41,151 nt of DNA, from positions 2,765,959-2,807,109 of the forward strand of contig NC_069008.1 of NCBI RefSeq assembly GCF_001194135.2, given 5' to 3'. Shown piece after piece: positions 1 to 41,151 of the stretch. The position numbers and the translations under genes were made by a program. Under the pieces are notes generated by a model. That model had not been told where the DNA came from. It saw only the letters and a program-made list of their open reading frames with translations, and did no database searches. This DNA comes from Octopus bimaculoides (Eukaryota). Each line of letters starts with the position of its first letter. Positions within the stretch are counted from its first letter, which is position 1.

Positions 1-13139: not shown

Positions 13140-14290
13140 AATTCATCCATACCTTAAAGTAAATTATGTTAACAGTTACTCAAATTCATTCCCACTGCAT
13201 TGTGCGAAAGTACATTTATATGCTTGTAGGTATCTTGAGAATCTTTCAGAAATTCTATTAATAATCTTCTCATTGGTTCACAGAATAGACAGGGATTCTT
13301 CGGGCCAGAGTCGGCATCTCCTGGAAATGATATTGTATAGTTTTGCGTGCCTTACTATGGACCAAATTATGTTATACTTAATTTTATCTTCCTTCAGTCG
13401 CCACGCAAAATTGACCAAAGATGTTGAATGTCTCTTATTGATACTCATAATGCTGGTGACATGGTTACGATAAATATTCTTAAATGAATCAGCCGTTTGC
13501 CCAATGTAAACATACAGCCCTCCCCTTGTGTGCATGGTACATTTATATACAAAATTTGTACTCATACACAGGTTCATCAATGGGCATTTTGATTTTTCTC
13601 TGTATGAGCATTTATTATATTTATTTGCGTATATGGCAGTTCTGACTTCATTTTCCGACATTGTTACCGTGTTAACTATATCATAATCACTTCTACTATC
13701 ACAGTTTGGCCGTAATTGTTGCTTTTCATTGCAGTTTACATCTCCTTCGTTGGTGTTTAGACGCATATGTTTGCTAGATGCAGTAGGTGGGTTACTGAAC
13801 TACTGTCACATTTTGCTATTGTTTATGCAGTGCGTATACTGCTCAAAATTAGCAGAGTTAGCGTAGGATATCTTCACAATGTGCCGATTAAAATTAACAT
13901 GGTATCTATTAGATTTAGGAAAACATTTGTTTCAAGCAGTAAAAAATTTTCCAGCGATCTTGGTCGAAACATGTGAACCGAAAATTGAGTTGAAGCAGGG
14001 GATATCACGATTCCTATATCTGTTGTTTGGCTTATTTAATTTATTGTGTTGTACAGGATTGGAACAATTTACTGTGTTATGAGCATTTGGATTATTGTGT
14101 CGTGTGTGTCTATGAGTTTCCGTTGGTAGTTCATTGATTTGAACAATTCTTCCTGGCTTGTATTCTCGATCTGAGTAAATTCTCAAACCGTTACGTTGTC
14201 TATTCTGTGGACCAATGACAAGATCATTCATAGAATTTCTCAAAGATTGTAAAGATGCCTACATGCATATAAATGTGTACAATGTGCATT
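13140..14290 (-). mobile_element. Penelope-like element, degenerate RT C-terminus plus GIY-YIG endonuclease
   Basis: CPLMNLCMSTNFVYKCT..VYIGQTADSFKNIYRNH..STSLVNFAWRLK..IIWSI..CRLWPEE is a Penelope GIY-YIG signature; upstream RDIPCFNSIFGSHVSTKIAGKFF resembles the IIWFNPPF..V.T.IG..F motif. Confidence 0.85.
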
Positions 14291-14304
14291 GGTATTCGAG
14301 GAAT

Positions 14305-14433
14305 TGACAGTTGTCCGATGTGCATAAAACCTTGGCCAAGTGACTTCTGCAAAAACCTCGACCCGACCAAGGGCTTCTAAGTAGATTTGGTGTACGGAAA
14401 CTGAAAGAAGACTGCCGTATGCATATTTACACC

Positions 14434-14505
<72 letters not shown>

Positions 14506-14745
14506 CAAATATATATACTTACATATGCATATATGTATGTGTGTGTATGTGCGTGTGTGTCTGTGTGTGTACTTGTCCCCCAACACCGTTTGATAACCGG
14601 TGTTAGTTTGTTTATGTGCTCATAACTTGGCAGTTTGGCAGAAGGAACTGATAGAATAAGTACCAGACCTTGAGAAAAAAAAAGCAGTGGATCAATTTGT
14701 TTTGACTAAACCCTTGAAGACGATGCTCCAGCATTGCCGCAGTCC
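14305..14745 (+). mobile_element. 5'-truncated copy of the abundant tRNA-derived SINE family
   Basis: Shares GACCAA..GATTTGG..ACGGAAACTGAAAGAAG, an internal microsatellite and GATAGAATAAGTAC with the copy at 30746-31168. Confidence 0.7.
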
Positions 14746-14754
14746 AAAAGATAC

Positions 14755-15058
14755 AAACATAAATATAGCACATTATTTGCATTATTTACATTTGACGGAT
14801 GTTTGCCCTCATCTTGTTGTTAACACAACGCTTCGGCTGATATACCCTCCAGCCTTCATCAGGTGTCTTGGAGAAATTTCGAACCTGGGTTCTCATTCCT
14901 AAGGTATTTTTCGATGTTGTTGTTGTTGTTGTTATTATTATTATTATCATTATTATTATTATTATTATTACTATTATTCAGGTCACTGCCTGGAATCGAA
15001 CTCGGAATCTTGGGGTTAGTAGCCCGCGCTCTTAACTACTACGCCATATGCCTGTGGG
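14755..15058 (-). mobile_element. tRNA-headed SINE-like repeat with an (AAT)n tract; same family as 27419-28030
   Basis: Minus strand GCATATGGCGTAGTAGTTAAGAGCGCGGGCTACTAACCCCAAGATTCCGAGTTCGATTCCAGG (A and B boxes); near-identical to the copies at 27.4-28.0 kb. Confidence 0.75.
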
Positions 15059-15789
15059 TTAAAGTATGAAAAAAATAAAAATATGTTGAAATTGTACGGG
15101 AAATTCATTAAAAGAAACCTATAGTAATCTAGAATTGCAAAGGTCACATTGATTCCAAAAAGGTTAAATAATGTTTGAAACGGAAGTAGGGAAAGTNNNN
15201 NNNNNNNNNNNNNNNNNNNNNNNNNNNNNNNNNNNNNNNNNNNNNNNNNNNNNNNNNNNNNNNNNNNNNNNNNNNNNNNNNNNNNNNNNNNNNNNNNNNN
15301 NNNNNNNNNNNNNNNNNNNNNNNNNNNNNNNNNNNNNNNNNNNNNNNNNNNNNNNNNNNNNNNNNNNNNNNNNNNNNNNNNNNNNNNNNNNNNNNNNNNN
15401 NNNNNNNNNNNNNNNNNNNNNNNNNNNNNNNNNGAGAGAGAGGAGAGAGAGAGATTGTGTGTGTGTTTATGCATGTATGTGTGCACGTGTATATGCATGT
15501 ATGTGTGCACGTGTATATGCATGTATGTGCGTGTGTGAGTATGTGCATGCATGTGTGTGTATATGCATGTATGTGCGTGTGAATGCATGTATGTGTGTGT
15601 ATGCGCGTGTGTGTACATGTGTTTGTGTATGGGGGTGCGGCTAAGGGTAGTGGACAGCACCAGCCCTCGTATTTCATTGCTAGTGAATTGAATGAGAGGA
15701 AACTGGAGCGAAAAGAGAAAAAAATGTTGCTAAGCATTTTGTTGAAAGCACCAGCATTTCTGTTAGCTCACCCCTTGAAGTTACTTGTA

Positions 15790-16345
15790 GTACTACTACT
15801 ACTAATAATAATAATAATAATAATAAATGCCCTGATGCAGTACCAGGCAGTGGCTCTCATGGCTTCTGATCTTAATTGATTGGAAGTGTTATCATGTTCA
15901 TTGTTTTGTCTTGGTATAAAAAGATGGGCTACAGCAAATATTCTGCTTAATACCACAGATTTGCTTGTCAGTTGGTTGATCTTAACCAGTTGAGCTTGTC
16001 CCTTGGTGGCTGACGATATGTGCATCTCTGATCATGAGCAGAAGTAGTGGGGGAGCATCATAGCCATGTGTTGAGAGGAATTCTTTGGGGGGGTTGAATA
16101 ATTCATCTCTGGAAACATGGGTGTTTCATTCAACATCCTTGAACAGTCCTTATTCAGGGACCTTTTGTGTGGTGTGGGCTACTTGACCTGAAGAAAATTC
16201 TAACTGGGCCTCATCTGCAAGGTTATGTGCTGTTTATCTTGATATGAGATCACCATGTGCCTGGTGTATCTTTATCAGACATGTAGTCATGATGGATGCA
16301 CTGGGCTTCGTATATTTTACCCCAGTGTCATTTTGATGGATAAAG
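15790..16345 (+). repeat. Interspersed repeat family; other copies at 23261-23432 (+) and 30040-30675 (-)
   Basis: Shared blocks such as GCATCATAGCCATGTGTTGAGAGGAATTCTTTGGGG and GGGCTACAGCAAATATTCTGCTTAATACCACAG. Confidence 0.8.
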
Positions 16346-17629
16346 AGAATAATATTAATAATAATCATAAATTCAAATTACGATGGACGTAAACAAACAA
16401 ACGAAGGTTGCTTTAGAAGCGTTGAGATGTTTTAGAAAGTTAAAAAAGTGATTTTTAAATTCTTAAACACAGGATAATGCTAATATGTTGGTGGCCAGCC
16501 GTCCGCCAACACTTTTTTCTGCAAAATACGGGTAGTTTATCCTGTTCAGGCTATATTATTAGCATTATCTTGCGTTTGAGAATTTAAAAACCATTAATAA
16601 TAATATTAATTTTCTGGTTTAGCTGCATGGTCAGTGATTTTGAGGAGATGAAGTTAGTTAATTACGTCAACCATAGTATTTAATTAGTGCTTAATTTTAA
16701 TAACCGTTTCTAATTTCGACACAAGGACAGTAGTTTTGAAGGGGTGGTTTGTCAAAATCATTGACAAATGGGTACTTTACTGTATTGGCCTCATAAAGAT
16801 AAAATGCAAAGACGACGTTGACAGATATTGAACTCAGAATGTAGCGAGCTGGAATAAATACCACAAGGTTCTTTGTCCAACTCTCCAATGATTTTTATAA
16901 TACACTGCCATTATAACAACAATAACAATAATAACAACAAAATACATAATGATATTTATATACAAATTTTGTTATCTTTATTTATAATGTTCCAGTTAAA
17001 TGATAAAAAACGGATATTACAATTCATACAGAGAAATTAAGGCAAATCCATCTGACATTATAATCAGAGACAACCAGGAAAATAAAAATTAAAACGTCAT
17101 TTAATTGAAGATATCAATTCGACTGCATGGCAATACATTTGAAATAGTAATAGGAAAAAGAGAGATTATTACAATAAAAAGATCTGGAAATAGAGATAAG
17201 CCGAATGTAGGGATTGAAGACAAAAACAATCTCCACAATAAAAAGTACCATCGAATGACTAATATAAGCACAGGTAGATGCATAAACAAAAGCTCCAGGA
17301 CTTATATGTATAACACACACAAAAATAGAAACATAATTATTTCTAAATCTCTCAGAGGGATATTCCGTAACAGTTAGCCAAGCAGCTACTCTGTGTTGAT
17401 AAAGAGGGTAATAACCCAGAAACCAGTCCACAGATGTTGTTTTGTGCTGGATGAGAATTGCTGAACTCCCTGTTCAAAAATAAAAGGACACAGATATCGT
17501 GTTGTATAGCTAACTAGAAACGATGTTTCTTGCGGTTAAACAACAGTAACAATCGTCCCTTCCAGGAGAACCACATTATGTTGGCAAATAGCCTTTACAT
17601 ACAAAAATAGTTATACTACTATTAATAGT

Positions 17630-17960
17630 TGTTTCAAATTTTGGCACAAAGCCAGCAATGTTAGTGGGAGTGGGTTAGCTGGTTAGGTGATTACACGGAC
17701 ATCAGTGTTCAATTTGTATTTAGTTTTTTGACGCTGAAGGACAAAATGCAAAGTTGACCTCAGCAGAATTTGAACTCAGAACATAAAGACGGAAAAAAAT
17801 GACGCCAAGCAATTTGTCCGGCATGCTGACGATTCTGCCAGTTCATCACCTGGTTTCAAATTTTGGCACAAAGCCAGCAGGTTTCAAGGAAGACCCGAGT
17901 TCATTACATCGACCCCAGTACTCAACTGGTACTTATTTTATCGACCTTGGAAAGATGATC
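17630..17960 (-). mobile_element. Two degenerate tandem SINE fragments of the family at 22800-22980 and 40831-41071
   Basis: Contain GCAAAGTTGACCTC..GAATTTGAACTCAGAAC and TACATCGACCCCAGT..CAACTGGTACTTATTT blocks. Confidence 0.6.
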
Positions 17961-18728
17961 ATCACTTTAGCTTTATCATTATTATTGTTATTTTTAACTT
18001 ATTTGTCAAAGTTCTTTCGTCACAGATACTGTGACCTCTTCAGTGACTCTCTCTGCCACGTGTCTCCTCTTGTCCTGTTTATCCTCTTTTGTCCTTCTGC
18101 GGAATGTATTCTATCTGCGCATGTGGTCATGTCTGTAGCTGTGTGTGTGTGTGTATGAGTTTAGTATGTGCGTCCTGTATGTGTGTGTGTGTATGTGGTT
18201 AGTATGCTCACATATGTGTATGCGTGTGTGTGTGTGTATGGGTTTGTATATTATACTGTACATTCTAATAATTTAATAAGTCCCACGGTGCTCAATGTAA
18301 CCTCTGTGCCTAATACATTGTACCTTTCACAACCCAGTAGACTGTACCAAACACAGGGTACCCTAAAAACTGTATATGTCCTGAAGCGCTGTATGCAACA
18401 TCTGTGCCTAATGCATGGTACCTAGGTACAAGTCAGCAGACTGCCAAACACAGGGTACTCTATTTAAGCAGCCAGATGGATTAACTGTAGGAACTCAGAA
18501 TAATTTCTGAAACTATGATTGATAAAGATAATTATTAAAAATCTACCCACCCTCCCATTTATACCCAACCCCGCACCTCTCACTTCTAGTCTCCACACCG
18601 GACGCCCTGTCTTCGCATCACCTCCATCACCACCACATCCATATAAGTGCGATCCCCTCCTTCATGTAGAACGGAGTCGTACTTTAATACCCGCTACACC
18701 ACCCCCACGTCGTTATCGGAAATTTTGA

Positions 18729-18815
18729 CGTTTGTTCTTCTGGTGGGGGGGAGCATCATCTTGTGCGCCGAGACCCTGTTGGGTTTTATCGGCGCCCATT
18801 CATATAGAACAAACG
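18729..18815 (-). promoter_or_regulatory. SECIS element (type 2) in the SELENOP 3' UTR
   Basis: Minus strand: CGTTTGTTCT-AT-ATGA-A-TGGGCGCCGA-T-AAA-ACCC-AACA-GGGT-C-TCGGCGCACA-A-GA-TGATG...AGAACAAACG. AUGA/GA core at 18803-18800 and 18760-18759, helix II 9/10 paired, unpaired AAA, 4-bp apical ministem, 10-bp possible helix I. Confidence 0.9.
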
Positions 18816-20045
18816 GTGGGGGGGGAACTTCCTGATAACAGACGTAGCGTTGGTGGGGGGTAGCAGATGGATAGCCGTGGTGGTGACGAGGGTGATGATA
18901 GCGGAGGAGAAGGGAGAGGTAGAAAATGNNNNNNNNNNNNNNNNNNNNNNNNNNNNNNNNNNNNNNNNNNNNNNNNNNNNNNNNNNNNNNNNNNNNNNNN
19001 NNNNNNNNNNNNNNNNNNNNNNNNNNNNNNNNNNNNNNNNNNNNNNNNNNNNNNNNNNNNNNNNNNNNNNNNNNNNNNNNNNNNNNNNNNNNNNNNNNNN
19101 NNNNNNNNNNNNNNNNNNNNNNNNNNNNNNNNNNNNNNNNNNNNNNNNNNNNNNNNNNNNNNNNNNNNNNNNNNNNNNNNNNNNNNNNNNNNNNNNNNNN
19201 NNNNNNNNNNNNNNNNNNNNNNNNNNNNNNNNNNNNNNNNNNNNNNNNNNNNNNNNNNNNNNNNNNNNNNNNNNNNNNNNNNNNNNNNNNNNNNNNNNNN
19301 NNNNNNNNNNNNNNNNNNNNNNNNNNNNNNNNNNNNNNNNNNNNNNNNNNNNNNNNNNNNNNNNNNNNNNNNNNNNNNNNNNNNNNNNNNNNNNNNNNNN
19401 NNNNNNNNNNNNNNNNNNNNNNNNNNNNNNNNNNNNNNNNNNNNNNNNNNNNNNNNNNNNNNNNNNNNNNNNNNNNNNNNNNNNNNNNNNNNNNNNNNNN
19501 NNNNNNNNNNNNNNNNNNNNNNNNNNNNNNNNNNNNNNNNNNNNNNNNNNNNNNNNNNNNNNNNNNNNNNNNNNNNNNNNNNNNNNNNNNNNNNNNTAGA
19601 TATATATATATATATAGATATATATATACATATATATATATATATTTAAAGAAGATAAGAAAATAGAGAGATAAATGAATAAATAATTATCTATTAATTG
19701 TCTCTCTATTTTCGTATCTTCTTCAAATATATATAAAACCACGGTTTATCTAGTTACCTTGCAGGTGAATATTAATTATAACATTCAACACTTCTTGAAT
19801 AGGTAACTCACTAGTATTTTCATTGGATTTTGTCATCCCTTAAAGAGGTTTGTAACCTTTATTTGAACTTCTATATACATATATATATTTAATCAACTAG
19901 GTCTACTATATATTATGCATTCGTTATCATATACAGTATTCTGTACATCTACGGAATCATGGGTGATTTGTGAACAACAACAACAACAACACCAACAACA
20001 GTAGCATCAATCAGTGCAACCTTGTGCAACCTTTTCAGGAAGCGT

Positions 20046-22672
20046 CTAATCTTCGCTCATATTCGGGATGTTACTGAAGACATATTCAAAGAATTTCTGA
20101 ATCTTGCGAGCCAGCGCCTTATGTTCATTTCTCTTCCGGTCAGCAGGAGCTGGTTTTTGGCATAGCAACCTTCATCATTGCCAGGATATTGGTCAGAAGT
20201 GAGCTGGAGTTGTTCCGACTGTTGATTCCTCTAGCGCTGGTCATTGTCAGATGGTGGACCCAATGGGTGGTCAGGAAGAAGGCGTGACTGAACAGAAGGG
20301 TGGTCAGCTGGTCAGGTCTTTCTTGTTGTCTGAATCTCGCTGCTGATTGTGACTGGTGGAATTGGTCTGGAGTTGTCATAGTCATGGTCAGTCGGACATA
20401 GTGGCCACATGGACCTTTGCAGCCTGACCAACTTCTTTACCTCACTGCCATCCCGCGGACAGTCTGTGTCATTGTCAACTGGTCATCTTGACCTCCCCAT
20501 TCTGACCAACTCCCTTGGGTCATTGTCACACTGCCATACTAGGTCATTGTCAACTGGTCACCTTCACCTCTCCATTCTGACCAACTTCCTTGGATCATTG
20601 TCACACTGCCATACTAGGTCATTGTCAACTGGTCACCTTCACCTCTCCATTCTGACCAGCTCCCTTGGATCATTGTCACACTGNNNNNNNNNNTCACCTC
20701 TCCATTCTGACCAGCTCCCTTGGATCATTGTCACACTGCCATACTAGGTCATTGTCAACTGGTCATCTTGACCTCTCCATTCTGACCAGCTCCCTTGGAT
20801 CATTGTCACATGGTAACACTAGACCACTGTCAGCTTGTTGAATTGACCTTTCCTGCTTCGTCCACACCCTTAAGTCACTGTCATGCCACACCATTAGGTG
20901 TCTGTCAACTGGACAGCTCAGGCAATCCAGTCATGTCTGTTCCATTGGGTCACTGTCAGGTGGAAAGCGTCAGTCGACAGCGACGTATGTTACTGTAGCC
21001 CAAATTCTGTGAGGTTCAGAAATGAGTGGAGTTGCTGCAATTATTGGCTGTGGGTATATTGAGAACCTCTGATGTCACATTGGTCAGGCTGGTGTTGAGG
21101 AGCTCGGGTCAACATCACGTGACTCTACACTTAGTCACGTTGTTATTGCTGCTGCTGATGTTGCTGCATAGCGGCATCAGTGACAACGTTGAGCTGATTT
21201 CGTATTCCGTCTGAGATTGGTCCTTGGCACCATCTTCGTCGCAGTTTTTGTTGTTGTCGGTAGAGGCTGTGTAAGTAACATTGTTGCCATTAGAAGTGGT
21301 GGTGGATGCTGTGATGTTTCTGGTAATGTTGCTGCCGTTGTTTGCAGATGTCATGTTCTTACAGCCATCAAAATCATTGTTGTTGGTGGCGGTGGTAGTG
21401 GTGGTAGCAATAGGTGTAGCCTCGCCTTTGTCACCCTTGATGACAATGTTATTGTTATTGCGATACTGTTGCTGCTGCTGGTTGCTGGAAGACGCTGCAA
21501 TGACATCAGGTAGCTGTGCACCGGTTTCATTTCTGCATACGCAGTACATATGTTTGTAGACTGAATGCAACAAAGCACGGAGTTTACAGTTACACGGCAC
21601 CGGGAGACTTAGTACAACAGTTTCATCTCCATCAAATAACACAGGATCTGTTGTTGTTATCGGTTTTTTTTCCAACGTGTTATTCTTGTTTTTGGCAGCA
21701 GTGCTGGTACCAATATTCTTCACAGTGGCCGCGTCAACATCTGTCTTAGTGTGGTTGCGGTGACGGACACCGCTTTGGACAGTGTCTCGGAGACGGTCGT
21801 CGTGGTCTTGGATGCGATGGTTACGGTTGAGCTGACCGAGAGCTGGGGCCCGGTGGAGAAGGAAGCGACACTGTCACGTCTGAATGATTTTGTAGCGGTC
21901 CTGCTGCAGCTGTGGTGGACATTGGCAAAACGAGTCTGATGCTGTCTTTTGCTGCTGCTTCCGCTGAAGCTTCCCCTCCACTCCCTTCTCCTCTTCTTCA
22001 CCTTGTTGATGATGAGACGGAGGATAATGTTGATGGCGATGAGAATGATGCGGGTAATTGCTGTTATGATGCAACTGTTGTTGCTGATAGTGTCGATGAG
22101 GATCATTATTATTATTGTTATTATTATGAGGATGTTGATTGACGTGCTGGGAGATGTGCTGGCCATGCTGTTGATGATGAGGCGAATGTCGGTTGCCTTT
22201 GCCGTGGCTGCCCTTTCTCCGAGTTTTCTGTTCGGTGTGACAGGAACCAGTGTTGTTACCAGGCATGAAATAACACACCAGCTTCTTGAATGGCTTAACA
22301 GAATGAGACGTCGATGATGATGACGATGACGATGACGACAATGTTGATGAGAAAGAAGAAGAACCAACGGAAGCAGAAAACGGAAACAGTAGCGTATGAT
22401 GCTTGATGAGCCAGTTACTCAAGGTGGACGTTTTTGGATTGTACCTGTACACGTATTTCTTTTGCGGTTTCTTCTTTGGCAGTGACATTGCCGACACCGT
22501 GTACATGCGCCGCACTCAAGCACGGAATTTCGATGTCTGCTGGTAGTTGAATAGGTTGCCTAGCATGCAGTTGCACAAGTTGAAGTAGTACGACATGCAG
22601 ATACCTTTGTGGACGTTGAGCGTGGAAACGGGAGCCTGCGATTGGTTGAAGCGAAACGTCTGACGACCGCAC
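20046..22672 (-). CDS. SELENOP: Selenoprotein P, last coding exon (40 in-frame TGA read as Sec; terminal TAG at 20048-20046)
   Basis: Acceptor ttttacctttacgcag|G TGC GGT. (R)CGRQTFRFNQSQAPVSTLNVHKGICMSYYFNLCNC aligns with vertebrate RCGRLVYHLGLPFSFLTFPYVEEAIKIAYCEKKCGNC. No TAA/TAG in about 875 codons; His-rich region; UQU/UQUPS repeats. The frame shifts across the 10-N gap at 20684-20693, so the gap length is treated as arbitrary. Confidence 0.93.
20470..20812 (-). repeat. 75-bp coding tandem repeat (25 aa, 4 Sec per unit) inside SELENOP
   Basis: Unit TGACAATGACCTAGTATGGCAGTGTGACAATGATCCAAGGRAGYTGGTCAGAATGGAGAGGTSAAGRTGACCAGT = UQUPSMAVUQUSK(G/E)(A/V)GQNGEVK(V/M)TS; about 4.5 visible copies, interrupted by a 10-N gap. 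Confidence 0.92.
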
Positions 22673-22799
22673 CTGCGTAAAGGTAAAAGTGGCGCTAAGT
22701 AGTGCGAGAAATGATAAGAATTGTAGTGCTAGAGGTAGCGACGATAATGGTAACAACAACAACAACAAAAACAAAAATCACAAGGCCTAAAATTTGGAG

Positions 22800-22979
22800 G
22801 AAGAGATTAAGTCGATTACATCGACTGCAGTACATAACTGGTATTTATTTAATCGACCCCCGAAAGGATGAAAGGCAAAGTCGACCTCGGCGGAATTTGA
22901 TCTCAGAATGCAGCGACGGGGGTAAATACTGCTAAGTATTTCGTCCGGTGTGCTAACAATTCTGCCGGCTCGCCACCTT

Positions 22980-22980
<1 letters not shown>
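22800..22980 (-). mobile_element. tRNA-derived SINE in a SELENOP intron
   Basis: Nearly identical to 40890-41060 (AATCGACCCCGAAAGGATGAAAGGCAAAGTCGACCTCGGCGGAATTTGA). Confidence 0.8.
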
Positions 22981-23049
<69 letters not shown>

Positions 23050-23475
23050 GTAATAATAATAATAATAATAATAATAGTAATATTCATAATAAATAATAAT
23101 AATAATAATAATAATNNNNNNNNNNNNNNNNNNNNNNNNNNNNNNNNNNNNNNNNNNNNNNNNNNNNNNNNNNNNNNNNNNNNNNNNNNNNNNNNNNNNN
23201 NNNNNNNNNNNNNNNNNNNNNNNNNNNNNNNNNNNNNNNNNNNNNNNNNNNNNNNNNNNNAAGCATCATAGCCATGTGTTGAGAGGAATTCTTTGGGGTT
23301 TGAATAATTCACCTTTGGAAACATGGGTGTTTCGTTCGACATCCTTAAACAAACCTTATTCAGGGACTTTTTGAGCAGGATGGGCTACTCAACCTGAAGA
23401 AAATTCTAACTGGGCCCCACATGCAAGTTCATGCGCAGAAACAAGGTAAAAGAGGAAAGATAAAAAGTAAATTAC

Positions 23476-23676
23476 CTATCGTAGAGGATGATGTCATTGT
23501 TGGAGCCTCGTAACTTCTTCCATATCCTCCGATGTAGAGAATCTTGGTAGACAGGGATACTTGTCTCCCTTCTCAGCTGATGAAGTTTACGTTTTGCTGA
23601 TGGGAAGAAAGAATTGACGATGCGGAACTTGACAAACTCCCGATTGGTTTGCAGCATGTGATGTATCTTCTCCAGC
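23476..23676 (-). CDS. SELENOP: Selenoprotein P, internal exon of the thioredoxin-like domain (201 bp, phase 2/2)
   Basis: ttccattacaccag|G...GAT AG|gtaatt. LEKIHHMLQTNREFVKFRIVNSFFPSAKRKLHQLRRETSIPVYQDSLHRRIWKKLRGSNNDIILYDR aligns with vertebrate LEDLRVKL..IVVN..HIPVYQQ..VWTLLNGSKDDFLIYDR. Confidence 0.93.
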
Positions 23677-24094
23677 CTGGTGTAATGGAACATTGGCCAA
23701 GGGTTAACAATAAATATTTTAGATATCTATCTGGGTGTATATAGTGCGTGCGTGTAACCACACATACACACACACACACACACGCACACACACACACACA
23801 CACATGCTCACATGTATGTAGAAATAATATTCTTCACCACATCAATATCGCTTTTCTGTAGGAATTAACGTTACTATCGTTTCTAAACCCAGGGCACACA
23901 TACACACATCATAAGAATTCATATACTTCAAGAAAACATGAAAATAATTTGTTTTAGCATGGAGGATCTTGAAGCAGACAAAGCTACAAATAATGTTTTC
24001 TTATGACACAATATTTGCATATATTAGGTTAACTTCTGTTGGAAACTAAGCAACAACAACAACAGCAACAATAATACAATCAAGGTTTACTCAC

Positions 24095-24346
24095 TCAACG
24101 ATGTTCTTTAATCATGGTTTTCAGTTTGCACTGAAGAGGCCAACGACAGTCGGGTGACCTGCAGTGTTGGCCATAGGATTAGCTAGCGCCCCATTGCTCC
24201 AGTTGGGCATGACTTTGCAGTTGCCATTACCCCGGTTCAGCCTTGCCGGTGACACGCCTGTCACGACGACAAGCAAGGCGAGAGTCAGTGTGATGGCCAC
24301 ATTTGAGATGGCTCCTCCTCCACCTCCTCCTCCTCCTCCTCCTCCT
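24095..24346 (-). CDS. SELENOP: Selenoprotein P, first visible coding exon (signal peptide and UxxU motif); start codon hidden in gap 24347-25119
   Basis: G11-AISNVAITLTLALLVVVTGVSPARLNRGNGNCKVMPNWSNGALANPMANTAGHPTVVGLFSAN-U-KP-U-LKNIVE, donor GA|gtgagt. Aligns with human CKQPPAWSIRDQDPMLNSNGSVTVVALLQAS-U-YL-C-ILQASK. TGA at 24123-24121 and 24114-24112. Confidence 0.92.
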
Positions 24347-25119
24347 NNNNNNNNNNNNNNNNNNNNNNNNNNNNNNNNNNNNNNNNNNNNNNNNNNNNNN
24401 NNNNNNNNNNNNNNNNNNNNNNNNNNNNNNNNNNNNNNNNNNNNNNNNNNNNNNNNNNNNNNNNNNNNNNNNNNNNNNNNNNNNNNNNNNNNNNNNNNNN
24501 NNNNNNNNNNNNNNNNNNNNNNNNNNNNNNNNNNNNNNNNNNNNNNNNNNNNNNNNNNNNNNNNNNNNNNNNNNNNNNNNNNNNNNNNNNNNNNNNNNNN
24601 NNNNNNNNNNNNNNNNNNNNNNNNNNNNNNNNNNNNNNNNNNNNNNNNNNNNNNNNNNNNNNNNNNNNNNNNNNNNNNNNNNNNNNNNNNNNNNNNNNNN
24701 NNNNNNNNNNNNNNNNNNNNNNNNNNNNNNNNNNNNNNNNNNNNNNNNNNNNNNNNNNNNNNNNNNNNNNNNNNNNNNNNNNNNNNNNNNNNNNNNNNNN
24801 NNNNNNNNNNNNNNNNNNNNNNNNNNNNNNNNNNNNNNNNNNNNNNNNNNNNNNNNNNNNNNNNNNNNNNNNNNNNNNNNNNNNNNNNNNNNNNNNNNNN
24901 NNNNNNNNNNNNNNNNNNNNNNNNNNNNNNNNNNNNNNNNNNNNNNNNNNNNNNNNNNNNNNNNNNNNNNNNNNNNNNNNNNNNNNNNNNNNNNNNNNNN
25001 NNNNNNNNNNNNNNNNNNNNNNNNNNNNNNNNNNNNNNNNNNNNNNNNNNNNNNNNNNNNNNNNNNNNNNNNNNNNNNNNNNNNNNNNNNNNNNNNNNNN
25101 NNNNNNNNNNNNNNNNNNN

Positions 25120-25153
<34 letters not shown>

Positions 25154-25539
25154 TATTAATCAAAGTGTACAGTATTATTTATCTATTAGGGCTGATCTTG
25201 TTCATTGGTTTCGCACCAGGTGTTCAACGGAGTGTTAGATAACAATCCGATTATGTAACCCTGCACTCTTCAGAGGTAGCTGTTATGGAGTGAAGTATCA
25301 TTTTCCTCATTTTAACAGAAACTTTTCTCTGTTCACATGGGTCAGATTTATGTTATGGCTAGATACCCTTCCTGTCACCAACCCTCACCTGTTTCCAAGC
25401 AAGTTAATATTTCCCCATGGCCAAATAATGTTCTCAAAAAACATTGGAAATGAATGATGCTGCTCGCATGGTAGTGCCATTTGTTTACCACTATCATACA
25501 ATGTTAAGATAAGGAAACACAAACATATGCACATATTCT

Positions 25540-25818
25540 TTTATTCTTTTACATGTTTCAGTCATTTGACTGTGAACATGCTGGAGCACCGTCTTTAATC
25601 GAATGAATAGACTAAAGGTGGAGCTCCACCCCCATCATCCCCATTATCCTCACCATCATCAGGACTTATTCTTTGTAAGCCCAGTACTTATTCTATCGGT
25701 CTCTTTTGCCGAACTACTAAGTTATGGGAATGTAAAGACACCAACATAGGTTGTCAAGTGATGGTGGAGGGACAAACACAGACATAGAAACATATACATA
25801 CATACATACACACACACA
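25540..25818 (-). mobile_element. 3' half of the abundant tRNA-derived SINE
   Basis: TTCAGTCATTTGACTGTG..CATGCTGGAGCACCG..GACTTATTCTTTGTAAGCC..TATTCTATCGGTCTCTTTTGCCGAAC is the reverse complement of the tail of the 30746 copy. Confidence 0.8.
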
Positions 25819-25918
25819 NNNNNNNNNNNNNNNNNNNNNNNNNNNNNNNNNNNNNNNNNNNNNNNNNNNNNNNNNNNNNNNNNNNNNNNNNNNNNNNNNN
25901 NNNNNNNNNNNNNNNNNN

Positions 25919-26689
25919 GTCGTCGTCGTCGTCGTCGTCACCGCCGCCGCCATCGTCAACATCAGCGTCGTCGGCGTCGTCGTCATAATCATCAACAACA
26001 ACAACAGCACCACCACTATTTCTGCCACCGACCACACCACTGCCGACTCCAGTGTCGGCCCCACCACCATCATCACCGCCACCGCCAACAACACCAACAC
26101 CGACCCCGCAGTTGCCCATCACTGCGGCAACAACCCGATGGTTCTGGTAATGCTCATCAGGGTACCAGGGAACTTTCATGTAAGTCTGTTGCGAACCCTC
26201 AACTGTCACCGCTGCCATGTTATTACCCGTCATCATTATGGTGTCATTGTTCTTTGCCGTTGATGTAGTAGTAGTAGTAGCAGTAGTAGTAGATATAATA
26301 GTAGTAGTAGATGCAGTAGCAACTGCAGCTGTGGCTGTTGCGGTCACGCTGGCAGTTGCGGTCGTGGGGGCTATGACCAGATGCCGGTTCATCGGCGAGT
26401 CGTCACACGGGGCCAGGTGTAAGGGGGACCAAGCTGACGACGAGTGGAACTGCGTCAGCTGGCCGAGATTGAGCGGTGTGTCTGTCTCCAGAGCTGTGAA
26501 GAACGATGACGACTCGCTGGTGCGGCGCGACGACTGTCGCTCCTCACCTGGAGTGCCGTCTTCCGGGTCTTTGCGCTCATGGTCACTTTCCTTGCCTCCT
26601 TCCGGGTTGGTGACAACGATTGTGGGACCAATCTCTTGCAGGTGTTCTAATAGCGATCCAATGAAGGTATAGCAGTAGTTGTATTCAGC
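25919..26689 (-). CDS. Receptor-type protein tyrosine phosphatase, last visible coding exon (end of D2 plus low-complexity tail; stop hidden in or after gap 25819-25918)
   Basis: Acceptor ttttgcag|GCT GAA TAC; AEYNYCYTFIGSLLEHL matches the terminal EQY.F.Y helix of PTP domains; 257 open codons up to the gap. Confidence 0.8.
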
Positions 26690-27418
26690 CTGCAAAAAAA
26701 AAAGAAAAAAAGATATATATATATATAAGGCGCAGGAGTGGCTGTGTGGTAAGNNNNNNNNNNNNNNNNNNNNNNNNNNNNNNNNNNNNNNNNNNNNNNN
26801 NNNNNNNNNNNNNNNNNNNNNNNNNNNNNNNNNNNNNNNNNNNNNNNNNNNNNNNNNNNNNNNNNNNNNNNNNNNNNNNNNNNNNNNNNNNNNNNNNNNN
26901 NNNNNNNNNNNNNNNNNNNNNNNNNNNNNNNNNNNNNNNNNNNNNNNNNNNNNNNNNNNNNNNNNNNNNNNNNNNNNNNNNNNNNNNNNNNNNNNNNNNN
27001 NNNNNNNNNNNNNNNNNNNNNNNNNNNNNNNNNNNNNNNNNNNNNNNNNNNNNNNNNNNNNNNNNNNNNNNNNNNNNNNNNNNNNNNNNNNNNNNNNNNN
27101 NNNNNNNNNNNNNNNNNNNNNNNNNNNNNNNNNNNNNNNNNNNNNNNNNNNNNNNNNNNNNNNNNNNNNNNNNNNNNNNNNNNNNNNNNNNNNNNNNNNN
27201 NNNNNNNNNNNNNNNNNNNNNNNNNNNNNNNNNNNNNNNNNNNNNNNNNNNNNNNNNNNNNNNNNNNNNNNNNNNNNNNNNNNNNNNNNNNNNNNNNNNN
27301 NNNNNNNNNNNNNNNNNNNNNNNNNNNNNNNNNNNNNNNNNNNNNNNNNNNNNNNNNNNNNNNNNNNNNNNNNNNNNNNNNNNNNNNNNNNNNNNNNNNN
27401 NNNNNNNNNNNNNNNNNN

Positions 27419-27867
27419 GCGCGGGCTACTAACCCCAAGATTCCGAGTTCGATTCCAGGCAGTGACCTGAATAATAATAATAGTAATAGTAATAATAATA
27501 ATATAGAAAGGATTGAGGTAACTCCTCCTGAAGATATAGAGTCAAAATTAAAAGAAGAGTGCCATTGTCATCTAGTGAACGATATTTCGACATCTTGTGT
27601 GTCCCAGGAGGAGTTACCTCAGTCCTTTCTATATTAACCAAAATGAAATAGATTGACAAAATTATTTTTTGAACCAGTTGAAGTCACACAAGATGTCGAA
27701 ATATCGTTCACTAGATGACAATGGCACTCTTCTTTTAATTTTGACTCTATATCTTCAGGAGGAGTTACCTCAATCCTTTCTATATTATTATTATTACTAT
27801 TACTATTATTATTATTCAGGTCACTGCCTGGAATCGAACTCGGAATCTTGGGGTTAGTAGCCCGCGC
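27419..27867. repeat. 183-bp inverted repeat (27419-27601 / 27685-27867) made of a tRNA-headed SINE-like unit
   Basis: Arms appear to be exact reverse complements, including the microsatellite interruptions; the ORF track gives the same peptide on both strands (27429-27659 - and 27669-27857 +). Confidence 0.9.
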
Positions 27868-28094
27868 TCTTAACCACTATGCCATATGTCTGTGGGCATA
27901 AGGCTGGAGGGTATATCAGCCGAAACGTTGTGTTAACAACAAACAAGATGAGGACAAATATCCGTCAAATGTAAATAATGTAAATAATGTAAATAATGTA
28001 CATAATTCCTCATCTCTTAAATATAGAATCATGAAGGTTAGTTTTATTTTTGGTAGTAGGGTAGAAAGGGCACACTGAGTAATAGAAGTCAGCT

Positions 28095-28700
28095 TGTTAG
28101 GGGTCACTTTACTATAGCAGATTGAAAAGGGCACAGTAAATATCACGTTGTTAGGGGTCACTTTACTATAGCAGATTGAAAAGGGCACAGTAAATATCAC
28201 GTTGTTAGGGGTCACTTTACTATAGCAGATTGAAAAGGGCACAGTAAATATCACGTNNNNNNNNNNNNNNNNNNNNNNNNNNNNNNNNNNNNNNNNNNNN
28301 NNNNNNNNNNNNNNNNNNNNNNNNNNNNNNNNNNNNNNNNNNNNNNNNNNNNNNNNNNNNNNNNNNNNNNNNNNNNNNNNNNNNNNNNNNNNNNNNNNNN
28401 NNNNNNNNNNNNNNNNNNNNNNNNNNNNNNNNNNNNNNNNNNNNNNNNNNNNNNNNNNNNNNNNNNNNNNNNNNNNNNNNNNNNNNNNNNNNNNNNNNNN
28501 NNNNNNNNNNNNNNNNNNNNNNNNNNNNNNNNNNNNNNNNNNNNNNNNNNNNNNNNNNNNNNNNNNNNNNNNNNNNNNNNNNNNNNNNCACTTTACTATA
28601 GCAGATTGAAAAGGGCACAGTAAATATCACGTTGTTAGGGGTCACTTTACTATAGCAGATTGAAAAGGGCACAGTAAATATCAGGTTGTTAGGGGTTACT
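28095..28700. repeat. 54-bp tandem minisatellite spanning a gap
   Basis: Unit TTGTTAGGGGTCACTTTACTATAGCAGATTGAAAAGGGCACAGTAAATATCACG present on both sides of gap 28257-28588. Confidence 0.92.
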
Positions 28701-28739
28701 TTAGTATAGGAGTTACTTTGTTAGGGGTGGGTGGGGGTG

Positions 28740-29805
28740 GGTGAAACAGTAAACAGAGAATGAACACTGAGTAAATACAGGTTGAAAAATAAATGAACAG
28801 TGAAGGTGAGGTAGTCACAGTAAACTAGAAACTAATCAATACAGGACAGTGAACATTTGGATGAACATGAAGTGAACAAAATGTGAAAAATAGGAAAGAG
28901 GTGGTTAATCAATCGATAGGGACAAGGGAGAATGCATAAATGAACATATAGGGAACAGAAAGTGAACAGTTGAGGGAGAAAGACGTGTATTGAACAGGTT
29001 GACAGTGAACAAAATATAACAAAATACAGGGGATGCAGTGAACTGGTAATTAACGAAAGGAAAGCAGAGTGAACAGTTGGGTGAACACAAAATAAATGGA
29101 AGTTGGACAGAAAGCAAACAAGAGATGGCACAATACAAGAATGAACATATCAAAGACGAGGCAGAAAAGTGGGGTCAAAAGAAGGTGAGTAGAAGTGGAG
29201 CAAGAGATAAACGGTTCAGACAAATGTCAGAATCATGTAAACATTGTGAGAGTTGGAGGAACACAAGATTAAACACATCAAAGACCAGACAGGTATGAAG
29301 GTTGGTGAACAGAAAGTAGACAGAGGGTGAACAGAAAGTGGGCAGAGGGTGAACAGAAAGTGGACAGAGGGTGAACAGATAGGGGATGGGGTTGAGCAGA
29401 GGGCGAACAGGAAGCGAATGGGGATATACAGAAAGTGAACAGAGGGTGAACGGTGTGAATGGAGAGAGCAGAGTGTGAACAGAAAGTGAACAGAGGGTGA
29501 ACGGTATGAATGGAGCGAGCAGAGTGTGAACAGGGGAAAAGTGAACAGAGGGTAAAGAGAGTGAGTGGGGGTGGATAGAGGGTGAACAGAAAGTGAAGTG
29601 GGGGTGAGTAGAGGGTGAACAGAAAGGAATGAGAGTGAACCCAGAGTGAACAGAGAGCAAACAGAGTGAAGAGAAAATGAATTGGGGGAGGGGGGAGTGA
29701 ATGGAGAGCAAACAGATAGTGAATGGGAGTGAGCAGGAGGTGAACAGAAGGTGAACAGAAGGTGAACAAAGGATGAACAGAAGGTGAACAAAGGACGAAC
29801 AGAAA
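28740..29805. repeat. Purine-rich degenerate GTGAACAG(A/G) repeat field (intronic)
   Basis: Dozens of GTGAACAGA/GTGAACAAA motifs with strong A/G strand bias. Confidence 0.8.
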
Positions 29806-29821
29806 AGCATATGGGCCTCAC

Positions 29822-29957
29822 CAATGTTGGAACTAACTGTGGCCGGTTTTTCTTGACTATCCGTACGGCGTTCATTATGTCGACCTCCCTATCTTCCTTC
29901 AGCCGGTCACAACATATACTGATAGCGGAGAACATGCCACACCTACTGTAACCATCT
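29822..29957 (-). CDS. Receptor-type PTP, D2 signature exon (136 bp)
   Basis: ttttccag|A GAT...TTG|gtgagg; DGYSRCGMFSAISICCDRLKEDREVDIMNAVRIVKKNRPQLVPTL matches the PTP G..R.G...VD....V...R..RP motif. Confidence 0.92.
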
Positions 29958-30049
29958 CTGGAAAAAAGGAATTACAACAAAACCAAAAGAAGAAAAATTA
30001 GAAGAGCTTCAATAGCAGAGCTACTACTACTAGTATTAAATGCTAACCA

Positions 30050-30091
<42 letters not shown>

Positions 30092-30745
30092 TAGTGAGAG
30101 AGTAGTGCACGCCATCAAAGTGACACTGAAGTAAATTATACGAAGCCAAGTATACTCGTCTGATAAGGGTACACCAGGCACATGCATCACAACCATATGT
30201 GCACAACATGGTGATCTCATATCAAGATAAACTGCTCATGAACTTGCAGGTGGGGCCCAGTTAGAATTTTCTTCGGGTCGAGTAGCCCATCCCGCTCAAA
30301 GGGTCCCTGAATAAGGTTTGTTTAAGGATGTTGAAGAAAACACCCGTGTTTCCAAAGGTGAATTATTCAAACCCCAAAGAATTCCTCTCGACACATGGCT
30401 ATGATGCTCCCCCGCCACTACTTCTGCTCATGATCAGAGATGCACATATTGTCATCCACCAAGAGACATGCTCAACTGGTTAAGGCCAAACAACTGACAA
30501 GCAAATCTGTGGTATTAAGCAGAATATTTGCTGTAGCCCATCTTTTTATTCAAAGANNNNNNNNNNTAAGCAGAATATTTGCTGTAGCCCATCTTTTTAT
30601 TCAAAGACAAAACAATGTACATGATAACACTTCCAATCAATTAAGATCAGAAGCTATGAGAGCCACTTCCTGATGCTGCATCAGAGATCTCACCTCCACC
30701 ACTGCTTGACAACTGATGTTAGTGTATTCATGTCCCCATAACATA

Positions 30746-30907
30746 GCAGGAGTTGCTGTGTGGTAAGTAGCTTGCTTACCAGCCACATGGTTCCGGGTTC
30801 ATTCCCACTGCATGGCACCTTGGGGAAGTGTCTTCAACTATAGCCTCGGGCCGACCAAAGCCTTGTGAGTTGATTTGATAGACGGAAACTGAAAGAAGCC
30901 CACCATA

Positions 30908-30947
<40 letters not shown>

Positions 30948-31168
30948 TGTGTCTGTGTTTATCCCCACCATCATCACTTGACAACCGATGCTGGTGTGTT
31001 CAAGTCCCTGTAACTTAGTGGTTCAGCAAAAGGGACCGGTAGAATAAGTGCTAGGCTTACAAAGAATAAGTCCTGGGGTCGATTTGCTCGACTAAAAAAG
31101 GCGGTGCTCCAGCATGGCCACAATCAAATGACTGAAACAAATAAAAGAATAAAAGAAAGAAAAAAGAA
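30746..31168 (+). mobile_element. Full-length tRNA-derived SINE; related copies at 26729-26753 (+), 34328-34627 (-), 37418-37512 (-), 39688-40094 (-)
   Basis: Head GCAGGAGTTGCTGTGTGGTAAG..GGTTCCGGGTTCATTCCCAC, central (GT)n, tail GAAACAAATAAAAGAATAAAAG. Confidence 0.85.
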
Positions 31169-31206
31169 TGTACCAGAGTTAATTAAATCGTAACAATCAT
31201 ACGTAC

Positions 31207-31311
31207 TTTGATATAACTACGATAGGGCTGTGTGAGTTAGTCTGTGCCTGCCATTCCTCGACCAAGCCCAAGAGATAGGCAAATGACATAGTGTTGGGTG
31301 GGACCTTGTTG
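31207..31311 (-). CDS. Receptor-type PTP, D2 exon (5' part hidden in gap 31312-31398)
   Basis: NKVPPNTMSFAYLLGLVEEWQAQTNSHSPIVVIS-AA|gtacgt; joins in phase to the next exon to give PIVVISKDGYSRCG. Confidence 0.88.
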
Positions 31312-31729
31312 NNNNNNNNNNNNNNNNNNNNNNNNNNNNNNNNNNNNNNNNNNNNNNNNNNNNNNNNNNNNNNNNNNNNNNNNNNNNNNNNNNNNNNNGA
31401 AGAAGGTGCACAACAACGGACAATGTAAAGACTAAATAGAGGGGATTGTGAGATTAAGGGAAAGGGGGACTGTGCTTGATAGCAGAAGGACTTGCGAGAT
31501 GGGGGGGGGGTTCAGAGGGAGCAGGATGGGTTAGGAAGTAATGGTGGTAATGAAATAAGGGTGGGCATGAGAACGTTTGGGTGGCAACAGGAGGGTTTCA
31601 ATGAAGTTTTTGATCAGGATTTGGGGACATAGCACCAGAAGGGCATGAGGTCTTTTGTGCTTATGTATGTATGTCAGTATGCATGTATGTGTGAAATTAC
31701 AACACTGTATGGTATGGTTTGATGTGTAT

Positions 31730-32560
31730 AGTGTGTCACAGCTGTGACACTGTAACACAAATGGTGTATTCAGCTGTGACTGTAGCAATCACAAGATACA
31801 GTCTCAGTGCTGCAATGACACACGCAGTGTTACAGCTGTATCAGCAGTGACAACAAGTTACTGTGCTGCTATGACAGTGTGACAGAAGTCTTGTCACAAC
31901 TGTAACAGCAGTGACAACATGTTACTGTGCAGCTTTGTCAGTGAGACAGAAGCCCTGTGTCACAACTGTGACAGCAATGACAAGTTACTGTGCTGCTGTG
32001 ACAGAGTGACAAGGGTTTCGTTGCAACTGTGACAGCATTGATAACAAGTTACTGTGTGGCTGCAACAGTGTAAGAAAAGCGCTGTGTCACAACTGTAACA
32101 GCAGTGACAAGATGCAATAAATGTGCTACTGTGACAGCGAGATGCTGTTGATCTATCACAGTTGTAACAGCAGTGACAAAAGAGTTATTGTGTTCTGCTG
32201 CTGCTGTGACAATGTAACTGTGACAGACACAGATGTTGTGTCACAACTGTAACAGTAGTGATAACAAAATGCATTTGACATGCTGCTGCTGCTACTGCTA
32301 TGACAGTTGTGACACAAGTTCTGTGTCGCAACTATAATAGCAGCAGAAACACTGTGACACACTGTGCCACATGGCTGTGATAGTGTGCCTGTGACACAGT
32401 TATTGTATCACAACTATAATGGAAGTGACAATGAGATATAGTTACGATGCAGCTGCGACTGTTGTGGCACTGTGACACAGGTTTAGTATCACAACTGTGA
32501 CAGCATGATGCAGATGTGACAGGTGGATATAAGAGTGACACAAACGTCACTGTGACAAAG
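31730..32560. repeat. Degenerate intronic minisatellite (TGTCACAACTGTRACAGCAGTGACAA-like)
   Basis: More than ten diverged copies of GTGACA/TGTCAC-containing units about 50-60 bp apart. Confidence 0.75.
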
Positions 32561-32568
32561 AGACAGAA

Positions 32569-32607
<39 letters not shown>

Positions 32608-32623
32608 GCGCTAAATTACTTAC

Positions 32624-32638
32624 TTTAACACCGCAGCG
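32624..32638 (-). CDS. Candidate 15-nt microexon of the PTP gene (RCGVK if phase 0)
   Basis: tttctgttgctcccctttaccag|CGCTGCGGTGTTAAA|gtaagt: strong polypyrimidine acceptor, consensus donor, frame-preserving length. Confidence 0.45.
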
Positions 32639-33169
32639 CTGGTAAAGGGGAGCAACAGAAAGAGTAGGTTAATCATATTTTAAAAGCAATGACTGTGATG
32701 TATCTGTACGTCTGTCTTGGTAAGTATGTGTATGTGTGTGTTTATACATAGCTATGTATATGTGTACATATATTTTATGCATGAATGGATGAGGATAGCT
32801 GCGTGAAAAAGTGCCACACCCGAGCAGTTGAGGGAATATATATATATATAAATACATATAAATATATATATTTATATATATATATATANNNNNNNNNNNN
32901 NNNNNNNNNNNNNNNNNNNNNNNNNNNNNNNNNNNNNNNNNNNNNNNNNNNNNNNNNNNNNNNNNNNNNNNNNNNNNNNNNNNNNNNNNNNNNNNNNNNN
33001 NNNNNNNNNNNNNNNNNNNNNNNNNNNNNNNNNNNNNNNNNNNNNNNNNNNNNNNNNNNNNNNNNNNNNNNNNNNNNNNNNNNNNNNNNNNNNNNNNNNN
33101 NNNNNNNNNNNNNNNNNNNNNNNNNNNNNNAGCTATGTATATGTGTACATATATTTTATGCATGAATGG

Positions 33170-33360
33170 ATGAGGATAGCTGTGTGAAAAATTGCCACAC
33201 TCTAGCAGTTAAGGGAACCTGTGGAAGAGGTAGGCCCAGGAAAACCTGGGAAGAGGTGGTGAGGCACGACCTTCAAACATTGGGCCTCACCGAGGCGATG
33301 ACTTCTGACTGAGACCTTTGGAAATATGCTGTGTGTGAGAAGACCCGGCAAGCCAAGTGA
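33170..33360 (+). mobile_element. RTE-clade LINE 3' end; probable 3' UTR continues to about 33768
   Basis: EDSCVKNCHTLAVKGTCGRGRPRKTWEEVVRHDLQTLGLTEAMTSD*DLWKYAV..KTRQAK* is a typical RTE C-terminus (G.R.RGRP...W...V..DL....D...W). Confidence 0.8.
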
Positions 33361-34799
33361 GACCTAAATCCAAGGCCTTTGCCAGGGGTGTAGCCAGCCC
33401 ACTTATGCGTATTAGACACTAAACTTCACTTGCGAAGACCTGTTGAGGCAAGGGAAATCGAAATCGAACTAAATTCGACAACTGGCACACATGCCAATGT
33501 CGTCTTCTTCATTGGACACGAAACTCGGCTTGCGAAGACCTGTTGAGGCAGGTGAAGTCGAAATCGTAATGGCATCTGTGCCCAGCGTCGCCTTCCTGGC
33601 ACTTGTGCCAGTGGCACATGTAAAGACATTCAAGCGAGATCATTGCCAGTGCTGCTGGATTGGCTCCTGTGCATGTGGCACGTAAAATACAACATTTTGA
33701 GCATAGCCGTTGCCAGTACCGTCTGACTGGCCTTCGTGCCGGTGGCACGTAAAAGCACCCACTACACTNNNNNNNNNNNNNNNNNNNNNNNNNNNNNNNN
33801 NNNNNNNNNNNNNNNNNNNNNNNNNNNNNNNNNNNNNNNNNNNNNNNNNNNNNNNNNNNNNNNNNNNNNNNNNNNNNNNNNNNNNNNNNNNNNNNNNNNN
33901 NNNNNNNNNNNNNNNNNNNNNNNNNNNNNNNNNNNNNNNNNNNNNNNNNNNNNNNNNNNNNNNNNNNNNNNNNNNNNNNNNNNNNNNNNNNNNNNNNNNN
34001 NNNNNNNNNNNNNNNNNNNNNNNNNNNNNNNNNNNNNNNNNNNNNNNNNNNNNNNNNNNNNNNNNNNNNNNNNNNNNNNNNNNNNNNNNNNNNNNNNNNN
34101 NNNNNNNNNNNNNNNNNNNNNNNNNNNNNNNNNNNNNNNNNNNNNNNNNNNNNNNNNNNNNNNNNNNNNNNNNNNNNNNNNNNNNNNNNNNNNNNNNNNN
34201 NNNNNNNNNNNNNNNNNNNNNNNNNNNNNNNNNNNNNNNNNNNNNNNNNNNNNNNNNNNNNNNNNNNNNNNNNNNNNNNNNNNNNNNNNNNNNNNNNNNN
34301 NNNNNNNNNNNNNNNNNNNNNNNNNNTTAGTACTTAATCTATCGGTCTCTTTTTGCCGAACCGCTAAGTTACGGGGACGTAAACACACCAGCATCGGTTG
34401 TCAAGCGATGTTGGGGAGACAAACACAGACACACACATATATATATATACATATACATATATACGACGTGTTTCTTTCAGTTTCCATCTACCAAATCCAC
34501 TCACAAGGCTTTGGTCAGCCCGAAGCTATAGTAGAAGACCCTTACCCAAGGTGCCACGCAGTGGGACTGAACCCGGAACCATGTGGTTCGTAAGCAAGCT
34601 ACTTACCACACAGCCACTCCTACGCCTGGACAGCTTTGAGTAAAAACAGTGCATGTATGTATGCATACATATCCATGTTGCTGTAAGTATGCACATAGCT
34701 GTGTATCATGTGCATTGCTCAATGTGTGGAGACAAGGAATGGGGTTAATGAGCTGAGAGAAATTTAGCTAATTGTTGCTTTAATTATGCAAATTACTGG

Positions 34800-36271
34800 A
34801 CAGTGAAAACTGTAGTGAAGAAGTGGCTCAAAGAACAGTCAACAGAATTTTACGGGGACAGGGATACATGCTCTCATTCTAAGGTGGAACATTGCTATTG
34901 AGAGAAACGGTGACTATGTTGAGAAGTAGGGATGTGATCCACAGAGGACCAGCTTCATTTTGATGTATGATACATGTTCCTATGTTGGTAATTATACCTG
35001 TCCTAAACAAAATGGCATTACCNNNNNNNNNNNNNNNNNNNNNNNNNNNNNNNNNNNNNNNNNNNNNNNNNNNNNNNNNNNNNNNNNNNNNNNNNNNNNN
35101 NNNNNNNNNNNNNNNNNNNNNNNNNNNNNNNNNNNNNNNNNNNNNNNNNNNNNNNNNNNNNNNNNNNNNNNNNNNNNNNNNNNNNNNNNNNNNNNNNNNN
35201 NNNNNNNNNNNNNNNNNNNNNNNNNNNNNNNNNNNNNNNNNNNNNNNNNNNNNNNNNNNNNNNNNNNNNNNNNNNNNNNNNNNNNNNNNNNNNNNNNNNN
35301 NNNNNNNNNNNNNNNNNNNNNNNNNNNNNNNNNNNNNNNNNNNNNNNNNNNNNNNNNNNNNNNNNNNNNNNNNNNNNNNNNNNNNNNNNNNNNNNNNNNN
35401 NNNNNNNNNNNNNNNNNNNNNNNNNNNNNNNNNNNNNNNNNNNNNNNNNNNNNNNNNNNNNNNNNNNNNNNNNNNNNNNNNNNNNNNNNNNNNNNNNNNN
35501 NNNNNNNNNNNNNNNNNNNNNNNNNNNNNNNNNNNNNNNNNNNNNNNNNNNNNNNNNNNNNNNNNNNNNNNNNNNNNNNNNNNNNNNNNNNNNNNNNNNN
35601 NNNNNNNNNNNNNNNNNNNNNNNNNNNNNNNNNNNNNNNNNNNNNNNNNNNNNNNNNNNNNNNNNNNNNNNNNNNNNNNNNNNNNNNNNNNNNNNNNNNN
35701 NNNNNNNNNNNNNNNNNNNNNNNNNNNNNNNNNNNNNNNNNNNNNNNNNNNNNNNNNNNNNNNNNNNNNNNNNNNNNNNNNNNNNNNNNNNNNNNNNNNN
35801 NNNNNNNNNNNNNNNNNNNNNNNNNNNNNNNNNNNNNNNNNNNNNNNNNNNNNNNNNNNNNNNNNCAGTGAAAACTGTAGTGAAGAAGTGGCTCAAAGAA
35901 CAGTCAACAGAATTTTACGGGGACAGGGATACATGCTCTCATTCTAAGGTGGAACATTGCTATTGAGAGAAACGGTGACTATGTTGAGAAGTAGGGATGT
36001 GATCCACAGAGGACCAGCTTCATTTTGATGTATGATACATGTTCCTGTGTTGGTAATTATCTCAAATAAGTCAAGGGAATTTTGCGGGGGCAGGGATACA
36101 TGCTCTCATTCGAAGGTGGAACATTGCTATTGAGAGACACGGTGGCTATGTTGAGAAGTAGGGATGTGATCCACAGAGGACCAGCTTCATTTTGATGTAT
36201 GATACATGTTCCTATGTTGGTAATTATACCTGTCCTAAACAAAATGGCATTACCTTTTGACTCAGCCTCGT
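34800..36271 (+). mobile_element. Mariner transposon 3' end, present three times (34801-35022, 35866-36058, 36075-36271), ending in a TIR
   Basis: VKTVVKKWLKEQSTEFY..GIHALI.RWNIAIERNGDYVEK* is a mariner C-terminus; terminal TTTTGACTCAGCCTCGT. Confidence 0.85.
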
Positions 36272-36422
36272 CTGTATCCAAAGCTGTGTATGTGTTAGTT
36301 TAATGGCATGTGGATTTGTGTGTGCATTGGTTTAATAGCCACTGTATCAATATGTGTATTAGTTTAATGGTATGCCTGTTAGTGTGCAAATGTGTGTGTA
36401 GGTGTATAAGAATGATACTTAC

Positions 36423-36554
36423 TCTGGAAAACTTCACATCGTTGAGTAGAACTAAGGTGTTCACCTTGTAGTCGTAAACAAGACGCCAAATGTCACGTAT
36501 GGTGCTCCTCATTGGCCACTGTGTTACGATGTAATTGTTTCGGTTCCAATAACC
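36423..36554 (-). CDS. Receptor-type PTP, D2 exon (132 bp, phase 0/0)
   Basis: ccccag|GGT...AGA|gtaagt; GYWNRNNYIVTQWPMRSTIRDIWRLVYDYKVNTLVLLNDVKFSR matches GY....I.TQ.P...T..DFW..V......IV.L. Confidence 0.93.
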
Positions 36555-36954
36555 CTGGGGACACAGAACAACAGAATGGAATTACAAAACAATAGAGACT
36601 AATGAAATAGCATGCCAAGTGGCTCTGGTCATTCGGCTGTTCCGATAACTCTGGTTATTAAGAATGTAGGAAATTGGTTATACACCATTAGGTGTATACC
36701 CACTTCCGTACATTAAATTCGGAATAAACGTAACGCAGACCTCTGAACTATCAACACAACAATATTTATTTATGGAGGAAAATAGGCATGGTTGCTGAGA
36801 CGCCGGAATGTTGGTGTGAGAAATTCCCCAGAGTTGGAATGTTGGAGAGACAGCTTGACATGACCACGCTCATGGCCGCCCGGCCGGGAAAAGAGAAAGA
36901 ATCAGGGTGCCAAACTTGGATATTGATGACTACGCATGCGCATGAGACAAGGCG

Positions 36955-37320
36955 TTACTACAAGAATAACAGAATGGAACTACAAAATGATGAGGAGTGT
37001 AATAAAACCACCAGCTAAGTTCTAGTTATTCTTCCATTCCAAGAATCTTAGTGGCAGAGAATAACAATGAAATACCAGAACGAGGAAGAATAGTAAAACA
37101 GCTGGCTAAATTCTTCTTGTCATTCTTCTATTCAAATAATCTTGGTTACTGAGAATAAAAGAATGTAATTACAGAACAATGTAGAATAACAAAACAGCTG
37201 GCAATGTTTTTCTAGTTATTCTTCTATTCCAATAATCCTGATGGCAGAGAATAACAGAATGGAATTACAAAATGATGAGGAAATAATAAAATAGTTGGTC
37301 AAGTTCTTCTTCTCATTCCT
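36955..37320. repeat. Degenerate ~80-90-bp tandem repeat
   Basis: Recurring GAGAATAACAGAATGGAATTACA..AACAGCTGG..TTCTAGTTATTCTTCTATTCCAA blocks. Confidence 0.65.
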
Positions 37321-37628
37321 CTTCTCCAGTGGTTCTCAGCCGAGATCCATATAAGATTTGGGGGGGGGGGACACACAAACAAAATAGAAAATTAGAGATC
37401 CACAATAATATTTTTAGTAGAAGACACTTGCCCAAGGTGCCACGCAGTGGGACTGAACCCAGAACCATGTGGTTGGTAAGCAAGCTACTTACCACACAGT
37501 CACTCCTGCACCTATAATACTATCATAATACTGTTCTACAGGCATACCAACAATCCAACATACCTCCATCATCAGCTGCCCCACATATATCATTATGGTT
37601 TCGACACCTGGATAGTACCATTCAATCC

Positions 37629-37662
<34 letters not shown>

Positions 37663-37751
37663 TGATAGAAATGGTAAGACAACAAAAGAATGAAAGCGAC
37701 CTCGATATTATGTAAATAATTGTCACATATTATATTTACAGATATATACAG

Positions 37752-37791
<40 letters not shown>

Positions 37792-38759
37792 NNNNNNNNN
37801 NNNNNNNNNNNNNNNNNNNNNNNNNNNNNNNNNNNNNNNNNNNNNNNNNNNNNNNNNNNNNNNNNNNNNNNNNNNNNNNNNNNNNNNNNNNNNNNNNNNN
37901 NNNNNNNNNNNNNNNNNNNNNNNNNNNNNNNNNNNNNNNNNNNNNNNNNNNNNNNNNNNNNNNNNNNNNNNNNNNNNNNNNNNNNNNNNNNNNNNNNNNN
38001 NNNNNNNNNNNNNNNNNNNNNNNNNNNNNNNNNNNNNNNNNNNNNNNNNNNNNNNNNNNNNNNNNNNNNNNNNNNNNNNNNNNNNNNNNNNNNNNNNNNN
38101 NNNNNNNNNNNNNNNNNNNNNNNNNNNNNNNNNNNNNNNNNNNNNNNNNNNNNNNNNNNNNNNNNNNNNNNNNNNNNNNNNNNNNNNNNNNNNNNNNNNN
38201 NNNNNNNNNNNNNNNNNNNNNNNNNNNNNNNNNNNNNNNNNNNNNNNNNNNNNNNNNNNNNNNNNNNNNNNNNNNNNNNNNNNNNNNNNNNNNNNNNNNN
38301 NNNNNNNNNNNNNNNNNNNNNNNNNNNNNNNNNNNNNNNNNNNNNNNNNNNNNNNNNNNNNNNNNNNNNNNNNNNNNNNNNNNNNNNNNNNNNNNNNNNN
38401 NNNNNNNNNNNNNNNNNNNNNNNNNNNNNNNNNNNNNNNNNNNNNNNNNNNNNNNNNNNNNNNNNNNNNNNNNNNNNNNNNNNNNNNNNNNNNNNNNNNN
38501 NNNNNNNNNNNNNNNNNNNNNNNNNNNNNNNNNNNNNNNNNNNNNNNNNNNNNNNNNNNNNNNNNNNNNNNNNNNNNNNNNNNNNNNNNNNNNNNNNNNN
38601 NNNNNNNNNNNNNNNNNNNNNNNNNNNNNNNNNNNNNNNNNNNNNNNNNNNNNNNNNNNNNNNNNNNNNNNNNNNNNNNNNNNNNNNNNNNNNNNNNNNN
38701 NNNNNNNNNNNNNNNNNNNNNNNNNNNNNNNNNNNNNNNNNNNNNNNNNNNNNNNNNNN

Positions 38760-38796
<37 letters not shown>

Positions 38797-38826
38797 ACAT
38801 GCATGTTTGGTTTTCTCAATACTTAC

Positions 38827-38903
38827 ATCTACGTAGACACCATTAATAAAGTCGCTGTCATCACTTTTGTCATTGCTCAGCAAATATGGACGGGCTCTTT
38901 CGG
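38827..38903 (-). CDS. Receptor-type PTP, D2 exon (77 bp, phase 1/0)
   Basis: ttccacag|CC GAA...GAT|gtaagt; ERARPYLLSNDKSDDSDFINGVYVD matches the R..L......DYINA..VD motif. Confidence 0.93.
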
Positions 38904-39000
38904 CTGTGGAATAAAAGAGAGGAAGAGTTAGAAGGGTAGCCTTCAGCATCATGTGTATGTGTATATGCATGTGAATGTGTGTCTGAGCATGTGTGCATGC

Positions 39001-39036
<36 letters not shown>

Positions 39037-39891
39037 TCATCATCGTTTAACGTCCGTTGTCCACGCTGGTATGGGTTGGACGGTTTGACCAGGGCTGGCC
39101 AGCTGCAAGGCTGCCTCAGACTCCAGTCTGTTTATATATAAACATGCATGTGTTTTGGCATCTTTGTCTGTCCCCACCACCACCACCACCACCACCACCA
39201 CCATCTGACAACCAGTGTTGGTGTGTTTACATCCCCATAATTTAGTAGCTTGGCAAAAGAAGCAGATGGAATAAGTACAAGGCTGTAAGAAAAGAAAAAA
39301 AAGAAAGCAGTGAGGTTGATTTCTTCAACTAAAATTCTTGAGCATGGGGCACAGTCTGATTAATGGAAGGAAGGAAGGAAGGAAGGGGGGAGGGAGGGAG
39401 GAAGAAAGAAAGGCACACATGCATTCACAGTCATATATAAGGGCAGTAGAGTGTGATTTGAGGGAGATTTGACAGCTAGAAGCCTCCCTCATTGGCTCAT
39501 CCATACATAAGGCAATAGGGTGAAATTTGAGGAAAATTTGGCTGCTGTGTCTTTGAAGTTTAACCAATATGTAGAGGTTTCACTTGTTGGCTCATACATA
39601 AGGCAGGAGAGTTATGATTCGAGAGAGATTTGGCTGCTGTTTCTACTCTAGAGGTCTCCTTCATTGATTCATACACACATGAAACAATACTCTTTTACTT
39701 GTTTCAGCCATTTGACTGTGGCCATGCTGGGGCACCGCCTTTTAGCCGAGCAAATCGACGCCAGGACTTATTCTTTGTAAGCCTAGTACTTATGCTATCG
39801 GTCTCTTTTTGCCAAACCGCTAAGTTACATGGACGTAAACACACCACCATCGGTAGTCAAGCGATGTTGGGGGTCAAACACACAAACATAT

Positions 39892-39936
<45 letters not shown>

Positions 39937-40282
39937 TACAACAAGCTTCTTTCAGTTTCCGTCAACCAAATCCACTCACAAGACTTTGGTCAGCCCGAGG
40001 CTATAGTAGAAGGCACCTGCCCAAGGTGCCACGCAGTGGGACTGAACCCGGAACCATGTGGTTGGTAAGCAAGCTACTTACCACACAGCCACTCGGAGAG
40101 CAGGCTGCCGTTGCTACAATCATTTCTAGCCACTGTCTAGAGATCTCCATTACTGGCTGACACATACATATGTACTAGATAAGAGAGCAAGGTGTGATGT
40201 GAGGGAGGTTTGGCTGCTGTTTCTAGAGAATCTAGTATCCACATAGAGACTCCTTCTTTTGACCTCTTGGTGGGTAGTTAGT

Positions 40283-40442
40283 TGTAGTGCAGTGGGAGTG
40301 TAGTGTTATACTGAAGTGCTATGAGCTGCAGGGCGGATGGGGGGGTCTAGTGGTGACGTAGAAGTGCAGTGGGAGTGTAGTGTTATACTGAAGTGCTACG
40401 AGGTGCAGGGGGGATGGGGGTCTAGTGGTGACGTAGAAGTGC
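40283..40442. repeat. Two-copy tandem duplication of about 80 bp
   Basis: GTGCAGTGGGAGTGTAGTGTTATACTGAAGTGCTA..GATGGGGG..TCTAGTGGTGACGTAGAAGTGCA occurs twice. Confidence 0.8.
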
Positions 40443-40475
40443 ATGGACGAAATTGTGGAGTGGTGTTCTACTCAC

Positions 40476-40575
40476 GTGGTTGCAACATTATATCCCGGCT
40501 TTTGCTTCTGTTTTCCTGTCTATGGCCCCCAGCACAGTCCCCAATTGACAATTTTGGCACAACTTGGTTCAAAAC
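40476..40575 (-). CDS. Receptor-type PTP, first D2 exon in the window (100 bp, phase 0/1)
   Basis: ttcttttctctacag|GTT...CCA C|gtgagt; VLNQVVPKLSIGDCAGGHRQENRSKSRDIMLQP is equivalent to the N..KNR...LP motif and joins in phase to the 77-bp exon. Confidence 0.9.
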
Positions 40576-40650
40576 CTGTAGAGAAAAGAACAAGGATTAC
40601 ATGAATGAAATATTCAAACAAGGACACACAGACACACATATAAAAGTACA

Positions 40651-41151
40651 TACGAAGTCTGATCAATAAGTATCCGGACTGTTGTCATAGTAACAAAGCT
40701 AAAGCACGCAGAGTGAAGCTGCTTGGCAAAGATTGACCTTAAACTCAGCTGTGCATAAACACTAAGTTTTAACGTTCTAGTTCACTTCCACCGTTTACAG
40801 CAGTACTTGGAAGGAAGGTGTGTAGTGTGTTATTTCTTTACTACCCACAAGGGGCTACACACAGAGGGGACAAACAAGGACAAACAAACGGATTAAGTCG
40901 ATTATATCGACCCCAGTGCGTAACTGGTACTTATTTAATCGACCCCGAAAGGATGAAAGGCAAAGTTGACCTCGGCGGAATTTGAACTCAGAACGTAGCG
41001 GCAGACGAAATACTGCTAAGCATTTCGCCCGCCGTGCTAACGTTTCTGCCAGCTCGCTGCCACACTACACCGGTGTGTAGTGTGTGATCGTCGCATTGAC
41101 CATGGCCAGAGAAAGCTGTCATGGTGATACCTGGTCTTTTTTGTGAGACCA
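40651..41151 (+). mobile_element. Mariner element 5' end, interrupted by a SINE
   Basis: Begins TACGAAGTCTGATCAATAAGTATCCGGAC, a mariner-type TIR starting at TA. Confidence 0.6.
40831..41071 (-). mobile_element. tRNA-derived SINE with a 14-bp target-site duplication
   Basis: Flanked by GGTGTGTAGTGTGT at 40817-40830 and 41072-41085; minus-strand B box GAGTTCAAATTCC. Confidence 0.88.

What the first reader, a model, noticed from the sequence alone, without database searches (positions are those of the whole stretch)
18729..24346. Cryptic Selenoprotein P gene with at least 42 UGA-Sec codons, invisible to standard ORF calling
Seen: three exons joined by canonical GT-AG sites give about 1,025 codons whose only internal stops are TGA (2 in the first exon, 40 in the last), closed by TAG at 20048-20046. 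The one frame offset falls across a 10-N gap. The ORF-track pieces 23472-23693, 21874-22515 and 21115-21723 are fragments of this gene, and the last two share a frame. Established: UGA plus a 3' UTR SECIS encodes Sec, and SELENOP is the multi-Sec family (10 Sec in human; as I recall, dozens to over 100 in bivalves). Inference: this is a very selenium-rich secreted transport/storage protein of a probable cephalopod, likely mis-annotated as several short ORFs.
Basis: partly seen in the sequence, partly recalled or inferred. Interest (0 to 1): 0.95.

Follow-up and report, generated by a model that had tools for sequence, protein, structure and literature searches.

The report
Octopus-like selenoprotein P gene, ~42 Sec codons
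This is a real three-exon selenoprotein P gene whose long last exon reads through about 40 to 44 UGA codons as selenocysteine, an impressive but already well-described kind of selenium-carrier gene in molluscs and other aquatic animals.

Summary
On the minus strand, three exons (24345-24095, 23676-23476, 22672-20046) join through GT-AG introns. They give 1,022 readable codons with 42 in-frame TGA, no TAA or TAG, and a closing TAG at 20048-20046.

- **Family:** residues 41-199 hit Pfam SelP_N (E 4.6e-22, 79 bits). The two exon-1 TGAs sit on the two cysteines of a thioredoxin-type CxxC motif, giving UKPU.
- **Sec-rich tail:** it is built from eight 25-codon (75-nt) modules with UQU pairs.
- **10-N gap:** it lies inside one module. 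Every natural resolution restores the frame: fill of 30 nt plus multiples of 75, no gap, or a 45-nt overlap. The true count is therefore 40, 42, or 44 and up.
- **SECIS:** one good type-II SECIS-like hairpin lies downstream at 18811-18750. It was the only descriptor hit in the whole window. Its Rfam score is weak, and no second SECIS was found. One could be hidden in the 668-N gap.
- **5' end:** the start codon is missing, because exon 1 runs into a gap.

Multi-Sec SELENOP with modular C-terminal expansions is published for hundreds of metazoans (46 in oyster, 132 in a bivalve, 162 in lamprey). This is an ordinary member of a known kind. No orthologue or transcript data could be reached with these tools.

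The parts
24095..24345 (-). Exon 1 (5'-incomplete). The frame is open up to the assembly gap at 24347. It encodes a poly-Gly run from a (GGA)n tract, a signal-peptide-like stretch AITLTLALLVVVTGVSPA (about 24312-24244), and the start of the SelP_N domain.
   Evidence: Translation; Pfam SelP_N starts at residue 41; GTGAGT donor at 24094. No in-frame ATG lies upstream of the hydrophobic stretch.
24112..24123 (-). Redox motif U-K-P-U: TGA at 24123-24121 and TGA at 24114-24112.
   Evidence: Both TGAs align with the two Cys of 'NCKPCL' in the thioredoxin-like protein 2m72. They also align with U59 and C62 of human SELENOP.
23677..24094 (-). Intron 1 (GT...AG, 418 nt).
   Evidence: homology is continuous across the junction.
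23476..23676 (-). Exon 2, the central part of the SelP_N domain (LEKIHHMLQ...DIILYD).
22673..23475 (-). Intron 2 (GT...AG). It contains the 145-N gap at 23116-23260, an (ATT)n microsatellite and a SINE-like interspersed repeat at 22790-22995.
   Evidence: no coding sequence is missing.
20046..22672 (-). Exon 3. It holds the end of the SelP_N domain, isolated Sec codons at 22518-22516 (U203) and 21876-21874 (U417), a long low-complexity glycoprotein-like middle region, the Sec-rich tail, and the TAG stop at 20048-20046.
   Evidence: 40 TGA, 0 TAA/TAG; shuffles; 21 N-x-S/T sequons.
22006..22188 (-). His-rich stretch (about residues 313-373; 20 His within residues 301-400).
20049..21119 (-). Sec-rich C-terminal tail from codon 670 to the last sense codon. 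It has 38 in-frame TGA as written, including 15 UxU pairs and one UU.
20379..20958 (-). Eight successive 25-codon (75-nt) modules of the type UQUSKGAGQNGEVKVTSUQUPSMAV. The outer, diverged modules keep the register. The only indel is 3 nt, and TGA alternates with TGG at two Sec positions.
   Evidence: family D15.
20684..20693 (.). 10-N assembly gap inside module 4. This placeholder causes the only apparent frame offset.
   Evidence: exact 45-nt overlap of the flanks; a fill of 30 nt (+75n), 0 nt or -45 nt all keep the frame; spacing of 55 instead of 75.
18750..18811 (-). SECIS-like element, type II. Order of parts: AUGA, an 11-position helix II (10 bp plus one mismatch), an AAAA bulge, a 4-bp mini-helix with a 4-nt loop, then GA. 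A perfect 9-bp outer helix (GUUUGUUCU / AGAACAAAC) flanks it.
   Evidence: Rfam SECIS_1 full-length match of 14.8 bits, below the gathering score of 35. It was the only hit of a strict descriptor in the whole window on both strands, with 0.2 expected.
18683..18688 (-). ATTAAA, a possible polyadenylation signal about 60 nt after the SECIS-like element (inference only).
   Evidence: Read.

Best explanation
This is a functional selenoprotein P (SELENOP) gene of a metazoan, probably a mollusc.

Protein layout:
- A signal-peptide-like stretch, which suggests secretion.
- An N-terminal thioredoxin-like SelP_N domain carrying a U-x-x-U redox motif.
- A His-rich, heavily N-glycosylatable linker with two isolated Sec codons.
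- A C-terminal tail of tandem 25-residue modules rich in U-Q-U pairs.

Proposed mechanism:
- All in-frame UGA codons are redefined as selenocysteine. There are 42 as written, and 40 or 44 and up depending on how the 10-N gap resolves.
- Redefinition is directed by SECIS element(s) in the 3' UTR, which recruit SBP2, eEFSec and Sec-tRNA[Ser]Sec.
- By analogy with oyster and mammalian SELENOP, decoding is inefficient at the first UGA and processive afterwards.
- The product would carry or store selenium in body fluid, and the N-terminal domain would add a redox function.

Shown here: the gene structure, the family membership of the N-terminal domain, the UGA-only reading frame, the modular in-frame tail, and one SECIS-like hairpin downstream.

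Inferred: translation of the full tail, secretion, the transport role, and that the SECIS lies on the same transcript across the 668-N gap.
For: - Pfam SelP_N E 4.6e-22, 79 bits.
- 33% identity to human SELENOP over 159 aa, E 1e-16, continuous across both splice junctions including the shared YDRCGR.
- The exon-1 TGAs fall on the CxxC cysteines of a thioredoxin-like protein.
- 42 TGA and 0 TAA/TAG in 1,022 codons.
- Middle region: 0 TAA/TAG against 9.3 expected. Tail: 38 in-frame TGA against 13.5 expected.
- 24 of 35 TGAs are in frame after de-duplication, P 2e-5.
- Modules of exactly 75 nt, with only a 3-nt indel in the diverged copies.
- The gap is in frame under every natural resolution.
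- His-rich stretch and 21 N-glycosylation sequons.
- A SECIS-like element is the only descriptor hit in 41 kb, on the right strand, downstream of the stop.
- Published family features match: a modular Sec-rich C-terminus, UGA-only stops and downstream SECIS elements in hundreds of metazoan SELENOP genes. Counts are 46 Sec in oyster and 132 in a bivalve.
Against: - The Rfam SECIS_1 score is only 14.8 bits against a gathering score of 35. It appeared only when an 81-nt slice was searched.
- No second SECIS was found, although SELENOP genes normally have two.
- An AATAAA at 19863-19858 lies between the stop codon and the SECIS.
- Codon-usage log-odds in the tail favour the proposed frame only weakly.
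- In the tail the +1 frame also has almost no TAA/TAG, with 1 in 352 codons. Absence of TAA/TAG there is only moderately informative, about 0.1 x 0.055.
- No start codon is visible.
- No transcript, orthologue or protein evidence could be obtained.
Confidence: 0.85

Rival explanations
1. A short SELENOP. The gene encodes the SelP_N domain, possibly with the linker, and translation normally stops at one of the early UGAs (codon 203, 417 or 670). The TGA-rich 75-nt repeat array would then be 3' UTR satellite sequence, not protein.
For: - Codon-usage support for the tail frame is weak.
- The +1 frame of the tail is also nearly free of TAA/TAG.
- Only one weak-scoring SECIS was found.
- Some SELENOP genes lack a Sec-rich tail (amphioxus Bf.SelP_a).
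Against: - The 466 codons after U203 have 0 TAA/TAG against 9.3 expected and can only be reached by reading through UGA. Recoding beyond the N-terminal domain is therefore required anyway.
- TGA triplets in the tail are concentrated in the one frame that continues that ORF: 38 in frame 0 against 12 and 4 in the other two, and 24 of 35 after de-duplication, P 2e-5.
- Diverged modules keep a 25-codon register with only a 3-nt indel.
- The frame stays open for 41 more codons after the last TGA before the TAG.
Confidence: 0.08
2. A decaying or non-functional SELENOP copy (pseudogene) whose TGAs are partly accumulated nonsense mutations.
For: No start codon is visible. No expression data were available. 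The draft assembly has gaps in and around the gene.
Against: - There are no frameshifts and no TAA/TAG in 1,022 codons.
- Both introns have canonical splice sites.
- The TGAs sit at redox-motif cysteine positions and at fixed module positions. They are not scattered at random.
Confidence: 0.03
3. The Sec count of 42 is partly an assembly artefact. The tandem modules are collapsed or duplicated around the 10-N gap, so the true gene has a different number of Sec codons.
For: - The flanks of the gap overlap exactly over 45 nt, so merging them would remove 2 TGA.
- The repeat spacing across the gap is 55 instead of 75, so a 30-nt fill would add 2 TGA, and every extra module would add 4.
- Near-identical 75-nt copies are hard to assemble from short reads.
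Against: This affects only the count (40, 42 or 44+4n). It does not affect the identity or the architecture of the gene, and the frame is preserved in all cases.
Confidence: 0.6

Closest known systems
Mollusc SELENOP, e.g. Pacific oyster SelenoP with 46 UGAs and a bivalve SelenoP with 132 UGAs (Baclaocos et al. 2019, J Mol Biol 431:4381; cited; the paper itself was not held)
   Same: SelP_N domain followed by a long C-terminal region made of expanded Sec-rich modules. UGA is the only in-frame stop type, SECIS lies downstream, and the number of Sec codons is similar to oyster.
   Different: - The N-terminal redox motif here is U-x-x-U, not the usual U-x-x-C (calls UxxC typical).
- Only one SECIS-like element could be found.
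- The modules are 25 residues long and built around U-Q-U pairs.
- Direct sequence comparison with oyster could not be made.
Human/vertebrate SELENOP (10 Sec, two SECIS elements)
   Same: 33% identity over the N-terminal domain, with Sec at the human U59 position and a shared YDRCGR across the exon junction. Both also have a His-rich stretch, UxU pairs in the tail, and a signal-peptide-like stretch at the N-terminus (here incomplete; the start codon is not seen).
   Different: - The second redox residue is Sec instead of Cys.
- The linker is about 470 residues instead of about 100.
- The tail is four times richer in Sec and tandemly modular.
- There is no Pfam SelP_C hit, and the tail alignment is not significant (E 0.066).
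Lamprey SELENOP2 with 139-162 in-frame UGAs (PMC13134290)
   Same: The same argument applies: a modular C-terminal expansion and exclusively UGA-type in-frame stops.
   Different: Lamprey has a CxxU motif, far more Sec codons, two detected SECIS elements, and transcript confirmation. None of the last three is available here.
Selenoprotein L (U-x-x-U diselenide motif; from my own knowledge, Shchedrina et al. 2007)
   Same: Two Sec residues in a thioredoxin-fold CxxC-type motif.
   Different: It belongs to a different family and has no Sec-rich tail. The resemblance is confined to the motif.

Membership tests
Selenoprotein P (SELENOP) | N-terminal thioredoxin-like SelP_N domain (Pfam PF04592) | tested here: met
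   E 4.6e-22, 79 bits against a cut-off of 23.2, residues 41-199 on profile positions 4-166. BLASTP to human SELENOP E 1e-16.
Selenoprotein P (SELENOP) | Sec in the N-terminal redox motif (typically UxxC) | tested here: met
   TGA at 24123-24121 aligns with human U59 and with the first Cys of a CxxC motif. The second position is also TGA, giving UKPU, a variant of the usual UxxC.
Selenoprotein P (SELENOP) | Sec-rich C-terminal region in which UGA is the only in-frame stop type | tested here: met
   38 in-frame TGA and 0 TAA/TAG in 352 tail codons. The enrichment is significant against shuffles and against the other frames. The tail is built of modules.
Selenoprotein P (SELENOP) | SECIS element(s) in the 3' UTR, usually two | tested here: inconclusive
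   One SECIS-like type-II hairpin at 18811-18750. It is a unique descriptor hit but scores only 14.8 bits on Rfam SECIS_1. No second element was found. A 668-N gap lies between the stop codon and the hairpin.
Selenoprotein P (SELENOP) | Secretion signal at the N-terminus | tested here: inconclusive
   A hydrophobic stretch AITLTLALLVVVTGVSPA is present in frame, but the initiator ATG is not in the readable sequence. No signal-peptide predictor was available.
Selenoprotein P (SELENOP) | His-rich stretch between the domains | tested here: met
   20 His in residues 301-400.
Selenoprotein P (SELENOP) | Vertebrate-type C-terminal domain (Pfam SelP_C) | tested here: not met
   No SelP_C hit at E <= 1, and the tail alignment to human gives E 0.066. 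This is not a defining feature outside vertebrates. The tail is described as highly divergent.
Selenoprotein P (SELENOP) | Full-length translation with Sec insertion at the UGAs | not testable with these tools
   Needs RNA-seq, ribosome profiling, 75Se labelling or mass spectrometry.
Selenoprotein P (SELENOP) | Conservation of TGA (or Cys codons) at the same positions in orthologues | not testable with these tools
   The protein and contig collections returned no relatives. No eukaryotic genome collection was available.

The most novel reading that the evidence does not exclude
This could be a previously uncatalogued cephalopod SELENOP with two unusual properties. First, its N-terminal redox centre would be a diselenide-forming U-x-x-U instead of the usual U-x-x-C. 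Second, processive decoding of 40 or more UGAs would be driven by a single SECIS more than 1 kb downstream of the stop codon, instead of the usual pair. That would make it a natural test case for whether one SECIS is enough for processive multi-Sec synthesis.
Probability: 0.12. Interest if true: 0.5.

Novelty: new member of a known kind. Interest (0 to 1): 0.3.

Why it matters
Standard gene callers and ORF tracks break this gene into unrelated short ORFs, so it is a useful example for annotation quality control. It also adds a data point on how selenium-rich carrier proteins grew by tandem module duplication in aquatic animals. The U-x-x-U redox motif is a small variation worth recording. It does not change what is known about Sec decoding, because richer and experimentally validated SELENOP genes already exist.

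Tried and rejected
- **Rfam over 8 kb and over 229 nt** found no SECIS. Only an 81-nt slice gave the weak SECIS_1 match.
- **GUGA hairpin at 19811-19745.** I considered it as a second SECIS and rejected it. It has no SECIS_1 match and a fold z-score of only -1.27.
- **The search for homologous proteins.** The full protein was swamped by low-complexity words, and the N-terminal domain returned nothing.
- **The look-up of encoding contigs** on three window ORFs found nothing on record.
- **A metagenome scan** found no relatives.
- **PDB** holds no SELENOP chain, only a thioredoxin-like active-site match.
- **Codon-usage log-odds for the tail** were too weak to be decisive.
- **Alignment of the linker and tail to the human C-terminal domain** was not significant.
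- **Baclaocos et al. 2019** could not be read. Literature searches found nothing specific on cephalopod SELENOP or on UxxU in SELENOP.
- **The whole-window repeat scan** was dominated by N runs and microsatellites.
- **Taxon of origin** could not be tested.


Full report
**Observation**

The window is gap-ridden, AT-rich, microsatellite-rich eukaryotic DNA with 20 N runs.

- Exon 1 ends ...CGTTGA|GTGAGT at 24095/24094.
- Exon 2 is 23676-23476 and is followed by GTAATT.
- Exon 3 starts at 22672 after a pyrimidine tract and CAG.
- The phase-2 junction codons GA|G and AG|G give NIVE|LEK and LYDR|CGR.
- The frame has 810 codons with 19 TGA before the 10-N gap. After it there are 212 codons with 23 TGA and the terminal TAG at 20048-20046.
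- In total that is 2 TGA in exon 1, 40 in exon 3, and no in-frame TAA or TAG.

**Gaps (tested first, as requested)**

- The 10-N gap at 20684-20693 lies inside a 75-nt tandem module. The last 45 nt before it are identical to the first 45 nt after it. In the intact neighbouring copies exactly 30 nt separate those two points.
- Three resolutions keep the frame: a 30-nt fill (plus any multiple of 75), a zero-length gap, or a 45-nt overlap merge. They give 44+4n, 42 or 40 Sec codons. Only the nominal length of 10 shifts the frame.
- The repeat family spacing is 75, 75, 55, 75, 75 across the gap (D15). This favours the 30-nt fill.
- The 145-N gap lies in intron 2. The alignment to human SELENOP runs without interruption across that junction, so nothing coding is missing.
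- The 668-N gap lies between the stop codon and the SECIS candidate. Continuity there is unknown.
- The gap at 24347 cuts exon 1. The frame is open to the gap, and no in-frame ATG precedes the signal-peptide-like stretch.

**Is it more than chance?**

Dinucleotide-preserving shuffles gave these results.

- Codons 204-669: 0 TAA/TAG against 9.3 expected (none of 5000 shuffles), and 1 TGA against 6.4 expected.
- The tail: 15 and 23 in-frame TGA in its two halves against 5.7 and 7.8 expected (P 4e-4 and below 2e-4).
- Absence of TAA/TAG in the tail is only moderately informative (P about 0.10 and 0.055). The +1 frame there is also nearly free of them.
- After removing the near-identical modules, 24 of 35 TGA triplets are in the coding frame (P 2e-5).
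- Codon-usage log-odds favour the frame only weakly.

**What it is**

- The conceptual protein hits Pfam SelP_N at E 4.6e-22 (79 bits, cut-off 23.2, residues 41-199).
- It aligns to human SELENOP (my recalled sequence, U written as C) at 33% identity over 159 residues, E 1e-16. This includes the shared YDRCGR that spans the exon 2/3 junction.
- The two exon-1 TGAs (24123-24121 and 24114-24112) align with human U59 and C62. They also align with the two cysteines of 'NCKPCL' in a solved thioredoxin-like protein (2m72). The redox motif here is therefore U-K-P-U.
- Downstream come two isolated Sec codons (U203, U417) and a His-rich stretch with 20 His in 100 residues.
- There are 21 N-x-S/T sequons across the protein, most of them in the Ser/Asn/Thr-rich linker.
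- From codon 670 the tail follows. It has eight consecutive 25-codon modules from 20958 to 20379, of the type UQUSKGAGQNGEVKVTSUQUPSMAV. The outer modules have diverged to 81% identity or less but stay in register. The only length change is one codon, and TGA alternates with TGG at two Sec positions.
- A 41-codon Sec-free end precedes the TAG.

**SECIS**

- A descriptor scan of the downstream minus strand found AUGA-N11-AAAA...GA at 18803-18755. Helix II has 10 bp plus one mismatch (-18.7 kcal/mol). There is a 4-bp mini-helix with a 4-nt loop (type II) and a perfect 9-bp outer helix.
- A stricter descriptor run on the whole window and both strands found only this site, with 0.2 hits expected per shuffled window.
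- Rfam SECIS_1 matches it end to end with AUGA, AAA and GA aligned. The score is only 14.8 bits (gathering score 35), and the match appeared only when an 81-nt slice was searched.
- No second SECIS was found. One could lie in the 668-N gap.
- ATTAAA follows the SECIS at 18688-18683. An AATAAA at 19863-19858 precedes it and is a caveat.

**Mechanism (inferred from the family)**

The SECIS in the 3' UTR would redefine the UGA codons as Sec. The secreted product would combine a diselenide or selenol redox domain with a selenium-dense, modular tail for transport or storage. Steps shown and steps inferred are separated in the Best explanation section.

**Comparison and novelty**

[quoted passage not shown] - UxxC is described as the typical N-terminal motif, and lampreys reach 162 UGAs (PMC13134290).
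- Oyster has 46 and a bivalve 132 (PMC8230778).
- The primary paper (Baclaocos et al. 2019) was not held, so I could not check whether this gene is already in its data set. It plausibly is. Searches found nothing specific on cephalopod SELENOP.
- The gene is therefore a regular member of a known kind. It has a minor variant (UxxU) and an unresolved SECIS count.
- No orthologue or transcript evidence could be reached, and the taxon is unverified.

**Verdict**

The exact Sec count is 40, 42 or 44+4n. The 5' end and possibly a second SECIS are hidden in gaps. Interest is modest.

Noticed in passing
window 24284-24302 (-): The only ATG near the start of the signal-peptide-like stretch (24302-24300, context CAAATGT) is out of frame and opens a 5-codon ORF, MWPSH, ending in TGA. 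The in-frame codon that overlaps it is GTG (24300-24298). Removing 2 nt (ATG[TG]GCC) would give a textbook start, MAITLTLALLVVVTGVSPA. So one of four things is true: the real start is in the gap behind a poly-Gly run, there is a 2-nt assembly error 45 nt from the contig end, a near-cognate start is used, or this is a small leader ORF.
   Followed up: partly
window 36435-36554 (-): An exon-like ORF matches the Pfam protein-tyrosine phosphatase domain (Y_phosphatase, E 9.6e-10, profile positions 37-76). A neighbouring ORF at 38761-39036 (-) contains a DFINGVYVD-like stretch but has no Pfam hit. A PTP gene probably lies upstream on the same strand.
   Followed up: partly
window 22790-22995 (-), 40891-41057, 17903-17958, 16795-16861: A short interspersed repeat in intron 2 of the SELENOP gene has an 86%-identical 169-nt copy near the window end and partial copies downstream of the gene. 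It looks SINE-like, but ARAGORN finds no tRNA.
   Followed up: partly
window 19651-19721 (-): A near-perfect AT-rich hairpin lies in the presumed 3' UTR next to the 668-N gap. It gives sub-threshold matches to several miRNA precursor families (best mir-556, 33 bits against a gathering score of 84). This is probably a palindromic repeat and not a miRNA.
   Followed up: no
window 25919-26752 (-): A 278-codon open frame with low-complexity Thr/Ala/Gly/Asp runs lies just upstream of the SELENOP gene between two gaps. It has no Pfam hit. Overlapping open frames exist on the other strand, so it may be compositional.
   Followed up: partly
window 28089-28686: A 54-nt tandem repeat (95-100% identical copies) is interrupted by the gap at 28257-28588. 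On the minus strand it reads as repeated VIFTVPFSICYSKVTPNN units.
   Followed up: no
window 20046-24345 (-), in-frame TGAs: The base after the in-frame TGA is C in 30 of 42 cases, largely because of the recurring TGACAATGAC/T unit.
   Followed up: no
window 34419-34619 / 39894-40094 and 34801-34995 / 35866-36060 / 36033-36227: Dispersed 195-201-nt direct repeats with 84-99% identity (D18 and D20). They were not characterised.
   Followed up: no

What the first reader, a model, noticed from the sequence alone, without database searches (positions are those of the whole stretch)
18729..18815. Canonical type-2 SECIS about 1.2 kb downstream of the stop; only one visible for 42 UGAs
Seen: AUGA/GA core, a 10-bp helix II with one mismatch, an AAA bulge, an ACCC/GGGT ministem and a 10-bp flanking helix. 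This independently supports Sec decoding. Established: vertebrate SELENOP mRNAs carry two SECIS elements with different roles. Inference: a second SECIS may lie in the 668-N gap 18929-19596; otherwise one SECIS would support all 42 insertions, which would be notable.
Basis: partly seen in the sequence, partly recalled or inferred. Interest (0 to 1): 0.7.

Follow-up and report, generated by a model that had tools for sequence, protein, structure and literature searches.

The report
Octopus selenoprotein P SECIS element
This is a genuine-looking selenocysteine-insertion hairpin (SECIS) at the end of the Octopus bimaculoides selenoprotein P gene, an expected part of such a gene; an assembly gap prevents deciding whether it alone serves all 42 UGA codons.

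Summary
On the minus strand at 18815-18729 there is an AUGA…AAA…GA hairpin with a 10-position helix II (one G·A mismatch), an ACCC/GGGU ministem and a perfect 10-bp outer helix.

It lies about 1.23 kb, gap included, downstream of the UAG stop of a three-exon SelenoP gene with 42 in-frame UGAs. The window is Octopus bimaculoides.

Evidence that it is real:
- None of 300 dinucleotide shuffles of the visible downstream sequence gave a candidate as good.
- Rfam SECIS_1 is the top family for the 71-nt element, aligned end to end, but at 14.8 bits against a cut-off of 35.
- The collinear Argonauta hians gene has the same element about 1.1 kb after its stop, with core and AAA conserved and two compensatory pair changes in helix II.

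A poly(A) signal follows closely in both species, so this is the 3'-most element.

"Only one visible" also holds. A relaxed scanner that flagged 4 of 4 control SelenoP SECIS (fox, Owenia) found no other credible candidate.

The 668-N gap lies between the stop and this SECIS, and I could not fill it. A hidden second SECIS is more likely (about 0.65) than a sole SECIS (about 0.25).

This is an ordinary new member of a known kind.

The parts
24095..24345 (-). SelenoP coding exon with the signal-peptide-like segment and the UKPU (Sec-x-x-Sec) redox motif. The start codon is not visible, because the exon abuts gap 24347-25119.
   Evidence: tblastn with human SELENOP. Translation and the GT donor are shown. 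The exon is collinear with Argonauta L001 9914-10024.
23476..23676 (-). SelenoP exon 2, encoding the N-terminal thioredoxin-like domain.
   Evidence: It is 100% identical to a UniRef O. bimaculoides 'Selenoprotein P N-terminal domain' protein matching Pfam PF04592.
20046..22672 (-). Last SelenoP exon, coding part. It contains the His-rich region and the Sec-rich tail built from UQUP/UQUS modules, and ends at UAG 20048-20046. A 10-N gap at 20684-20693 lies inside a 75-nt tandem module and shifts the apparent frame.
   Evidence: 40 of the 42 UGAs are in this exon; tandem repeats with a 75-nt period.
19597..20045 (-). Proximal visible 3'UTR, AT-rich, with no credible SECIS. It contains AATAAA at 19863, ATTAAA at 19893 and an AT-rich hairpin at 19721-19651.
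18929..19596 (.). Assembly gap of 668 N between the stop codon and the SECIS. It is the only place upstream of the SECIS where a second element could hide.
18729..18815 (-). Type-2 SECIS element. Its parts are helix I (18815-18806 with 18738-18729), AUGA (18803-18800), helix II (18798-18789 with 18771-18762), AAA (18787-18785), the ministem (18784-18781 with 18776-18773) and GA (18760-18759). A C-rich one-sided loop lies at 18758-18739.
   Evidence: The orthologue is covered.
18683..18688 (-). ATTAAA poly(A)-signal hexamer, 71 nt 3' of the SECIS GA.
   Evidence: In Argonauta an AATAAA starts 3 nt after the GA.
18616..18897 (-). Imperfect palindrome of about 280 nt that places the SECIS at the tip of a long hairpin. 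The outer arms are 18897-18856 and 18657-18616 (71% complementary); the middle arms are 18839-18826 and 18725-18712.
   Evidence: MFE -125.7 kcal/mol, z = -5.5. The palindrome is absent in Argonauta.

Best explanation
The hairpin at 18815-18729 (minus strand) is a functional type-2 SECIS element in the 3'UTR of the Octopus bimaculoides selenoprotein P mRNA.

**Inferred mechanism, from established SECIS biology**
- The AUGA/GA strands form the tandem sheared G·A kink-turn core, which SECIS-binding protein 2 recognises.
- Helix II places the unpaired AAA about one and a half helical turns above the core.
- The complex recruits eEFSec with Sec-tRNA(Sec) to ribosomes translating the upstream ORF, so that UGA is read as selenocysteine.

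**Position and number of elements**
- A poly(A) signal follows the element within about 70 nt, so it is the 3'-most element of the mRNA.
- The sequence cannot show whether it is the only SECIS.
- I judge it more likely (about 0.65) that a second, proximal SECIS lies in the 668-N gap, as in other multi-Sec SelenoP mRNAs.

**Shown here:** the anatomy, the non-random fold, the gene context and the conservation with covariation.

**Inferred:** SBP2 binding, recoding activity, the extent of the mRNA and the content of the gap.
For: **Sequence anatomy**
- All SECIS parts are present with the right spacing. There are 12 nt between UGA and AAA, helix II pairs at 9 of 10 positions, and a ministem is present.

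**Chance**
- None of 300 shuffles reached the real score.
- Fold z-scores are -4.1.

**Gene context**
- The element is on the same strand as, and downstream of, a three-exon SelenoP gene. That gene has a UxxU motif, a His-rich region and a Sec-rich tail: 42 UGAs and no UAA or UAG until the stop.

**Family model**
- When the 71-nt element is searched alone, the best of 4227 Rfam families is SECIS_1. It aligns over model positions 1-64, with AUGA, AAA, the ministem and GAU in register.

**Orthologue**
- Argonauta hians L001 has collinear exons.
- An AUGA…AAA…GA hairpin lies at L001 14699-14744, about 1.1 kb after its stop.
- All 10 helix II pairs form there.
- Relative to octopus there are two changes on both sides (C-G to A-U and C-G to U-A), one G-C to G·U change, and one G·A to G-C change.

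**Poly(A) signals**
- ATTAAA lies 71 nt after the octopus GA, and AATAAA 3 nt after the Argonauta GA.
- This mirrors the human poly(A) site just 3' of SECIS 2 (PMC5133445) and the fox locus.
Against: - Rfam SECIS_1 scores 14.8 bits against a gathering score of 35. It is not reported at all in 279-nt, 7-kb or whole-window searches. The Argonauta copy is not matched.
- The controls soften this. Fox SECIS 1 and Owenia SECIS 1 score 34.7 and 34.4 bits, also below 35, and fox SECIS 2 is not detected.
- The K position of the KGAW core is A in octopus and C in Argonauta.
- Helix I is displaced by a long one-sided loop in octopus and is not evident in Argonauta.
- There is no transcript evidence that the mRNA reaches 18729. 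AATAAA and ATTAAA hexamers also occur 150-185 nt after the stop.
- Only one other species was available for covariation.
Confidence: 0.88

Rival explanations
1. This is the sole SECIS of the mRNA. One element directs selenocysteine insertion at all 42 or more UGAs, by processive recoding after a single SECIS-dependent event.
For: - No other credible SECIS lies in the 449 nt after the stop, in the 113 nt before the element, or in about 3.3 kb downstream of it. The same relaxed scanner flagged 4 of 4 control SelenoP SECIS starts in fox and Owenia.
- The gap-free Argonauta orthologue has exactly one SECIS.
- The element is type 2. In the two controls examined here, the proximal SECIS is the one aligned by Rfam SECIS_1 with its ministem, while the Owenia distal candidate folds as a plain apical loop.
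- Mouse data point to SECIS 1 as the element that drives decoding of the distal UGAs. Without it, SECIS 2 yields almost only short forms. A human mRNA isoform lacking SECIS 2 also exists (PMC5133445).
Against: - A 668-N gap covers just over half (54%) of the interval between the stop and the SECIS.
- Other multi-Sec SelenoP genes have two SECIS: lamprey with 162 UGAs and 'other SELENOP genes' (PMC13134290), mammals (PMC5133445), and Owenia with 162 UGAs here.
- Argonauta has only 3 UGAs and no Sec-rich tail, so it says little about a 42-UGA mRNA.
Confidence: 0.25
2. The hairpin is not a SECIS. It is the centre of a lineage-specific palindromic or foldback repeat that resembles one by chance.
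For: - It sits at the tip of an imperfect palindrome of about 280 nt that is absent in Argonauta.
- Its Rfam score is below threshold.
- The K position is non-consensus.
Against: - None of 300 shuffles matched it.
- The core 50 nt are conserved in Argonauta with compensatory changes, while the surrounding UTR gives no other alignment in the same searches.
- The flanking arm sequence is unique in the window.
- The strand and position are those expected for a gene that needs a SECIS.
Confidence: 0.04
3. The SECIS belongs to a different, unrecognised selenoprotein transcript downstream of SelenoP rather than to SelenoP.
For: The 668-N gap, and poly(A) hexamers 150-185 nt after the SelenoP stop, would allow a short SelenoP mRNA.
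Against: - No other UGA-containing conserved ORF lies between the stop and the SECIS on the minus strand.
- Argonauta shows the same arrangement without any gap or intervening gene.
Confidence: 0.03

Closest known systems
Argonauta hians SelenoP SECIS (L001 14699-14744; GCA_054771915.1, BAAFZT010000055.1)
   Same: It is the direct orthologue. The exons are collinear, and the element lies on the same strand about 1.1 kb after the stop. AUGA, the GAUAAA stretch and GAUGA are identical. Helix II has 10 pairs, kept through two compensatory changes. A poly(A) signal follows directly.
   Different: - One bulged G in helix II.
- A weaker ministem of 2-3 pairs.
- No long outer helix or palindrome.
- The gene has only 3 UGAs (UKSC, KGIU, FRAU) and no Sec-rich tail.
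Vertebrate SELENOP SECIS 1 (form 2), for example fox L005 16526-16589
   Same: It is a type-2 SECIS in a SelenoP 3'UTR, with AUGA, unpaired AAA, a ministem and GA. It aligns to the same Rfam model from end to end.
   Different: - The fox element scores 34.7 bits against 14.8 here, because its helix I directly abuts the core.
- The vertebrate SECIS 1 is proximal and is followed by SECIS 2. The octopus element is followed by a poly(A) signal, as vertebrate SECIS 2 is.
Owenia fusiformis SelenoP proximal SECIS (L004 14638-14701)
   Same: It comes from a lophotrochozoan multi-Sec SelenoP. The apex is nearly identical: AAAACCCAAAGGU against AAAACCCAACAGGGU.
   Different: - The Owenia element lies 100 nt after the stop and is followed 380 nt later by a second candidate with a GUGA core and a plain apical loop.
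- Its helix II is AU-rich.
Vertebrate selenoprotein Pb (single UGA, single SECIS; PMC5133445)
   Same: It is a precedent for a SelenoP-family mRNA with only one SECIS. It resembles the Argonauta gene.
   Different: SelPb has a single UGA, whereas the octopus gene has 42.

Membership tests
Eukaryotic SECIS element (Rfam RF00031 / SECISearch3 definition) | Kink-turn core with tandem G·A/A·G pairs, consensus UGAN on the 5' strand and KGAW on the 3' strand (PMC3753652). | tested here: met
   The 5' strand reads AUGAA and the 3' strand reads AGAU. UGA, GA and W are as in the consensus. The K position is A in octopus and C in Argonauta, a deviation at the least conserved position of the core.
Eukaryotic SECIS element (Rfam RF00031 / SECISearch3 definition) | A helix II of defined length separating the core from conserved unpaired adenines at the apex. 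| tested here: met
   Helix II has 10 positions, 9 of them paired. There are 12 nt between UGA and an unpaired AAA. The constrained fold energy is -17.9 kcal/mol.
Eukaryotic SECIS element (Rfam RF00031 / SECISearch3 definition) | Type 2: an additional short helix above the conserved adenines. | tested here: met
   An ACCC/GGGU ministem closes the tetraloop AACA.
Eukaryotic SECIS element (Rfam RF00031 / SECISearch3 definition) | Helix I closing the internal loop below the core. | tested here: inconclusive
   A perfect 10-bp helix exists (I5), but it is offset by a one-sided 3' loop of 16-20 nt. The Rfam alignment marks the helix I positions as non-pairs. No clear helix I is seen in Argonauta.
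Eukaryotic SECIS element (Rfam RF00031 / SECISearch3 definition) | A covariance-model score at or above the family's gathering score. | tested here: not met
   The score is 14.8 bits against 35. SECIS_1 is the top family only when 71 nt are searched. It is absent from larger searches. In the controls, fox SECIS 1 scores 34.7 bits, Owenia SECIS 1 scores 34.4, and fox SECIS 2 is not found. This model alone is therefore a weak judge.
Eukaryotic SECIS element (Rfam RF00031 / SECISearch3 definition) | Location in the 3'UTR of a gene with an in-frame UGA, on the coding strand. | tested here: met
   It lies downstream of the SelenoP stop at 20048-20046 on the minus strand, and the gene has 42 UGAs. 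The extent of the mRNA itself cannot be tested here.
Eukaryotic SECIS element (Rfam RF00031 / SECISearch3 definition) | Conservation in orthologues, with the structure kept through compensatory change. | tested here: met
   Octopus against Argonauta shows two changes on both sides of a pair, one G-C to G·U change, and no disrupted pair in helix II. Only two species were available.
Eukaryotic SECIS element (Rfam RF00031 / SECISearch3 definition) | Binds SBP2 and supports Sec insertion at UGA. | not testable with these tools
   This needs a reporter, 75Se-labelling or binding assay.
Dual-SECIS 3'UTR architecture of multi-Sec SelenoP | Two SECIS elements downstream of the stop codon. | tested here: inconclusive
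   One element is visible. The 668-N gap at 18929-19596 lies between the stop and that element. The gap could not be filled.
Dual-SECIS 3'UTR architecture of multi-Sec SelenoP | A poly(A) signal shortly 3' of the distal SECIS. | tested here: met
   ATTAAA is at 18688-18683, 71 nt after the GA. The fox distal SECIS is likewise followed by AAATAAA within about 70 nt. PMC5133445 reports the same for human.

The most novel reading that the evidence does not exclude
The octopus SelenoP mRNA has a single SECIS: a type-2 element presented at the tip of an unusually long hairpin of about 280 nt. This one element supports processive selenocysteine insertion at 42 or more UGAs. That would make it a natural exception to the two-SECIS rule for multi-Sec SelenoP.
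Probability: 0.25. Interest if true: 0.6.

Novelty: new member of a known kind. Interest (0 to 1): 0.3.

Why it matters
The SECIS supports, independently of the coding sequence, reading the 42 UGAs as selenocysteine codons. It also anchors the 3' end of a gene that public annotation shows only as a 112-residue fragment.

In itself it is what every selenoprotein gene must have.

The one point of wider interest is the number of elements. If a gap-free sequence showed no second SECIS, octopus would offer a natural test of whether one element suffices for highly processive UGA recoding. In mammals that question has so far been addressed with deletion mutants (PMC5133445).

Tried and rejected
**Rfam searches**
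- Searches at the gathering threshold and at E <= 10 on the whole window, on 7 kb and on 279 nt gave no SECIS hit. Only the 71-nt search listed SECIS_1.

**Attempts to fill the 668-N gap or find more cephalopod orthologues**
- A protein search with the 252-aa tail-proximal ORF returned only the window's own protein.
- Look-ups of P0004 and P0001 found no contig.
- A profile search returned mostly vertebrate SelenoP and no further cephalopod.
- The Logan transcripts L002 and L003, from a distant multi-Sec SelenoP, end about 160 nt after the stop, before any SECIS.

**Literature**
- The key survey paper (Baclaocos et al. 2019, PMC6885538) and PMC7409585 are not held.

**Synteny**
- RPL37 flanks the Argonauta gene but is not in the window. 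Orthology therefore rests on collinear exons.

**Other SECIS-like candidates, all rejected**
- Minus 19811-19749: GUGA core, only a 6-bp helix, -5.8 kcal/mol.
- Minus 13081-13030: GUGA core, built on a TG repeat, 5.7 kb away.
- Minus 20175-20102 and 20604-20526: inside the CDS and branched.
- Minus 18759-18677: reuses the 3' side of the real element.
- Several plus-strand and intronic hits.

**Alignment and models**
- MAFFT alignments A1 and A2 misplace the Argonauta bulge. I therefore made the pair table on a hand alignment checked by script.
- I did not build a covariance model of my own.

Full report
**What the window is**

The window is a draft scaffold with 20 runs of N. A 163-residue translation of its minus strand is 100% identical, over the 69% of it that aligns, to a UniRef protein named 'Selenoprotein P N-terminal domain-containing protein' from Octopus bimaculoides. 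It is 67% identical to an Argonauta hians protein, and both match Pfam PF04592.

- 24345-24095, ending in …SANUKPULKNIVE.
- 23676-23476.
- A last exon starting at 22672.

The last exon carries a His-rich stretch and a Sec-rich tail of UQUP/UQUS modules. It ends at UAG 20048-20046.

A 10-N gap at 20684-20693 lies inside a 75-nt tandem module and shifts the apparent frame. I count 42 in-frame UGAs and no UAA or UAG in the visible coding sequence. Because the 10-N gap sits in a repeat, 42 is not a final number.

**The observation**

- Outer helix: CGUUUGUUCU (18815-18806) pairs perfectly with AGAACAAACG (18738-18729).
- AUGA: 18803-18800.
- Helix II: 18798-18789 with 18771-18762, ten positions, nine paired, one G·A.
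- Unpaired AAA: 18787-18785.
- Ministem: ACCC/GGGU closing the loop AACA.
- GA: 18760-18759.

The distance from the stop is 1,231 nt with the 668 N counted.

Three details qualify 'canonical':
- The base before the 3' GA is A. The published core consensus is UGAN/KGAW (PMC3753652).
- The 10-bp outer helix is separated from the core by a C-rich one-sided loop of 16-20 nt.
- The Rfam score is below threshold (see below).

**Is it more than chance?**

The 87-nt stretch folds with z = -4.1.

I wrote a SECIS pattern-plus-energy scanner. It requires NUGA, a forced helix II, unpaired AA 9-13 nt from the core, and GA. Over both strands of the whole window it returns ten candidates. Only the one at 18803-18759 is an unbranched arm with a type-2 apex, at -17.9 kcal/mol.

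I made 300 dinucleotide-preserving shuffles of the 3.9 kb of visible sequence downstream of the stop. None produced a hit as good, and six produced any hit at -12 kcal/mol or better.

**Rfam**

SECIS_1 is not reported at the gathering threshold. It is also not reported at E <= 10 in 7-kb or 279-nt searches.

When only 71 nt are searched, SECIS_1 is the best of 4227 families, at 14.8 bits against a gathering score of 35 and E = 1.2. It aligns over the full model, with AUGA, AAA, the ministem and GAU in register. The lost score is in helix I.

Controls show that this model is a weak judge:
- The proximal SECIS of fox SELENOP scores 34.7 bits.
- The proximal SECIS of the annelid Owenia scores 34.4 bits.
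- Both are also below 35.
- The fox distal SECIS is not found at all.

**Comparative evidence**

The Argonauta hians locus L001 has no gaps. Its three coding exons are collinear with the octopus exons.

A sensitive blastn of the octopus 3'UTR against L001 returned one non-repeat match in the expected region. Octopus 18803-18774 matched L001 14699-14728, weak on its own at E = 0.13. This lies on the coding strand, about 1.1 kb after the Argonauta stop (UAG at 13574).

The sequence there is AUGA-CUGGGAGUCGAU-AAA…UUGACGUCCCAC-GA. My scanner and RNAfold both recover it.

On a structure-aware alignment, all ten helix II pairs form in Argonauta, with one bulged G. Relative to octopus:
- Two pairs change on both sides (C-G to A-U and C-G to U-A).
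- One pair changes G-C to G·U.
- The octopus G·A mismatch is a G-C pair in Argonauta.
- AUGA, GAUAAA and GAUGA are identical.

Around this island, the dust-filtered search gave no 3'UTR match apart from shared repeats. With only two species the covariation is modest. Still, every change is in the direction a SECIS predicts.

**Position in the mRNA**

In octopus an ATTAAA hexamer lies 71 nt 3' of the GA (18688-18683). In Argonauta an AATAAA begins 3 nt after the GA.

The fox distal SECIS is likewise followed by AAATAAA within about 70 nt. The human poly(A) site is described as lying just 3' of SECIS 2 (PMC5133445).

The octopus element is therefore the 3'-most element of the transcript. This is an inference from hexamers, with no cDNA behind it.

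**Is it the only SECIS?**

In the visible sequence, yes.

A relaxed scan was run over 20045-19597, 18928-15434 and 15196-12893. It allowed any NUGA, an AA or CC apex, -5 kcal/mol and six pairs. It returned only weak, branched or repeat-based candidates besides the real one.

The same settings flagged all four control starts:
- Owenia proximal SECIS.
- Owenia distal SECIS.
- Fox SECIS 1.
- Fox SECIS 2, though with the wrong 3' partner.

The 668-N gap covers just over half (54%) of the stop-to-SECIS interval and could easily hold an element of about 90 nt. The gap lengths in this scaffold vary, so they look like size estimates rather than placeholders.

The protein databases hold no other octopus copy of this locus.

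**Weighing one SECIS against two**

For two:
- Lamprey SELENOP genes, with 162 and 139 UGAs, are reported with two SECIS, 'analogously to other SELENOP genes' (PMC13134290).
- Mammals have two, with distinct roles (PMC5133445).
- The Owenia gene I fetched has 162 in-frame UGAs and two SECIS candidates, 100 and 480 nt after the stop.

For one:
- Nothing else is visible.
- The gap-free Argonauta gene has exactly one.
- The octopus element is type 2. In the fox and Owenia controls the proximal SECIS is the one that matches the Rfam model with its ministem, and the Owenia distal candidate folds with a plain apical loop.
- In mice, SECIS 1 is inferred to mediate efficient decoding of the distal UGAs (PMC5133445).

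Argonauta, however, has only three UGAs (UKSC, KGIU, FRAU) and no Sec-rich tail. It behaves like a short SelenoP and says little about a 42-UGA mRNA.

My estimates:
- About 0.65 that a second SECIS is in the gap.
- About 0.25 that this is the sole SECIS.
- The remainder for a missed or non-canonical element elsewhere.

**An unexpected detail**

The octopus SECIS sits at the centre of nested inverted repeats that extend to 18897-18856 and 18657-18616. The 316-nt stretch folds into one long hairpin at -125.7 kcal/mol, z = -5.5, with the SECIS at its tip.

Argonauta has nothing comparable. The 5' arm resembles the CAC/CAT-rich sequence upstream of the Argonauta SECIS, and the 3' arm is its imperfect complement. 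That suggests an inverted duplication in the octopus lineage.

If the ATTAAA at 18688 is used, the outermost arm would not be in the mRNA. I attach no function to the palindrome.

**Verdict**

This is a real and expected regulatory element: a new member of a known kind. It may already be catalogued in the metazoan SelenoP survey, which I could not read.

The interesting possibility, one SECIS for 42 UGAs, is neither shown nor excluded.

Noticed in passing
L004 11200-14538 (+), Owenia fusiformis GCA_903813345.2: The SelenoP gene of this annelid has a single open frame of 1,113 codons with 162 in-frame UGAs and no UAA or UAG. Two SECIS candidates follow, at 14638-14701 (Rfam SECIS_1, 34.4 bits) and 15019-15059 (GUGA core, plain apical loop). 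The count equals the lamprey figure quoted in PMC13134290 and exceeds the 132 in the title of the mollusc paper.
   Followed up: partly
L001 9653-13576 (+), Argonauta hians: The Argonauta SelenoP orthologue has only three UGAs. It has UKSC where octopus has UKPU, and KGIU where octopus has KGIC. It has no Sec-rich tail: the frame ends at UAG 13574 and is followed by two copies of a repeat. This looks like loss of the selenium-transport domain in this lineage.
   Followed up: partly
window 18616-18897 (-): The SECIS lies at the tip of an imperfect palindrome of about 280 nt (z = -5.5) that is absent in Argonauta. C-rich direct repeats (CCCCCCCACC) flank the core on both sides, and a G-rich complement lies at 18708-18699.
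   Followed up: partly
window 19651-19721 (-): A near-perfect AT-rich inverted repeat lies in the proximal 3'UTR. Rfam lists it as mir-556-like at 33 bits (gathering score 84). It is probably a simple foldback repeat.
   Followed up: no
window 20468-20853 (-), including the 10-N gap 20684-20693: The Sec-rich tail is built of 75-nt (25-codon) tandem modules, each with four UGAs. The 10-N gap sits inside the array, so repeat copies may be collapsed and the true UGA count may differ from 42.
   Followed up: partly
window 24095-24346 (-) and gap 24347-25119: No in-frame AUG is visible for SelenoP. The exon runs into a GGA repeat and then into a 773-N gap. The public protein for this gene is a 112-residue fragment.
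   Followed up: no
window about 29241-29948 (+): A purine-rich minisatellite (GC skew 0.44, AT skew 0.44) whose frames are full of UGA (…UTESEQRVNG… repeats). I saw no sign that it is a gene.
   Followed up: no
window 30756-30901, 34472-34613, 37440-37500, 39945-40088; L001 4036-4144, 8577-8685, 15142-16242, 16640-16750: SINE-like repeats joined to units spaced 52 nt apart in L001 are shared between the octopus window and the Argonauta locus at 80-90% identity.
   Followed up: no
L005 16250-17250 (+), Vulpes lagopus SELENOP: Rfam SECIS_1 scores the fox SECIS 1 at 34.7 bits, just under its own gathering score of 35. It does not report the distal SECIS 2 (AUGA at 16958) at all. This is a useful caution when Rfam alone is used to judge SECIS candidates.
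   Followed up: yes

What the first reader, a model, noticed from the sequence alone, without database searches (positions are those of the whole stretch)
20470..20812. Sec content amplified by a recent 75-bp tandem repeat (4 Sec per 25 aa), possibly copy-number variable
Seen: about 4.5 near-identical units of UQUPSMAVUQUSKGxGQNGEVKxTS, flanked by more diverged UQU units. The assembly breaks inside the array (10 N, frame offset), so the true unit count and total Sec count are uncertain. The UQUPS motif resembles the human C-terminal UEUPSN. Inference: unequal crossing-over is tuning selenium-carrying capacity, and alleles may differ in steps of 4 Sec.
Basis: partly seen in the sequence, partly recalled or inferred. 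Interest (0 to 1): 0.7.

Follow-up and report, generated by a model that had tools for sequence, protein, structure and literature searches.

The report
Octopus selenoprotein P Sec-rich tandem repeat
This is the last exon of the Octopus bimaculoides selenoprotein P gene, where a 75-bp in-frame unit encoding four selenocysteines has been copied head-to-tail four (perhaps five) times; this follows the known way this protein gains selenium capacity, and whether copy number varies between animals is untested.

Summary
On the minus strand, 20832-20478 carries a 75-nt (25-codon) tandem unit, UQUPSMAVUQUSKGxGQNGEVKxTS, with 4 in-frame TGA per unit. Older, diverged units flank it.

It is the Sec-rich tail of Octopus bimaculoides SELENOP. 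The spliced N-terminus hits Pfam SelP_N at 83.9 bits. The 857-codon last exon has 38 TGA, 0 TAA and 1 TAG, the terminator.

The frame offset at the 10-N gap is an artefact. The flanks share an exact 45-nt overlap, and any true gap of 30+75k nt restores the frame. In 241 kb of the same scaffold, 10-N gaps often hide overlapping contig ends. So the two partial units at the gap are probably one unit: 4 units and 40 Sec in total (5 units and 44 Sec if 30 nt are missing).

Young units are 91-100% identical, with synonymous difference 0-0.19. Against the older neighbouring unit that figure is about 0.8-1.0. The copies are therefore recent or homogenised.

A single-copy SECIS candidate lies at 18815-18730. 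A second may sit in the 668-N gap.

Modular Sec-domain expansion in SELENOP is published, so this is a new example of a known kind. Copy-number polymorphism and adaptive "tuning" could not be tested.

The parts
24095..24345 (-). SELENOP coding exon A, incomplete at its 5' end. It encodes a signal-peptide-like hydrophobic stretch and the start of the thioredoxin-like domain (...CKVMPNWSNG...GHPTVVGLFSANUKPULKNIVE). The donor is GA|GTGAGT. The start codon is not visible: a (GGA)n run and the N gap 24347-25119 lie just upstream.
   Evidence: The spliced model hits Pfam SelP_N at 83.9 bits, E 1.4e-23.
24112..24123 (-). Redox motif U-K-P-U, with TGA at 24123-24121 and at 24114-24112. Both positions of the CxxC-type motif are Sec (UxxU, not the usual UxxC).
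   Evidence: One search gives the coordinates. One search aligns NCKPCL (U written as C) onto the CKPC CxxC motif of the thioredoxin-like protein 2m72_A.
23476..23676 (-). SELENOP coding exon B (LEKIHHMLQTNREF...IPVYQDS...DIILYDR). The acceptor is CAG|G and the donor AG|GTAATT.
   Evidence: The whole-genome SelP_N scan hits C28:2789430-2789642(-), which is window 23472-23684. The 112-aa UniRef fragment P0002 is named 'Selenoprotein P N-terminal domain-containing protein', Octopus bimaculoides.
20046..22672 (-). Last coding exon: the end of the SelP_N domain, a His-rich region, an Asn/Thr-rich linker with many N-x-S/T sequons, the Sec-rich domain, and the TAG stop at 20048-20046.
   Evidence: In the k=-1 merge it has 857 codons with 38 TGA, 0 TAA and 1 TAG, the terminator. 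The SelP_N alignment runs into this exon.
22003..22188 (-). His-rich region, 19 His in 62 residues.
20049..21117 (-). Sec-rich C-terminal domain, from UCUPELL... to ...NMSED. It holds 36 Sec (k=-1) or 40 Sec (k=0).
   Evidence: From base composition, P(no TAA/TAG in 338 codons) = 5e-6.
20833..20958 (-). Older, diverged copies of the module: u-2 (UQUPNGTDMTGLPELSS) and u-1 (UQTPNGVAUQULKGVDEAGKVNSTS, 25 aa, 54-59% nt identity to the young units).
20478..20832 (-). Young 75-nt tandem array, units u1 to u5 as written in the assembly. Each full unit is UQUPSMAVUQUSKGxGQNGEVKxTS with 4 TGA. u1 has TGG in place of its second TGA.
   Evidence: The unit is unique in the genome.
20684..20693 (.). 10-N assembly gap inside the array. 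The flanks overlap exactly by 45 nt. The true gap is 30+75k nt, most likely k=-1, meaning no sequence is missing and u2 and u3 are one unit.
20391..20477 (-). Diverged 3' unit u6 (UQUHRLSAGWQUGKEVGQAAKVHVATMSD). It shares KEVGQ with u4 and has TGG where the young units have TGA.
18730..18815 (-). Candidate SECIS element of the form-2 type:
- helix I: CGUUUGUUCU / AGAACAAACG
- AUGA at 18803-18800
- helix II: UGGGCGCCGA / UCGGCGCACA
- an unpaired AAAA
- mini-stem: ACCC / GGGU
- 3' GA at 18760-18759
An ATTAAA follows at 18688.
   Evidence: It is the only hit of a SECIS-core pattern in the window on either strand; shuffles give 0.3 hits per 32 kb per strand. Constrained fold. Fold energy -30.1 kcal/mol, z = -4.34, 0 of 200 shuffles as stable. 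Single copy in the genome. Rfam does not call it.
18929..19596 (.). 668-N gap that begins 449 nt after the stop codon. It could hide the proximal SECIS.
   Evidence: This is an inference only.

Best explanation
The region is the selenocysteine-rich C-terminal part of the Octopus bimaculoides selenoprotein P (SELENOP) gene, on the minus strand.

Shown:
- The protein has a thioredoxin-like N-terminal domain with a UxxU redox motif, then a His-rich stretch, a probably glycosylated linker, and a tail in which UGA is read as selenocysteine.
- Within that tail, a 75-nt (25-codon) module carrying four UGA codons has been duplicated head-to-tail.
- The assembly supports four near-identical copies, or five if 30 nt are missing at the gap, next to older decayed copies of the same module.
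- The unit length is a multiple of three and the copies are in register. Each gain or loss therefore keeps the frame and changes the protein by 25 residues and 4 Sec.
- The frame offset across the 10-N gap is an artefact of an arbitrary gap length placed between two contig ends that overlap.

Inferred:
- The copies arose by replication slippage or unequal recombination, or are kept alike by gene conversion.
- The UGAs are decoded through SECIS element(s) in the 3'UTR. One candidate was found.
- The functional effect is more selenium carried per molecule.
For: Family:
- The spliced N-terminus hits SelP_N at 83.9 bits against a cut-off of 23.2.
- A genome-wide SelP_N hit falls on exon B.
- The UniRef fragment is named selenoprotein P, O. 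bimaculoides.
- The redox motif aligns to a CxxC motif.

Coding with UGA=Sec:
- The last exon has 38 TGA, 0 TAA and 1 terminal TAG in 857 codons. P(all 36 tail stops being TGA by composition) is 8e-19, an over-statement because the repeated units are not independent.
- TGA positions are kept in register among the units, with two TGA-to-TGG changes in the older copies.

Repeat:
- TRF period 75, 95% matches.
- Young units are 91-100% identical. pS among u2-u5 is 0-0.19, against 0.8-1.0 to u-1.
- The unit is unique in the genome.

Gap:
- Exactly 30 nt separate the two breakpoints in an intact unit, and the flanks overlap exactly by 45 nt.
- In 241 kb, 6 of 15 ten-N gaps have 38-97-nt exact flank overlaps. 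Five of these, all but the gap under study, lie in complex, non-repeat sequence. Of 86 longer gaps, only 7 overlap, all inside simple or tandem repeats.
- A 120-nt overlap would need 6 mismatches.

SECIS candidate.

[quoted passage not shown] Counts are 46 in oyster and 132 in a bivalve (PMC8230778).
Against: - No transcript, protein or second genome could be consulted, so translation of all UGAs is inferred.
- Rfam finds no SECIS in the window. Rfam also finds none above cut-off in the whole octopus genome, so this says little.
- The SECIS candidate has an unusually asymmetric internal loop, 2 nt against about 19 nt.
- The Sec-rich exon has no Pfam hit, SelP_C included.
- The start codon is missing.
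- The two upstream in-frame TGAs of the last exon (22518 and 21876) could instead be removed by unrecognised introns.
- The true copy number at the gap cannot be fixed without reads.
Confidence: 0.85

Rival explanations
1. The array is old and fixed in copy number. Its units look young only because gene conversion or concerted evolution keeps them alike, so there is no recent amplification and no polymorphism between individuals.
For: Variants are shared among the units in a mosaic. u1 and u5 share GTC AAG ATG. u3 and u4 share GTG AAG GTG. u4, u5 and the old u6 share GTT. Exchange between units would produce this pattern. The outer units are the more diverged ones, as in homogenised arrays.
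Against: The same mosaic can come from the order of duplications. Conversion and unequal exchange are linked processes, and arrays undergoing the one usually also change in length. No data from other individuals or species exist here to show fixity.
Confidence: 0.25
2. The near-identical units are mostly an assembly artefact: collapsed or duplicated contig ends around the gap. In that case no real tandem amplification exists.
For: Short-read assemblies break in such repeats. u2 and u3 are identical over their shared 45 nt and are probably one unit.
Against: The contig after the gap holds 2.9 contiguous copies on its own (u3-u4-u5), each marked by its own substitutions. The contig before the gap holds u1-u2. 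Merging the overlap still leaves 4 units. No second copy of the unit exists elsewhere in the genome.
Confidence: 0.03
3. The region is a non-coding minisatellite or a decayed pseudogene tail, and the in-frame TGAs are ordinary stops.
For: No Pfam hit to the Sec-rich exon. No homologue of the tail in 1.84 billion representative proteins. SECIS not confirmed by Rfam.
Against: The frame is open for 857 codons apart from TGA, with 0 TAA/TAG before the terminator. It is contiguous in frame with a SelP_N domain through canonical splice sites. The layout of a His-rich region followed by a Sec-rich tail matches SELENOP. A SECIS-like element lies downstream on the same strand. Gene predictors do not read through TGA, so the absence of such tails from protein databases is expected.
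Confidence: 0.02

Closest known systems
Molluscan selenoprotein P with many Sec (Pacific oyster, 46 UGA; a bivalve, 132 UGA; Baclaocos et al. 2019, as cited in PMC13134290 and PMC8230778)
   Same: The same gene family and architecture: an N-terminal thioredoxin-like domain with Sec, a His-rich region, and a long C-terminal tail with dozens of in-frame UGAs built from repeated modules. The octopus gene has 40-44 UGAs, close to the oyster count.
   Different: This is a cephalopod gene. The redox motif is UxxU, not UxxC. The youngest modules are still 91-100% identical at the DNA level, so the amplification is visible as a clean 75-bp tandem repeat. I could not read the 2019 paper, so I do not know whether the octopus gene or this repeat is described there.
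Lamprey SELENOP2 (139-162 in-frame UGAs, 'expanded modular C-terminal region', two SECIS; PMC13134290)
   Same: An independent example of Sec number growing by expansion of a modular C-terminal region. It uses the same argument: only UGA stops occur in frame.
   Different: It is a vertebrate paralogue with far more Sec, and its N-terminal motif is CxxU. Its two SECIS were found and the transcript was confirmed there; neither is confirmed here.
Human SELENOP (10 Sec; N-terminal UxxC; C-terminal ...KUEUPSN; PMC8230778)
   Same: The domain order is the same. The N-terminal motif context matches (VTVVALLQASUYLC against PTVVGLFSANUKPUL). The UxUPS motif of the octopus unit (UQUPS) resembles the human C-terminal UEUPS.
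   Different: Human has 9 C-terminal Sec and no recent tandem repeat. Pfam SelP_C does not match the octopus tail.
Coding minisatellites or VNTRs with in-frame units, such as DRD4 exon 3 (48 bp) and PER3 (54 bp). These examples are from general knowledge and were not tested here.
   Same: A head-to-tail repeat of tens of bp inside an exon, with unit length a multiple of 3 and few highly similar copies. Arrays of this kind often vary in copy number between individuals.
   Different: Polymorphism is not shown for the octopus array. Here each unit adds four recoded stop codons, so a length change would also change the recoding load and the selenium content.

Membership tests
Selenoprotein P (SELENOP) | N-terminal SelP_N (thioredoxin-like) domain | tested here: met
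   The spliced exons A+B+C hit Pfam PF04592 at 83.9 bits, E 1.4e-23, cut-off 23.2, model positions 4-164 of 234. A genome scan places a SelP_N hit on exon B. The UniRef name agrees.
Selenoprotein P (SELENOP) | Sec in the N-terminal redox motif (UxxC) | tested here: met
   The motif is U-K-P-U (TGA at 24123 and 24114). It aligns to the CKPC CxxC motif of the thioredoxin-like protein 2m72_A. It is a variant, with Sec at both positions.
Selenoprotein P (SELENOP) | His-rich region between the domains | tested here: met
   19 His in 62 residues, 22188-22003.
Selenoprotein P (SELENOP) | C-terminal domain with multiple in-frame UGA and no other stop codon | tested here: met
   36 TGA (k=-1), 0 TAA and only the terminal TAG in 339 codons. 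The whole exon has 38 TGA in 857 codons.
Selenoprotein P (SELENOP) | Sequence match to Pfam SelP_C | tested here: not met
   The Sec-rich exon has no Pfam family at E<=1. The tail is known to evolve fast (PMC13134290), so I take this as weak evidence against membership.
Selenoprotein P (SELENOP) | SECIS element(s) in the 3'UTR, typically two | tested here: inconclusive
   There is one candidate with the full SECIS layout at 18815-18730. It is the only pattern hit in the window, z = -4.34, single copy. Rfam SECIS_1 is negative, but it is also blind in the whole genome, with a best score of 26.6 bits. A 668-N gap lies between the stop codon and the candidate.
Selenoprotein P (SELENOP) | Secreted protein, with a signal peptide and start codon | tested here: inconclusive
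   The hydrophobic stretch VAITLTLALLVVVTGVSP is present, but no in-frame ATG is visible. An N gap lies at 24347-25119.
Selenoprotein P (SELENOP) | UGAs actually translated as Sec | not testable with these tools
   This needs 75Se labelling, mass spectrometry or ribosome profiling.
Coding minisatellite (VNTR) | Head-to-tail units of 10-100 bp with high identity | tested here: met
   TRF period 75, 95% matches. Unit identities are 91-100%.
Coding minisatellite (VNTR) | Unit length a multiple of 3, with the frame kept through the array | tested here: met
   75 nt = 25 codons. The frame is continuous once the gap is set to 30+75k nt.
Coding minisatellite (VNTR) | Copy number differs between individuals | not testable with these tools
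   Only one haplotype is available. There is no alternative haplotig in the assembly. Public records of this and nearby genomes are withheld or absent.

The most novel reading that the evidence does not exclude
The 75-bp array is a polymorphic coding VNTR. Under this reading, individual octopuses, or closely related Octopus species, carry SELENOP alleles that differ by whole units. They would then differ by 4 selenocysteines per step, about 10% of the protein's selenium load. That would be heritable variation in selenium transport capacity and in the number of UGA codons a ribosome must recode processively.
Probability: 0.3. Interest if true: 0.55.

Novelty: new member of a known kind. Interest (0 to 1): 0.3.

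Why it matters
SELENOP is the main example of processive stop-codon recoding. Its Sec number ranges from 1 to more than 160 across animals, and how that number changes is usually inferred from old, decayed modules. Here the last steps are still visible at the DNA level as a clean in-frame 75-bp repeat worth 4 Sec per step.

That gives a concrete locus at which to ask whether Sec number is polymorphic within a species. It also gives natural alleles for asking how recoding efficiency scales with UGA number.

There is a practical point as well. The public annotation reduces this gene of at least 1007 aa to a 112-aa fragment, and the assembly inserts a false frameshift and probably a duplicated half-unit.

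Tried and rejected
1. Independent sequences of the array. All of these failed:
- A word-based protein search with the 252-aa TGA-free segment found only the window's own ORF.
- An exact look-up of that ORF on public contigs found nothing.
- A search with the N-terminal domain found only the O. bimaculoides UniRef fragment.
- The whole last exon read as TGA=W, with words drawn from the Sec-rich part, gave 0 hits.
- An exhaustive phmmer run of the post-gap tail (TGA=W) against 1.84 billion representatives gave 0 hits.
- An exact-pattern scan of metagenome contigs for the unit core gave 0 hits.
So no comparison between species or individuals was possible.

2. SECIS by Rfam. There were five scans, at E-value or gathering thresholds, on the whole window and on short stretches. 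They returned only miRNA-like noise from simple repeats. The same model finds nothing above cut-off in the whole genome, so I rejected Rfam as a test here. My first hand-written pattern wrongly required helix I to abut the core and found nothing. A fold-based lenient scan gave only distant, unconvincing hits.

3. Literature. The key paper (Baclaocos et al. 2019, PMC6885538) and the octopus genome paper (looked up under a PMC id recalled from memory) are not held. I relied on later papers that summarise the former.

4. Intron after ...NVHK (a GT at 22608). I considered it and rejected it. No acceptor downstream keeps the frame, and the SelP_N alignment continues through that point.

5. k=-2, a 120-nt overlap of the gap flanks. 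I rejected it because it needs 6 mismatches.
Full report
**1. What is in the sequence**

The feature lies on the minus strand. TRF reports a period-75 array at 20468-20683 (2.9 copies, 95% matches) and a second at 20696-20853 (2.1 copies, 81%). The repeat finder gives start-to-start spacings of 75, 75, 55, 75, 75, where the 55 spans the gap.

Translated with TGA=U, the units read as follows:

| Unit | Coordinates | Sequence |
|---|---|---|
| u1 | 20832-20758 | UQWSSVTMUQUSKGAGQNGEVKMTS |
| u2 | 20757-20694 | UQUPSMAVUQUSKGAGQNGEV, cut by the gap |
| u3 | 20683-20628 | VUQUSKGAGQNGEVKVTS, begins at the gap |
| u4 | 20627-20553 | UQUPSMAVUQUSKEVGQNGEVKVTS |
| u5 | 20552-20478 | UQUPSMAVUQUPKGVGQNGEVKMTS |

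A full unit has 4 TGA in 25 codons. Older copies of the same module flank the array:
- u-2 (20958-20908).
- u-1 (20907-20833), UQTPNGVAUQULKGVDEAGKVNSTS, also 25 aa but only 54-59% identical in DNA.
- u6 (20477-20391), UQUHRLSAGWQUGKEVGQAAKVHVATMSD.

The 75-nt unit occurs nowhere else in the 2.34-Gb genome.

**2. The gap**

The coding sequence before the gap ends ...GGAGAGGTGA (20694). After the gap it resumes CAGTGTGACAATG... (20683). In the intact units u4 and u5, exactly 30 nt separate these two points. The true gap is therefore 30+75k nt. Writing it as 10 N shifts the frame by one, which is the whole of the 'frame offset'.

The last 45 nt before the gap are identical to the first 45 nt after it. 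So k=-1 is possible: no missing sequence, with u2 and u3 being one unit.

As a control I looked at the other gaps:
- The window's only other 10-N gap (30557-30566) has an exact 41-nt flank overlap in non-repetitive sequence.
- Over 241 kb of the same scaffold, 6 of 15 ten-N gaps have exact overlaps of 38-97 nt. Five of these, all but the gap under study, lie in complex, non-repeat sequence.
- Of 86 longer gaps, only 7 show any overlap, and all 7 lie inside simple or tandem repeats.

Ten N is evidently this assembly's floor for negative or very small gap estimates. Gaps of about 90-100 nt are written at their estimated size, so k>=1 is disfavoured. A 120-nt overlap (k=-2) would need 6 mismatches.

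Best estimate: 4 units (k=-1), possibly 5 (k=0). Either way the reading frame is continuous.

**3. What gene it is**

Upstream on the same strand I reconstructed two further exons with canonical splice sites:
- Exon A, 24345-24095: ...CKVMPNWSNG...GHPTVVGLFSANUKPULKNIVE, donor GA|GTGAGT.
- Exon B, 23676-23476: LEKIHH...IPVYQ...DIILYDR.
- The last exon, 22672-20046.

The evidence for the family is:
- The spliced N-terminus matches Pfam SelP_N at 83.9 bits (E 1.4e-23, cut-off 23.2).
- A whole-genome SelP_N scan independently lands on exon B.
- A 112-aa UniRef fragment identical to part of the model is named 'Selenoprotein P N-terminal domain-containing protein', Octopus bimaculoides. This also identifies the organism.
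- The best PDB match aligns N[U]KP[U]L onto the CKPC CxxC motif of a thioredoxin-like protein. The redox motif here is therefore UxxU.
- The last exon continues into a His-rich stretch (19 His of 62 residues, 22188-22003). A linker follows that holds most of the protein's 21 N-x-S/T sequons, and then the Sec-rich tail.

In the k=-1 merge the last exon has 857 codons with 38 TGA, no TAA and a single TAG, the terminator. Base composition alone predicts about 12 TAA/TAG in the 338-codon tail, giving P(0) = 5e-6.

The whole model is at least 1007 aa with 40 Sec (k=-1), or 44 Sec (k=0). The start codon is not visible: a (GGA)n run and an N gap lie just upstream.

**4. SECIS**

Rfam finds no SECIS in the window at any threshold. 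The same model also finds nothing above cut-off in the entire octopus genome, with a best score of 26.6 bits. That negative result is therefore uninformative.

I then searched for the SECIS core directly: AUGA, a helix II of at least 9 bp, AA 9-14 nt downstream, and a 3' GA. This pattern hits once in the whole window on both strands. The hit is on the minus strand at 18803-18758, just past the 668-N gap that begins 449 nt after the stop. Dinucleotide shuffles give 0.3 hits per 32 kb per strand.

With context the candidate shows the full layout:
- a perfect 10-bp helix I (CGUUUGUUCU / AGAACAAACG);
- the AUGA/GA quartet;
- helix II;
- an unpaired AAAA;
- a 4-bp mini-stem.

It folds at -30.1 kcal/mol with z = -4.34 (0 of 200 shuffles as stable), and it is single-copy in the genome. 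An ATTAAA lies 40 nt downstream. Its internal loop is unusually asymmetric, so I rate it a probable SECIS, not a proven one. A second SECIS may be hidden in the gap.

**5. Age and mode of the amplification**

- Among u2/3, u4 and u5, nucleotide identity is 91-100%. The synonymous proportion of differences is 0-0.19.
- Against the older unit u-1, synonymous sites are saturated (0.8-1.0).
- The similarity therefore does not come from protein constraint alone. The copies are recent or recently homogenised.
- No young unit has lost a TGA. The older copies show two TGA-to-TGG (Sec-to-Trp) changes, in u1 and u6, and one ACA in u-1.
- Variants are shared in a mosaic. u1 and u5 share GTC AAG ATG. u3 and u4 share GTG AAG GTG. 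u4, u5 and u6 share GTT. This fits either the order of duplications or exchange between units.
- One haplotype cannot separate slippage, unequal crossing-over and gene conversion.
- The young array contributes 15 of 40 Sec (k=-1) or 19 of 44 (k=0).

**6. Comparison with what is known**

[quoted passage not shown] 2019). Reported counts are 10 in human, 46 in oyster, 132 in a bivalve and 139-162 in lampreys.

The octopus gene fits this family and this mode of growth, so I class it as a new member of a known kind. I could not read the 2019 paper, so the gene may already be listed there.

The human C-terminal KUEUPSN is confirmed. The shared U-x-U-P-S is real but only five residues long.

**7. 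What remains open**

These are reasonable for a four-copy, 91-100% identical coding minisatellite, but nothing here tests them. Every route to other individuals or species failed. PCR or long reads across 20380-20960 in several animals would settle both the true unit number and the polymorphism.

Noticed in passing
window 24112-24123 (-): The N-terminal redox motif of this SELENOP is U-K-P-U, with Sec at both positions of the CxxC-type motif. The usual form is UxxC; a CxxU variant is reported for lamprey SELENOP2 in PMC13134290.
   Followed up: partly
window 20824-20826 (-) in u1, and the WQU of u6 (about 20448-20450): At positions where the young units have TGA (Sec), two older units have TGG (Trp). 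These are single-base Sec-to-Trp changes that keep the frame open. In an animal with heavy A-to-I editing, UGA-to-UGG recoding at the RNA level would be worth a look. That last point is speculation.
   Followed up: no
window 30557-30566, and 14 other 10-N gaps in C28:2665959-2907109: 10-N gaps in this assembly often sit between contig ends that overlap exactly by 38-97 nt. The overlapped sequence is then written twice, as a false short duplication. This could create false frameshifts or duplications in other genes.
   Followed up: yes
public annotation (UniRef fragment P0002, 112 aa) versus window 20046-24345: The public protein for this gene is a 112-aa piece lying between the second N-terminal TGA and the next TGA. 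The gene model of at least 1007 aa and 40-44 Sec is missing from the protein databases searched.
   Followed up: partly
window 28094-28256 and 28589-28709: A 54-bp tandem repeat with 95-100% identical copies on both sides of a 332-N gap, in what appears to be the upstream intergenic or intronic region. Its function is unknown.
   Followed up: no
window 35902-36227: A 167-bp unit present twice in tandem (94% identity). It reads like part of a dispersed element: related peptides recur at 34749-34991 and 35948-36223.
   Followed up: no
window about 33180-33393 (+); also 30418-30837, 34369-34643, 39787-40178: Fragments that look like interspersed repeats. One is a retroelement-tail-like peptide (GRGRPRKTWEEVVRHDLQTLGL). 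Another is a short element recurring on both strands (...PKVPRSGTEPGTMWLVSKLLTTQPL...).
   Followed up: no
window 31827-32111: A 64/127-bp tandem repeat rich in GTGACA/TGTCAC, 75-80% identical, lying several kb upstream of SELENOP exon A. It shows no sign of coding.
   Followed up: no
window 24312-24346 (-): A (GGA)n/(CTC)n triplet run lies directly 5' of the signal-peptide-like sequence and abuts a 773-N gap. The translation start and 5'UTR of the gene cannot be read.
   Followed up: no

What the first reader, a model, noticed from the sequence alone, without database searches (positions are those of the whole stretch)
24095..24150. N-terminal redox motif is U-K-P-U (UxxU), not the canonical UxxC
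Seen: ..VVGLFSAN-TGA-AAA-CCA-TGA-LKNIVE, followed by a consensus donor, aligns without gaps to human VVALLQAS-U-YL-C-ILQASK. The resolving Cys position is therefore a second TGA (24114-24112). Established: UxxU is rare and best known from selenoprotein L, where it forms a diselenide bond. Inference: this SELENOP may have a diselenide active site with different redox chemistry. I cannot tell whether this has been reported for mollusc SELENOP.
Basis: partly seen in the sequence, partly recalled or inferred. Interest (0 to 1): 0.85.

Follow-up and report, generated by a model that had tools for sequence, protein, structure and literature searches.

The report
Octopus selenoprotein P UxxU redox motif
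In octopus selenoprotein P the N-terminal redox site is encoded with two selenocysteines (U-K-P-U) instead of the usual selenocysteine-cysteine pair; the motif is the same in a second octopus species and derives from the ordinary form, so it is a natural variant for testing what this poorly understood site does.

Summary
The window is an Octopus bimaculoides scaffold with a SELENOP gene on the minus strand (Pfam SelP_N, E 1.4e-23). Exon 1 reads ..VVGLFSAN-TGA-AAA-CCA-TGA-LKNIVE|GTGAGT. The TGAs are at 24123-24121 and 24114-24112, on the two Cys columns of the thioredoxin-fold CxxC.

It is not an assembly error. The independent Octopus vulgaris chromosome assembly has the same TGA AAA CCA TGA, flanked by synonymous changes. 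The 125 codons after the second TGA show dN/dS of about 0.05, so both TGAs must be read through.

The state is derived. Argonauta hians and the cuttlefish Acanthosepion pharaonis have U-K-S-C (TGT), as do bivalve and fish relatives. Each cephalopod carries a second Sec in this domain, at a different Cys position: the motif in Octopus, GI-U in Argonauta, and the near-invariant YDR-C-G in cuttlefish.

The gene has at least 42 in-frame TGAs (62 in O. vulgaris) and no TAA or TAG. It also has a conserved SECIS-like hairpin that Rfam misses.

A diselenide active site is the likeliest chemistry, but it is untested. I found no report of UxxU in SELENOP. The key survey (Baclaocos 2019) could not be read.

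The parts
24095..24345 (-). SELENOP coding exon 1 (partial). It encodes a poly-Gly stretch, the hydrophobic signal-like segment ITLTLALLVVVTGVSP, CKVMPNW, beta-strand TVVGLF, and the U-K-P-U motif followed by LKNIVE.
   Evidence: Translation; 92.7% identical to O. vulgaris L002:46167-46452; Pfam SelP_N.
24347..25119 (.). Assembly gap (773 N) that hides the start codon and 5' end of exon 1.
   Evidence: N-run list. In O. vulgaris the in-frame ATG lies 48 nt upstream of the point where the window sequence begins (L002:46119).
24121..24123 (-). TGA1: Sec at the first (attacking) position of the redox motif. It is residue 91 in the O. vulgaris numbering.
24112..24114 (-). TGA2: a second Sec at the resolving-Cys position of the motif. 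It is residue 94 in the O. vulgaris numbering, and is TGT (Cys) in Argonauta and cuttlefish.
24089..24094 (-). Splice donor GTGAGT after ..GTT GA (phase 2).
   Evidence: The donor position is conserved in O. vulgaris (GTAAGT), A. hians (GTAAGT) and A. pharaonis (GTAAGA). Donor scan.
23476..23676 (-). Coding exon 2 (201 nt): (E)LEKIHHMLQTNREFVKFRIVNS...IPVYQDS...NNDIILYD(R). Acceptor caccag|G, donor AG|GTAATT.
   Evidence: Matches UniRef protein P0001 and O. vulgaris L002:47493-47693.
20046..22672 (-). Terminal coding exon. It holds the end of the Trx-like domain (CGRQTF...GICMSYYFNLCNC), a linker, a His-rich region (about 22206-22003), and a Sec-rich tail with tandem UQU repeats (about 21117-20100). 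It carries 40 in-frame TGAs and no TAA or TAG before the stop at 20048-20046. A 10-N gap at 20684-20693 sits inside the repeats.
   Evidence: The octopus cDNA contig L004 shows the exon2|exon3 junction and no intron through FRA-U-VRRMYTV into the His-rich part. The O. vulgaris orthologue has 975 codons and 60 TGAs.
22669..22671 (-). TGC, the Cys of the near-invariant YDR-C-G motif. This codon is TGA in the cuttlefish.
22597..22599 (-). TGC, the Cys of HKGI-C-MSYY. This codon is TGA (Sec) in Argonauta hians and in the octopus cDNA L004.
22516..22518 (-). Third in-frame TGA (FRA-U-VRR), just after the Trx-like domain. It is conserved in O. vulgaris, A. hians and L004.
18730..18814 (-). SECIS-like hairpin in the 3' UTR, about 1.2 kb after the stop. 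Helix I is GUUUGUUCU/AGAACAAAC, followed by the AUGA core, a helix II of about 10 bp, an AAAA bulge, a CCC/GGG mini-stem, and the 3' GA.
   Evidence: Own scan. Nearly identical in O. vulgaris, where the one stem change is C-G to U-G. Present in the cuttlefish with two compensatory pairs in helix II. 87.7% of cells are paired against at most 52% for slid controls. Not detected by Rfam.

Best explanation
The locus is the single-copy, functional selenoprotein P gene of Octopus bimaculoides.

Both TGAs of exon 1 are decoded as selenocysteine by the SECIS-dependent machinery that also reads the 40 or more downstream TGAs. The thioredoxin-fold N-terminal domain therefore carries Sec at both positions of the CxxC-type active site (U-K-P-U), where almost all other SELENOPs have UxxC.

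Shown here:
- The two TGAs are in frame and sit on the two active-site columns.
- They are conserved in a second Octopus species.
- The downstream coding sequence is under strong purifying selection.
- The ancestral cephalopod state was U-K-S-C.

Inferred:
- A single TGT-to-TGA transversion converted the resolving Cys to Sec on the lineage to Octopus, after the split from argonauts. This is one of many Cys/Sec exchanges in a gene whose mRNA already supports processive Sec insertion.
- In the oxidised protein the two Sec form an intramolecular diselenide in place of the selenenylsulfide of the UxxC forms, as in selenoprotein L.
- By analogy with engineered seleno-glutaredoxins (recalled from memory, not checked here), this should lower the redox potential and speed exchange kinetics.

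The confidence given (0.75) is for the whole statement. It is about 0.9 for 'both TGAs are translated as Sec in a functional SELENOP' and about 0.6 for the diselenide chemistry.
For: Sequence and frame.

Family: Pfam SelP_N at 83.9 bits. UniRef names the O. bimaculoides and O. vulgaris fragments as SelP N-terminal domain proteins. The gene is single copy in both loci.

Motif register:
- Gap-free alignment to CPVC, CRFC, CGFC, UPMC, USSC and UQFC in relatives.
- Alignment to ..FFATN-C-KP-C-LRELK.. of the solved Trx-like protein 2m72_A.

Not an artefact: O. vulgaris OX597841.1 has AAC TGA AAA CCA TGA TTG. The flanking changes GCA>GCC and TTA>TTG are both synonymous.

Translated through both TGAs:
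- O. bimaculoides against O. vulgaris over the N-domain gives dS 0.227 and dN 0.016.
- Downstream of TGA2 there are 15.5 synonymous and 3.5 non-synonymous differences, a dN/dS of about 0.05.

No bypass by splicing. The donor position is conserved in four genomes.

Genuine multi-Sec gene:
- 40 further TGAs and no TAA or TAG in the terminal exon.
- 60 TGAs and no TAA or TAG over 975 codons in O. vulgaris.
- An octopus cDNA contig carries the in-frame TGAs of exon 3.
- A conserved SECIS-like element with compensatory pairs.

Polarity: A. hians has TGA AAA TCA TGT. A. pharaonis has TGA AAA TCT TGT.

Precedent:
- SELENOL has two nearby Sec that can form a diselenide (PMC13134290).
- UxxU SELENOW arose by Cys-to-Sec conversion in amphioxus and Ostreococcus, and such events are reported for SELENOP (PMC7539508).
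- Bacterial Prx-like proteins occur as UxxC and UxxU (PMC9312934).
Against: - There is no cDNA, read or peptide evidence for exon 1 of either Octopus species. The one octopus cDNA contig starts downstream of the motif.
- Rfam finds no SECIS at any threshold in the window or in O. vulgaris. Only one hand-found SECIS-like element supports decoding, whereas SELENOP genes usually have two.
- The start codon lies in an assembly gap.
- Diselenide formation and any change in redox properties are untested.
- Cys/Sec swaps are common in this gene. Two of 19 Sec columns differ between the two Octopus species, and the second Sec of the N-domain sits at three different positions in three lineages. The change may therefore carry little functional meaning.
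- No coordinates of a structural model were available, so the geometry was not checked.
Confidence: 0.75

Rival explanations
1. The motif is translated as UxxU, but the Cys-to-Sec change is functionally near-neutral. It would be one of many drifting Cys/Sec exchanges tolerated because the mRNA already supports efficient multi-Sec decoding and marine selenium is plentiful. On this reading there is no new redox chemistry of biological consequence.
For: - Two further C/U differences separate O. bimaculoides from O. vulgaris in the terminal exon: DSF-C/U-QC and UQ-C/U-RF.
- The second N-domain Sec sits at a different Cys in Octopus, Argonauta and cuttlefish.
- The literature states that Cys-to-Sec events recur in multi-Sec proteins such as SELENOP (PMC7539508).
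Against: - TGA2 is retained across the O. bimaculoides / O. vulgaris divergence (dS about 0.23), although this is weak evidence for a single codon.
- Each lineage examined has exactly one extra Sec in the Trx-like domain, which hints at constraint rather than drift.
- Sec and Cys differ strongly in pKa and redox potential at active sites (established chemistry).
Confidence: 0.3
2. TGA2 is an assembly or sequencing error, or a rare allele, of a true TGT/TGC codon in O. bimaculoides.
For: The window is a low-quality draft with 20 N gaps. No reads could be inspected.
Against: The identical codon is present in an independent chromosome-scale assembly of another species.
Confidence: 0.02
3. TGA2 acts as a stop or attenuator, so that little or no full-length protein is made and the N-domain is decaying. 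Alternatively, the motif is removed by alternative splicing.
For: Two UGAs three codons apart at the least efficient (first) recoding site could lower the yield. No exon-1 cDNA is available.
Against: - dN/dS of about 0.05 downstream of TGA2.
- Intact splice sites in both species.
- 40-60 conserved downstream TGAs with no other stops.
- No usable in-phase alternative donor.
- Selenoprotein L shows that two UGAs in a UxxU motif can both be decoded (literature).
Confidence: 0.04
4. Coleoid A-to-I RNA editing recodes UGA2 to UGG (Trp), or the codon is otherwise decoded as something other than Sec, so the protein is not UxxU.
For: Coleoid cephalopods edit mRNAs extensively (general knowledge). Nothing specific was found here.
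Against: - The A of UGA has a 5' G, the context ADARs favour least (established preference).
- Trp at a CxxC position would destroy the site, yet the domain is under strong constraint.
- Editing cannot produce a Cys codon from UGA.
Confidence: 0.02

Closest known systems
Canonical SELENOP / SelenoP (vertebrates; bivalves such as Magallana gigas; Pfam SelP_N PF04592)
   Same: - Signal-like N-terminus.
- Trx-like N-domain with Sec at the first motif position.
- YDRCG and CxC motifs.
- His-rich linker.
- Sec-rich C-terminal tail of modular repeats.
- Exon boundaries ..E|LE.. and ..YDR|CG...
- A 3'-UTR SECIS-like element.

   Different: The resolving residue of the motif is Sec (UxxU) instead of Cys (UxxC). 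Only one SECIS-like element was found, and Rfam does not recognise it.
Selenoprotein L (SELENOL), a UxxU diselenide protein of fish and aquatic invertebrates
   Same: Two Sec separated by two residues at the CxxC-type site of a thioredoxin-superfamily fold. Both must be decoded from closely spaced UGAs. The expected oxidised form is an intramolecular diselenide (PMC13134290).
   Different: - No sequence homology: Pfam reports only SelP_N at E<=1. SELENOL is peroxiredoxin-like.
- SELENOL has only these two Sec. Here they are the first two of 42-62.
Lamprey SELENOP2 with a CXXU motif (PMC13134290, 2026)
   Same: A SELENOP with Sec at the second, normally Cys, position of the N-terminal motif, combined with an extreme Sec-rich tail (139-162 UGAs).
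   Different: The lamprey protein has Cys at the first position (CxxU). Octopus keeps Sec at both. The two origins are independent (vertebrate against cephalopod).
UxxU variants of SELENOW (amphioxus, Ostreococcus) and bacterial Prx-like UxxC/UxxU oxidoreductases
   Same: The same kind of event: Cys-to-Sec conversion of the partner Cys in a Trx-fold redox motif of an existing selenoprotein (PMC7539508; PMC9312934).
   Different: Different protein families. SELENOW is ancestrally CxxU, so there it was the first position that changed.
Other cephalopod SELENOPs (Argonauta hians, Acanthosepion pharaonis, an unidentified octopus cDNA)
   Same: Orthologous genes with the same exon structure. Each complete N-domain has Sec at the first motif position plus one more Sec. 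The cDNA contig starts after the motif, so only its GI-U Sec is seen.
   Different: The extra Sec is at GI-U (Argonauta and the octopus cDNA) or YDR-U-G (cuttlefish), with UxxC in the motif. Octopus has Cys at both of those positions and UxxU in the motif.

Membership tests
SELENOP (selenoprotein P) | SelP_N (PF04592) thioredoxin-like N-terminal domain | tested here: met
   83.9 bits against the curated cut-off of 23.2, E 1.4e-23, profile positions 4-164 of 234. The database fragment P0001 is annotated PF04592.
SELENOP (selenoprotein P) | Sec (in-frame UGA) at the first position of the N-terminal redox motif | tested here: met
   TGA at 24123-24121 aligns with U/C of [U/C]xxC in relatives.
SELENOP (selenoprotein P) | Cys at the fourth motif position (canonical UxxC) | tested here: not met
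   TGA at 24114-24112, and the same in O. vulgaris. This is the variant feature. UxxC is typical of the family but not defining: CxxC, CxxU and UxxS forms exist.
SELENOP (selenoprotein P) | Multiple in-frame UGAs in a C-terminal Sec-rich domain, preceded by a His-rich region | tested here: met
   40 TGAs and no TAA or TAG in the terminal exon, and a His-rich segment at about 22206-22003. 60 TGAs in O. vulgaris.
SELENOP (selenoprotein P) | SECIS element(s) in the 3' UTR | tested here: inconclusive
   No Rfam SECIS hit, even at E<=10. One hand-identified type-2-like SECIS at 18814-18730 is conserved in O. vulgaris and the cuttlefish, with compensatory pairs. No second element was found. A 668-N gap lies in the 3' UTR.
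SELENOP (selenoprotein P) | N-terminal signal peptide (secreted protein) | tested here: inconclusive
   A hydrophobic stretch ITLTLALLVVVTGVSP is present, but the start codon is in a gap. O. vulgaris has an ATG followed by a 26-residue Gly-rich extension before it. No signal-peptide predictor was available.
SELENOL (selenoprotein L) | UxxU motif | tested here: met
   U-K-P-U.
SELENOL (selenoprotein L) | Homology to the peroxiredoxin-like SELENOL / AhpC-TSA fold family | tested here: not met
   The Pfam scan at E<=1 returns only SelP_N. This gene is therefore not a SELENOL member, only an analogue at the level of the motif.
SELENOL (selenoprotein L) | Intramolecular diselenide bond demonstrated | not testable with these tools
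   This needs protein chemistry or mass spectrometry.
Thioredoxin-fold CxxC oxidoreductases (TlpA/redoxin-like) | Two redox residues spaced CxxC, directly after a hydrophobic beta-strand and at the start of a helix | tested here: met
   phmmer aligns GHPTVVGLFSAN-[U]-KP-[U]-LKNIVELEKIHH to GKPMIISFFATN-C-KP-C-LRELKAIQEVY of 2m72_A, E 0.0017.

The most novel reading that the evidence does not exclude
Cephalopod SELENOPs may use a two-selenium redox centre in the N-terminal domain. The partner of the active-site Sec would have moved between three or more Cys positions during evolution: the resolving position in Octopus, the GI-x helix position in argonauts and another octopus, and the near-invariant YDR-C-G turn in cuttlefish.

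If so, Octopus has a true diselenide CxxC-type active site, the first in a SELENOP. The natural variants would also mark which Cys residues of the domain are redox partners of Sec1, and so point to the still unknown catalytic cycle of the SELENOP N-domain.
Probability: 0.3. Interest if true: 0.75.

Novelty: new variant of a known kind. Interest (0 to 1): 0.55.

Why it matters
The enzymatic role of the SELENOP N-terminal UxxC domain is still unclear, and UxxC is treated as its hallmark. A 2026 survey called a lamprey CxxU "unique" (PMC13134290).

A naturally fixed UxxU form, with close relatives that are UxxC, gives a matched set for measuring what the second chalcogen does: redox potential, peroxidase or reductase activity, and resistance to over-oxidation.

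It is also a case of two adjacent UGAs at the first, rate-limiting recoding site of a 40-60-UGA mRNA. That bears on models of processive Sec insertion.

In practice it explains why public annotations of octopus, argonaut and cuttlefish SELENOP are fragments that begin or end at these codons.

Tried and rejected
Searches that gave nothing useful:
- Rfam SECIS detection in the window and in O. vulgaris, at gathering and at E<=10, gave nothing but simple-repeat miRNA look-alikes. I replaced it with my own pattern scan plus a comparative check.
- Exact-protein look-ups of P0001 and of two window ORFs found no contigs. There is therefore no independent O. bimaculoides DNA or cDNA.
- Three word-indexed protein searches found only O. 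bimaculoides/O. vulgaris, A. hians, A. pharaonis and one Logan octopus contig. Cephalopod sampling in these collections is exhausted.
- The octopus cDNA contig L004 starts after the motif, so its UxxC or UxxU state is unknown.
Distances between the four Cys/Sec positions could not be measured.
- The PDB holds no SELENOP structure.
- Baclaocos et al. 2019 (PMC6885538) and Shchedrina et al. 2007 (PMC1955791) are not held. Full-text searches for UxxU with SELENOP, or for cephalopod selenoproteins, found no report.

Explanations considered and rejected:
- Assembly error.
- An upstream alternative donor.
- A second paralogue.
- SELENOL membership.

Full report
**What is in the sequence.**
On the minus strand, 24150-24095 reads ACT GTC GTT GGC CTC TTC AGT GCA AAC TGA AAA CCA TGA TTA AAG AAC ATC GTT GA|GTGAGT.

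The window is a poor draft with 20 runs of N. One of them, 24347-25119, removes the start of exon 1.

A database fragment that is 100% identical identifies the source as Octopus bimaculoides. It is annotated "Selenoprotein P N-terminal domain-containing protein" (UniRef A0A0L8G0Z9). That public model starts at the first Met after the motif and ends at the next TGA, so it is an annotation casualty of the Sec codons.

**Gene model.**
- Exon 1 is ..24345-24095.
- Exon 2 is 23676-23476, with acceptor caccag|G and donor AG|GTAATT.
- The terminal exon starts at 22672 (ttacgcag|G).

Spliced together, with U written as C, the N-domain matches Pfam SelP_N at 83.9 bits against a cut-off of 23.2.

The terminal exon stays open from 22672 to the stop at 20048-20046. 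It has 40 in-frame TGAs and no TAA or TAG. It encodes a His-rich segment and a tandem-repeat tail (..UQUSKGAGQNGEVKVTSUQUPSMAV..), interrupted by a 10-N gap. The window copy therefore has at least 42 UGAs.

A Logan contig from an octopus metatranscriptome (SRR3401912) is a spliced cDNA. It shows the YDR|CGR junction and uninterrupted coding through FRA-U-VRRMYTV into the His-rich part.

**Is the second TGA real?**
The orthologous locus of Octopus vulgaris (OX597841.1, a chromosome-scale assembly) is 92.7% identical over exon 1. It reads AAC TGA AAA CCA TGA TTG AAG AAC ATC GTT GA|GTAAGT. Both TGAs are kept, and the nearest differences (GCA>GCC, TTA>TTG) are synonymous.

O. vulgaris also supplies the missing start, ATG at L002:46119. 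That puts the two Sec at residues 91 and 94.

Nei-Gojobori counts for O. bimaculoides against O. vulgaris:
- Over the N-domain, dS is 0.227 and dN is 0.016.
- For the 125 codons downstream of TGA2, there are 15.5 synonymous and 3.5 non-synonymous differences, a dN/dS of about 0.05.

This sequence can only be under protein-level constraint if ribosomes read through both TGAs.

There is no GT between the two TGAs. The only other in-phase GT upstream (24254, 4 of 9 matches) would delete the conserved N-terminus. The gene is single copy in both loci.

**Register of the motif.**
A HMMER scan of 1.84 billion representative proteins with the post-motif fragment returned 109 SelP_N relatives. In several of them a code-4 gene caller translated TGA as W, which conveniently shows the Sec positions.

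Aligned without gaps, the motif column reads:
- CPVC, CEHC, CRFC and CGFC.
- U(W)PMC in two bivalve-type proteins.
- U(W)SSC and U(W)QFC.
- Two exceptions, U(W)NIS and EPFC.

No other sequence has U at the fourth position.

No SELENOP structure has been solved. The best PDB match, the thioredoxin-like protein 2m72_A, aligns its ..FFATN-C-KP-C-LRELK.. onto ..LFSAN-U-KP-U-LKNIV.. (E 0.0017).

**Polarity and context in cephalopods.**
- Argonauta hians (BAAFZT010000055.1) has TAC TGA AAA TCA TGT ATG, which is U-K-S-C.
- The cuttlefish Acanthosepion pharaonis has AAC TGA AAA TCT TGT TTG, also U-K-S-C.

UxxC is therefore ancestral. Octopus acquired TGT>TGA after the split from argonauts.

Unexpectedly, each of these relatives has its own second Sec elsewhere in the domain:
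- Argonauta and the octopus cDNA have QKGI-U-MTYY, where Octopus has GI-C.
- The cuttlefish has YDR-U-GQQ at the Cys that is at least 90% conserved across the family.

Within Octopus, two further Cys/Sec differences separate the two species in the terminal exon. Cys/Sec exchange is thus frequent in this gene, yet every complete N-domain examined has exactly two Sec.

**Decoding signal.**
Rfam reports no SECIS in the window or in O. vulgaris at any threshold. A pattern scan found one candidate at 18814-18730. Its features are:
- Helix I, GUUUGUUCU/AGAACAAAC.
- The AUGA core.
- A helix II of about 10 bp.
- An AAAA bulge.
- A CCC/GGG mini-stem.
- The 3' GA.

It is an island of near-identity between the two Octopus species. 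The single stem change is C-G to U-G. The element recurs downstream of the cuttlefish gene with two compensatory pairs in helix II. In total 87.7% of cells pair, against at most 52% when the partners are slid. With three sequences this is supportive, not conclusive.

**Mechanism.**
Shown:
- Two in-frame, conserved, translated UGAs sit on the two CxxC columns of a functional SELENOP.

Inferred:
- Both are Sec.
- The oxidised site is a diselenide rather than a selenenylsulfide, as in selenoprotein L (cited via PMC13134290).
- The site is more reducing and kinetically faster than UxxC, by analogy with engineered seleno-glutaredoxins (my recollection, not checked here).

The main rival is not that the motif is unreal. 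It is that the swap is nearly neutral in a gene where Sec codons cost little (PMC7539508).

**Novelty.**
UxxU is known in three settings:
- SELENOL.
- A few SELENOW proteins.
- Bacterial Prx-like proteins.

Cys-to-Sec conversion in SELENOP is known in general. A 2026 survey calls a lamprey SELENOP2 CxxU motif "unique" against the typical UxxC.

I found no report of UxxU in any SELENOP, or of cephalopod SELENOP at all. However, the metazoan survey most likely to contain one (Baclaocos et al. 2019) could not be read.

I therefore rate this a new variant of a known kind, of moderate interest. The lineage-specific relocation of the second Sec is the more intriguing lead.

Noticed in passing
L001:12656-12658 (A. 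hians); L003:37452-37454 (A. pharaonis); L004 (octopus cDNA), codon GI-U; window 22599-22597 and 22671-22669: Each cephalopod SELENOP N-domain has a second Sec at a different Cys position. It is GI-U in Argonauta and in an unidentified octopus cDNA, YDR-U-G (a near-invariant family Cys) in the cuttlefish, and the motif's fourth position in Octopus. Octopus has Cys (TGC) at the other two positions.
   Followed up: partly
window 18730-18814 (-); L002:~52990-53075; L003:~40120-40200: A conserved type-2-like SECIS hairpin lies about 1.2 kb after the stop. All Rfam SECIS models miss it, even at E<=10. Only one such element was found, although SELENOP genes normally have two. A 668-N gap (18929-19596) lies in the 3' UTR, but the equivalent O. 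vulgaris stretch is mostly TA/TG repeats.
   Followed up: partly
window ~21930 (DSF-C-QC) and ~21870 (UQ-C-RF), compared with L002: There are two more Cys (O. bimaculoides) / Sec (O. vulgaris) differences in the terminal exon. The cDNA L004 agrees with O. vulgaris at the first and with O. bimaculoides at the second. Cys/Sec turnover between close species is high.
   Followed up: partly
window 20684-20693 and 21117-20100 (-): The Sec-rich tail is built of 25-residue tandem repeats (UQU..GQNGEVK.TSUQUPSMAV). The 10-N gap sits inside them. O. vulgaris has about 20 more UGAs here (62 in total against at least 42), so the window copy is probably collapsed.
   Followed up: partly
window 22516-22518 (-): An in-frame TGA (FRA-U-VRR) lies right after the Trx-like domain. 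It is conserved in O. vulgaris, A. hians and the octopus cDNA, and absent in the cuttlefish. It is the stop of the public gene models.
   Followed up: partly
window ~22490-22420 (-), compared with L002: O. vulgaris lacks 23 codons (AMSLPKKKPQKKYVYRYNPKTST) that are present in O. bimaculoides and in the cDNA L004. This is an in-frame indel in the linker.
   Followed up: no
L002:46119-46200; window 24345-24310 (-): The predicted protein starts with a 26-residue Gly-rich extension (GGA repeats) before the hydrophobic signal-like segment. That is unusual for a secreted protein, and an acceptor-like site lies just upstream of the ATG. In the window this region runs into the gap.
   Followed up: no
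L001:12584-13574: In the A. hians assembly the terminal-exon frame meets a TAA after 330 codons. It has only 2 TGAs and no Sec-rich tail in that frame. Possible causes are an extra intron, a frameshift or misassembly, or a truncated gene.
   Followed up: no
window ~29825-29971 (-): An isolated exon matches the C-terminal part of a protein-tyrosine-phosphatase domain (Pfam Y_phosphatase, E 6e-07). It marks a neighbouring gene on the same strand, upstream of SELENOP.
   Followed up: partly
window 33133-33390 (+), 12228-12614 (+), 22900-23000 (-), 17723-17932 (-) and others: Transposon-like ORF fragments (..GRGRPRKTWEEVVRHDL....VWVKPPKARCTSQWGRGTV..) and a short interspersed repeat (..RIVS.PD..L....SNSAEV.FAF.P..) recur in several copies, including in SELENOP intron 2. 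The two fragments submitted had no Pfam hit.
   Followed up: no
P0007, P0033, P0052, P0058, P0094: Several SELENOP proteins in the metagenome and Logan collections were called with TGA translated as Trp (code 4). They appear as full-length proteins rich in WQW. This is handy for reading Sec positions, but it is a trap for annotation. P0007 shows a U-N-I-S motif, with Ser at the resolving position.
   Followed up: no
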